Positions 1 to 64,000 of a DNA stretch of 64,000 nt are shown here, piece after piece (position 1 is the stretch's first letter; the number at the start of each line of letters is the position of its first letter). Location of the stretch: assembly GCF_009914755.1 (NCBI RefSeq), contig NC_060927.1, one strand, 5' to 3'. The stretch is from the human T2T-CHM13v2.0 reference genome, Homo sapiens. The position numbers and the translations under genes were made by a program. Under the pieces are notes generated by a model. The model had not been told where the DNA came from. It worked only from the letters and a program-made list of their open reading frames with translations, and made no database searches.

Positions 1-454
1 CCCCTTGTCTTTCCCAGCCTGGACTCTGCAGGAGGACAGGGCCATATCTTCTCTTCTTTGTACTTTCCACTGTGCCAAGAACAGAGTTTTGCATATCATA
101 GAGACAAAATACATATTTGAGGATATACCTTATCATGGATCTAAATAATAAAATGTATTTATTTATGAAACTTGTACAAACAAGCTTTGGTGTTGTCCAC
201 CAATATTTACAGCCACAAGAAGGAGGAACCTACTAGGGTATTGTAAGAACAGATTCAAACTTGACTGACGACATCCACTTGCCCATTAAGATGGCCAAAC
301 CAACTGTAGGAAAGGACGTGTCAACAAAAGAGAATCTACTAGAAAAAAACATTGCATTCATGTTTCCAATATGGAGATTTTTCAATACAAGAGTACATTG
401 TTTATGTGATCCCAATCCTATAGAAAATACCTGTGTAAACATCTGTAGAATTTA

Positions 455-784
<330 letters not shown>

Positions 785-1569
785 TCAAACCTTGGCCAAG
801 GTGTAGTATGTCCTTTCTAGCCCACTTCACTGCTGCTCTTTGCTGCCCTTGGCTGCCCTCTCCTTATCCAGCCTCTTCTCTCCTCATGTCCTTCCTCATT
901 GCCCCGTTAAACTGAGGGAGATCAGAGAGGCTTTGTAGAACTCGCTTTGGAGTTATACACCTCGGTTCTACTGCTTTCTAACTCCTACTTACTAACTTCT
1001 TTGAGTTTCAATCCAATCCACAATCAAGGATAAAAAGAACTTTTCTCCAGGTTTATTGCAAAAGTTAAATGAAGTAATTAATTATTTGAACCTTCCTTGG
1101 TTCTTGGAATATGCTAGATCCACAGCAAAATTAATATGTGTCCCTCTCTAATGCACTTCTCCCCTGTCTTTTCTTGGACAGGTTTCTTTTCTGCTTAGAA
1201 TTTTCTGAAGGTGCCTTGCAATCTCTAGGATCAAATCTAAACTACCTAATAAACATTCAGGGCTTCTCATCAGTTGGCTTTATTTAGCTTGATGACAACA
1301 CTCTACTTGCTGACAAGTAGAATAGCTTCCCTGGCTGGCTTTCTAGGTGCAGAGTTAAAACATCTTCAAAGTCTTCTTTACGGAGACTTTTGCTAAAATG
1401 CATATGCTTTTCCCTTTATGGATTAATGTATCCGTTTTGCTATGTGTGACCTGACAGGGGCCAGGGCCCTCAGGTAGCAGAATAAATTCCAGTGCCATAG
1501 GAGCCAGATAGTTACTGAAATGAGTGAGAGAAATGGGGAGGGGTGAGGCCTGATGCAAACAGATGCTTT

Positions 1570-2580
1570 TATATATAGGTTTCCTATTGCTGCTGTAACA
1601 AAGTGCCACAGGCTTGGTGGCTTAAAACAACACGAATTTATTATCTCACCGTTCTGGAGGTTAAAAGTCCAATATGGGTCTCACTGTGCTAAAGTCAAAG
1701 TGCTCACAAACCAGTATTCCTTCTGGAAGCTTTTGGGGTAATTCTGTTTCCTTTCCTTTTCCAGCTTCTAGAAGTCACCCTCATTCCTTGGCTAGTGGCC
1801 CCACATCACATAACCCTCCTCCCTCTGCTTCCCTGGTCACATTTCTCTGACTCTCCTGCCTCCCGCTTTCCCTTATAAAGACCCTTTTGATTAATTGAGC
1901 CCATCTGGATAATCCAGGATAATGTCCCCCACCCACTCTCAAGATCTTTAACTTGATCATCTGCAAATCCCTTCAATCAGTTAGGTAACATAACAGTAGT
2001 CTCCCTTATCCATGGGTGATAAGTTCCATTATCCAGTGGATGCCTGAAACTACAGATAGTACCAAATCCTGTATATATGATGTTTCTTCCTATATATACA
2101 TACCTATGAAAAAGTTTTACATTAGGCACAGTAATAGATTAACAACAATAATAATAGTGTAGAACATTTATAGCACTATACCAGGAGCACTATTCTTGTG
2201 TTTGGGTGTCATTATTAAGTAAAATAAGGGTTACGAAACACAGGCATTGCAGTACCACAACCTGACTGTCTGATAACAGAGAAGGCTACTGAGTGACTAA
2301 TGGGTATGGAGCGTCTACAGTGTGGATCCACTGGACAAAGGGATTATTCACATCCCTGGTGGGATGGAGTGAGATGGTGAGATATTCCATCACACTGCTC
2401 AGAATAGCATGCAATTTAAAATGTATGAATTGCTTATTTCTGGAATTTTCTATTTAATATTTTTGGACCATAGTTGACCAGGGTAATGGAACCAGCAGAA
2501 AGCAAAACCAAGAATAAAGAGGGACTACTGTATTAATATGTTTCTGGGATTAGGATGTGGACATCATTCAGTCTATCAAA
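1570..2580. mobile_element. MaLR LTR (MLT1-like), split by a Tigger-type MITE
   Basis: typical 'ttcctattgctgctgtaacaaa..ggcttaaaacaacac..gataatccaggataat' motifs; resumes after 2530 with 'tgggattaggatgtggacatc'. Confidence 0.8.
1994..2530. mobile_element. TcMar-Tigger MITE (MER44/Tigger7-like)
   Basis: terminal inverted repeats cagtagtctcccttatcc ... aataaagagggactactg, followed by TA. Confidence 0.8.
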
Positions 2581-2789
2581 ACTTGTCTAATGAGGGTAGC
2601 TGCCTCTTATGTCAGCTAATTGAGGACATTCAAGAATATAGGCCCTGTGTAGCCAGATTTTCTGATTTTTTGATAAAAGCCAAAAATCTAGGTTTTTATG
2701 TGGAATTTCCTGAATACTTCTGACATTCACTGATTCAAATTTGTAAAAAGCAACACTGTAGGCTAATGCTGCAGATCTCATATGACAGG

Positions 2790-3543
<754 letters not shown>

Positions 3544-4179
3544 AAAGATCTGCTGCTCACATGGAGCCCTCAGACCTCCATCTTGAGATCTCTGCCAAAT
3601 GGAATGAGACACAGGATTGATGCATTTTGATAGTTGATGGGGGATTGGTAAAGTTCTGGATGGGGTGCTGATCACAATGTGCAACCCCGTCTCAGTGAGG
3701 TCCTTGAGAGGAATATATATACACCATCAAGCTCCCCTCACTCAGGAAATGGCACCAGCCCTTCCCTAGTGTGGCTAAGGTAATGTTTAGCTCTCATGCC
3801 AAGCCCACCTGTGTTGCAGAGTCCACTTCTGTGTAGGGCCTTGATTATTCCAGCTCAACCCTTAGTCTTTGACTGGGGAAGCCTGTGTATAGCTTCAGCT
3901 CTGATCCTCTGATCTCAACCGTGGCTACGTTTAAGAATTTCTTGCAGATATGGGTGGGTGGAGGGGGTTCTTCCTATGGCATAAGACTCTCCCAGATTTG
4001 AGTTGAGATGGAAGACAGGGAGGGGAGGGGTTTGCCTGTTTTTGCTGAAAGGGTCATTTCTTAAATGGATCCTCTATATCTGTGTAATCCCATTCAATGT
4101 CTCTTGCCCACAACAAAGAATCCCTAAGCAGGCTTCTAGCTCAACATTTCACGTCAGGTACTTAAAATCTATCATACAG

Positions 4180-4686
4180 GTTTTACTAGGCTCATATTGC
4201 TGCTGTAACAAATTACCATAAATTTAATAGCTTAAACACTACAGATTTATGATCTTACAGTTCTAGAAGTCAGAAGTCTGAAGTGGGTTTTAATGAGCTA
4301 AAATCAAGATGTCAGCAGGGCAGCTTCCCTTCTAGCAACGCGAGAGAAGAATCTGTTTCCTAGTCCTTACCAGTTTCTAAAGGCCCTGCCCACATTCCTT
4401 GGTTCATGGCTCTTCTCTTCCATCATCGAAGCGGATCCAAGCCCGCAAGGGCAGGGGGCACTCTTCTCCTATCACTTCTCTCTGACTTCCTCTTTTGCTT
4501 CCTCTTCCATATTAATGACCCTTGTGATTCCACCGGGCCCACCTGGGTCATCCAGGATCCTTCCCCTATTTTAAAGTCAGCTGACTAACAACCTTAATAT
4601 CCCTTTGCCATATAGTGTAATATATTTACAAGTTCCGGGTATAGAGTTTGGACTTCTTTAGGGGGACTAGTCCTCTGCCTATCACA
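4180..4686. mobile_element. MaLR LTR (MLT1-like)
   Basis: 'attgctgctgtaacaaattacc..cagttctagaagtcagaagtctgaa..gggcccacctgggtcatccagg' motifs. Confidence 0.75.
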
Positions 4687-5407
4687 CAAGTTAACAACAG
4701 ACCTTGTTTAACTCATTCAACAGACATGAGATCACATTTCCCTGCTCCATGCAATGAACAGTTGTATCACTTCATGGTTATCCTGCTAATTTCCCTCTGC
4801 TTTCACATTGTAGGTTTCTGATTTTTCGGAAAATCAGCTTTTATTTCTTTCTACACAGAAGAGTCTTAAAAATGTCTTCCATTTTCTACCATCACTGCAC
4901 CCTTCTTTGTCCCCTTTCCACCCTGGGGGTAGGGAAGAATCACTGCAGTGGAGGGCATTGTGTGGAAGGTGCTGATAGACAGGTGAAACAGGACCTTTTC
5001 AAGAAGCCAATTACTTGGAGTCAATGTGAATGGTCATTTTGGCAGCTTAGACAAGAACCTTATTTTATTTTATTTTTTCACCATTTTGTTTTTTATTCAT
5101 TAGATGAGACAGGATTGCTTGCCACAAAAGAAATACTGGTATATACTCTCTAATGGATTATTCTCTGGTCTTGATTAACCAAAGAAAAAGATGCATTCGT
5201 GAGTGGGTCTGTGTGTGATCTGGCCTCTTTCTAGGTTGTGAGGAGGAAGAGGCAGATCTTTTTTGTTCTCTCATTCTGCCCTTTCTTAGCCCTCAAAATG
5301 ACCTGGTTTTCTTAACAGGCATCATTAGAAATAGACTTTGTAAAAGGAAGAAGATCCCTGTAAGATCAGTCAACATAAAGGAATTATCTCAACACTTAAA
5401 CACTTAC

Positions 5408-5473
5408 ACATAGTAAGTGATCGTAGATGAATTTCTCAGCGGCTTCTTTCTCTAAAAATTCAAACAGCTGGAG
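5408..5473 (-). CDS. MINDY4B: MINDY4B coding exon 7 (LQLFEFLEKEAAEKFIYDHLLC)
   Basis: AG at 5475-5474; GTAAGT donor at 5407; 66 nt, phase 0/0, open frame joining exons 6 and 8. Confidence 0.92.
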
Positions 5474-5878
5474 CTATAAATCAGGAACAGAAGATAAAAA
5501 TGAAAAGGAAGATGAAAGTTACATCTAAGAGATGTCAACTCACTGTTATTACCACAAGTGGGTTTTTTGTTTCATTGCATAATCACATTACTAAAAACTG
5601 ACATACTATCTTATGCAAGGCCATGCAAAACATAAACAGTGCAACTGGGTAGCTACCAGCATCACTTCTACATTCCTCAGTTTAAAATCATGTAATATCT
5701 TGAGCAGTAAAACTAGAAAGAGATTTTTTCCTAATAGGTGAAATTTAGCTGTCTTTCGGACAGTGGATATGGAAATATCATTTATGATTATTTCAGATGG
5801 GAGATATTCTTGGTCCTGGTGAATTCCATAGCAGGAATTTAAAACAGGACTCTTTGTTGTGTCTGCTTGGATCACTTA

Positions 5879-6238
<360 letters not shown>

Positions 6239-6567
6239 CTAGCCACAGAGATGGGAAGTAATTTGCTCCTGGTCATTGACCTTCAAAGTCAGAGAGCAGC
6301 GATTTACACCCAGCTCACCTGGCTCCAAAGTTCCTGCCCTTGACTTTTATACTGCATTGAATACACTCAGGGTCTGTCTAGCCTTCCCAAGAAGTGGGAG
6401 CCAGTCTTTACACAGTGGGAGACCTTTACTCTGCTTATTTCCCAAACATTTAACATTGAGAACTATAGTCTTTATAAAGAAACACGCGATAAAGATTTAT
6501 TAATTAACTCAGCAATGATTTATACAATCCGTCTAGCTCTGTGGTGATACAGAAATGAGTAACAAAA

Positions 6568-7020
<453 letters not shown>

Positions 7021-7094
7021 TCACATTTATTTAATATTTGCCATAGGCCAAGTACAGTGCTGTGCTAAGTGCCTTACCTTTATGTGGCAAATAT

Positions 7095-7515
7095 ATGTGT
7101 TCCATTTGAATTCCCTGTGATCCATTTTACTTAGGAGATGGACTCATCCTCCAGCTACTTTGGATACCGTGGCTCCCATTTTTCTACTTTCTCTGAAGGA
7201 TTGAAGCCACCTTGCCCAGAAGTCACTGGGAGTTATGCCTCCTCCCTAAGGATGGCCCACAGCCAGTGCCTCATTGGAGCAAGAGGTACAGAAGCCCTGC
7301 TCCCTCATCTGAAGATGGGGCAGGCTCCGCAGTGCAATCCATGCACCCGAGCTCCCATGGCATCAGACTGACATTGCTGGAAGCCACAGTCTTCCTCAGC
7401 TTCTCCTTCCCTGTCCTGCTTCCCTCACTCCCTTATGGTTTTCTCCTGAGGGCACTCCCTTAATAAATCACTTGCGTCAAGAATCCACATCATGGGCTCT
7501 GCTTCTAGGGAAACT
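7095..7515 (+). mobile_element. ERVL LTR (LTR16-like)
   Basis: end motif 'ctcctgagggcactcccttaataaatcacttgc..aatcc..ggctctgcttctagggaa'. Confidence 0.65.
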
Positions 7516-7751
7516 GGCAGTTCACAATCTTAGAATATATTATATATTTAGTTCCTCTTTGGGGGTAATAACTTTACCTGCCTGAGGGCAGAAGTATTTA
7601 TATTTCCTCTAATATTTAGCACAGGGCTTTGCACATGATAGGGGTTTGTTAACTTCTAGGAATAAAGTAATTTGAATAAACTTGAGCTGATCTTTAAAAA
7701 TAGGCAAAAACCAAACATCATACCTTATCAGCCTGGTTAAATAGGAGGATT

Positions 7752-8054
<303 letters not shown>

Positions 8055-8411
8055 TCATTTATGGGGTTTTTATATCACCCCTTTGTTCCTCCCTAATTAT
8101 TAGGTTAGAGCTTTCCATCAAATATGGACAAGTAGGCCCACCTGAGACCTGCTGCTTAATTCTACCTGACAGAGTGGTCTGCAGTAGAGCATAAAACCTG
8201 TCAACATTATCCCTGCAAATGAACATTCAGAATGACTCCAGCAGAGCCCTTCCCAGTGGCAGAATCCAGCCTCTCTGGGACAGACAGGGCCATTTCTGTC
8301 TTAGGAGGTAGATTTCCTTTCTGAGACAACCTGAATTTTTCAGTTATGATTATTTAGCATATCAAGATTCTAGTGAAATGGGTAATTCAAGTACTTCTCA
8401 CAGTCCTCTTA

Positions 8412-8558
<147 letters not shown>

Positions 8559-8776
8559 CTATTCTTCTCTGCAGGCTTTTCCCTCCTGGTATCCCCCAGA
8601 GCTTTGTGAAGGGACACCATGCTATATTTGTGCCACTCCTCCCTGCAGCCGTGGCTGGTGCTGTGGCTGGGCTGGATTCTGCAATGCCTAGCATCTTTGT
8701 GGAGACCTGTGGACTGGTGACTGGGGATGTATGGCTTCCTCCATCTTGCCTTCACCATGTCCCTGCTTCATAGTAG

Positions 8777-9079
8777 TTTTTTTTTGGGGGGGGGGGTGGG
8801 GTGCAGTCTTGCTCTGTCTCCCAGGCTGGAGTGCAGTGGCCTGCCCTCATCTCACTGCAACTTCCACCCCCTGGGTTCAAGCAATTCTCCTACCTTAGCC
8901 TCCCGAGTAGCTAGGATTACAGGTGTGCACCACCATACCCAGCTAATTTTTGTATTTTTAGAGGAGACAGGGTTTCACCATGTTGGCCAGGCTGATCTTG
9001 AACTCCTGACTTCAGGTGATCCACCTGCCTCAGCCTCCCAAACAGCTGGGATTACAGGTGTGAGCCACTGCACCCAGCC
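8777..9079 (-). mobile_element. Alu (AluS-like), with a G-run next to the tail
   Basis: reverse-complement Alu dimer; poly(T) 8777-8785 then G11. Confidence 0.95.
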
Positions 9080-9259
9080 CATATCAGATTTTTAGATTTG
9101 TTACAAAGTAATTTTAAATAGTCTGTTATCATTTAAGGTTAAACTTTACATTATAAATATATTTCTACACATGATTATAATGAAGACATGCATTTACATG
9201 GATGTGGACAGGAAGGATATATGGATAAGGAACATGGGAATAAGGTTTTTTAAAAATTA

Positions 9260-9418
<159 letters not shown>

Positions 9419-10430
9419 TCAACAAAAGAGAATTCTTCCTAGACATATTCCTCATGGTGGCCTCATGGCCACCTCAAGGAGGTGGGCCTCGTTCCCTTCT
9501 ACATTCAGGTTTACATATTACTCTAGTCCCTGATTTTAATTGTCTGAACTCCTGAGCAGAAGATGTCTAGACAACGTTTGTCCCTCGTGTCTCTCCTTCC
9601 TTTGCCAGGCATCTACTTTGCAGTTCACCGTGGCTGCTCTGTGTCTACAGCTCTTGCCCCATACCCATGACTTGTAACCCCTGCCTCTCCCATCTTTGAG
9701 CTTTTGTCTCTCACTCCAGAAAAAAGGAACAGTCAGGATCTCATGTTTCCAGCCTGGTACAGTAGCGATTTAAACAAGCATTCTCTCTGTCCCAGGGTCT
9801 TTGAGGTTTTCCTATACTCTGCAGCACGTTGAGATTCAAGAGGATGTTTTACAGCTTCCCAGAAAAATGGGAACAAGACTTTTTATAAACCAAATGTATG
9901 AAAAAAAGGGAATCTATTCAAAATCAAAGACTGATTGATCATTTAGCATGTACTCGATCTTGTGTGGGATATAGTTATGTAAAAAGTCTAACACCCCACA
10001 GCTATGTACAAGACAGAACATGTGACTTTCCATAAGATAAGTAAAAAGTACTATGAGAAAACAGAGGGAGGAGAGAGAACTTCTGACTGAAGTACTCAGG
10101 AAGGCTTCATGGAAGAACTGGCATTTGAATGAGGCTGGTCAATGGCATCTAGCATTTACTGAGCATTTTCTATGAACCAGGCTCTGGGATAAGTGCTTCC
10201 CATTTATTCCCTTCATTTAATTTTATGCAGTTGGTGCTATTATCCAGCTTTTATCCAGATGAGGGAACCGAGACCCAAATAAGTTAGAGTATTTGCCTTT
10301 GTTCACCCAGTTAGTAGACACAGCTGGGTTTTTACCCATTCTCTTAACACCTGCCCTACTTTAATCATGTAAGTATCATCCTTATGATTTCTATCATTTT
10401 TGTATACCAACCATTATCTAATTAATACTT

Positions 10431-11886
10431 CAGGAGGCTGAAGATAGGGCCCCAATCTGTTCTAGCTTGTAGGATTTCTGCTGAGAAATCTGCTGTTAAT
10501 ATGATAGGTTTTCCTTCATAGGTTACCTGGTGCTTTGGTCTCACAGCTCTTTTTTTTGTTTTGTTTTGTTTTGAGACAGAGTCTCGCTCTGCTGCCCAGG
10601 CTGGAGTACGCTGTCACGATCTTGGCTCACTGCAACCTCAGCCTCTGGGTTCAAGTGATTCTCCTGCCTCAGTCTCCTGAGTAGCTGGGATTATAGGTGT
10701 GTGCCACAACACCTGGCTCATTTTTGTGTTTTTAGTAGAGACAGGGTTTCACCCTGTTGGCCAGCCTGTTCTTGAACTACTGACCTCAGGTGATCTGCCG
10801 GTCTTGGCCTCCCAAAGTGCTGGGATTACAGGCATGAGCCACCACACCTGGCCTTGTCTCACAGCTCTTAAGATTCTTTCCTTCATCTTAACTTTAGATA
10901 ACCTGATGACAGTGTTCCTAGGTGATGATTTTTTTGCAATGAATTTCCCAGGTGTTTGTGCTTCTTGTATTTTGATGTCTAGGTCTCTTGCAAGGCTGGG
11001 GAAGTTTTCCTCTATTATTCCCCCAAATATGTTTTCCAAACTTTTAGATTCCTCTTCTTTCTGATTATTCTTAGAATAATAGAAGAATGCTGATTATTCT
11101 TAGGCTTGGTCATTTAACATAATCCCAGACTTCTTGGAGGCTTTGTTCATATTTTCGGATTCTTTTTTCTTTGTCTTTGTTGAATTGGGTTAATTTGAAG
11201 ACCTTGTCTTCGAGCTCCAAATTTCCTTCTTCTACTTGTTCAATTCTGTTGCTGAGACTTTCCAGAGCATTTTGCATTTCTAGAAGTGTGTCCACTGTTT
11301 CTTGAAGTTTTGATTGTTTTTTATTTATGTTATCTTTTTCCTTGAATATTTCTCCCTTCACTTCTTATATCCTTTTTTGGATTTCCTTACATTGGGCTTC
11401 ACCTTTCCCTGGTGCCTCCCTGATTAGCTTAATAACCAACGTCCTGAATCCTTTTTCAGGTAAATCAGGGATTTATTCTCAGTTTGGGTCCATTGCTGGT
11501 GAGCTAGTGTAACTTTCTGGTGGGGGAAGGGGGGCATTAAAAAACCTTGTTTTGCCATATTACCAGAGTTGGTTTTCTTGTTCTTTCTCATTTGGGTAGG
11601 CTCTGTCAGAAGGAAAGTCTAGGGCTGAAGGCTGTTGTTCAGATTCTTTTGTCCCACGGGGCGTTCCCTTGATATAGTACTCTCCCCTTTTCCTATGGAT
11701 GTGGCTTCCTGAGAGCTGCAGTGATTGTTATCTCTCTTCTGGATCTAGCCACCTAGCAAGCCTACCAGGCTCCTGGCCAGTACTGAGGGTTGCCTGCACA
11801 AAAGTCCTGTGATGTGAACCGTCTGTGAGTGTCTCAGCCATGGATACCAGCACCTGTTCTGGTGGAGGTGGCAGGGGGGTGAAATC
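10431..11886 (-). mobile_element. L1 fragment (5'UTR/ORF1 part of an old L1PB/L1MA-like element)
   Basis: ORF1p-like peptides in ORFs 10749..11039 and 11110..11361; flanked by 16-bp direct repeat tatctaattaatactt. Confidence 0.9.
10552..10853 (-). mobile_element. Alu inserted into the L1 fragment
   Basis: TSD gtctcacagctctt at 10538-10551 and 10856-10869. Confidence 0.96.
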
Positions 11887-12407
11887 TATCTAATTAATAC
11901 TTTTCACCAGCTTGGGACACATTTTGTAACTTGGAATCTATTTATTTAAGAAGGACACTTTACATAACTTCCTTCAATGGAAATCAAAATCATTTGCCAC
12001 ACATGATAAAAATATAATGAAAATGAAACAATGCTACAAATTACAGCTAGAAACTGCTGCCTGTGAAAGCTCTGACTGGGCCTTAAAAGGGAGGTAAGAA
12101 GTATTAAAGAGGTGTGAATGTGTACTGCCCTTTACTGTACTGTCCTTTTCTCTGACCTGTCAGAGTGGACAAGGGGATCACTTTCTCACTAGGTAACTCA
12201 AGGATATGTAACACGTTACTTAATGCCATATCCCTAGAAGCACCCCTTGCTCCAGCACAGACACACATCTCACACTCTGGAACATGCCACACACCAGCCT
12301 GTTACCTGTAACAGAGGGGAGACTAGACAGAGAGAAAGATCTACAAACATGCACACATCAGTACCTGGGGTGTCCCTAGATGAGGAGTAAGTGTTCAATG
12401 TGACTGG

Positions 12408-12410
<3 letters not shown>

Positions 12411-12455
<45 letters not shown>
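12411..12455. repeat. (TG)n microsatellite, about 22 units
   Basis: perfect dinucleotide run. Confidence 0.98.
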
Positions 12456-12457
<2 letters not shown>

Positions 12458-13089
12458 GCCAAGGGGTAGGAAGAAGAGTAGAAGCTCAGATTGCAAAGTA
12501 CCCTGGGCCTGATCCTGGATAACTTTGAATATCATATTCAGGCACTTGCAGCCAGTCAAAGAGTGTGGACAAACGGAGCGTGGAGCTCAATGGGCCCAGA
12601 GCTGAGGTGCCTCTTCCCAGCTGTGCATGGAGCAGGCCCTGAGAGTAGGCTCTACTGGTTTCTAAAAAGGAAAGACGTGGGAGAAGCATGCATCTGTAAT
12701 GTTCTTCCTATGTTGGCCCAGGGGCCGGTTTAAGGTTAGAATTTATTTCCCGGCCATCTCTACTTCCACCCTCAAAAGAAAAGGTTGTCTCTACTGAGAA
12801 AAGGGGGCAGGTGCACTTCAGGGTGAGCAAGGACCCACTTGAAGAAAAACTATGTGTTCTCTGTCTCAATGCAATAGCACTTCAAGGAGAGGCAGCGAAC
12901 AGGCACAGAGGCTGCTCTGGAAGACACAGACTTGGTGTGTGCTATGGTCAAAGAGAGCCCTAGACCCAGAACATCCCCAGGACAGGCATTGAAAACTAAT
13001 GGAAAATGTTTCCCTGACATTGAGATTGCACAGCACAGAAAGACTGCTCCCAACTCAAGGGCAAAGAAGCCCCAGTTCTGCTCCTTACC

Positions 13090-13250
13090 AACCATGTGAA
13101 CTTGGACAAATTACTGAACCTCTCTAAGACTTAATTTACTTATCCAGAAATGGGGTAACCCCTGCTTGGTCCACATCCTGGCTATTGTTGAAAGAGAAGC
13201 ATGGCAAAGGGCTTTGGGAACCATAAGTGCTAAGTAAATGTAGGGTGTTA
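13090..13250. mobile_element. MIR fragment
   Basis: 'tgtgaacttggacaaattactgaacctctctaagac..aaatggggtaa' MIR core. Confidence 0.65.
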
Positions 13251-14371
13251 TTACCTTTGTGAAAACACAGCCTGTCTATGCAGGAACATCTTGTGCCGTA
13301 TGGAAGAAAGTCCCAACACAGATGGAAAAAGACCAGAGACTGGCAGCAATAAGAGAGGAAAAGCTGTGTATAAATGTGGAAGATTAAGACCGTTGAGACT
13401 AAGAAGGCTTAGAATTTAAATTCAATTTTAAAAGTTCTGCAAGCCAAACCACACTCTTATTTCTGTTGCCAGTTCCCACCTCCAACTTAGAAGCTTCTCT
13501 CTCCAGCTGTCCCTCTGAGGAGGTCTAAAAACAGAGGGGCTGCAGTTCTCTCTGGCCAGGCCCCGTTGGCCAGTGTGACAAAGATGACCCAACTTACTTG
13601 TGTAACATTTACTTTCCAATATCAGATATTATTTATAATGAGATTAACCTGACACATAATTACATGTGCTGTTGTGCTGTCTAGTAACTAGAAACAGATG
13701 GTAAATGGTCCTCATAAGTGGCTGCCATGATTATTATTAACATAATCAAGCATGGTTTATAGTTTTTCTCTTTGTGCTTTGCTAGTATTCTATATTTGTG
13801 AAGAATTCCTTTCTTTCCTGGCACTTTGTTCCATTTGATTGCTATGATGACAGTGATGGTGATCATCATTTAGACACACACATTTTATACACACATTCAA
13901 AGATAGAGGCCCTGAATCATTCTTTCCAACAGGGTTAATGTTCTTACCCTGACTGCCTTGTACTTTGTCCCGGGTTTAGAGCTTCCCTGTGACCACCTGC
14001 CCACCCCTAACTTGAGGTAGACTAATCCTCTTTAAAGCTCCTTCCCTAAATCTCTTCTTGCCTTATGAATTACTAGACCATCATGGAATCAGAGATTCCA
14101 AGATGTTCTAAGAAGACATTTCTATCCTAGACCAACTAACAGAGTAGTAGACTCTTGGTTCTATCATGTTTGCCATCAATTTCTTAGCATCTGGCATAGT
14201 GCCTGGTATGTAGTAGGCTCAAAATAGGTATCTGTTGAAGTTTTAAAGTTCTAATTTGGCTCTTTCATTTTACAGTGAAAGGACTAGAGGCCTAGGTCAG
14301 CTAAATGGCACATGTAAGGTCATGTATATAGTAAATGGCAGTGCCAGGACCCAAATGCAAGCCTTTCAACT

Positions 14372-14825
14372 TGTACCAGCCAGCGTCCCAGCAGGAAACA
14401 GATGGCATTCTCAAGTCAGATAATTAATTTGAGGAACATTTAAGACAGAGACTATTTATAAAGATGTGGGCTCGGTGTGGGGACACCACAATGGCTAATG
14501 CAGTGTCCCAGCAACAGTGGGAAGTCATTATGACCCCTAGACCTGAAGGAGCACACAAAGGAATGGTGACTTGAACCAGAAAGGAGAGAGTCCTGGGGAG
14601 AGGACTGCCATGAGAGGAGAGGGACTCAGCTAGCCACGAGCAACCTGACTTCACTTCCCTTCCCTCCCTTCAGTTTCCTTTCAGGGCTCCCCATTGCTCA
14701 AACTCAACAGGAAGCCAGAGGAGGGGGGCACCCTGCTGATGGAGGTCAGTCTTGCTACAGGTCAGCCTCTCTACTGGGCAGAGGGTAGGTCGGAGAAGAG
14801 TGGACCATGCATCTGGAGGGGCACA
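14372..14825. mobile_element. ERVL-type LTR (LTR33-like)
   Basis: 'tgtaccagccagcgtcccagcaggaaacagatggc..gactatttataaagatgtggg' motif. Confidence 0.55.
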
Positions 14826-16590
14826 CAAAGGACACCCCTACTCTAGTCTGAGGTGCGCTAGAGGATTATCCAGAGGCACTGAATTCATTAACTCACACCT
14901 GTCGAGACCCATCTATGAGCTAGACCTTATGGGGGGACACCCGGCTGTGCTTCCTTCCAAAAAGCACACCCTGCCTATTATCCCATTTCAGAGCTTCATT
15001 CATTTGAGTCTCTCCAGAATATTTTGGTCTCTTGGTATTACATTTTTACTATGATTCTTCTGGATGATATTGCAGCTACAGAAATGTGTTCAAGGCTGAG
15101 TCCAGAAAAGGGCCTGGGAGTGGGAGAAGGTGGGAAACTGCCACTGGAGAGAAGGAAGGTCATTAGGTGGGGCTGGTGGAATAGCCTGGAGGCGATGCTC
15201 ACCTTTCCCACGATTTCACCTGAGCCAGCAGCCTTGGCCAGAGTTTGTTCCAACACATATGTTCAAAGATGTCAGGCTGGAGGAAGGAAGAAAGCTGTAG
15301 TATTGGAAAGAGGACAGCAAAAGGTGAGAAACAGGAGAGCTAAGGAAAGCAAAGGTGCGTAGGGTGCTTTACCCAACCTCCACTTTCAGAGAAGATTCCC
15401 AGCAAAGAGACAGTGTGTGCCAATGTCAGGAAATGCCATGCATCCGTAATCCAAACAGAGAAGAGAAAAGAATAGCAGAATGACAACAAAAGGATTTCTG
15501 GAGTGGTATTAGGATTCAATAGCTCTGACAATTTGCCAGGTGGCTGCACTGCTGAAACATCGATTAGAATTGGTCAAGCTTCCAAACTGCCTCCCTAGAA
15601 CAAGCATATTTAGAATCCCAAGCTTGTCATCCTGAATTCCCAGGATGTGTTTAATTAATGCTACTGCTATTTAAAGGACTCATGATCATCTGGCCCATAT
15701 AATGGGAATAAATCCAAATTTATTTTTTTTTAAAGAAAAATCAATTATCTCTATTTCTGGGACTTTCTTAACACCCTATCAACTTCATTTCTAAATCTTT
15801 TGTCTCCTAGCTTTTTCCAAAGGGAGAACATTACCTTGGCATAGTCATGGGGCGGTCCCCAGTTGCTTCATGTTTGTGTTTGTAGATAAGTGGGAATATT
15901 CAGACTCAGAGTTTCTCGCCTCCCCAGTACAGAGAAAGACTAGAAGATTTTGCAAATGTCTGTGAATGCTTTTTCTATTTTTAAAATTTGTGTGTGTGTT
16001 TAAAAAATAGTATATTCATGTGGTTCAAAATCCAGAGAGACAAAAAGGTATGTGGTGAAGACTCCCTGCCATCCACGTCTCCCTTGTACCCACTGTTGTG
16101 TTTTAGGAAGCCTTCTGGAATTACTTCTTTTACAGGCAAGTATCAATATAGAATCATAATTGTCTCTCATTTTCACATAAAAGGTAGCCTATTTTTCAGA
16201 TACGTGTAAATTTTAAAATGACATTCTCTAAAGAAATTCATTGCAGAAGCCAAGAATACATTTTTATTAAAGTTTTTCATTAAAAACATTTCCTTGTCAA
16301 GTAAAATGCAGATAGTTGCTCTAACTTCTGGTCTATACCACAGTGTAGGCAGCAGAATCACTGAGGGCTGGGGGCCCTGGCAAGGATTACATATTATCTA
16401 TCTTCGTTGCTTGAAAGGACAGCGATTAAGTATCTATATAAGATACAAGTTAAGGCTCCATCCAGAGGCTTGAAGGCCAGTGAGCTGAGTGCAGTGTTCC
16501 GGGAGCTCTGCATACCTGCCCATCTTCCTGTGGCTTCAGGCATCTGAGCAAAAAGAGGAAAGCAAGGTGGATTGAGGCAGATAGATTTTC

Positions 16591-16626
<36 letters not shown>

Positions 16627-16907
16627 TTGACAGAGTCTCACTCTGTTGCCCAGGCTGGAGTACAGTTGCGGGATCATGGCTAACTGCAACCTCTGCGTCC
16701 TGGGTTCAAGCGATTCTCCTGCCTCAGCTTCCTGAGTAGCTGGGACTACAGGATGTGCCACCATGCCTGGCTAATTTTTGTACTTTTAGTAGAGATGGGG
16801 TTTTGCCATGTTGGCCAGGCTGGTCTTGAACTCCTGGCCTGAAGCAATCCCCCTGCCTCAGCCTCCCAAAGTGCTGGGATTCCAGATGTGAGCCACCATG
16901 CCCGGCC
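16591..16907 (-). mobile_element. Alu (AluJ/S-like)
   Basis: perfect 16-bp TSD aggcagatagattttc at 16575-16590 and 16909-16924. Confidence 0.96.
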
Positions 16908-18305
16908 AAGGCAGATAGATTTTCGACAACGAGAAAGAGCAAGTGAGGCCTCCCAGTGCATCTGTACTGCAAGTGTGATGGTGGAGAAAGTTATTTGGTG
17001 AAGCCTGGGAGGTTTTGTATGATAAAAACGAATCCAGGGGCTGTGTGGTCCCTGCATCTGATTGTGTCCTGTCTCGGGGAGCTTAAGGAAAGGTTATATC
17101 GAAGCTGGAAATACCGCAGTCAGGGTCACCAGCCTTCATTCTCAAAAAGCAGACGGAAACTCTGTGTTAGGCTTCATGTGGTTTCCCCGGAAGAAGTTTT
17201 AGTCCCCACTCATCCTCTCAGCTGGGATCTTGTGTGCAGTGCACAAACTGTGCAACTCGATGTACATGGCAGGCCTGACTGCAGGGCCAGTGTTGCTGGT
17301 CTTTGCCCAGATGCCTAGGCTGGTCCTGGGTTGTTTCTACAAACATCCATGTGTGACAGCATGTCCTCAGGAAGAAGGTCCCTCTTCCAACTCTCATTCT
17401 TAAGGCCCTGAGTAGAGGTCCCTGCCTGAGCTTCTAGGATGTAATGTGGAGGTTTAGAAGATAGGGTGATGATGGGGAAATTGTCTTGAGAAGTCCCGAG
17501 TTTCATTATGATTTCAAGGGCTACACTGGAGGGCAATCCAATGGGAGGGGCATCTCAGCCTCTCTGGTACTTTTACCTTGGCTTGACCCTTGCCTCTGCT
17601 TCCCAAGTTTCCAATGGCATCTTTTTGACCATGACAGCTGGTCCTTTGGACATTTGCCAAGGCACTACCTCCAGCTTTGGCCTATTTGACCCAATGAGAT
17701 GCCTTTAGTTTTGCCTCCTGGCTGGATCTCTGCCTCAGCCCCTTGCCCCCACCCTGGTGAAGTCTTGAATTGAGCAAATGGTCCCCGGGACCAATAGCTT
17801 ACAGATCCTGGTGATTTGGATCCTGAAATGTCATGTTCTTTTCAAATCTGCATATTAATTGGTAGCCCCAGAAAACTGTTTCTTTCTTGAGATTAGCTAC
17901 CTGCCCAGGACATGGCCTGACAAGTTTCCCCAGCTCTCTCCCTCCTGCATGCATACAGGTGGGGTACTTTCTTACACATCTACATTGTCTTACGCATTTG
18001 CAGCGCTCCACAGTCTGCCACTTAGAGAGTCTGTCCTATCCTACCTTCTATAGTGAGTTATTTGAATGTAACTCACTCCCTCAAATTTCACTGTCAAATT
18101 GAAGAAGTGAATAAAGAGAGACTCAGAGTTTGGGAGGAAAGGGCTGTACTGCCACAAGTGTCCTTGAAGAATACCATAAATAAGTCATTTTAATTATATT
18201 CTCCTTTTACCAATAACAACCATCTGTAGTCTTATCTTCAATATACTCTCACATGGCAGGAGATAAGATTCCCCAGCCTTGTTGTTTTGGGAAGATTACG
18301 TTTCA

Positions 18306-18695
<390 letters not shown>

Positions 18696-20148
18696 TCATA
18701 AGGGTTTATATGACTTGGAGAGGTTAAATGTAACTATGGAAACATAATTAATGCCATCAAGACCTTGACTTGAAATTATGTTTAGAGAAGAATGTAAATG
18801 TCACTGTCTCTTGTTTTGAGAAGACAACATTTTATAAACTTTGAACGAATCTTTCCAGTTTACACAAAGTGTTTCTCATTACATTGTTAACTGGCCAATA
18901 AATGAAGTCAGATTATCTCTTTTTAATTCTTTCAGATTCCTACTCCCCAACAAGTGAGTATAATCGTTCTTTTTCCTTAAAAAAAATCCACCGTCTACCT
19001 TTAAAAAAATTTCTTTTCGCTTTTCTTGACTGATTCTCATGACATGTCACTGTAAGTTAGCATCAGCTCTTCTTCAAATTTACTTAGCTTATATACTAAT
19101 GTTGTGCAACAAATCTGTCCTATTGGTGGCTGAAACATGAGGGAAACCACCTTCTTAGTTTTTCTGTATTCCTAGAGGCAAAGATTCTTTCTTATCTCAG
19201 AAGCACAGCATTCAAATCACGGACTACTGATCAGCTAAGATGCATTTTGTAAATCAAATGGAAAATCTTTACATTTGTGCCAATGGGTTTTTCCCACCGT
19301 GTGTAAAGCATAACTTGACTTTTTTTTCTTTTAAAGATTGTTTTATCTTTTGAATGTTCTATCCCCCCAAATGATAGATATCTCCATTTAATACTTCCAA
19401 GACTAAAATAGAAGCATTATTGCTCTGATTCTAATTTAGACTGTGGTTAAGAGAGTTTTAGCATAAATAAGACTTTTGATCATAGGCTACTTGGGGCGAG
19501 AAGCTTTAGCATTATAGTTAAAATATTAATGATTCAATTGCTTGATCATATATACTAGTACCATGAAAACCACCTTAATATTTTATGCTGTGTTTGCTCA
19601 GTGATTGAAGTAATACCTGAAATACAAAGTCCATTACCTTCTAACCTTTTCAGTTTACATGAGGTACAAACATCTTTCATCTTATATTGTATATCAGATT
19701 TTAAAATACCTTTTTAGCACCAGAATTCAGTCATCTTTCTCTTATTTTAAAATGGTAAAGGAAAATGATTTTTCACAAGCTGAATAAAGACGATAACTAT
19801 TTTCAAAACTGCTTTTCTTCAGGGACACAGAAGCACTTGGTTGTCAGAATCCAGTGTTATTTCACAAATGTGGGAACTTTCGATTTTAATATTACCTTTT
19901 TTCCTAAAATAATAACCATATGATGCTCTTAATGATACAAACATAGCTCTTAGAAGTAGAAAGAGAAATCCATAAAAAAGCACAAGAAAAAAATCTTCGA
20001 CAGGCTTTCTAGTTTTATGTTTTCACGCGTTAAATGCCAGTGCCTGAGTGACATTATGTGCAAAGAATAAATGCAGATTATGCTGTTAATGTGATTGTTT
20101 GAAGAAGCAACTAAAGGAGAACACACTGGCTTTGGGAAAAGTAATTAC

Positions 20149-20176
20149 CTGAGGAGTTGAATTATTGGTTCCCAAC
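20149..20176 (-). CDS. MINDY4B: MINDY4B coding micro-exon 2 (R-LGTNNSTPQ), 28 nt
   Basis: AG at 20178-20177; CAG|GTAAT donor at 20148; restores frame between exon 1 (phase 2) and exon 3 (phase 0). Confidence 0.85.
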
Positions 20177-20412
20177 CTTTAAATGAAAGAGAAAACATCA
20201 AGTAAATTACTCACTCTCTTCAAACCTCACATCCACAAACCTCCCAAACCCCAACCTTGCTAGGGAAGTCTCTGTCCACGAATAGTTATGCCTGAAGCAT
20301 TTTAAAGGTAAATCTATAAAGGAAATTTCTCATGTTGCAAGCTTATAAGTTGATTACTTAAACACGGAAAATTCCTTTGTTTCTAAAGAAATGAGAGAAT
20401 GAGAACACCTTA

Positions 20413-20640
<228 letters not shown>

Positions 20641-21190
20641 CTACTTTGACCAGCAAAGAGATCACTCCACACAATTGCTGCTCTGAGCGCACTGTAAGCC
20701 CCTGCTATCAGATCATGATTAAACTTTCATTAGAGGTAAAATAGTCTGTGTATTTTTGTTCACTATATAGGGACCATGAATGTTTAATTTAAGACATAGA
20801 TTTATAAACAAAGGGATTGCAATTATCTGTATCAAAGCAATTGGGATAATTTAATTGGTGAGAGATACTATGCTGGTGGTGGAATGTGATAGTTTTTTAT
20901 GCTGTAATGCCTTCTTGGAAGTGTTTGTGGAGCAGAAATACATAGCCAAAAGTGAGTAAAAACCATCCTGCTGACATCAGAAAACTTTATCAACTACCGT
21001 TGGATAATATATAGGCCAAAAAAGACACTGGCCAACTGGCATTTGCTGTAGAGTTTAGTACACAGAAATCTTGCACAGTTGAAGAACTGGTCTGATTTGT
21101 TTCAGGGAGAAATCCAAAAGTTATATCATTATATCTCTTCTTGTTGGCTTAGTGAATTATAGCTGCAGTCACTGATATAATAAAGAATAT

Positions 21191-21615
21191 TGATGGTTTT
21201 GATGATTAATTTTATGTGTCAACTTGGCTAGGCTGAGTTGCCTACATGGTACTCATGTAAACACCAATCTAGATGTTGCTATGAAGGTCTTTTTTAAAAG
21301 ATATGATTAACATTTATATCCGTTGACTTTGAATAAAGCCAATTACCCTTTGCAATGTGGATGGACCTTATCTCATCAGTTGAAGGCCTTAAAATGGTCC
21401 CCCAAGGAAGAAGGAATGCTTCAGACAGGCTTTGGACTCAAGACTGAAACATCAGCTCTTCCCTGGGACTGCAGACTGCTGGTCTGCCCTGCAATTTAAA
21501 TTTTTTGACTTGCCAGCCCTCACAACTGCATGACTGCCCTCACAATTGTCTATATGTATGTGTGTGTCTATATGTTGCCTATTGGCTCCATGTCTCTGGA
21601 GAACCCTAATATAAT
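21191..21615 (+). mobile_element. ERVL LTR (MLT2-like), about 0.7 kb upstream of the MINDY4B start codon
   Basis: 'gattaattttatgtgtcaacttggctaggc' start and 'ctctggagaaccctaata' end. Confidence 0.8.
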
Positions 21616-22629
21616 GTTGTTTATCAAAAACAATACTGGTTACCAGTAAAAGTTTTCTCTTGCTCCTTCTGACTTGGTTGAATATAAATCTTGAACCTCT
21701 TCAATAGGAGGTCATTTTCTCTATAAACATTTCTAATCATGAGTTATATAAAATCCTGGGAATGCTAAGAGGTCAAGACAAAGAGGCTATGTGGATTTAT
21801 TGTGACTAGAGTGGTCAGGGTTGAGAGGACTGGTTATTTATAATGTTGCAAAGACCTTGAAACGTAGCCAGGCACCAAAGAAACCAGAGGTGGGTTTAGG
21901 TGTCCACAGTCTTGCTTAGGAGTGCTCCACCACCAGTTTCTTCAACTAATTTTTGGTGGTGGTTTAACTACCTGATTTCCACAGGTCTCAGAAATGTTCA
22001 TCAGATTTACTATTTTTGTTATAAACATAAGAGGCCGAAATAAATCATTTTTTATTTCCCTTCACTAACCATAAAACCTTTTTTTTTTTAAAAAAAAAGA
22101 CACTTCACTACTGTTTTCCTGTTTATAGTTTTATAATTTTAATAGTGGCATCAGTATTAATATTTATTGGGCACCCACAGTGTAGAAAAAAATAAGAAAT
22201 GACATAATTCTTGTTCTCAAATAATATGATGAGAAATGTTCCGGAATTTCCTATTTAAAAAATCATATTAAAAAATAAATTCTGGATCCGCCATTTAAAT
22301 TATTTAACAACCCAAAACCAGAAGAGGGGAGCAGCTAAGGAAACTATTTTTTAAAGACTCATTATTAAATCTGTGTATTTTTGGCTACATCTGTGCCCTA
22401 ATTTACAGAGAATTCTGTAAAGGTAGAAGCATAAATCCCAATGATTAGATAACTTACCAATAAACCATCCTGTTGAGTTCAGTAAATGTATTTTGACTCT
22501 TCCCTACACACCAGGGACTTGGAGGTTCCAAGGTGAACCAGATGTGGTTCCTGCTCTTCCTAGTGCAAGAAATAGACACGCAGCGAGGAAAATGCAGTGG
22601 AACAGCGGGAGCACAGGGGATGGGCAAGA

Positions 22630-22800
22630 CAGCAGGGTGGTTAAGAGCATGGGCTCTGGGCCCAAACTGCTTAGTTCTGAATCATGGTTTCACCTCTTAC
22701 TTGCTATATCACCTTAGACAGTTTATGTAATCTCTCTATGCCTCAGTTTATTCATCTATGAAATGGGGATGATTTCATATCTTTACCATATTGAGACTTC
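22630..22800. mobile_element. MIR
   Basis: 'gtggttaagagcatgggctctgg..ctctatgcctcagtttattcatctatgaaatggggat'. Confidence 0.75.
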
Positions 22801-24547
22801 TATGAACATTGTATATCACTATTTGTTTAGATCTTATTTGTCTTCCCATTGTTTATTTAGACTTAATCCCCAGGAGTGAAATGACTGAATCAGATAATGT
22901 GGTCATTTAAAGACATTTGACACAAATTACCAGGGTTCAACACTGTTTGTGATCATCTCTTGCCCAGCCCTCTTATTACTTTTATCCCAGGGTGGAATTC
23001 ATGATCTCACTTTTCAATAAAGAAAGTGCTGTCTTTCCTTCCCCCACCTTTCTCTCCTCTTTCAGTTAGGTCCTCCATATGGAAAGGGCTGGTCTCTGGA
23101 ATACACCAAGGTTTAAGAATGCAATTCAGCCACATCCAGAGAAAAGCACCATTCTTTGGGGCATTTTATTAAAAGACTTAGAGCAGGAAGCCTGGCTGTA
23201 AGAAAAAGGTTGGGAAGCAGATGTGGGGTTGGAGGATCCTGGACCAGGTCTGGAGAGAGGGGGCAAGGGAGGGTACAGAAATATGTGGAATCTGAGATTT
23301 CCCTCTTCCATTTTTATGTCCTTGCTCCCTCCTTACAGCATATGAAGTCATCTAAAGCTCTTATCCCAAGACTGCTCCTGATGCAGCAAAGGACTGGGAC
23401 TAAATGTGGGGTATCAGGCAGTAAGGGGTCTGCAGCAGCAAAAAGAAAGCACAAGTACAAAGCAGGGGCCGTGGTGGGGATGGAGAGTTTCTGTGGCCCC
23501 GCAATGGGGGATAGATAGTGGAGGGTCTGAAATCATCCACCTATAAAAGAAATGCACTGTGTGAGTGCAGAAATCTGCAGCTGAGTCCATTTGCTTTCTT
23601 TGTGGATAATTTTTAAAAATATGAACGGTATCATGAGAAAAGCTAGTATGTATTTCAAACCTGGAAATTAATACGTAAAATTTAATGCCATTAACATTTG
23701 CTATAGTCTCCCAGAAAGCTCTGACTGATCTTTACAATTTATTTACTCAGTTCAGCCTTATAGTCAAAGTTGAAAACCTTGGGCTTGCAAGCGTTTTGAC
23801 TAGCTTGCAAAATCATTCCCAACCTTTCTTCTTGCTGTTTTCCTGTGATGTTTCATAAACAGAAATCTGAAAGCAGAATTTTCGAGGCTTTTGATTTTTT
23901 TAAAACAAAATCTCGTTAGCGTTTAATTAACCTTATCCCTGGAAAGCTCTTCCTTAGGATTAAGTGAAATCCTTTATGCTTTAATTACCATGCATTTTCT
24001 TTAGTAATACTTTCTGTGGAGATGGAAATTTCCTGATTATATCCCTTCCTAAAAGAATTCTGCCAATCCACTGGATACTAGAAGATGGCTGAAATATTCT
24101 CCCTTTGTTCTTTGGTGCTATAGGGAGGAGGAAGAAGGTGGAGGTCAGACCCAGGGTGAAATCCCAGCTCCTCCTCCATGACTGAATAGCCTTGGAGAAG
24201 TCACTTAGGGTCTCTGAGCTTCACTTTCCACACTTCTTTGACTTATAGAGTCATGATGTATATGACATATAAAAACTCCTAACCTTTAATCAACATTTTC
24301 TTGGCTCTTATATGTTAAACTTCTCCTTTAAACATTTTATTTTTTCTGGAGAAAAAAAACCCATTTTATCTTTTATGCCTTTGTGTACTTTAGCGGTGGC
24401 AGAATGAGTCAGGGACACGGTTAGAAGTCAAAAGTCCTGAAGTGAGGAAACACAGGCATTGGTCCCAACTCAGTCATTGGCCTTTGGCTGGTCCCCTAGT
24501 CATTGGTATGGGCCCCAGTCATCATCTTCAAAGGCCGTAAAGACCAG

Positions 24548-25310
24548 TGTGGTATAATAGGAAATCTATATTTGGTCTTTCTCCCTGGTTCCTAAAACAC
24601 TTGGAATTTCCTGAGTGATGAAGGCGATAGAAGCATCTTTTATTCTAATGAGCTACTCTTAGTGGGCTCCTAAGCAGCTTCAGAACAGGGTGTTGTCCCC
24701 AGAAAGACCAAGCCTTGATTAGATGTTTGGAACTTTTAGCTCACACCCCAGCCTGCGGGGAAGAAAGAAGGGGTGGAGATGATTTAATCACTAATGCCCG
24801 ATGGCTTAATCAATAATGGCTATGTAATGAAGCCTCCATGAAAGTCCGTAAACAACAGGGTTTAGGGAAGTTCCAAGTTGGCAAAAACATCCACATGCTA
24901 GGAGGGTGTTGCATCCCAACTCCACCAGAGACAGAGGCTCCTACACTCAGGACTCCCCCAGACCTGGCCTTGCATACATCTTCATTTGGCTGTTTATTTG
25001 CATCCTTTATAATAAACTAGTAAGTGTAAATAAAGTGGCTTCCTGAGTTCTGTGAGCAAGTCTAGCAAATTAACAAATTATCAGGGGGTCATGGGAACCC
25101 CTGATTCACAGCCAGTCTGTCAGAGGTACGGGTGACATGATCCTTGCAACTGGCATCTGAAGTGAAGGCAGTCGGTGGGACTGAGCCCTCACACCTGGGG
25201 AGTGTGACACTAACTCTGGGTAGTGTCAGATTGAATTGAATTGCAGGACACCTACTTAGTGTTGGGGGATTGGAAACTGGTTGGTGTGGTAAAATACCTC
25301 TCTCCTTTGG
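24548..25310 (+). mobile_element. ERV LTR (MER21-like)
   Basis: 'aatctatatttggtcttt..cttggaatttcctgagtgat..tcctgagttctgtgagc..cttgcaactggcatctgaagtg' motifs. Confidence 0.7.
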
Positions 25311-25391
25311 TGTCCAAAAGAACCTGGTAACCAGCACTTGTCACACAGTTCCTGGAGTCACACTGGGTGGGAATCTCTGCTCCTCTTCTGT

Positions 25392-25978
25392 GATAGTTGT
25401 CCATTCTGTGTAACAAATTACCACAGACTTGGCGGCTTAACACCACCCGTATGTTATCTCACAGCTTTCAGGGGCCAGGAGTCTGGGCATGGCTTAGCCG
25501 GGTCCTTGGCTCAGGGTCTCACAAGGCAGCAGTGAAAGTGCTGTCCAGGTCTGCAGTCCCGTCTAGACTTGGGATCCTTTCCTAAGCTCGCATGGTTCTT
25601 GGTGGAATTCATCTCCTTGTGACTGTAGAACTTGTTTCTTCAAGACCAGCAGGAAAGAGGGAATCTCTGCTGCTTGAAGTCTCTGATCCTGGGGAAACAT
25701 CTCTGCTCTTATAAAGAACTCACTTGATGAGGTCAGACCCACCCAGGATAATCTCCCTTTTGATTAACTCAAAGTCAAACTGATTAAGGATCTTAGTTAC
25801 ATCTGCAGAATCCCTTCACCTTTGCCATATGTGATCATGGGAGTGACATCTCATCACCTTTGCCATATTCCACTGGCAAAAAACAAGCATAGGTCCTGCC
25901 CACGCTCGGGGGAGAGGATTCCTCAGAAGCATCACTGGTTGGTATTGGGGTGGGGTCACCCTAGCGTGTGTCCACCAC
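25392..25978. mobile_element. MaLR LTR (MLT1-like)
   Basis: 'gtgtaacaaattaccacagacttggcggcttaa..cccacccaggataatctcccttttgattaactcaaagtcaa'. Confidence 0.78.
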
Positions 25979-25989
25979 ATCTATTTACT

Positions 25990-26150
25990 GGCAGCGATCT
26001 TGGGCCAACAATTTCACCTCTTTGCCTCAGTTTCTACTCTTATAAAATGGGGATAACAATATCAGCTCTTTCACTAGGTCACTTTGAGGAATCATTAATT
26101 AATACCTGAAAAGCATTTAGAACAGTGGCACATAGCAAGAGTGCAATTAC
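25990..26150. mobile_element. MIR
   Basis: 'cctctttgcctcagtttctactcttataaaatggggataac..agcatttagaacagtggcacatag'. Confidence 0.7.
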
Positions 26151-28869
26151 TTTTTGGTGTTTATCTTCAAAATAGGGACAATTCCTGCTTGGTTGGCCTC
26201 TTGGGGTTGCTATAAACCTTCCAGGGGCCTGGAAGGTTTCTGCTAACTGAAAAGGACTATGCAAACAAGATGGATTATTGTTTTAGGGTCTGTTTTTCAT
26301 TTTATTTTGTCTTTCTTGTTTAACCAGGACTCTTGTCTGTGAGGACCAAACTGAGTTTAAACTGTGAAGTAAAAAGGGAATTTAGTGTCTCATTTGATTT
26401 CAAAGGAAAAACTCAGTTTAGATATGACTGAACACACATGCTCAAATGACACTGTTGGAATCTAGTCTCTCTCCACCTCTGGGCTGGCTTGCTTCTATGT
26501 GGGCTTTATTTTTAGGAAGGCTCTCCCATGATAGGAAAGACGACAGCTCCAGGCTTACTTGTATCAGATAAGCCACTCCAGCAAGAATACCCCTATTTCC
26601 TATCGGAAAATTTAGCAAAATCCCAGGATTGATTCTCATTGAGTCTTTTGCCCAATCTCTGTGACCAGGGCGATGGGAAGCACTAATTGGCCAGGTCTGG
26701 CTTATGTGCTCACTCTTAGAGCTGGAGGATAACATTAGATCCCCTGACTGAGGGTGAGGAAGAATAGCTCTCCAACAGAAAATGGAAAAGCTGTTACCAG
26801 ACCGGGTAGTGGATGTTTGCTTGTATATATATTTTTTAAAAAAGGCTCACTGCACTCTTACAAAGTATGAACAACAAGACTAGAACTCCCTGCCAATAAA
26901 GCATAAACATAATGTAAGAGCTATTTCTGAAAATACATGTGGTCTTCTCCTGTTGAATCAGACTGTGACTGCTGCAGGGATCACACAAGCCATCTAGTCA
27001 ACCTCCCCCTCCCATGTCCCCAACAGATGGTCAGCCAGGCACCCCTGGAATACTGTCAGCTGCTTTATTTTCCTCTTCCTCTTTCTTCTGTATAAAAGCT
27101 ATCCAGCATCTCAGGTCTGTTCATTTGCTTGCTCAGCATTCCTGAAGCCTCTCTTCTAGTCCTGTTGCCTTGGCCCTCATTATCCATCTTGCATGTCTAA
27201 AGTGTGCATGGGGCATTATGGGGAAAAACACTTGGTGGAAAATTGAAAGGTCAGTGTTTGATTTGCTCCTAAAATAATAACAGATTATTTTATAATCAAT
27301 ATGTAGCTGTTCACTTAAAACACGTATCTGTATGTATTCGCATAATAAAAAATACACCCCAAATCTTATTACGTCATTAATCAGGATGGGGGAAAAGACA
27401 ACCATTGCTTCAGACAAACTATACAACATTCCTGAATGATTTCTTATTTCTTTCTTCCAAAGAACAGACATCCCATGTGCACTTCCAGAGCCCCAGCTGA
27501 GCCACTAAACCTAAGAACTACATTCTACAAGTAATGTGTCCGAGGCAGCCATTGGATGCCTCCATCAATTTGTGACCCCCCACCCCGATCTCTTTTTGTT
27601 CCTTATTCTTTTAACAAATGCCACCTCTTCTCCTATTTTCATATAATTGTGCAATGACACATAATTATCTATTTAAATTTGTGGACAGAAGGAAACGAAG
27701 ATTCTGCTTTGATTCATCATGTTGGCGTTTCACTTCTGTCCATTTGCCTGCTTTGAGATATTTTCTGCCTTGTTTTAGAAGCTGCTTAGGTATCAGAAAT
27801 GTTATGAGTCAGTGAGTAACAAGATCTGGGTTCATCAAATCTGCTGTGTGATCTTTTGTAAGTCACTTATCCTCTCTGGGCCCTAGGAGGTAAAATATGG
27901 GGTTGGACAACACTAGATAATCTCTGGGTAACCCCTTCACGGCTTACTGTCTCTGACATTGGCTTAATTTGTCAATTCTACCTAACTCCACCCGGAATCT
28001 CTTGACTCTTAGAAGAGGCCAATGAGACCTCTTCTATTTATAGGCTGTTTGTGGTTTTCTAATGCTTTGTGTTCCCTCTCTGAACTTCAAATCATCCAAT
28101 TTTCTCTGGAACCAAGAAAGCCCCTTAAGAGGCAGCAGAGTTCATTCTCAAGAACATAACTCTAGGAGCCAGAAGCGTAGTCGTACTGACAAAGTCAAAA
28201 AAGGAGGCTAAATTAACAGATGCTCCAAGTAGAGTAATGAACAAGGTGCAGAAATGTTTCTCATAATGACTGCCTCCATAGAGTATAAATAGGAATGCAT
28301 GCCTTTCTTCCCTGTCTCCCCTCACACCATCTGTTATTTGTGTCAGGCAGTCAGTAATTGCTATATGTGACCCTTGTTGTTAGTAACAGGGACAACACTG
28401 TACATTGCAGCTTTCTTTGCTTTCTCCCATCTCCTGGCAGCTGTGGCTCTAAGGTTCGCGAGTATGCTAAGATGGTAGATTAGGATTTCCCTGGCTCTTG
28501 TAACTAAATATAATCAAATCACTCACCCTCCCTATTGGGAAATAAGTTATAAATAACAAGTCAGAGCAATCTTTCATCAGAGAGGCTGTGGTTACTAGGA
28601 AACGAGCACTGCAGTCAGGCTTTCTATTGTCGTGATATATCCATATGGCTTGGGGTTTTAGCTCAGGTTCTCTGTCTTTGGCCTTTCAAATGGTTCATGA
28701 GTATACTGTTCTTGCTATTAAAGTATTCCTTTGTAAATTTTAAGGGATGAAGACTTGGGTTCTAACTTTGGCCTTTCTCATCAACTTGCTGTGTGACTTT
28801 CTGTGAATTAATTCACCTCTCTGGTCTTCAGTTTAATTCTCAGCAACAGATGAGAAGGTTGGGTTAGAT

Positions 28870-29236
28870 CAAGGCAAATTGTGGCCCATAGGCCAAATTC
28901 ATTCTAGTGTCCATTTATGTATAGCCTGCAAGTTAAGAGTGGATTTTATATTTTTAAATAGTAGGAAAAAATCAAAAGAATCCATAACATAAAATATTCT
29001 ATTTCATAGTATATCATATAATTATGTAATATATTTCATGAAACTTATATAAAATTCAAATTTGTGTCCATAAACAAAGATTTGTGAAAACACAGCCACA
29101 TTCATTTGTTTATATGTTTTCTATGATTACTTTCACACTCAACGGCAGAGTTGAATAGCTGGGGCAGAGACTGTATGGCCTGCCAGGCCTGAAATATTTA
29201 CTCTCTGGTCCTTTACAGAAAGTTTGCTGATCCCTG
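28870..29236. mobile_element. hAT-Charlie MITE (MER58-like)
   Basis: end 'aaatatttactctctggtcctttacagaaagtttgctgatccctg'; near-identical 8-bp flanks ggttagat / agttagat. Confidence 0.8.
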
Positions 29237-29639
29237 AGTTAGATCGTCTCTTAGGTCCCTGTAACTTTATTTTAAAAATTGACTAATTCTCAGCACAGCT
29301 CCTTCTCAACCTGAGAAATTCCAGGCTGTAGGTGAACCAGTCCTGGGCTGCTCCTAGAGGGAATCTGGTACCTCTGCCAAGTCTTGAAAAGGACTGGGAA
29401 GTGTGTTGGCCAGAGACAGGATTGGAATGTTGAACCCCAGCCCTCCTGCTCTTGCTCTGGGTCAACCCAGGCCTGGGAACCAGAGTGATGAGCCATGAGC
29501 TTGCCCTGAGAGCTGGGGGCTGCAGTGGTTGTGGGCTTAGGATGTTGCTGTTGTGATACAGAGATCTCAAGAACAGTGACCTAAACAAGCTAGAAGCATA
29601 TTTATCTTTCCAACAAAAGTCCTGGTAACTTATACACCA

Positions 29640-30005
29640 AAAAAGACATATCAATTGATTGCAATGTATGGAATTTATTTGGATCCTGCCAAAAAAATTA
29701 TGAGATAATTGGGGAAGCTTAAACACTACATTTTGATAATAAAGAATTATTTATTTATTTTTTAGGTGTGGTAATGGTTTTGTGATCTTGTTTTCAAAAG
29801 ACAGTCCTGGGAGACATACTGCGATTTTATGGATGAAATGATATGATGTCTGAGATTTGCCTCATGATAATCCAGGTGGGGAGGGTTGGAAAAATTGTCC
29901 AGGAGTTGGTAGTTGAATACATGTAATGGGTACCTAAGATTCATTATACTACTTTCAATAATCGTGTATATATTTGAAATTTTCCATAACAAAAAGTTTA
30001 AAATA
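29640..30005 (+). mobile_element. old L1M 3'-end fragment nested in an MLT1-like LTR (about 29540-31130)
   Basis: 'aatgtatggaatttatttggatcctg..gtatatatttgaaattttccataacaaaa' L1M 3'UTR motifs. Confidence 0.65.
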
Positions 30006-30277
30006 TTTAATGTTCATAACCGGTGATTAAAAATTTATACTTTAAAGAAATTTAGTCCATGAAAAAGCTCACGCGAGTGCCAAAAATGTATCATTACAGT
30101 CATCATAGCTGGGTTTATAAAATACCTGGGAACAAGTTTCCCTATAAGAAAAAATTTCCTGAAGAGGAACAGTTGTGTCAAAAGTTTCAAGCATTTAAAA
30201 ATTTTAATTGACTGAATACACATTATTAATTTTATTATCGGTATATAGTCATTTATAATTTTTACATATATAAATAA

Positions 30278-30610
<333 letters not shown>

Positions 30611-32789
30611 AATTATACCTACTTTTTATTTTGTATTTTTAGCCAGTATATTAATCATGAAAGCATTTAGCAATTATGGGGTGTTTACTATGACACCATG
30701 CATGATATATGGCATTTTGTTATTTCTTTACTATGACTGCTATGAAATTATTTCTTAGACTTGAAAGTAAGTCTGGGTTGACAGGATTGGTGTGATGGTT
30801 TCTCAATTATGAGGCATCCAGGCTCCTTACATTCTGTGGCCCTGCCATCCTCATACTTGGCTTGCATCTCATGGTCCAATGTGGCTGCTTTGTTTCCTGC
30901 CATTAACTCTGCATTCCAGAATGTAGAAAGGGGAAAGGGAGAAAAGACGTGACCTATAAGGGCGTGACACCGAATTCGTACATGTTACTTTTGCTCATAT
31001 CCCTTAGGCCAGAATCATGTGGCTTCTGGTTGCAAGGGAGGTTGGAAATGTAGCCTTAGGTTGGACAGCCATCCATTCTACTGAGAATACTATTACTGCA
31101 TAGGAAAGGGAAGATAACTGGTGGGGGGCCATGAATAGCCTCTGCCTTGGATGCCTGACAGATGTGCTTACGTGCGCACTCGAGAAACCTTCCTCTTGAT
31201 CTGAGCCTATTTCTTGCCTTTCCCTTTCTTCCATCTGTATTCTTGTCCTTCCTCCCCTTCTCCCTGCCTTCTTGTCAACAGCTTGGTTGGGGGGCCCAAG
31301 TAAGCATATTCATTCAGTCCTGGTGGTTCTGATATGGATGCCCCCTCACCTATTGCTCATGTATTTCTACTGGTTCAGTCACTTGTCCCCCATATCCACA
31401 TTCACATAACTGGTTTTGCAGCCCAGGAGATGTGGATAAGTCCTGCCTCCCTTATTTAGTCTACCTGTGACCTTGGGTAAGTTGACTAACCTTTGTAAGC
31501 CTCATCTTCCTCCCTCTAAAGAAGGCATCATTGCATCAAAGCAGAGTCCCTGCTTAGCCTACCTTATGTGATCATTGTGAGGATTCAAAGAGAGTCATGG
31601 AGACTTGGGGTTTCAAAGGGTGAAGAGCCACATGGCTGAGAAATAGGGCAGGGAGAGTGCTCCAGCGTGCTGTGTACTTTTCCCCAATCTGACCAGCTCC
31701 TTTCTCACAGAGGGAGCCCCAGGAATCTGCACAGGACCCCAACCTTGACCACAGCTCATTGGTTCAGGCATGGAATCTTATCCCTAACAAGCTTGATTAT
31801 TTCTTTTGGGGATATAGCATTTTGACTCAAGGGTCATATAACGATGACAGAGTCCTACTAGTGGCTGAGGTCTGTAGAGAGACCACCGACATACCTGGGG
31901 TACTAGAGTCTTCCTTCCTGACACCTGGAGGTCAAAAGTCCTCCTACTCTGAGAAATACCTTATTCCTTCAGTACATTCATTTCTTTGCTTAAATTTGTT
32001 AAGAGTAATTTCTCTTTCTTACAAGAGCCTTAAGTAAGCAATTTTATTATTGGCAAAATTGACAAAGTTTAATATTTGGTGCTTTAGTCTTATAAATCTG
32101 TGCCCTTTTCACCCCCTCAGGGTGAAAGGTAAATTGTGGTTTCTTCCTCATTTCCATTCTCTTTCTCCAATCAAAATTAGTCATTCAAAAAGATTCCAAC
32201 AGCAGTCATTGACACTGTAAAAAAAAAATGAGAATTTGTAGATCTCTACCTCTCCTAGAGTGACTGTGTAGCCTTAATTCCATTACATAATAAAATATAT
32301 TTTTCCCTGATAAAGAAATTGTATACATTGGGAAAGAGAGGAGGAAGTGGATTTTCTGAAGAAAGTGAAGAGCTTTCAACCCCTCACACCTCTGCTTAAC
32401 ATCGTGTGATGCAGGGGGCTACTTAGTTTGCTTGTGTGCTTGTCCACATAGGGGCATCCTCACAAATGTAAGTAGCCACATCACAATGCAGTATCAAGCA
32501 AGCTTAGCTTACACTGGGTTTGAAGGCAGAAGACCTGGCTCCTTGACCCTACTCTACCTCATTCAACTGGCTATTGCTTCTAGCCCTTTGAGGCACCACC
32601 CAAGCATTTTGAACTCTTGCATGAAATCTCCGATTGCCTCACTGAACTTTGGGTCCCACTTTTGAGGCTTCACTTCTACCTTCGGTATTCTCACCCCTCA
32701 TCCACTTGTAACATTTGGGTGGCTTGTCTGTGCATAATAGAAATTTTTTTTTCATTGAACACTCATTAAAAACAGCAAGACAGATTTTA

Positions 32790-32869
32790 TTAGGTTGCTG
32801 CAAAAGTAATTGCGGATTTTGGCATTAAATGTAATGGCAAAAAACACAATTACTTTTTCATCAACTTAA
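32790..32869. mobile_element. MADE1 (Hsmar1-derived MITE), 80 bp
   Basis: palindromic ttaggttgctgcaaaagtaattgcgg...caattactttttcatcaacttaa, with TA on both sides (32788-32789, 32870-32871). Confidence 0.9.
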
Positions 32870-35800
32870 TATTTGAGCTACTGCAGTAGGAGAGACTTCA
32901 ATTCAGAACAGAGCTCGACTTCAAATAGAGAGTCTCTTCCTCACTCTTTACGTTTGGTCCATCATCAAATCTCGACTACACGTTTGCATGATACACATTT
33001 CTGCATCCATCTACTGTCTGAGTCTGACTCTCATAATCTTTTGGGTGACTTTCTGTAAAATGTTCTCATTGGTTGACTAGGTTCTGTTCCTGTCCCTCGT
33101 CGACAGGCCCCAGCATGTTGTTCTGTAATGCAAATCGGACTATGTCATTTCCCTTCGTGAGCTGCTGGATAAACTCCAACATGCAGAAGGCCCCCCTTAC
33201 CAGGATCTGTGCTTGCATCCTCTGTGCTGCTGCTGCAGAGTTAGCCTCCGTCAGAACACCGAGCACCTCTCCACGGTTGGATAGATTTAAATCAGCATTG
33301 CCTGTGCCTTCCTCTGCTCTATCAGCTTGCTAAATCAACACAGTCCTCCCTAGGTGTCAGGATGATACTTCAGCTGAAGACAGTAATTAATTTGACTTAG
33401 AATCCAGAGTATTTGCAACTCATGAGGTACTGAAGATATAGCTTTGAACTTCTGAGCAGGGAGCAGATTTGGAAAGCCCTCAAGGTGCCCTACAGAGAAA
33501 CTTCCAATTTCTCAAGCAAGCCACTTTAAAAATATGATATAAACCTTTTACTGCTTAAAGAAAAAAAGGGAAGTAATGCTAATATAAAAGAAGAGAAAAG
33601 GGAGAAAGAAAGCTTGACAATGAGTAGGGCGTAGTGAGGCTTAAAATACTGACTGCTCATCTTCTTGTCTCCTTGGTCTGCATGGTGGAACAATGTACAA
33701 AATGGAGTTGCAAATGCCCAACTGGTTATGGTGGGCCCTGGACCCCTCTGCTCACCACAGCACAGCGGAAATAAATGCTCCTACGATGCGCTGCACCATC
33801 TGGTGGTTCAGTGCTCCCAAGGAAGTACAGGATTCCTTGGAATCGTTGGCCCTGTAGAGATCCTTTAGGTGGATCCTCTTTCACGTAGTGGATAATCCAA
33901 CTGTGTATTGAATCCTGACTCCACACAATGTGGGCTGGGGACCCTTCTGGATGCATTGATAAGACATTAATGAGAGCTGATGGGCATGAGGCTTCTCCTT
34001 TTTGGTTATAGAAGGAAATGTAGCTAGGTACCTGGAGAGGAGAAAAGAGGGACCTGTGACAAGAGAGAATGCAAGCAGACATGTGGCATCTCAGGCAGAA
34101 GCAAGGCGGTTAGGGGCACAGAAGACTGGGAGTGCCACAGCAGTGGGAGGAGCTGTTCTCTACCCTGACCCCACTCTACCCCAGGCCGCAGTGCATTCTA
34201 GAACCCTGGGTTGCAGAGCATCCCTCAGTGAACAAATCCTTTGCTTCAGCCAAGCAGTCTTCTCACAAAAGCCTCAGGAGCAGGTCAGCTGTGAGCTGCC
34301 TTGGTGTGGAAACTGGGATGACAGACTTGTTCCTGGGTACACAGGAGGATTTAGAAACTCCCAGAATGGAAGGGGAGGCACATGGGGAGTGGGCAGGGCT
34401 GGGGAGCAATGCCTTGGTTCTCTACTTGGAGGAGCTTGTAAGAGCCACCAAAATTGGAAATTAAGGCTAGTGTGATGGTTATTTGTGTGCATATATGGGG
34501 GCAGTTTGGAGACATTTAGATTAGTTTCTCATAGGTAAACAAAGTTCAGGAAAAGTTAGGTGACACCCCAGACTCACAGAACTGGTGAGAGGAAGAGTTT
34601 GGGCTTAAACCTGGTGCCCTTTCCATTTCATCAAGCTGGTTTAACTTGAATTTACTTACTGAGAAAACAGTCTGTACTTTAGTAGCAGTATAGTTTCTGT
34701 GATTTTTGGAAAGTGATTTGAGTTCTAAGAGCAGGGGCTATGCCCTGTATTTTTCTTTCATGCAGGACACATGGTTGAAGCTTAATCAATATCTTATGAG
34801 TCATTTGATTCATTCATTAGAACAAGCATCAGCATCTTCTCTCGAGTGCTCTGGGCAGTTACTGGCAAAGGATCAGGAAGATATTGCAGGACAGTAGATC
34901 TTATGAATCAAAATAGTCACCTCCTTCAAAATGAAGGCGTGAAAGCTTCATCAGATTTAGAGTTAGATGGAAATTAAGGAAAATGGCAATGGCAGGAAGC
35001 TGATTGTGTAGGGGAACCTCAGCTGAGGTTGGAAACAGATCTCTGCAACAGAAAGGAGGATTGAAATTGGCCCATAGTCATTCAACTTAGTAAGTGCTCA
35101 GCACATGTTAGGCATTGTTCTAGGGAAGAAGATTTAGCAGTGGACAAAACAATTTATGTGACGTAAAAGCATTTTGAGAATTGGGTTATAATTTACTTAC
35201 ATTTTTTCTTATTCTCATGTAACTTTAGTATTGTATGATGGGAAGATCTGGATTTGTAAAATTTGTATCCCTTGCTCTAAAAAACTTAAAGCAGCTTACA
35301 AAGGTGTATGTGATTCTTGGAAAGATTATAAATTAGGAGTTGAAAAGATAGATGAGTAAGAAAAAAATGGAATAAAAAGCATCAGAACCCACCTGAGCCA
35401 GGAATAAATCTAGTTCCCAATACACAAAAGACACCCATGAAATTCTAGATACTGCCATGGGTGAGCCACAGAAGTCACCTCAGGCTTTGCAGTGACTAAT
35501 CCACAGTGAGTGATGATATGATCCATTAGGACAAACATGTAACAACAAAAACAAAACCCTTCTTTGGCAGAACAGCCAATCCTGATACTGAGACCGGAAG
35601 GAAATGTTTCTAAGAATCCTTCAGAATCAGGATACTCTGTGGCGGTGCTGCAGGACTACATCATGAGCAAAATGCCACTCATGAGGCTGGAAGAGGTGTC
35701 ACTTTGAGTTCAGCAATTGAATCTTTCTGAATTGATATTGAGTCTCCAGAAAATAATGAGGGACAAGTATGCCATGATATAAGTGAGTCTCTACATTTGT

Positions 35801-36427
35801 GTGGCAAAGACATTGCACATGTCTCCTGAGCAAAAGAATGTATTGTGATTCACAGAACAGCTGGGGGTAAGGCAAGAGGGGAGAAGGTGGCTTGATGTCT
35901 GTGTCTTACAGAGAAATGTGAGTTTGTAAATTTGATCAGAATAATCTCAGCTCAGCCCAGTTGGTTTGCCCTGTTCCTTATATATGTGTGGGTTTGGCCA
36001 TAGGTCTGCTATAATGTGGGTGAGGGAAGACCAGGGAAAGAATGAAAACCCATGTTAGAATAGAAGAGACATCTAGAAATATTAATAAAACTGCTTTGTC
36101 TACTCACTAGAAACCATCTAGAGTGTTTTTGTTTTAAATTAAGGAAGTATCAGTCACTCAACTGATATATTGAAGAATGAGATACACAGAAAAAATTTAA
36201 ACCCTATGGAAAAATCTCAATGTCTTTCTCTGATTTTATAAAACAATAAAATGGGTTAGAAATTGGGAAGACAATTTGGTCAGTCATTATAAGGCATAAA
36301 ACTGTATGTAAAGACTCCTATAAATGTTAATGTATAGGATGCAGAATCACATTTTTATTTTACCAATCATGATGGACAGTTTTGGGGTATCTGCCAAGCT
36401 CACATCCTCTTCTGGGAGACCCCCCTA

Positions 36428-36500
36428 ACACACACACGTGCACACAGGCACACACGTGCACACACACACACACACCCCTGCATGTGCACGCACACACGTA
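36428..36500. repeat. degenerate (CA)n/(CACG)n purine-pyrimidine repeat
   Basis: acacacacacgtgcacacaggcacacacgtgcacacac... Confidence 0.85.
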
Positions 36501-36825
36501 CTGTGCACCCAGGCCCTGCAGCCATGACTCATCCCTCCCTCACTTCAGTTGTGTGGAGCAAGGGTGGGCACCTGATCAAGGAGAACTGATTCAGAACTGG
36601 GCAGGACCATTCTGATTCTCCTTCCCTACCTGGAATTTGGAAATGGGCAACAGAGATTGAAGGATTGGAAGCTGGTGCTGAATCTAGGGCATTAATGTAG
36701 GCCTCAAGCTGAAGAGAGTTTTTTTCCCCTCATGCTTTGAAAACGCACAGAAATCTGGTAGGCAGAGAGAGAAGTGAATTGTTCAGAGGCACAAAGTAAA
36801 ACAGGGGCCAGAACTATGTGGTCTT

Positions 36826-36958
36826 AGACACACACACACACACAGACACACACACACACACACATTCATACATTCACACCCGCATGCATGCCAGCCAGAC
36901 ACACACACACACACAGACACACACACACACTCATACATTCACACCCGCATGCATGCCA
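36826..36958. repeat. two-copy tandem repeat, about 70-bp unit containing (CA)n
   Basis: unit agac(ac)n agac(ac)n tcatacattcacacccgcatgcatgcca, starting at 36826 and 36897. Confidence 0.9.
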
Positions 36959-37699
36959 TGCCAACACAATGGTGAAGCGAGGAATGGGAGGGAAGGGAAG
37001 TTTGTTTCTACTGACTTTCCAACTCCCGGATCCACCCCTTCGTGAGGTCTGAATGTGCTTACTGCCCTAGTATCCTAGTGCCACGGGAGATGCTGCTGTA
37101 TCTTTGCACTGGATCTCTAATTCTCATTCTCTCTCTCTTTGTTTAGGATGGTTTAGGTAGATTTTTTTTTCTCATGTTAAATGCTTCCTGACCGAAACAT
37201 TAAGTAAAATAGGAAGCCTTTCCTTTGTGGTAAAGGACAGAGAGGTAATTGACAGGACATGCATGCATTTTGTATTTTTTTATATTTACGTATTTTTCAA
37301 AGGACATAAGCATATTGTGTGGGGTGGAGGGCATCTGTGAAGTTTGTTAAATGCTTAGAAAAAATCAGAAGGAGTTTCCAGTTGAGAGTTACTGTGTGCG
37401 GTGAAAGGATATTTCACTGGTTCTTTTGGATATGCTCTCGTGCTCCCCTGTGCTTGTTTTGCTTCCCTTATACTCCAGAAACCTCTGCTTAGTCCAGGTA
37501 ACTGCTCATCAGCTTTGGGGAGAAGTGGGTGACTCTGGATCCAGGGAACAAAAGTGATTTTTAAGTTCAATAGTCACTAGTTTAGGTTTAAAATAGTGAC
37601 ATTCTTGCAGGATAAGCTAGAAAATACCAAGGGCTGGAGATGGGCAGAAATTTAAGAGGAGGTACTCCTAGAATAAATCTAGAATCTCTGCTAGAACAA

Positions 37700-37945
37700 G
37701 TACCATCGTTTTCCAGCACTAGAGGACGTTGGGGAAACTGAGTCAGCGCCCAATGCCTTCTCATTTCTGCCCAGGAGACGACCAAGTTGATAGCATGGAG
37801 CAGGTCTCTTCGCCACCAACCAGCAGGAAAAGCATTTCTCTGGACCTCAACATGTAGTCTGACGCAGGACTGCGGAAAATTCCTCATCTGAATGCCCCGC
37901 CCCTTAGGGAGGAGGGAGCAGCCACGCCTCCTAGAGGGAACCCTC
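37700..37945. promoter_or_regulatory. candidate enhancer: clustered AP-1/ARE, CRE-like, NF-kB and GC-box motifs
   Basis: TGAGTCAGC 37739-37747, TGACGCA 37860-37866, GGAAAATTCC 37874-37883, CCCCGCCCC 37895-37903; locally raised CpG; no obvious repeat. Confidence 0.4.
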
Positions 37946-40930
37946 CCAGATCTGGATGGTGATGGAAGCCTCCCTCCTATCTCCCAGTCGCTCTTCTTGA
38001 TACATTCTTTTTAAGTTTTTTTTCAGTATTATTTAATTAAGTAACAGAGTTCTTATAGCATTTTGTGAAAACTGAAACTCTAGGATAATTTTTTTTTTAA
38101 ATGATTTCCTTTGTTACAAAATTTCATCAGATTTTCCTATTATGGGTAAACTTAAAAAGCCTTTTCTTAATACTATACTGAAGTTTTAAACAGAAACTAA
38201 AGATAGAAAGTTTTAGAGGATATTATTCTCTGCTCTCAGCCAAAAATCAAGAAAAAAATGTATTCTTACCCTTTTTACATTAGCCATCCCAATATTTGGT
38301 GCCTTACACACAGCTACATCTGTAGGAGATGCAAGATAGATCCTTTTTGAATAATGAAAAAGGGTTTATTAACCCATATTTGGAAAGAATCTTGAAGGAC
38401 AGCAGCATAAGCAAAAGTGTTTATTTACTCTTTAGTTATTGATGTAGACAATTCACTCTCCGGTCTTCATTTCAGTGGGTGATGGGTAATGTGACCAGAG
38501 GGCCACAAAGGACAGAGGCACAGAGAGGAGCAAGTGGAGACGGTGCAAGGTGCACTGGCATAGACTGTGCCTTGGGAGCCCTAGAGAAGCATCTCCCTGG
38601 CAGGCAGCAGAAGAGCTTTCTTGGAGAATGGGTTCCTGTTTGCTAGGCTAGGCTAAATTAGACTAAGCTACAGTCACAATCACCAAAAATCAGTGGCTTT
38701 ACAGAGAAAGTTTATTTACTACTCTTGTACTCTAGTGCAGGGCAGGAGGCCCGCCCCAGTTTTGCAGCCTTCCGTCTGGATCTCACAGATTCCAAGGCTG
38801 CATGCAGCACCAGAAGAAGAGAGAGCTGGAGGATTGCATGGGATGTTTTTCAGGGCCAGGCCTGAAAATGGCACAGGTCACTTCAACCAACATGTCATTG
38901 GTACAGCCACACTCACATGGCCCCAACTCCAAAGGAGACTGGGAAATGTACTTTAGCTGTTTAACTGTGCTCCAGAGAAGAGGAAACTGGTGAAGAGCAC
39001 ATCGAATTTCCATGGGTGAAAGGGTGACTGCAGAGGAGTAGGGCAAAGGGGGCAGCTATATGGCAGCAAATGAAAGTCTATACAGCTGATTCTCTTGGAG
39101 CTTCTGGCCTGGGATGTGCAGCAGACACCGTCCTTCCCTATATTAAGGCACACTATTCATTACACTTGGCTAAATAGAAAGATGGCAAATTTAAGTGCAA
39201 ATCAGACAGCCATGGCATCCCGGAATCCACACCTCTGGATTAGCTATGCTACCCTTTTTTGCAAAGTTCATGATAAATTGGAACCTGAGGAGAGTGCAAC
39301 AACAGGGTGGCAGATGTCGTGCCCTGAAATTGCACGTTTCTGGTAGGGCACTGGCTTAGATTACTTGAGGGGCCCAAGCCTCCTCCTCTGCGAACCCACT
39401 GACAAACTATACCAGAGGAGGGAGAGAGAGAACACCGCTAGCAGGAATTCCCAAGTCTCTCACTCTTCTCTTCAGTCGGGTTCGTGGCTCACAGAGGGAA
39501 GAGTGGACTTTTGCTGAATGAGGGGTGCACAAACTTGTAACTCATTCTGTCTACTGCTTTCAGAGTGGGTCAAAATCCCTCAGACCAAGATTCAAGCAAA
39601 GAAACAATCTCTTAAGACACTTGCCTTTTAACTGCACCATAGCTCACCCTCACCTCACTTCCACCCTGGGGTCTCTATAACTATTGCCTGATACTGTCCG
39701 GTAGGACTGGCAGGGGAGAGTCTGGAGATTTCTGACTTGGGTCTTTGGACTTTCCACATAAGCTAGTAAATCCCAGCTCTGAGCTGTGACACCCATGGAT
39801 GTGTCTGGTTGCCTTGGTGGGAATTTATCACTAAGTCTGTAAATCAAAATATAATTTAATTTGGTTTACATCAGTATTTACAGGAGCAAGAGGGCTTTTT
39901 CCAAGGGGGGATTTTGGCCCACAAGCAGAAACCCCAGTCCCGCCCAGTCTTTCTGTCTGCCCTTTAAATTGACCAGCATTGCTGTGTCCCTTGTCACTGA
40001 TGGTGGTGGCCCATCAGCCCTGAGCCGGGACCAACTGCCACGTTGATGGGGCTTGAAAATGGGCATGTCTCTAGAGCAGACACTGAGCACTGAACTAGTA
40101 CAGGCCCCAGGATATGTAAATAGAAGGGATGAGGGGCAGCAAGGCCGTTAGAGAAACACGGCCGGGCTTTGGCCTGGTCTTGAAGCAGCATTTCTATTAT
40201 AACAGATGCACTGTTTTAACTACACTGGATCTTATTGGAAGGGGAGAGGGTGAGGAAAATCGAGAGGGAAGTTAATCCTCCCCCCACCCCCGCCCCACTT
40301 TCCACCCTCTGGAGTCTACGCCTCTGTTCTCATTCAGGTTTCTCTAGGTAAATGATTGGGACAAATATCCATTCTAGCAGCAAGCCACGCTTACCTTGGA
40401 GCTGGTGCACCCTACCGCTGCCAGAGTGCACCCTCTGTCTCCACCAGGGTTAAGAAGGGGTGGTGGTCTCCCTCTCCTAGCCTCTTGCCAGGTAAAGGGG
40501 CAAGAGGGAGAGGAGAATAATAGCACTGTCCCTTGCCTTGATTGTGTACACGTATGATACTCTGGCCTCATTGAGGGGCCCTGAATACCTGGAATGTGAC
40601 ACGGAAGCAGCTTCCCTGGAGGAACAGATGCGACCGCAAGAGCAAAAGACCTCTGCCAACTGTAAGACGCCCAGATGTAAGGAGTGCCCCTCCTCTTCAT
40701 TCTAATGCACCATCTGCATCTGTTTTCGCTTCATTCTGAAGCTTGCTCCTCTTCCGGTGAACACGTCTTGCCTTGGCTGGGTCCACCTGGACAAACCTAG
40801 GGTGATGTTCATACATTCTTCTTGCCATTCTTTCTGGCAGCATCATCAGCACTGATGTTCTCACTGATGACATGAAGGTGTCTGAGACAATTAAACAGGC
40901 TCCCCACCTGGCATGGTGTTCGCCTCCCCA

Positions 40931-40949
40931 GGGCCAGCAGGGGGCCCCG
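40931..40949 (+). promoter_or_regulatory. candidate CTCF site just downstream of the CLRN1 3' end
   Basis: gggccagcagggggccccg matches the CCASYAGRKGGC core, within a CpG-enriched patch. Confidence 0.5.
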
Positions 40950-41776
40950 CGACCTTGTGAGAAGGCTAGCTGCCACCTGGGGAAGGAGGGCGGGTCCCAG
41001 CAAAACGAATGTCATTCCCGGGGCCTTTGATTCCCACCGAGTGGGAGCCGCCTATGAGCGTCCTGGCCAGACCCTTCTTCTAAGGGCTCCCCATAGGCCT
41101 GGGGACTATGCGTTTCATCTGCGAGAAGAGAGGGAGACCGGTGCTGCTGGTGCCGGGTTGTTTCCTGCTTTATTTTGTGTGCGGTGTGCTCTGCAGGGAC
41201 CTTTTGAGTGTCTGTCACAGCCCTGCTTCTCCTTTCCAGCCAGGGAACATGGTGGGTTTGCCTCTTAGTTCCTCATTAGATTTTTCAGCAGCTGCTCCAG
41301 GTTTTCTTTCTCTTTCTACGGAACAGAGAACGATTGGAGACTTGTTTTCTAAAGAAAAAAGCCTGGTGTTCGAAGGAGTTTTTCAAAACTCCAAGAAGAC
41401 AGAGAGGAATCCAATAAGAGTGCAGGGGGTACCTGGCCTTGGGGACCTCCAACCAACTCCTCACGCAGGAGACGGTCCTTGTCCTCCTAGCCCACTCATT
41501 TCCAGTGCTTTTGTACTGGACCATTTCAGCTAAAGACTTACAGAACTGGGCTCTAGCCTGTTACCAAAAAAAAAAAATCCCCTTTGTGGCTAGACTGAAT
41601 TGTAGTCTTCTAGAAATTGTCCAGGTGTATTTCCTGATTTAAGGGGAAAAACCAGCATCTGGAAACTCGGTGTGTTCTGATGTCTGCTGGCGAATAGCGA
41701 ATTGACACCAGAGCAAGTTATTTCTCAGGTATACGGTTGTTTCATCCTTGTAAATAGTTCCAAAGGGAAACAGTGT

Positions 41777-41782
41777 TTTATT
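41777..41782 (-). terminator. CLRN1: candidate CLRN1 polyadenylation signal AATAAA (a second one lies at 41169-41174)
   Basis: plus-strand tttatt downstream of both CLRN1 stop codons; the cleavage site actually used cannot be read from sequence. Confidence 0.45.
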
Positions 41783-41938
41783 TTAAGGAGTACTTTCAAA
41801 CCTATTATATGAGGGCTGCTGAGTACTCAGCACCTGTGGTCAGAGGCCTAGTGATCTGTTTGCTGTCATTCTCTGCTTTTTCCTTGGTGCTTTCTGGAGG
41901 ACAGCAGGTTGAGGATGAAGGAAGGGTCAGTTCCAGGC

Positions 41939-41959
41939 TCAGCTGTGGCCTTTAGTCAG
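41939..41959 (-). CDS. CLRN1: CLRN1 alternative terminal coding segment (LTKGHS*), reached by splicing out 41960-43149
   Basis: CAG acceptor at 41961-41960; CTG ACT AAA GGC CAC AGC TGA; matches the recalled C-terminus ...SFWLTKGHS of the short isoform. Confidence 0.8.
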   Translation of the reverse strand: MTKGHS

Positions 41960-42349
41960 CTGCAGATCAATTTGATGGGTAATTCAGGGGAAAAAAAAAG
42001 TTGACCTGGGTCATGCTTGGTGACAGCCAGAACAAGACCAAGATGATACAGTGATACCGTCATAATCCCAGATTTAATATAATTTTCATAATTGCATATT
42101 AGTACTCGAGACACTATAGCTAGAAAAACAGCCCCTAATAAGTCATTTTGCATCAAATGTACTAAGCAGAGATCATTTTTCATGATTCCTCAGTGGTCCT
42201 AACAATTATGTTCATTGAAAGTACTGTCGTGAATGTAATTGGGACTCAGGCACGGGAGGAAAAATACCCTAAGCTTGGTTTTTTCTTCTTTTCTTCTTTT
42301 AGAGTTTGCAGATTTTGACCAACAGACATGGTTAATAAGACTATGCTTT

Positions 42350-42511
42350 TTTAAAGCCTATATTTTATATTTATTTTATTTTTTAATTTTGTTAGTGACA
42401 GGGTCTCACTTTATTGCCCAGGCTGTAACTCGAACTCCTGAACTCAAATGATCTTCCCACCTTGGCCTCCTGAAGTGCTGGAATTACAGGTGTGAGTCAC
42501 CACGCCTGGCC
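42350..42511 (-). mobile_element. FLAM-like Alu monomer in the CLRN1 3'UTR
   Basis: single left arm with degenerate T-rich tail; degenerate TSD taagactatgcttt / taagagtatacttt. Confidence 0.85.
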
Positions 42512-42714
42512 TAAGAGTATACTTTAAACAAATTTTTTAAAATGTGTGTTGATACATTTTATAGATGTTCATTTAATACACTACTGTTTTAGGAAAGCGA
42601 TTGCAGCTCAGTTTTCTGAAATCTGGCAACAAATGTGTGGATATATTAGAAATATTATTTGTTTTTATTAAAATATATTCCATGTGCCTTTGATATCTTT
42701 TTGATAGAAAGACA

Positions 42715-42718
<4 letters not shown>

Positions 42719-42756
<38 letters not shown>
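42719..42756. repeat. compound (CA)n(TA)n microsatellite in the CLRN1 3'UTR
   Basis: direct reading of the run. Confidence 0.95.
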
Positions 42757-43020
42757 GGAGTAACAATTTGTCGATTCTAGTCAACTGCCTTTGACTACCT
42801 GGGTCAAGCAATTTCCCACCAGATAAAACAACTTTTCAAAGCCTTCCTTCTGCTTCCCTTACTTTCCAGCCTGTATCCTTAGTACGTAATTTGTAAACAT
42901 TGTCACGAAGGGTCCTGATGCTTTAATATATGCAGACTAAAAGGATATGCAAAATTAACCACATCTAAAAGTGACCAAAGCAAGTCTACTCCCTTGTAAA
43001 ATTATAGAAAGGTTTGCCTT

Positions 43021-43286
43021 TCAGTACATTAGATCTGCAGCTACATTAGTTGTTTCTGCGTCTTTAGATTTTGCAAAAGGGAACTGAAATCCAGCAAGTC
43101 GTATTAGGAGCCCATTCAGAAAATGAACAAAAAAGCAAAAGAAAATGACCCAGAATGAGGTGGTATATTTTTCACTTTGCGTTTTGTAGACATAAGTCCC
43201 TTCTTTATAATTTGCAATTTTTTCTGAGAGGTGATGGATTTTCACTTCAGAGGCAAACAATATCATGACAAGACAGCCACAGGAGC
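43021..43286 (-). CDS. CLRN1: CLRN1 (clarin-1) terminal coding exon: G-SCGCLVMILFASEVKIHHLSEKIANYKEGTYVYKTQSEKYTTSFWVIFF...TTNVAADLMY*
   Basis: ORF 43021..43317; CAG acceptor at 43288-43287; 266 nt, phase 1, joins the 180-nt exon; hydrophobic TM segment and C-terminal DLMY. Confidence 0.98.
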
Positions 43287-43699
43287 CTGCAACAGAAGAA
43301 ACAAGGTGTTGGGACAAATATTTCCTGATTGTAAGGGACAGGGAAGAGGGTCAATGTGTAAACCAAGGAATTCTCTTACCATCATCCCCATTGACATTAT
43401 CCACACAAAAAATTATTGCATATTTGTAATCATGAGCCTGATTCTTCAGTCTCTAGGTGGTAGGGCTTGGGTTATGGTTCTGCTCTGAGTGAAGAAGATT
43501 TGTGTGTGCGTGTAGGAGTGCAGTGGGAGGTAAGGAGGTGGTTAGAATTAAGCTGATCTTACAAAGACTGGGAGATATTCCTCTTTGCATGATGTGAAGG
43601 CTGAATTGCTAGGCACTTTAAAGGCATAATGGTGGAATCAGGCTACAAAGCAGCCACTGCTATGATGTGGCTTCAAGAGAAAATATTTCTCTGTACTTC

Positions 43700-44230
43700 A
43701 CAGGCCATGCAGGATAAATGTCAATCATGCAGCCTCTTGTGAAAGGCCCCAGCCTCCCTTCAGAAGGGTTACCACAGCTCCTTCAGCTTTCACTTGGCCA
43801 CAGCTGCACAAAGGAAAAGGTAGCTATGGATGAGGTATTGAGGTGGCGCACATCTCTATTCTCCTTGTTTGTAACAGAATTCAGATTTTTGGCTAGACAT
43901 GTGAGTGTCTTGAATTAAGACAGCATTGTTCAACTAAGGGTGGTTGGGAAGTATGGGCGGGATAGTCTTCTTGAACTATACAGGTATTAGGGGCCTGTCC
44001 TTTCTTCCCCACTTCCTCCTTCCTGTGGCTGAAATATGGATGCAATGGCTGGAGCCCCAGCATACATTTTGGACCAATGTGGCCCCAGAAATGGAAGCCA
44101 TATGCTGTGGAAAAACAAGAAAGAGGGAGTCTAAATCCCAGATCCTTGGAGCCTCTGGACCAGCCCTGGACTTCAACCTCTAGATTTTTATGTGTGAGAA
44201 AAATAAACATTTGTTTTGTTTAGTACACTA
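43700..44230. mobile_element. old MaLR LTR (MLT1-like)
   Basis: end 'ccagccctggacttcaacctctagatttttatgtgtgagaaaaataaacatttg'. Confidence 0.55.
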
Positions 44231-47200
44231 TTATTATTTTTCCCCCTCATCTATCACTCATTGGTAGCCTAATTTTAACAGATGTAGCTGTGATTTCGGT
44301 GAGATTGCTGTGGGACAGGGGCACTCCATACTGGCTGGAAGCTGGAAACTCTGGTGAGTGTCTCCCCCGAAGATGGACACTGGGAGACTTCCAGATGGGT
44401 GGATGGCACAGGGAGCAGAAGCAGGTGGCAGGAGGGACCAGATCAGGAGCACATAGGATGGCCAGGACTCTACGGCGCTTCCACAGCTACTGTTATATCT
44501 CAGGCCACCACAACAGGGTTCCAGTTAATAGGAGACTTGCTGGGATGGTTTTCTACCTTAGGTGAAACCAATTTGGGTTCAAACCCTGATTCCTTTACTT
44601 ACTATGTAAAAGTAGGCAATTTTGATATTCAGGTCTCAATTTCTTCATCTATAAAAGGTGGCTAATATAAATAAAGCATGATTTGCATTTGGCGTTGTAA
44701 TTGACACATGTAAATGCTTACTAATTGGTAGCTATTCATATGGTTTTTATGGATTCCTTTTTTCTTGCAAGTCCTTATCATAATAGCTTGATTTAGGTCA
44801 AACCAATTTGGTTTCAAATCCTGATTCCTCCACTTACAATGTCAAATTAGGTATTTTATTTCAAATCCTCAGCCCACCCCATATCAGGGACACCTGACTA
44901 CATCAGGGTAGGCAACACAAAAGAATGTATTACAGTGTCTTTTTTTTCTCCAAATACTCTCCCACTAATTTTATGTCTCCTTTAGGACAGGTAAATGCTT
45001 TTTACTCTTCAGTTAAAGTTAATCCAAATATCCTAGGAGTGGCAACATAATGGCTTGAGTTTCTATTCATTAATTCACTCATTCATTTATTCTCTAGACT
45101 TATATGGGGGATAGTTGTGGAGATTTAAACATTAAAGATAATACTCATGATTTTTGCTCTCATGGAGTATAATTTGGCAGAGGACATAAAATCAATTACT
45201 AACCAATTACAGTGCATGTAATCAAGGGATAGTAGAGGGGCTGTTACTGAGAGGGTGGGCAGCATTATGGAAGGTTCCTTAGAAGTAGCCAGAAGGAGCT
45301 ATAGGAAAAGTTAGCTGAGCAGTGGGAGGCTGGACTGTGGGGGGAGAGTACTGCAGGCAGGAGGAGCTACGGTGCAAGTGACAGCCCCCATTCCTTTCCC
45401 AAAGGTCAGGCTGGGTTTGGGGTAGAGGCAGAGATTTGGGGGTAGGAATGAGGGGAGAGGTGAGCAGAAAAGACAACATCACATTTCTTCTACTTTAGAA
45501 TTTCACATAGGACTGGCCCATCAGCTTAATCATCATCAAATAATCAAATAATATAATTTTCTTGAAATTTCACTTTCTACCATCCTCAGAGTGGTAGCTG
45601 AGAATATTCCTTTGTAAAATTTTGTCAGCCTATTTTTGTATTCTGAGCTTAAAACCAGAGCTCTCCCCTGGCAAAACCGTATTATTTCTTTATTGTTAGA
45701 TCCTAACAAAAAGGCTGCAGTGCTGTTTTCTCTTTATCTTTTATTCGAAAATTGTGGAGAAAATGCTATTCCTTTTACCATAAGAGCCTTCTTTGTCTGA
45801 GGAGATGGTGAATTTCAGACAGAAGTGAAACATTATTTCCTGAGCACCTGAAAGGAAAATTCAAGCTCGGTTTCCTTTTCAAGTTGTTAAATATTTCAAA
45901 GGTACTGCTTTGTTAAGGAGACAGCATTACAGCAAGGCTGTATTTCAAATTCCTAAAGTAAAAGTTACTTGGGGTGTCATAAGACTCAAAGCCTTTTGCC
46001 ATAGCTAATATTTCAAGCACACAGCCCCCAAAACAAAGTGTGCTGTCTGGTAGTAGAGAGGACAGTCTGAGATCTTGCTCTGGATTCTAGGGTTGATCAC
46101 GAGGTCAATGTTGTCGTTTCAGGGACAGAGGATAGAAACCCAGCCTGAGTCTCATAACCTTTCAGTGACTGCTAAGAGATATGAAGGGAGACAACTCAGT
46201 GTGAACTTGGGATATTTTTGCTTCTCTCTGTCCATGGCTCTAAAAAAGACATGGGATCAAGGATAACTATTTATGACTTATGGACCAAAAGATACGCATG
46301 AAGAGTTTCTCTTTGTGGCATGGCTGCTAAGGCTATAAAAGAAGTGTGTAAGTGATATGAGTGATGTGAGAATAAGACTCAACCTACACTCTTCCAGTAT
46401 GACCCTTTGAATCCAGCAAGAGGGGCTCCTGCTTTGTGCCCCACGTTTAGAGGGTTCTGCTCTGTCTCTCTTCTGGAGAGGTTCCTTCCCACAGCATGAG
46501 GAATCCTTGAAGTCAATAGAACATACCCATCTGGCATGCCTGACTCACATTTTAGTCCATACTCCTGGGACCCCAGAATTGACTTCGTAAATAGCCCTGA
46601 GCCCATTTTCAAGACCTATGTGGTCATTTCTCCTGGGTCATTCCTCCCATGGTCAGAGGGTGGCTGAGGAATAGCTGTTTCAAGAGGCATGGTCAGAGCT
46701 TGGATACATGGTGCAATGTCCACACACCTATGCTTGAGGCTCTTTACTGTGTGCAGTGGAGCCAGGCAGGGGAAGAGAAGTGGGTTTTCATTCATACTCT
46801 TGCCCAAGACTTCACAAACGGTAGGATCAGTCCTACATGTCTCTCTCCTCTTTTTCCCAGTTATCCATGTACACCAAGAGCCCAAATTCACACGGTGCCA
46901 GTTGGACAGATTCCTTATGTGTCTGTCTATCTGACCAACACTGCTCCTGCTCCCAAGAAAGGTTAGAATAAGCCAGGACTGTGGAAATCCTGCCAAACCT
47001 TGCTGGAGCTATAATTTGGAGTATAACCAGGCACAAGGCCCAGGTTTTGCTGCCCAGTGTCTTACTCAATGACCTACAGCCATTTTTCCTTTCATCTGTC
47101 TGATTTCCCCACCATCTGGCTGGTACTGTAGGTTTTTTTTTTCTTCCTTTTAATGACTTTGATTACTGAGTTAATTTCTGACTGAATAGGATAGCTGAGT

Positions 47201-48234
47201 TATAGGGCTGTCACACCATGAATGATCAGTCAATTAACAAACGTTTGTAATGTGCTAGACACTGCACATTCATGACTCTCCTCTGACAGCTGTCTGAGAC
47301 TGCAGAATTGAGCACTGGTCTCCTCCAGTCCTTACTATATGGGGAACGTAGGACATGGCCAATGAGGGTTGCTTCTTCATCCCTGAATGACCCTGAGGGC
47401 ACCTGTGCTTTTATGAGTGGGAACTCCCTGCCAGGATCTGTGGGAGTCCAGAGGTCCTATGGGTTTGGCTCCTCGAAGGGGAAGAAATCTCTGAAATGTT
47501 ATGAAATGTTATCCTATGATCAGTAAGATCATATTTTTGGAAATAATAAACTGGAATTTCAATTCCATTTAAAGTAATGATCAGCATTTTCAGAAAGCTT
47601 TCAACACATCATCTTCAATTGTCTTATAGGTGACAGATATTAGGGGCATTTCATTGCCAATATAGAATGATAAATTGATAATTTCCTTTTCAAGGAATAT
47701 TGAGAGATGATAAATAGGTGTGGGAAAGCCACAACTTTACAAGTGTAGGTGTTAATTTTCTCTAAAATTATGTAAATGTCACTAGAAAGTTAGTAATTGA
47801 AAGTAAGGTCACCAGCAATGATTTCTTCCCCAAATAGAAGTTGTTCTGACTCTACACTGCTCCAGAGACCGATGGCTACCATCTAAAAAGGGACAGAGGG
47901 ACAAGTGAAGTGAGTTAATACCAAAGGGTAGATTTTGAGATTGTGATGGCAAGCAATTTGGTCATGTGTTTCCAAAGGATAGATGTAGATGAAGGAATAA
48001 CACCATTGGGTCTAGCCTTTTCACTTTATCTTCTGTAATGGAAAGTTGAAGAGCCCATATCTAACCTAAGTTTTACAAATGTTATATTATTGAGAAGGAT
48101 GATTAATGCAAAGAAGAAATGGTCTAAAAATACAATGTTTATCTAATTTGAATTTATTTTCGGAAATATGTCTGAAAATATGACATTTTCAGAAGAATAT
48201 CATTTGTTACCAGAAAATATGCAGCTACTTCTGT

Positions 48235-48740
48235 TTTATTCACTTATTCAACAACTATTTATTGAGTGCCTGTTGCGCTGTTGTGGGAACTGGGGGTACA
48301 GCACTAAATGAAACAGGTACAAATCCTTTTCTTCACAGAGCTCTCAGTGATGGAGACAATGGAAAGGGAGAGAGAGGCAATAACTTGATAAGTACATTCA
48401 ATGGTTTATCAGAGTGTGATATATATTAAGGAGAATAAAATAAAGCAGAGAGGGGGGATAGGAAGGCTGGGGAGGGATGGCCAGGGGAGGCCTCATAGGG
48501 AATATAACATTTAAGTGTATCTTGAGAGAAGTGAGGGAGTGAGAAGGTAGATATTTGGAGGAAGATTATTTCAGGCTGAAGGAAGAGTGAATGCAAAGGA
48601 AGTAGGTGGTTTGAGTGAAGAGGGGAGGAAGGTAAGGGATAGAAAGAGGTGAGCTGTCTGTGTGTGTTTCTGAAGTGGATACATCAAGTGGTGCTTTGGA
48701 GGTCAAAGCAAGGACTTGGGTTGTGACTGTAAATGAAACA
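48235..48740. mobile_element. L2 3' fragment
   Basis: 'attcaacaactatttattgagtgcctg..gggaggcctcatagggaatataacatttaag'. Confidence 0.7.
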
Positions 48741-49436
48741 GAAGAGAAGACATACATTCTGAGTAGGATAAGAATCTCTTTGCAACTGTGATAGAAAATG
48801 ATTAAGCATTTCCTTGCACAAGGTCATAGCTGGGCCATGTACAAAATAAATGAAACACAGTCCTCCTACCACACCCTGGACATGAATGACCTGGAATGTG
48901 ATTCCTCACAACACTGCCCCTTTAGCCACTGCCCTGCATATGAGAATGAAATTCTTTGCCCATTGCCAACATCAGCTGTCTAACATTACTTCTCTTTTCC
49001 TTCTGTGGCCTCTTTTCTAAGTTCTATGCTGAGAAACTAGCAGAATACATTCATTACTGGGTTTTCCTGCCACAAATCCTTTATTCTTCCTCAGGCTCTG
49101 CGGCTTTGATGACTGGACATCCCTGTGTCTCTTTCTCGAACTCCTGAAAAACAGCTCCTTCATAAGGATTGGCGTAGAGATAAGATGCAGATTTTTTTTC
49201 ACCACCAATTACAGAATAATGTGCCCCAGACATATTTCAGAGTCCAGGGTATTATTCATACTGAAACTGATATATAATGTAACTGTTCTGTTTTTGAACT
49301 GTTCTTTATTTTATTGTCTTTGTGTATATGAATGTGCTTATGTTCCATGCCATAGCTGTAATTATCATAATTAATTAGGCCCATACTAGGAGCGTCCTCT
49401 TTTTAAAGAAAGGCAGCAATTTTGTTTGCCCTGCTT

Positions 49437-49534
49437 GGCATAACTCATAGCAGACACTATATGTAAGAGAAGGCATAACTCATGACGCTATGTGTAAGAG
49501 AAGCTATATGTAAGAAAGCCTATATATAAGAGAA
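49437..49534. repeat. degenerate modular tandem repeat (ggcataactcat x2, ctatatgtaagagaa-like x4)
   Basis: direct reading. Confidence 0.75.
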
Positions 49535-49889
49535 TAATTATAATCATTGCAAATGGTAACAAATACAATTTGCAATAAGTCCACATTTTGGTGGTTTTTA
49601 TCACCTCCAAAAGGCCTGAACCAATACCTTTCATGTCATTCTCAGAGAGTATTCACAGAACTGCTAGGATGTTCTACCACTGATCCATGTCAAGTCTGCC
49701 AGCTGGCCTACTCCCTTTTACATGCAGATCTAGGTAAGACCCTCTCCCATCAACTGGGAAACACCTAGAATGGAATATATAAAAGGCCCCCACTCAAATA
49801 TCACTGCCGCAACTAAAAACTATGAATCTAATTGCTTCTATACTCAGCTCCCTCTTTTTTGGTTCTCTCTCTTCCTCTACCTCCTTAAG

Positions 49890-49933
49890 TTCTCTCTCTC
49901 TCTTTCTCTTTCTCTCTCTCTGTCTCTCTCTTC
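49890..49933. repeat. (CT)n-rich simple repeat
   Basis: direct reading. Confidence 0.85.
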
Positions 49934-50207
49934 CACTGTATTATAAATCTTGAGGGAAGCTTTTTCACCCCCTTTTCCCTATTCTGCCTTCTCCTGCCCG
50001 CACCTCTATTACAGGAGGCCACCTTTACACAAAGCTCACTGCTGATGGTAATCTTGAAACATTCCCTCTGGGACACTCATAATCTCCCAGTTTTCCTTTT
50101 TCCTCTTTTTCTTTGGATATTGCTACTCAGTGTCGTTTGCTGGCTTCTCCTCCTCCTAAACCAAAAAATTAACTGTCAGTGTTCTTCAGGAATTGGTCCT
50201 ACATCAA

Positions 50208-51294
<1,087 letters not shown>

Positions 51295-51309
51295 CTAGGT
51301 CAGTTTTTA

Positions 51310-52455
51310 TCTATGTGCATTCTCTCCCTAGGTGATCTCATCCAATTTTATTGCTTTACATAATATCTATATCCGAATAATGCCCAAATATACATCTTTC
51401 TTCTAGACCTCTTCACTGAACTCCAGATTCATGTAACTGACTATTTACTTGGCATCTCCACTTGGTGGTCTCATAGCAACTCAGACTCGATGTGCCCCAA
51501 ATGGAACACATGATTTTAGTGCTGAGCTCTTCTCCCCACCCCTTTCTTGCCCTAAACTGCAAGCCTGCTCCTCCCTTGTCTTACCCAGAATGCCACCACT
51601 ATTTATTAGTTGCATAAGCTACCTGAAAAACATTTTGAATGTACTTTCAGAATGTTTTTAGAATCCATTCATCTTTTTCCATCTCCAATGTGATGGTATT
51701 GTCTTTCACCAGACATTTCTTAGAGAGGTAAATCAGCTATCAGATATCTTTTTAAAATCTTTCAAAAGGTTTTCATTGCAATTAGAATCAATTCTAAAAG
51801 ACTTACCATGGTTAATGTTTAGGGTCCAACATTAACTGGTATCAACTGATCTCTCTAACCTCATTTTTTCCTTGTGCCATTTCCCCTCACTACCCAGCAC
51901 CTAGCCACATTGGCCTTCTTTCGGTTCCTACAACAAGCAGACCTCTTTCCCTAGAGTCTTCAGTGTGCTTTCTCTTCTACTTGGGACGTTCTGTGAAGGT
52001 TCTCAGTTCCTTCTTAGCTTTAGAACTCAGCTATTGGAGCAGTCTTCCCTGACCACCATCTCAAAGCCAGATCTCTGCTATCTTTCTCTTTCATAGCAAC
52101 TTGTTTATCACCCTCATTGTAATTATTGCAAACTGTAATCACTTAATTATTTATGTACACTTTTGAAATTAGATGAGATTTTTAAAAGGTGTCTGATAGA
52201 TGATTTACCTCTTTAAGAAATGTCTGGTGAAAGGCAATACTATTGTATATTATAGCAACCTGTTTATCACCCTTATTGTAATTATTGCAATCTGTAATCA
52301 CTTAATTATTGATATACACTTTTGTTTGACTCTCCCACTAGACAACAAGCTCCGTGAAGACAGCATTGTGTGCCTGATTCACTGTGGGATCACCAGTGCC
52401 TATTATAATGGCTGGCACATAATGGGCACTCAGTCAATGTTTGACAAATACGTGA
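51310..52455. mobile_element. L2 fragment containing a local duplication/inversion
   Basis: 'ctctccctaggtgatctcatcc..tgaactccagattc..ccactagacaacaagctccgtgaagacag..ggcacataatgggcactcag'. Confidence 0.75.
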
Positions 52456-52474
52456 AATATATTCACTTATATTG

Positions 52475-52655
52475 CAACCCTTAGCACTGGCTACAAATTA
52501 GAATGACTCCAGAGAGCTTAAGGTAAAATAGCAGTGCCCAAGCCCTACCCCACCAGAGACTATAATTTAATTAGTGTTGTGTGAGACCTGAGATCAGTAG
52601 TTTTAGAAAGTTCTTCAGATGATTCTAATGTACAGTCAAAGAAGCGAATCACTGC
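52475..52655. mobile_element. MER5-like hAT MITE
   Basis: 'gtgcccaagccctacccc..agatgattctaatgtacagtcaaag..aatcactg'. Confidence 0.6.
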
Positions 52656-54099
52656 CCAAAATGAACTATGGGGGATGATGAAGGTATTACTAAAAACCTT
52701 GGGAAAAAGACTTCTCAGCATCAATTTATAAATGACAAGATGAGAAAGAGCAAATTGGCTGACTTGCATGGGTTTCATGCAACAATATTACATGGAGAAT
52801 GCTGAGGAATACGAGCTAAACTGGAGGTTATGAGAGTGGAAGAAATGTCTGGTTCAAGAGGCAACAGAATATGAAGCCATAAGTATGAGCCAGCTGTGTG
52901 ACTGAAGCCTTTGCTGGCCTGGTCCAATGGGTTGCTTTCTTTCCTTTTCTACCTGCAGGGTCTGGCATGCACCACATCGGGAGACATAAGGAGATGCCCA
53001 TAGCAGTACTCTGGGCAGTGTGGAAAGGTCCAGATAGACAATTGGGAGGACTTCTTTTCCCTTCCCTTCCCTTTCCCCTTTCTACATGCCCCAGGATGCC
53101 AAGTCTTGGGTGCCCATCCAGCAGGGAAGTAGACAGTTGAAGAAATGACCATAGAATGACTTCAGCACAAGGAGCGGGGAAGCTTAGGGAACCTGAATGT
53201 GAGTAGGGAGGAGAAAAAGAGAAAAGAGGTCCAAGGAGGAAAGCATTTTTCTTCTCTGCTGACAGTGAGCACTGCCACCTGGGCAGCACACATTGGCAAG
53301 AGAAACAAGGGAAGAGAACCAGTCAGTGGAAGAGAGCTGACTTCTGGGGTCTCTTAATGGAATGTGACTCGTACGTGAAATAAAGGACCCCAATACAGTC
53401 TCTGGCCTCTGAGTGTGTGACGCATTGGCTCACACTTAGAATGTTTGGGATAAGGGCTACAAACCTACCCTTACACAATTGGGTCTTAGAGCCAGGGTCT
53501 GCATGGACATTACAACTGTGAATAAACACCTTCCAAAGTTCCAAGGGCTTCTGGGTACCATATGAGATTTAAGGGGAATGAGGAAGTCTGTGATTCCAAA
53601 GTGACCTGTTTATCCCCAGAGGTCACAAACTGCCAGTCCATCTGACCCTCAAACATGTTTTATTGTTGTAACGGTTTTTTTTTTAGTTATTGAACATTTT
53701 GATATTTCAAAATAAGTATTGGGGGCTTAGAAAAACACTGGGTGATCTAAAAACACTGGCCTTTATCCTCTGCAAGACACAGATCTGGAGCTGGCTCCTT
53801 CCCTTCCTTTCTCCCCTTCTCTTCCTTCCCTGATTCACAAACCTTTATTGAGCCCATGTTTTTACAACAAATTTGAAGGTGGGTGAGACAGAATAGAATG
53901 CAGGCACAGGTCCTGATCATTCCTGCATATATTTGTGTGCTCAGGTTCTCCTTGCATTAGGCCTGGCCGAAGGCAGAGATAGGATCTGGGATTTGGATTA
54001 AATTCTGTATTCTCTGAGTCATCTTGCTTTTCAAATGCTGTTAGTTTGGTCGTCTGTCAGAACTGTCAAATAATTTGTCTTCCAAGTGCGCTGTTCTTC

Positions 54100-54590
54100 A
54101 GAATTTCATTCAGAAGCTGGAGCGCTAGACGGCTGTTGCTGCTAATGAGCTGTTGTGTCTCACCTTCACTCCAGCTTTGCTTTTCTCTGCTTTATGATGC
54201 CAGGTCAAGACTCCCCAAACTAGTTCTGCCTTTTCAGCTGTTTTCTGTCAAACATGAGCACCAGGGGGAGAGAGAAGACGAGAAAAGAAAAGGGAGAAAG
54301 GCCCACACCTTCCACTTCACTTGTAGTTCTCCCTGGTGGCAGCAACTGGGGAGTTTCCAGCCCTTTCCCACACCCAGAAACCCCTCATGGTGTCCCAGTG
54401 CCAAGTCCTCAAGGTCTGAGACACAATGCTCTGGGGCCTCTCCTCAAGATTCTAGGTTCTGGCAATGCCAAACTCTTTTGTTGGTTCCCCCAAGCCCTAG
54501 GGGTGGTAGCTGCTTTCTGACATTACCATCTTGGAGTTACCTCGGAGTCTCTTTTTGTTTGTCAGTCCACCAACACCTGTTGAACCAACT
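54100..54590. mobile_element. old ERVL-type LTR fragment
   Basis: 'ggttctggcaatgccaaactc..cccccaagccctagggtggtagctgctttctg' motif. Confidence 0.5.
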
Positions 54591-54594
54591 ACCT

Positions 54595-54786
54595 GTAGTT
54601 CAAACTTGAGCCAGCCTCAGAATCTCCTGAAGGGAGATTGTTAAAATACAGATGGCCATCCTCCCCCAGACCCCCAAGTTTCTGATTCAGTGGGTCTGGG
54701 GTAGGGCCTGAGAATTTGCTGCTTTATCAGGTTTCCAGATGATGCAGACGCTGCTCATCTGGGAACTCCAGTTTGAGAACCACTGC
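54595..54786. mobile_element. MER5A hAT MITE
   Basis: 'tctgattcagtgggtctggggtagggcctgagaatttgc..tttgagaaccactg'. Confidence 0.85.
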
Positions 54787-55565
54787 TTTACATTCCTTCT
54801 GTTAAAATTCTGTGTAATGGTCATCAGTAAAACAGCACACCACCCGGATCCACCTGTTTGGTTTTGGATGTTTGGTGAGCAGAAGTAATCCCAACTCTCT
54901 CTTCTCATCTGGACTTTCACATGTGATTGAATCACTTTCTCATTCAGTCTGCCCACACCCTGAGCCTGTGCTCTTGGCTCTTCAGCTCTGATTGCAAAGC
55001 CCTTGGCCTTTGTTTATGATATTCCATCCCTCTCCTCACTGGCTCATGTCCTATTGCTTCAAAGCGCCTGTTCTACCAGTTCCATGTCATCTGAATTCTG
55101 ATTGCTGAAACCTGTTCTGTCTAAGTGACCAAGTTAATATCTCCTTTCTAGGCTTGCTGTTTCAAGTCAGCAAATTCATATTGAATTGTCTGCTGTGTAC
55201 AGAGCTTCATGCTGAATGCTTTCGTTAGAGATACAAAGATGTAAAAGGCTTAGACTCTTCTGTTATAGGATAATCATCTGTACAATTTAAAACTGTATTA
55301 TATACTTGTGACAAATCTAAAGAAAATATTAGCAGAATCTCCACTGGAGAGATCTACATTGGATGGGTGAATAATGTGATTAGCAGAATGTGGATGGGGT
55401 GAGACCCTAAGCAGTGTGCACAAGTAACAATGAACAGAGGCTACACTGCAAGTGACCTCCTGTTAACTACAGGCCTTTGTTTTATAGAGAGAGAGATCTA
55501 TACACGTTTGTGGTTGGGGTTGAATTGTATGAGAGAAGGGAGTAGTGTCAAGAGCAAGAAAGTAC

Positions 55566-55604
55566 CTTGAGCCTGGTGCCTGGTAGCTGGCAGCCAAAGG
55601 GCAA
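55566..55604 (-). CDS. CLRN1: CLRN1 alternative 39-nt cassette exon (adds VALWLPATRHQAQ)
   Basis: TTCTTTTTCTCCTGAAG acceptor (AG 55606-55605); AAG|GTACT donor at 55565; phase 1/1, frame preserving; matches a recalled longer isoform. Confidence 0.8.
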
Positions 55605-56211
55605 CTTCAGGAGAAAAAGAAACAGTCGAATAGAGATTTTCATTACATTGTTTGCTTTGTGTGAGTTGTTATCGTTCTGTATCCCTCCATGAAACCATCA
55701 ATAAAATTACTTGCCTCCCAGGAATCTGACAAAGTGTTGGATCTTTTTGCAAAGTTAGAATGGGGTGAAGTCAGAGATCTCCTACAGAACAGCTACATAT
55801 AAATTATACACACATTTTTCATTTTCTCGTCTTTCTCCTTCTCCCACTTGCAGATAGTAAGCACCATTTGGCACAGACTGGGTTTTATATTCTTTTCCAT
55901 CAGCCCTAGCTATTGAGTAGCACATGTTTATTGATGAACTAATTTCTGGCTTTAGAGTTTATCCTTGCCCAGATACACCTAGCATTAGGCTACACAAAGT
56001 GTCTACAGGCTTGAATATGGCTGCTCATATGTGGGCGGAACACTGGCCCTTTACTCTTTTTTGATGCCATTTATTTATTTTTATTATTATGTATAAATAA
56101 TAGCACATTATTGAACACTAAGAAATATTGAAAAGTATGAGCAAAAATAAAAGTCCCCCATAGTGTCATGGGTCAGAGACAACCACGACCAACAGATTGG
56201 AGTCTGTATTG

Positions 56212-56219
56212 TCTGTCTG

Positions 56220-56266
<47 letters not shown>

Positions 56267-56294
56267 CTTTCATATATATATATATATATATATA
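56212..56294. repeat. (TCTG)n(TCTA)n tetranucleotide STR followed by (AT)n
   Basis: direct reading; about 11 TCTA units. Confidence 0.95.
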
Positions 56295-56680
56295 GCCCCC
56301 ATATATACATATATGTATTTTATATGTATATTCCCTATATTTTATATATATAATCAAATTAGGTTCACAATGTTTATATAAGTTTACATACTGCTTTTCC
56401 CATGTAACTTTTTGAGACAAGCGTTTATCCTCTTGATTACATCTTCAAAAATATAATTTAATGTCAGCATCACAGTTATTCATATAGATGTCCATAAAGT
56501 ATTTATTGAATTCCCTACTGTTGAGCAAGTGTGGTATTTCCACACTTTTTGTTATTATGTATAATACTACAGTGTGCATCCATGTATATATGTTAAGATT
56601 ATAACTTTATATTTAGGTAGACGGTCTTTTTGACATATTGAAAAGCACATTTGTCTTCAGAGGTAGAATTTTGTACTTAC

Positions 56681-56860
56681 CTGAAATGAAGCTCAAAAGG
56701 TACAGCCCTAGGGGACCATGCAGAGTTTCAAAAGGTTTTCCAAAAGCATTGTACATGAAGAAGGCTGTCCCCACCATGGTTAACACAATAAGGATGGCAG
56801 AGAAGAGAATGACATTGACGTGGATGCTCACTGGGATTGCTTTGAGCAAATCTGGAAAAA
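56681..56860 (-). CDS. CLRN1: CLRN1 middle coding exon (FPDLLKAIPVSIHVNVILFSAILIVLTMVGTAFFMYNAFGKPFETLHGPLGLYLLSFIS-G)
   Basis: ORF 56613..56915; CAG acceptor at 56862-56861; CAG|GTAAGT donor at 56680; 180 nt, phase 1/1. Confidence 0.98.
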
Positions 56861-57599
56861 CTGAAGATAAGACAAAACTAGGGTTAGAAGAAGTTTCATT
56901 AGCAGTAGTCTGCAAGTATAATTTTAAAAATCAAATCTCTCTTTTTTAATTTCAAACATCACTAAAATCCTTCTGATGAATACATTCTCACTTACTAACT
57001 TATAAGGGGTTTACAAAAAGGTTTAAAGATAGGATCATTTTATAGAGTTTACCAGTAAAAATTAGCAAAGAGGAGATTTGAGGTAATTTATTTTCTGTGC
57101 TTGGTCATATGTAATGATTTAAACAAATAAGTTCTGGCTTTATAACCCAAATCTGTACATTTTAATAACCAAGCCTTTAATGACCTTTCTCGGTAGTCAT
57201 TTAAAAAAATTTATCTTAACTTGCAATGATATTTTAAGTTTGGAGATATCTGGGGATATCTGGGGAGTTCAAATATTAGGAAGTTTTCATATTTACTTTG
57301 TTACAAAAAAATTGTTTCTAGTCTACACCAAGATTAAAGAATGGAGATATTTTCAGTCAACTTCAATATTTTAATGTAGCACAAAGCTGTGGGAAAATAA
57401 TTTCTGGTACTACGGGAAATATTTCAATGTAGAAAACACGCCAAATCTATTTCTAGATTTTGTGTTCAGGGCAAGTTTTTCTTGTTTGCAGAGAAAGCGA
57501 AACCCTACATTTTAGGGCTTCTTTCATCTGGTGAGGCATCAGCATGCTTGGCATCAGCAAATCTGGCAGGACCAATCTGGGGAAGTTTAATTCTGTTCA

Positions 57600-57785
57600 T
57601 TTTAGTTCCCCAAACATGTATCAAGTGCTTAAGTTATTCACTGAGCACCTACTATGTGCCAGGCATTATTCTAGGTGTTGGAAGTAGAGCCATAAAACAA
57701 GATGGACAAGATTCCTGTTGTCTCACAGAGCTTATAACCTAATGGGAGAAGACAGACCATTAGAAAGCAAACAAACAAATAAACG
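57600..57785. mobile_element. L2 3'-end fragment; continues at about 59105-59650 and 59870-60480
   Basis: 'ttattcactgagcacctactatgtgccaggcattattctagg..cacagagcttataacctaatgggagaagacagac'. Confidence 0.85.
57653..57738 (-). other. CLRN1: CLRN1 L2-derived poison exon (G-YKLCETTGILSILFYGSTSNT*)
   Basis: TCTGTCTTCTCCCATTAG acceptor (AG 57740-57739); in-frame TAG at 57673-57671; donor probably ATA|GTAGGT at 57652 (uncertain); matches a recalled 30-aa isoform. Confidence 0.65.
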
Positions 57786-58257
57786 TGATAGCTTATCTCC
57801 AAAAATGGCCACAATCAATGCTTTTCCCCCTTTTACGCATGTGTCACTTCTCATTTAAGTGACACTTCTCATTTTTCTCCAATGCCTTTGAACTTGGATT
57901 GGCCTTCGATTGCTTTGACCTCCTGAATATGGCAGCAGAAGTACATTGTGCCAGTTCCAGGCCTGTTTGATAAGAGAACCAGCAGTCTCTGCTTTTTTTT
58001 CTTTTGGAAGCTTGAGTTGCCAAGAAGTCCAGGCTACTCTTCTGGAGAGAAAGGCTGCCTGGAGGAGCACTGAGGCACCAGACACACAAGGGAAGAAGCT
58101 GTCCTGGATGTCAAGCCCAGAAAAGATGACTCCAACCCAGTTGCTATGTAACTGCAACAGTTAGGAGAGACCCTATCAAGAACTGTCCGGGTGAATTAGT
58201 AAATTTTTGTTTTAAGCCCCTGAACTTTATAGGAGAGCTGTTATCCAGCGGTATCAA
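57786..58257. mobile_element. MaLR LTR (MLT1-like) inserted in the L2
   Basis: 'ccaaaaatggccac..ttgctttgacc..ggcagcagaagt..tgtgccagttccaggcct..tttgttttaagccc'. Confidence 0.75.
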
Positions 58258-59098
58258 TGACAGAAGTGTAGAAATTTTAGGCAGACGGGGCAGGTCCCTG
58301 GAAAAACCTCACTTTTGAGCTGAAAAGCCTGAAACCTGCAGCCCAAAGTGAGAACTTCCATCCCTGTGTGCCCGCTCTTTCCCAATTGGTTCTTTATGAA
58401 TAATGTCTTTTTACCAATAGAATGTTGCCTTTTCCAAAATTATGTATGGCCTGCCCCACCACCTATCCTCTGCCTATAAATACCCCAGACTCAGCCAGTA
58501 GAGAGGAGAAGTGGCTGGACATCAGAGAGAGGAAACTTGACTTCAGAGATGGTGGCTGGACATTGGAGAGATGTGACTTGACTTCAGGGGAGAGTGACCT
58601 GCCCTTCCCATTCCCTTTTCAGCTTCTCTCTCTGCTGAGAGCCACTTTCATTGCTAATTCTCTGCATTCACCATCCTTCAGTTCATCTGTGTGACCCCAT
58701 TCTTCTTGGGCACCAAACAAGAATTCAGGATGCACAAATTGTGGGTACCCAAAAAGACTGTCACCCTGGCCCTTTGCCCTCACTGGCAGAGGGCAGCCAC
58801 CCTACACGATGAAGCAAAGGGCCCACTGAGCTGACAACACACTGCTGTCCACAGATGGCAGAGCTACGAGAGCATTGTAACACACCCTCTGGGGCCCTGG
58901 GGTTGCAGGCACCCCTACCTGGTTGCTGCTGCAGGGCCTGCATGGAGTTTACTCCTCACAGCACTAAAGCAGCCAGCTGGTTCCTGCACTCGTTCACTCG
59001 TGTGCTCCCTCCTGCAAGAGGTTGAGCAGGGCAGGCTGAGTAAATGGGGTACCCCTGTTGGGAGTCCCATGAAGGGGTCAAGAAAATAGCCTGCATCA
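58258..59098 (+). mobile_element. solo ERV1-class LTR (LTR1/LTR27/LTR28/MER52-type group), antisense to CLRN1
   Basis: TG...CA termini; CCAAT boxes near 58382 and 58414; TATAAA at 58475-58480; internal 'gtggctggacat..gacttcag' repeats. Confidence 0.8.
58919..59090 (-). CDS. CLRN1: CLRN1 LTR-derived alternative exon: 172-nt frameshifting cassette; also carries the ATG (58943) of the MQALQQQP-V isoform
   Basis: CAG acceptor at 59092-59091; CAG|GTAGG donor at 58918; ATG..CCA G joins the next exon in frame as MQALQQQPVFPDLL; matches recalled alternative isoforms. Confidence 0.8.
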
Positions 59099-59674
59099 AC
59101 AACAAGATAGTTTCAGATAGTGATACATATGATGGAGAAATAAAATAGGGTAATGGGATTTTGAGTGATCTCTGAGTGGATGGGCATGGTCAGGAAAGTG
59201 AAACGAGCTGACACCTGAATGTTGAGAAGGAAATCACCCTTTAAAGATCTACAGAAAGAACTTTCCAGGGAAAAGAAGCACAACTGAGGCAGGAATGAGC
59301 CAGTGCAGTGGAGCCTGGTGAATGGTGGGGAGGCAGAAGTGGGATTATTGTGCTGGGAACAGATTGTTGTACCCACTGGATCCTGGCCTGGTGACCATGG
59401 CGAGGAGTTGGCTTTTTATTCTAAATTTATTAGGAAGCCACTAGAGAATTTTAAGTAGGAGAGGAACACAGTCTCCTTCATAATATTAAAAGATCATTCT
59501 GAATGCTGAATAGTGATCACAAGGGGGTGGGGAAGAACAAATGTCCAGAGATCTAAGGGAGGCTATTTTCAGAGGGGAGAGATGGGGGCTGGCCTACGGT
59601 GGGAGAGGTTGTCAGATTTGGGATACATTTTGGAGATGGAAGATAGGACTTGTTTAAAAAAAAAAAAGAATCCA

Positions 59675-59864
59675 GGCCGGGTGCGGTGGCTCACGCCTGT
59701 AATCCCAGCACTTTGGGAGGCCGAGGCGAGTGGATCACGAGGTCAGAAGACTGAGGCAGGAGAATTGCTTGAACCCAGGAGGCAGAGGTTGCAGTGAGCC
59801 AAGGTCCCACCACTGCACTCCAGCCTGGGCAACAGAGTGAGAATCCGTCTCAAAAAAAAAAAAA
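59675..59864 (+). mobile_element. Alu with a large internal deletion
   Basis: left arm 'gatcacgaggtcag' fused directly to right arm 'gactgaggcaggagaattgc'. Confidence 0.92.
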
Positions 59865-60094
59865 GAAGAGTCAAGGATTACTTCAAATTTTTTGTCCTGA
59901 GCAACTGAATAAATGGTGATGCTGTTAACTGAGATAGACTAGTAGAAGAGACAGGCTTGGGCCCCAGGATGGGAAGTGATGCAAGAGTTCTGTCTTAGAT
60001 ATTTTACGTTTGAGTTACCTTAAAACCTCCAAGTAGAAATGTCAAATAGGATTTATGTTTCTGGAGGTCCAGGGAGAAGACTGGGGTGTTAAAG

Positions 60095-60258
60095 AGGACT
60101 GGGGCTAGGGTAAGGCAAACAAGGTGCCTAGGGTGGAAAAGGTAAGGTGGTAGTCACCCTCCAGGGCCAGTCCTGCACTTGCATGGGCCTGATAAAGAAT
60201 GTTTCCTTAAACTTTATGTGCTAGGTGCCTCAATGACCTCTCCCTAGTCCTAGCCCTA
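60095..60258. mobile_element. small MITE with imperfect TIRs (hAT-like), inside the L2
   Basis: ggactggggctagggt ... ccctagtcctagccct inverted ends. Confidence 0.55.
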
Positions 60259-60789
60259 GTATTTAAACCCATTGGAACAGACATCCCAAGGAGATGAACC
60301 CAGGGAGAAGCTGTAGTTCAAGAGAGAAGCCCTGGGGCTCCCCCATGTCTACAAGCACAGAAGAGGAGAAAACCCAACCAAGAAGACTGGGAAAAGAGTG
60401 ATTTGTGAATTAGGAGCAGACCCATGAGTGAGACAGCAGGGAAGCAAATGGAAAAAAATGTTTCAAGGAGGAGTAAGTAGTCATCTGTACAAATGCATGC
60501 CTCATGGCCACAACACTCTACTCCTGACCACATGCTGGAAGGGGGCCAGGAGAGAAAGTTTCATTGGGTCAGAACAAGCCCTTTGCCACCGCTGGATGTA
60601 ATTAACTAACTACATATGTACATACATGAAATAAGCTTAGTGCTATCCAATAGGGAGCATCCTCTTCGTAAATACAGAGGTGTTTGGATCCTGATGGTGT
60701 TTACCAGTGTCCTCACTCAGGAGTCATGGCCAGGTCATTTGACTGCTGATGTTTAGTTGCACTACATTTCCTTTATCTTCTCACAATCA

Positions 60790-61270
60790 GAAAAATGCAC
60801 ATTAAAACTTTGAGATACCATTTTCAATACATCATGTTTACAAAGATGAAAGCATTTAGCAATATCCTGTGTTAGCTAGGGTATGGGGAAATGGGGACCC
60901 TTGTGCATTTTTCTTGGGAGTGTAAATTGTTATAACCTCCTTTGAGGCAGCTGGGCAATCTATAAAGCATTAAAATGCACATACCCTTTAGCTCAGCAAT
61001 TTAACTTTCAGGATTTTATCCTATGAATATTTTTGCACATGAATCCACTAAAGTATTACAAGGATATTCATTGCAGCATTTCTTGATAATAAGAGGTTGG
61101 AAATAACGTACATGTTTAGCAGTAGCATATTCATACAATGGAATATTAGTCAATGATTACAAAGAATGAAGCAAATCTATAACAACATGTATGGAATTAT
61201 TCATCAAAATGTGATGTGAGGTGAAAAAACAAGCCAAATAAATGAAGACATATGTGCACCACTCTGCTAT
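60790..61270 (+). mobile_element. old L1M ORF2-end/3' fragment
   Basis: 'ttgggagtgtaaattg..cagcaatttaactttcagga..ggatattcattgcagcatt..catacaatggaatatt'. Confidence 0.7.
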
Positions 61271-61801
61271 TTGGGAAAAAAGCCAAAAGGGAATGTGAAT
61301 AATAATAAATATTAATAGTTATTTAAGCACTTATCTGATTTAATTCTCTCAACAGCCCTATGAGGTAGGTACCATTATTAAAAACTGAGGCACAGAGGCA
61401 TGTACCATGACCAAGATTTATACTTAGTGAGTGGCATAATAGGAATTTGAATTCATGTTCTCACTCTTAACCACCTTGTTACAGCCACCTTAGGGACTGG
61501 CATGTGTGTCTAGGCAGAGACTATTTGTACAAAAGTGGTAACATTGCTTCTGGGAAGGGAGACTAAGGAACAGCTCACTATGTACCTTTTTGTACTAAAT
61601 TTTTTTTTTTTTACTTTTCTGCAAGCATTGTCTATTCAATGAATACAAAAATACTTTTTTTTAATAATTGGAAGGATAAACGAAGACATAAAAATTCCGA
61701 AGACTGTAATAGATTAAAAGAAATTTAAGAGACATATTAATAAAATGTAATGTATGGCTATTGTTTCTGAATCTGGTTTGTGATTTGAACAGACCATTTC
61801 T

Positions 61802-62055
61802 TTTTTTTTTTTTTTTCTTTTTTCACTTTTTATTTTTTTATTTTTATTTTTTATTATTATACTTTAAGTTTTAGGGTACATGTGCACATTGTGCAGGTTA
61901 GTTACATACATATACATGTGCCATGCTGGTGCGCTGCACCCACTAACTTGTCATCTAGCATTAGGTATATCTCCCAATGCTATCCCTCCCCCCTCCCCCC
62001 ACCCCACAACAGTCCCCACAGTGTGAGGTTCGCCTTCCTCTGTCCATGTGATCTC
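61802..62055 (-). mobile_element. short, heavily 5'-truncated young L1 (L1PA2-like)
   Basis: L1 3'UTR with young-subfamily states (GAGATCAC, TTGGGAGAT, GCTAGAT, GCAGCGCACC); perfect direct repeat atttgaacagaccatttct at 61783-61801 and 62056-62074. Confidence 0.95.
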
Positions 62056-62216
62056 ATTTGAACAGACCATTTCTAAGAAGACGATTTTGAGATAGCGAGG
62101 GAAAATTGGACATGGACTGAGTATTAGATGATATTTTATCATTGTTATAGATTTTATTGGTTATGTTAATGGTGTTGTGGTTGCGCTTTTAAAAGTCCTT
62201 ATTGGTTAAAAATGAT

Positions 62217-62250
62217 ACGGATGAATGGATGGCTGGATGGCTGGATGGAT
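62217..62250. repeat. degenerate (TGGA)n
   Basis: direct reading. Confidence 0.8.
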
Positions 62251-62264
62251 AGATAAAGATAAAA

Positions 62265-64000
<1,736 letters not shown>

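What the first reader, a model, noticed from the sequence alone, without database searches (positions are those of the whole stretch)
57600..59110. Three-layer transposon nest (L2 > MLT1 > ERV1 LTR) forms a splicing module for CLRN1
Seen: an L2 is split by an MLT1-like LTR, whose end is in turn split by an approximately 840-bp ERV1-type solo LTR. Read antisense, the last ~180 bp of this LTR give an acceptor (59092), an ATG (58943) and a donor (58918). Used as a first exon it yields in-frame MQALQQQP-VFPDLL, a clarin-1 lacking the N-terminal part. Used as a 172-nt cassette it frameshifts. The L2 supplies a second acceptor (57740) for a stop-containing exon. Established (recalled): these peptides correspond to annotated minor CLRN1 isoforms. 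Inference: most CLRN1 isoform diversity here is transposon-derived and probably primate-restricted, possibly tuning dosage through NMD, which could matter for human-mouse differences.
Basis: partly seen in the sequence, partly recalled or inferred. Interest (0 to 1): 0.7.

Follow-up and report, generated by a model that had tools for sequence, protein, structure and literature searches.

The report
Old retroviral LTR supplies CLRN1 exon
A roughly 850-base leftover end of an ancient retrovirus, lying backwards inside an intron of the deaf-blindness gene CLRN1 between two still older repeats, supplies the splice sites of two known minor transcripts, and the neighbouring old LINE-2 piece supplies the acceptor of a published disease-causing false exon; this is an ordinary kind of event.

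Summary
The remnant is real. Window 58250-59098 (+ strand, 849 bp) is a solo LTR of a dispersed family: 1339 first-look candidates in the genome, and the 40 that were scored are 72-84% identical. The family makes 4-bp target duplications and has ordered TATAAA and AGTAAA signals. Those features point to class I (ERV1-type). No repeat library was available, so the family name stays open. The copy's own branch length is about 0.11 substitutions per site. Monkey proteins (Cercocebus, Cebus) carry the LTR-coded peptide. Together these place the insertion before the Old World/New World monkey split and probably within primates, about 45-65 million years ago.

The acceptor AG is at 59092-59091, the ATG at 58943 and the donor GT at 58918-58917. 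The cassette is 172 nt and shifts the frame. The 120-aa isoform begins MQALQQQP-VFPDLL.

The L2 acceptor at 57740 is absent from RefSeq. By arithmetic it is the acceptor of the published 230-bp pseudoexon (c.254-649T>G, c.254-643G>T) and of an 86-nt natural exon.

Some claims are not supported. The MLT1 name and its "split end" could not be verified. The alternative first exon starts in L2, not in the LTR. The cassette's stop lies 47 nt before the last junction, so NMD is doubtful. Two other alternative exons show no repeat origin.

The parts
59099..59480 (-). Upstream piece of an old L2-like element (name and strand by recall). It holds the RefSeq start (59335) of the alternative first exon, and the pyrimidine tract and branch region of the cassette's acceptor.
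   Evidence: Aligns over q7-382 to the uninterrupted relative L074 t60-485, colinear with the downstream piece. Only 1 weak match in the direct genome search.
58250..59098 (+). Solo LTR of a class I (ERV1-type) endogenous retrovirus family, antisense to CLRN1. Family name not determined. The 5' boundary is blurred (58250-58257).
   Evidence: 1339 candidates. Ends TGATAG...CTGCATCA. Family 4-bp target duplications are exact in 7 of 20 copies. TATAAA kept in 14 of 20 and AGTAAA in 17 of 20. No second copy in the window.
57797..58249 (.). Old interspersed repeat, MaLR/MLT1-like by recall only.
   Evidence: 2 weak genome matches. 63.6% identity over 297 aligned positions to L078 and 64.8% over 253 to L077.
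57593..57796 (-). Downstream (3'-end) piece of the same L2-like element. It supplies the acceptor AG 57740-57739 and a GTAGGT donor at 57652.
   Evidence: 28 other genome matches, mostly on the core 57632-57689. Colinear with the upstream piece in L074.
58919..59090 (-). 172-nt cassette exon ('exon 0b') of NM_001256819.2, wholly inside the LTR (LTR positions about 670-841, antisense).
   Evidence: In 20 paralogs the acceptor AG is kept in 19 and the donor GT in 17.
58919..59335 (-). Alternative first exon of NM_052995.2 (120-aa isoform, ATG at 58943). Its 5' 237 nt are L2-like and its 3' 180 nt are LTR.
57653..57738 (-). 86-nt exon with an in-frame stop, with both splice sites in the L2-like piece. 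Inferred to be the natural minor pseudo-exon seen in wild-type minigenes.
   Evidence: sites and stop. PMC11593374, section 3.3 read. PMC7452116, passages. The mapping rests on size and is inferred.
57509..57738 (-). 230-nt pseudoexon activated by the published variants c.254-649T>G (window 57509) and c.254-643G>T (window 57503). About 145 nt are L2-like and 85 nt are unassigned intron.
   Evidence: Coordinate arithmetic from the exon start at 56860: 230 nt and 22 new residues before the stop. This matches PMC5431179 passages (230 bp, 106 residues of which 22 are unrelated).

Best explanation
An ERV1-type retrovirus integrated on the + strand, antisense to CLRN1, in the stem of the anthropoid or early primate lineage. 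It landed at the border between an older MaLR-like repeat and the L2 element which that repeat had already split. The provirus later collapsed to a solo LTR. Read antisense, the last ~180 nt of this LTR family carry an AG in the conserved terminal CTGCATCA and a CAG|GT some 172 nt further on. With the pyrimidine tract lent by the adjoining L2, that stretch is recognised at low level as an exon. Skipped, it gives normal clarin-1. Included as a cassette, it shifts the frame (isoform e). When transcription starts in the L2 piece at 59335, the same donor joins an LTR-borne ATG in frame to the 180-nt exon (isoform c, 120 aa, lacking the N-terminal part). These are most likely low-level, neutrally drifting by-products rather than a tuned module. 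Separately, the L2 3' end offers a strong acceptor at 57740 and a modest donor at 57652. That makes a natural 86-nt stop-bearing exon. It is also the substrate on which two published deep-intronic variants build a 230-nt pathogenic pseudoexon. Shown here: the element, its bounds, orientation and family behaviour; the splice sites; the reading frames; and the monkey orthologs. Inferred: the order of events, the age in years, the low usage, and the absence of function.
For: The element is a real repeat with defined bounds. The family makes 4-bp duplications: exact in 7 of 20 copies and at least 3 of 4 bases in 14 of 20, against 3 of 380 and 38 of 380 in mismatched controls; 5-bp and 6-bp duplications are exact in 0 of 20. 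Orientation follows from the purine tract and the TATAAA-then-AGTAAA order. The copy is solo: no second copy in the window and both flanks are other repeats.

The latent splice sites are family-wide: AG in 19 of 20 paralogs, GT in 17 of 20, ATG in 8 of 20. The window's GTAGGG donor form occurs in only 2 of 20, while GTGGGG occurs in 9 of 20.

Age. The star-tree branch of the window copy is 0.115 (0.110 without CpG), against a family mean of 0.135 (0.124). The paired LTRs on C12 differ by 0.256. The Old World monkey protein P0007 matches the window LTR at 86.4% over 59 aa, against at most 66% for 20 paralogs. The New World monkey protein P0006 starts MQALQWHP.

Neutral drift. The frame is open for 59 codons in Cercocebus but carries a TGA in human that 0 of 20 paralogs share. 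86% amino-acid identity is about what about 6-7% neutral DNA divergence would give (recalled figure).

Usage. Only the main isoform was seen as protein in human retina (PMC7003947, passages). The pseudoexon link rests.
Against: The window copy shows no target duplication (1 of 4 bases) and has a degenerate 5' end. A clean insert-then-recombine history is therefore not proven, and a local deletion or rearrangement is possible.

I saw no expression data for the LTR exon. RefSeq curates both transcripts, which means cDNA support exists. The key isoform paper (Vastinsalo 2011, PMC3039507) and the original cloning paper (PMC1226054) are not held.

Short clarin-1 isoforms with other first exons are predicted in pig, donkey, two hamsters and a lizard. 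That could mean an N-truncated isoform is wanted, and so that the human one is functional.

The Cebus evidence is 8 residues from an automatic annotation. The 20 copies compared are the best-scoring ones, not a random sample.
Confidence: 0.72

Rival explanations
1. The nest is a selected, primate-specific splicing module that tunes clarin-1 dosage: inclusion of the LTR cassette or the L2 exon sends transcripts to nonsense-mediated decay, and this contributes to human-mouse differences in the retinal phenotype.
For: Both exons introduce early stops. The LTR exon is shared by Old World and probably New World monkeys, so it has persisted for more than 40 million years. The L2 exon's stop lies 198 nt before the last junction. 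Clrn1 knockout mice lack a retinal phenotype (PMC2719914, title and abstract).
Against: The cassette's stop is 47 nt before the last junction, inside the recalled 50-55 nt NMD-immune zone, and RefSeq lists it as an mRNA rather than an NMD candidate. The cassette's acceptor has a purine-broken pyrimidine tract. The coding frame is not conserved between human and mangabey. Splice-site persistence is expected anyway, since 17-19 of 20 unselected paralogs keep the sites. No expression or NMD data were seen.
Confidence: 0.1
2. The 120-aa isoform c is a functional N-terminally truncated clarin-1, and the L2/LTR first exon is a recruited alternative promoter plus start codon.
For: RefSeq-curated mRNA. 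Cebus has a 120-aa protein of the same architecture, and Cercocebus has a 171-aa one sharing the N-terminal exon and its junction. Unrelated alternative first exons joined to the same 180-nt exon are predicted in pig, donkey, two hamsters and Pogona, which hints at recurrent demand for such a form.
Against: The start codon differs between species: an upstream ATG gives a 59-aa extension in mangabey, while a stop and a downstream ATG apply in human. Only a single band consistent with the main isoform was detected in human retina (PMC7003947). No promoter or CAGE feature is annotated at 59335. The other species' models are automatic predictions.
Confidence: 0.12
3. The LTR and the MaLR-like piece did not arrive as two nested insertions. 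They arrived as one composite block or through a rearrangement, so the 'three-layer nest' is really a two-step history.
For: The LTR abuts the L2 directly and has no target duplication of its own. The two L2 edges share a 12-nt similar stretch, with 9 of 12 bases alike by my reading. That is longer than an LTR-type duplication.
Against: There is no poly(A) at either end of the block, so L1-mediated insertion is unlikely. The MaLR-like piece is about twice as diverged from its relatives (~64% identity) as the LTR is from its own (72-84%). That fits separate arrivals far apart in time. The 12-nt similarity may be chance.
Confidence: 0.06

Closest known systems
Exonization of LTR elements in human genes (recalled: Piriyapongsa and colleagues 2007; not looked up here)
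   Same: An intronic solo LTR supplies both the acceptor and the donor of an alternatively spliced, low-inclusion exon. It adds lineage-specific coding or frame-shifting sequence to a conserved gene.
   Different: Here the same LTR stretch serves two ways, as a cassette and as the 3' part of an alternative first exon. The 3' splice site is a composite: the AG comes from the LTR terminus, and the pyrimidine tract comes from the adjoining L2.
Antisense Alu exonization (recalled: Sorek, Lev-Maor, Ast)
   Same: A repeat family carries near-consensus splice signals on its antisense strand in most copies, so single copies in introns become exons with few or no changes. Here AG is in 19 of 20 paralogs and GT in 17 of 20.
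   Different: The element is an LTR, not a SINE. There are about a thousand copies rather than a million. The element is older, at about 0.11 substitutions per site.
Pathogenic pseudoexon activation inside LINE-2 or MIR sequence (Meili 2009 and Vorechovsky 2010, seen only as entries and one passage in PMC8819188)
   Same: An old L2 3' end provides a ready acceptor and pyrimidine tract, and a single intronic base change completes the exon. This matches CLRN1 c.254-649T>G and c.254-643G>T.
   Different: In CLRN1 the new donor lies about 85 nt beyond the L2 end. The L2 origin of the acceptor is not mentioned in the passages and section of the three CLRN1 papers that I read, and a term search of PMC11593374 for transpos, LINE and repeat found no mention of it.
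Named ERV1 LTR families of Repbase/Dfam (MER4-, MER50-, LTR8/9-like groups; recalled names only)
   Same: Length near 850 bp, TG...CA ends, 4-bp duplications, about a thousand copies, 11-13% divergence per copy.
   Different: No library comparison was possible, so no name is assigned. My by-eye guess of a proline primer site was not borne out: Leu-CAA scored 9, Pro and Thr 8, against a mean of 5.1.

Membership tests
Class I (ERV1-type) endogenous retrovirus LTR | Dispersed multi-copy element of LTR size with TG...CA ends | tested here: met
   1339 candidates; the 40 scored are 72-84% identical. All 20 aligned copies share TGATAG-like starts and CTGCATCA-like ends. The window copy keeps the CA end, but its start is degenerate.
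Class I (ERV1-type) endogenous retrovirus LTR | 4-bp target-site duplication (the class I value is recalled; 5 bp for ERVL/MaLR, 6 bp for ERVK) | tested here: met
   Family: exact 4 bp in 7 of 20 copies and at least 3 of 4 bases in 14 of 20. Controls: 3 of 380 and 38 of 380. Exact 5 or 6 bp in 0 of 20. The window copy itself matches in only 1 of 4 bases, so for it this is not met.
Class I (ERV1-type) endogenous retrovirus LTR | U3-R-U5 order of promoter and poly(A) signals on one strand | tested here: met
   TATAAA at LTR position 226 (kept in 14 of 20 copies). AGTAAA at position 790 (17 of 20, plus 1 AATAAA), on the + strand.
Class I (ERV1-type) endogenous retrovirus LTR | Paired copies bounding a provirus, with a purine tract and a tRNA primer site on the inner sides | tested here: inconclusive
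   One same-strand pair 8.4 kb apart on C12. A purine tract directly precedes the 3' LTR. The primer-side flank scored Leu-CAA 9 and Pro/Thr 8 against 48 tRNA ends (mean 5.1, sd 1.5), so no clear assignment. The interior was not read, by rule.
Class I (ERV1-type) endogenous retrovirus LTR | Match to a named LTR consensus in a repeat library | not testable with these tools
   No Dfam, Repbase or RepeatMasker here. Four paper searches linking CLRN1/USH3A with LTR, ERV1, transposable or exonization turned up no name; I judged the hits from titles and abstracts only. Supplements are closed.
Solo LTR | No proviral interior adjoining, and no partner LTR nearby | tested here: met
   The flanks are the MaLR-like piece and the L2-like piece. 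There is no second copy in the 64-kb window. The window ends 4.9 kb beyond the LTR, but the adjoining sequence is not proviral.
MaLR MLT1 LTR | Similarity to the named family, and a 5-bp duplication | tested here: inconclusive
   Only 2 relatives at about 64% identity over 250-300 nt. A 5-bp duplication can be read in two ways by eye. The name is recalled.
LINE-2 3' end | Old dispersed repeat, colinear over far more than SINE length with uninterrupted copies | tested here: met
   28 other matches to 57590-57796. The two pieces align to L074 over t60-666, about 600 bp, with the insert absent. The name L2 is recalled and no library was available.
Transposon-derived (exonized) exon | Annotated exon with both splice sites inside the element | tested here: met
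   Exon 58919-59090 lies inside LTR 58250-59098. The AG is 7 nt from the LTR end, and the pyrimidine tract lies outside, in L2.
NMD-coupled poison exon | Stop codon more than 50-55 nt upstream of the last exon junction (recalled rule) | tested here: not met
   Cassette: the stop ends at 56728, 47 nt before the junction at 56681. The 86-nt L2 exon does meet the rule, with its stop about 198 nt before the last junction.
NMD-coupled poison exon | Transcript level rises when NMD is blocked; regulated inclusion | not testable with these tools

The most novel reading that the evidence does not exclude
N-terminally truncated clarin-1 isoforms, made from lineage-specific first exons spliced to the conserved 180-nt exon, have arisen repeatedly in amniotes (primates through L2 plus LTR; pig, donkey, hamsters and a lizard through unrelated sequence). 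They would then be a selected feature of the gene. In anthropoids the LTR would have supplied the start codon and donor of that isoform, and with the L2 poison exon it would set a primate-specific clarin-1 output in retina. That could bear on why mouse models lack the retinal disease.
Probability: 0.07. Interest if true: 0.6.

Novelty: new member of a known kind. Interest (0 to 1): 0.3.

Why it matters
It explains where two RefSeq minor isoforms of a disease gene come from and roughly how old they are. The exon that some papers call '0b', and that Joensuu's original cloning called exon 1 (recalled), is a piece of a retroviral LTR that mouse should lack. This matters when isoforms are chosen for gene-replacement vectors or compared between species. 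It also shows that the acceptor used by two published pathogenic deep-intronic variants is an L2-borne site that is already spliced at low level in the wild type. The stretch 57509-57740 is therefore a place to look for further non-coding variants. Beyond that it is a routine case of repeat exonization.

Tried and rejected
Soft-mask rows as a repeat test: rejected. They cover only 20% of chr3 and miss this LTR entirely.

Direct genome searches with the two flanks gave almost nothing. The L2 continuity was shown instead by fetching relatives of the downstream piece and aligning the two window pieces to them separately.

Naming the family. Four paper searches turned up nothing linking CLRN1/USH3A to an LTR, ERV1 or exonized repeat; for I judged the nine hits from titles and abstracts only. 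The HERV-W paper that mentions CLRN1 refers to CLRN1-AS1 intron 1, a different element. Primer-site typing against 48 tRNA genes was inconclusive. I had guessed proline by eye, and that guess is withdrawn.

Cross-species dating from DNA was impossible, because no primate or mouse genomes are available. Protein searches served instead. The third search, limited to the LTR-coded 59 residues, found only the query's own cluster. In addition, 28, 42 and 3 candidates of untold source were left out by the tool, so absence in lemurs or tarsier means little.

Isoform e orthologs (185 aa) could not be sought. No single exon is long enough to reach that length class, and joined sequence may not be typed. 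I checked whether the open frame around the cassette was long enough to serve as a query (65 aa). It was not, and I went no further.

Vastinsalo 2011 (PMC3039507) and Joensuu 2001 (PMC1226054) are not held. Supplements that may hold isoform tables or repeat annotation were not opened because they are closed.

PMC11593374 gives 86 bp in its text and 83 bp in a figure legend for the natural pseudo-exon. My 86-nt model matches the text.
Full report
WHAT IS THERE. CLRN1 runs on the minus strand. RefSeq lists five transcripts in the window. NM_174878.3 is the main form; it skips everything between the first exon (beyond the window) and the 180-nt exon 56681-56860. NM_001256819.2 includes a 172-nt cassette, 58919-59090. 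NM_052995.2 starts at 59335, with first exon 58919-59335 and its CDS beginning at 58943. NR_046380.3 and NM_001195794.1 use 60626-60776 and/or 55566-55604. No RefSeq exon lies near 57740. The assembly's soft-mask rows cover 20% of chr3 and nothing between 56362 and 59645, so they are uninformative.

THE LTR IS REAL. Window 58270-59110 finds 1339 first-look candidates in the same genome. The 40 that were scored gave 60 match rows beyond the window's own, at 72-84% identity, and most full-length ones cover query positions 1 to about 829. I fetched 20 near-full-length copies with 60-nt flanks and aligned them with the window copy. The family starts TGATAG... and ends ...CTGCATCA. The window copy ends cleanly at 59098. 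The length is 849 bp, against 835-998 bp in the others. The longer copies carry a duplication of about 100 bp, visible as overlapping query ranges.

CLASS. Exact 4-bp target duplications flank 7 of 20 copies, and at least 3 of 4 bases match in 14 of 20. Pairing the left flank of one copy with the right flank of another gives 3 of 380 and 38 of 380. Exact 5-bp or 6-bp duplications occur in 0 of 20. Four base pairs is the class I (ERV1) value by recall. On the + strand, TATAAA sits at LTR position 226 (kept in 14 of 20 copies) and AGTAAA at position 790 (17 of 20, plus one AATAAA). Two same-strand copies 8.4 kb apart on chromosome 12 look like the ends of a provirus, because a purine tract directly precedes the start of one of them. 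This fixes LTR sense as the window + strand. The flank on the primer side did not identify a tRNA: Leu-CAA scored 9 and Pro and Thr 8, with a mean of 5.1 and sd of 1.5 over 48 tRNA genes. I did not read the interior. The family name cannot be given here. That needs a repeat library applied to the LTR, not inner genes. Nothing linking CLRN1 to an LTR turned up in print.

The window copy is solo. Both flanks are other repeats and there is no second copy in the window. Its own flanks do not show a duplication (1 of 4 bases).

AGE. I made no consensus. I fitted a star tree to all pairwise Kimura distances. The window copy's branch is 0.115 (0.110 with CpG positions masked), the family mean is 0.135 (0.124), and the mean pairwise distance is 0.269. 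The two LTRs of the chromosome 12 pair differ by 0.256, or 0.128 each. That agrees with the family mean, so subfamily structure inflates the figures little. At recalled rates of 2.2, 1.3 and 1.0 x 10^-9 per site per year, the window branch gives 52, 89 and 115 million years. Set against the recalled ~0.17 substitutions per site on the human lineage since the mouse split and ~0.055-0.06 since the New World monkey split, it falls in between.

Protein searches give an independent lower bound. A 120-aa Cebus imitator clarin-1 (P0006) begins MQALQWHP-VFPDLL. A 171-aa Cercocebus atys isoform X2 (P0007) has a 59-residue N-terminus that matches the antisense window LTR at 86.4% over its full length, against 66% or less for the 20 human paralogs. 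The LTR was therefore in place before the Old World/New World monkey split (about 43 million years ago, recalled). My bracket is about 45-65 million years. Presence in tarsier or lemurs is open. Among the 35 hits, 12 other proteins show the VFPDLL-like exon start. Nine of them carry an N-terminus unrelated to clarin-1 exon 1, and none resembles MQALQQQP. A search limited to the LTR-coded residues found only P0007's own cluster. The tool also left out candidates of untold source, so absence means little.

THE OLDER LAYERS. The piece 57590-57796 has 28 other matches, mostly on a 58-nt core. I fetched four of the longer relatives and aligned the two window pieces to them separately. In L074 the upstream piece (59480-59099) covers t60-485 and the downstream piece covers t463-666. 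Both pieces also aligned in the same order in L073, L075 and L076, with wider overlap in L073 and low scores for the upstream piece; the stricter BLAST matched the upstream piece only in L074. One element of at least ~600 bp was thus split by the 1.3-kb insert. That length excludes a MIR. The name L2 and its sense on the minus strand are recalled. The piece 57797-58249 matches two loci at 63.6% and 64.8% identity over 297 and 253 aligned positions. It is therefore an old repeat, roughly twice as diverged as the LTR, and 'MLT1' is a recalled resemblance only. The LTR abuts the L2 piece directly.

THE SPLICING. The cassette's acceptor reads tgaaactatcttgttgttgatgcag|G. The AG and seven bases before it are the antisense LTR terminus, while the weak, purine-broken pyrimidine tract is L2. 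The donor is CAG|gtagggg. In 20 paralogs the AG is kept in 19 and the GT in 17. The GTAGGG form occurs in 2 and GTGGGG in 9. The ATG is present in 8, with GTG in 9. The family is thus pre-equipped on its antisense strand, as antisense Alu is.

The joined exons of NM_052995.2 give 120 aa starting MQALQQQPVFPDLL. The cassette is 172 nt and open in one frame. It throws the 180-nt exon out of frame, to a stop ending at 56728, 47 nt before the last junction. That is inside the recalled 50-55 nt zone in which NMD is not expected, and RefSeq files the transcript as coding.

The alternative first exon starts at 59335, in the L2 piece. The LTR contributes only its last 180 nt, and its own promoter signals face the other way.

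In mangabey an upstream ATG, orthologous to 59096-59094, opens the whole exon. Human has a TGA at 58958-58956 that none of the 20 paralogs shares. The peptide is therefore drifting.

THE L2 ACCEPTOR AND DISEASE. AG at 57740-57739 follows ctaatggtctgtcttctcccattag. An 86-nt exon, 57738-57653, ends at a GTAGGT donor inside the conserved L2 core and contains a stop after 22 new residues. Counting from the exon start at 56860, c.254-649 is window 57509 and c.254-643 is window 57503. An exon 57738-57509 is 230 nt long. Khan 2017 (PMC5431179, passages) reports a 230-bp aberrant exon and a 106-residue product with 22 unrelated residues, which matches 84 + 22. PMC11593374 (section 3.3 read) reports the same 230-bp pseudo-exon for both variants, plus an 86-bp one in the wild type; a figure legend says 83 bp. 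PMC7452116 (passages) says an alternative donor inside the aberrant exon corresponds to a non-coding Ensembl transcript. The match to my coordinates is by size and reading frame, not by seeing the authors' sequence. The passages and section of these three papers that I read do not mention a repeat origin, and a term search of PMC11593374 for such words found none bearing on it.

WHAT IS NOT TRANSPOSON-DERIVED. Exon 1b (55566-55604, with flanks) has no other match in the genome. Exon 60626-60776 has one weak match, and it covers only the 137 nt just upstream of the exon. 'Most isoform diversity' is therefore too strong, given this tool's limited reach for old repeats.

FUNCTION. In human retina only a band consistent with the main isoform was detected (PMC7003947, passages). 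Mouse has a rarely included exon in the same intron (PMC2719914, passages), and its homology is untested. I rate the by-product reading at about 0.7, a functional truncated isoform at about 0.1, and an NMD dosage module at about 0.1.

VERDICT. This is a real, old, class I solo LTR, anthropoid or older but probably not pre-primate, exonized antisense in CLRN1. It is a new, unremarkable member of a well-known kind, with a useful link to the known pathogenic pseudoexon.

Noticed in passing
window 58956-58958 and 59094-59096: In Cercocebus atys the LTR-derived first exon is open from an upstream ATG and gives a 59-residue extension (171-aa isoform X2). Human has a TGA in that frame which 0 of 20 paralogous LTR copies share, so the human protein starts at the downstream ATG.
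   Followed up: partly
proteins P0008, P0011, P0012, P0013, P0015: Pig, donkey, two hamsters and a lizard have predicted short clarin-1 isoforms. Their unrelated first exons splice to the same conserved exon start (V/I-FPDL). This may be recurrent N-terminal truncation, or annotation noise.
   Followed up: no
LTR copies L017-L020 and rows with overlapping query ranges 673-829: Some copies of the LTR family carry a tandem duplication of about 100 bp in the region homologous to the CLRN1 cassette exon. The window copy has a single unit.
   Followed up: no
window 60776-60912: The only other genomic match of the 60626-60776 exon region (C12:16132687-16132825, 72% identity) covers the 137 nt just upstream and stops at the exon's first base. 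An old repeat may lend that exon its acceptor.
   Followed up: no
window 59099-59112 and 57786-57800: The two L2 edges flanking the 1.3-kb insert share a 12-nt similar stretch (9 of 12 bases by eye). That is longer than an LTR-type duplication. It may be chance or a trace of how the insert arrived.
   Followed up: partly
PMC11593374: The paper gives the natural pseudo-exon as 86 bp in the text and 83 bp in a figure legend.
   Followed up: no
chr3 annotation file: The masked_repeat rows cover only 20% of chr3 and about 10% of the window. They miss an 849-bp LTR with over a thousand relatives, so they cannot be used as a repeat test.
   Followed up: yes
window 52331-52438: There is a second weak L2-like 3'-end fragment elsewhere in the same intron, on the opposite strand (64% identity over 115 aligned positions).
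   Followed up: no
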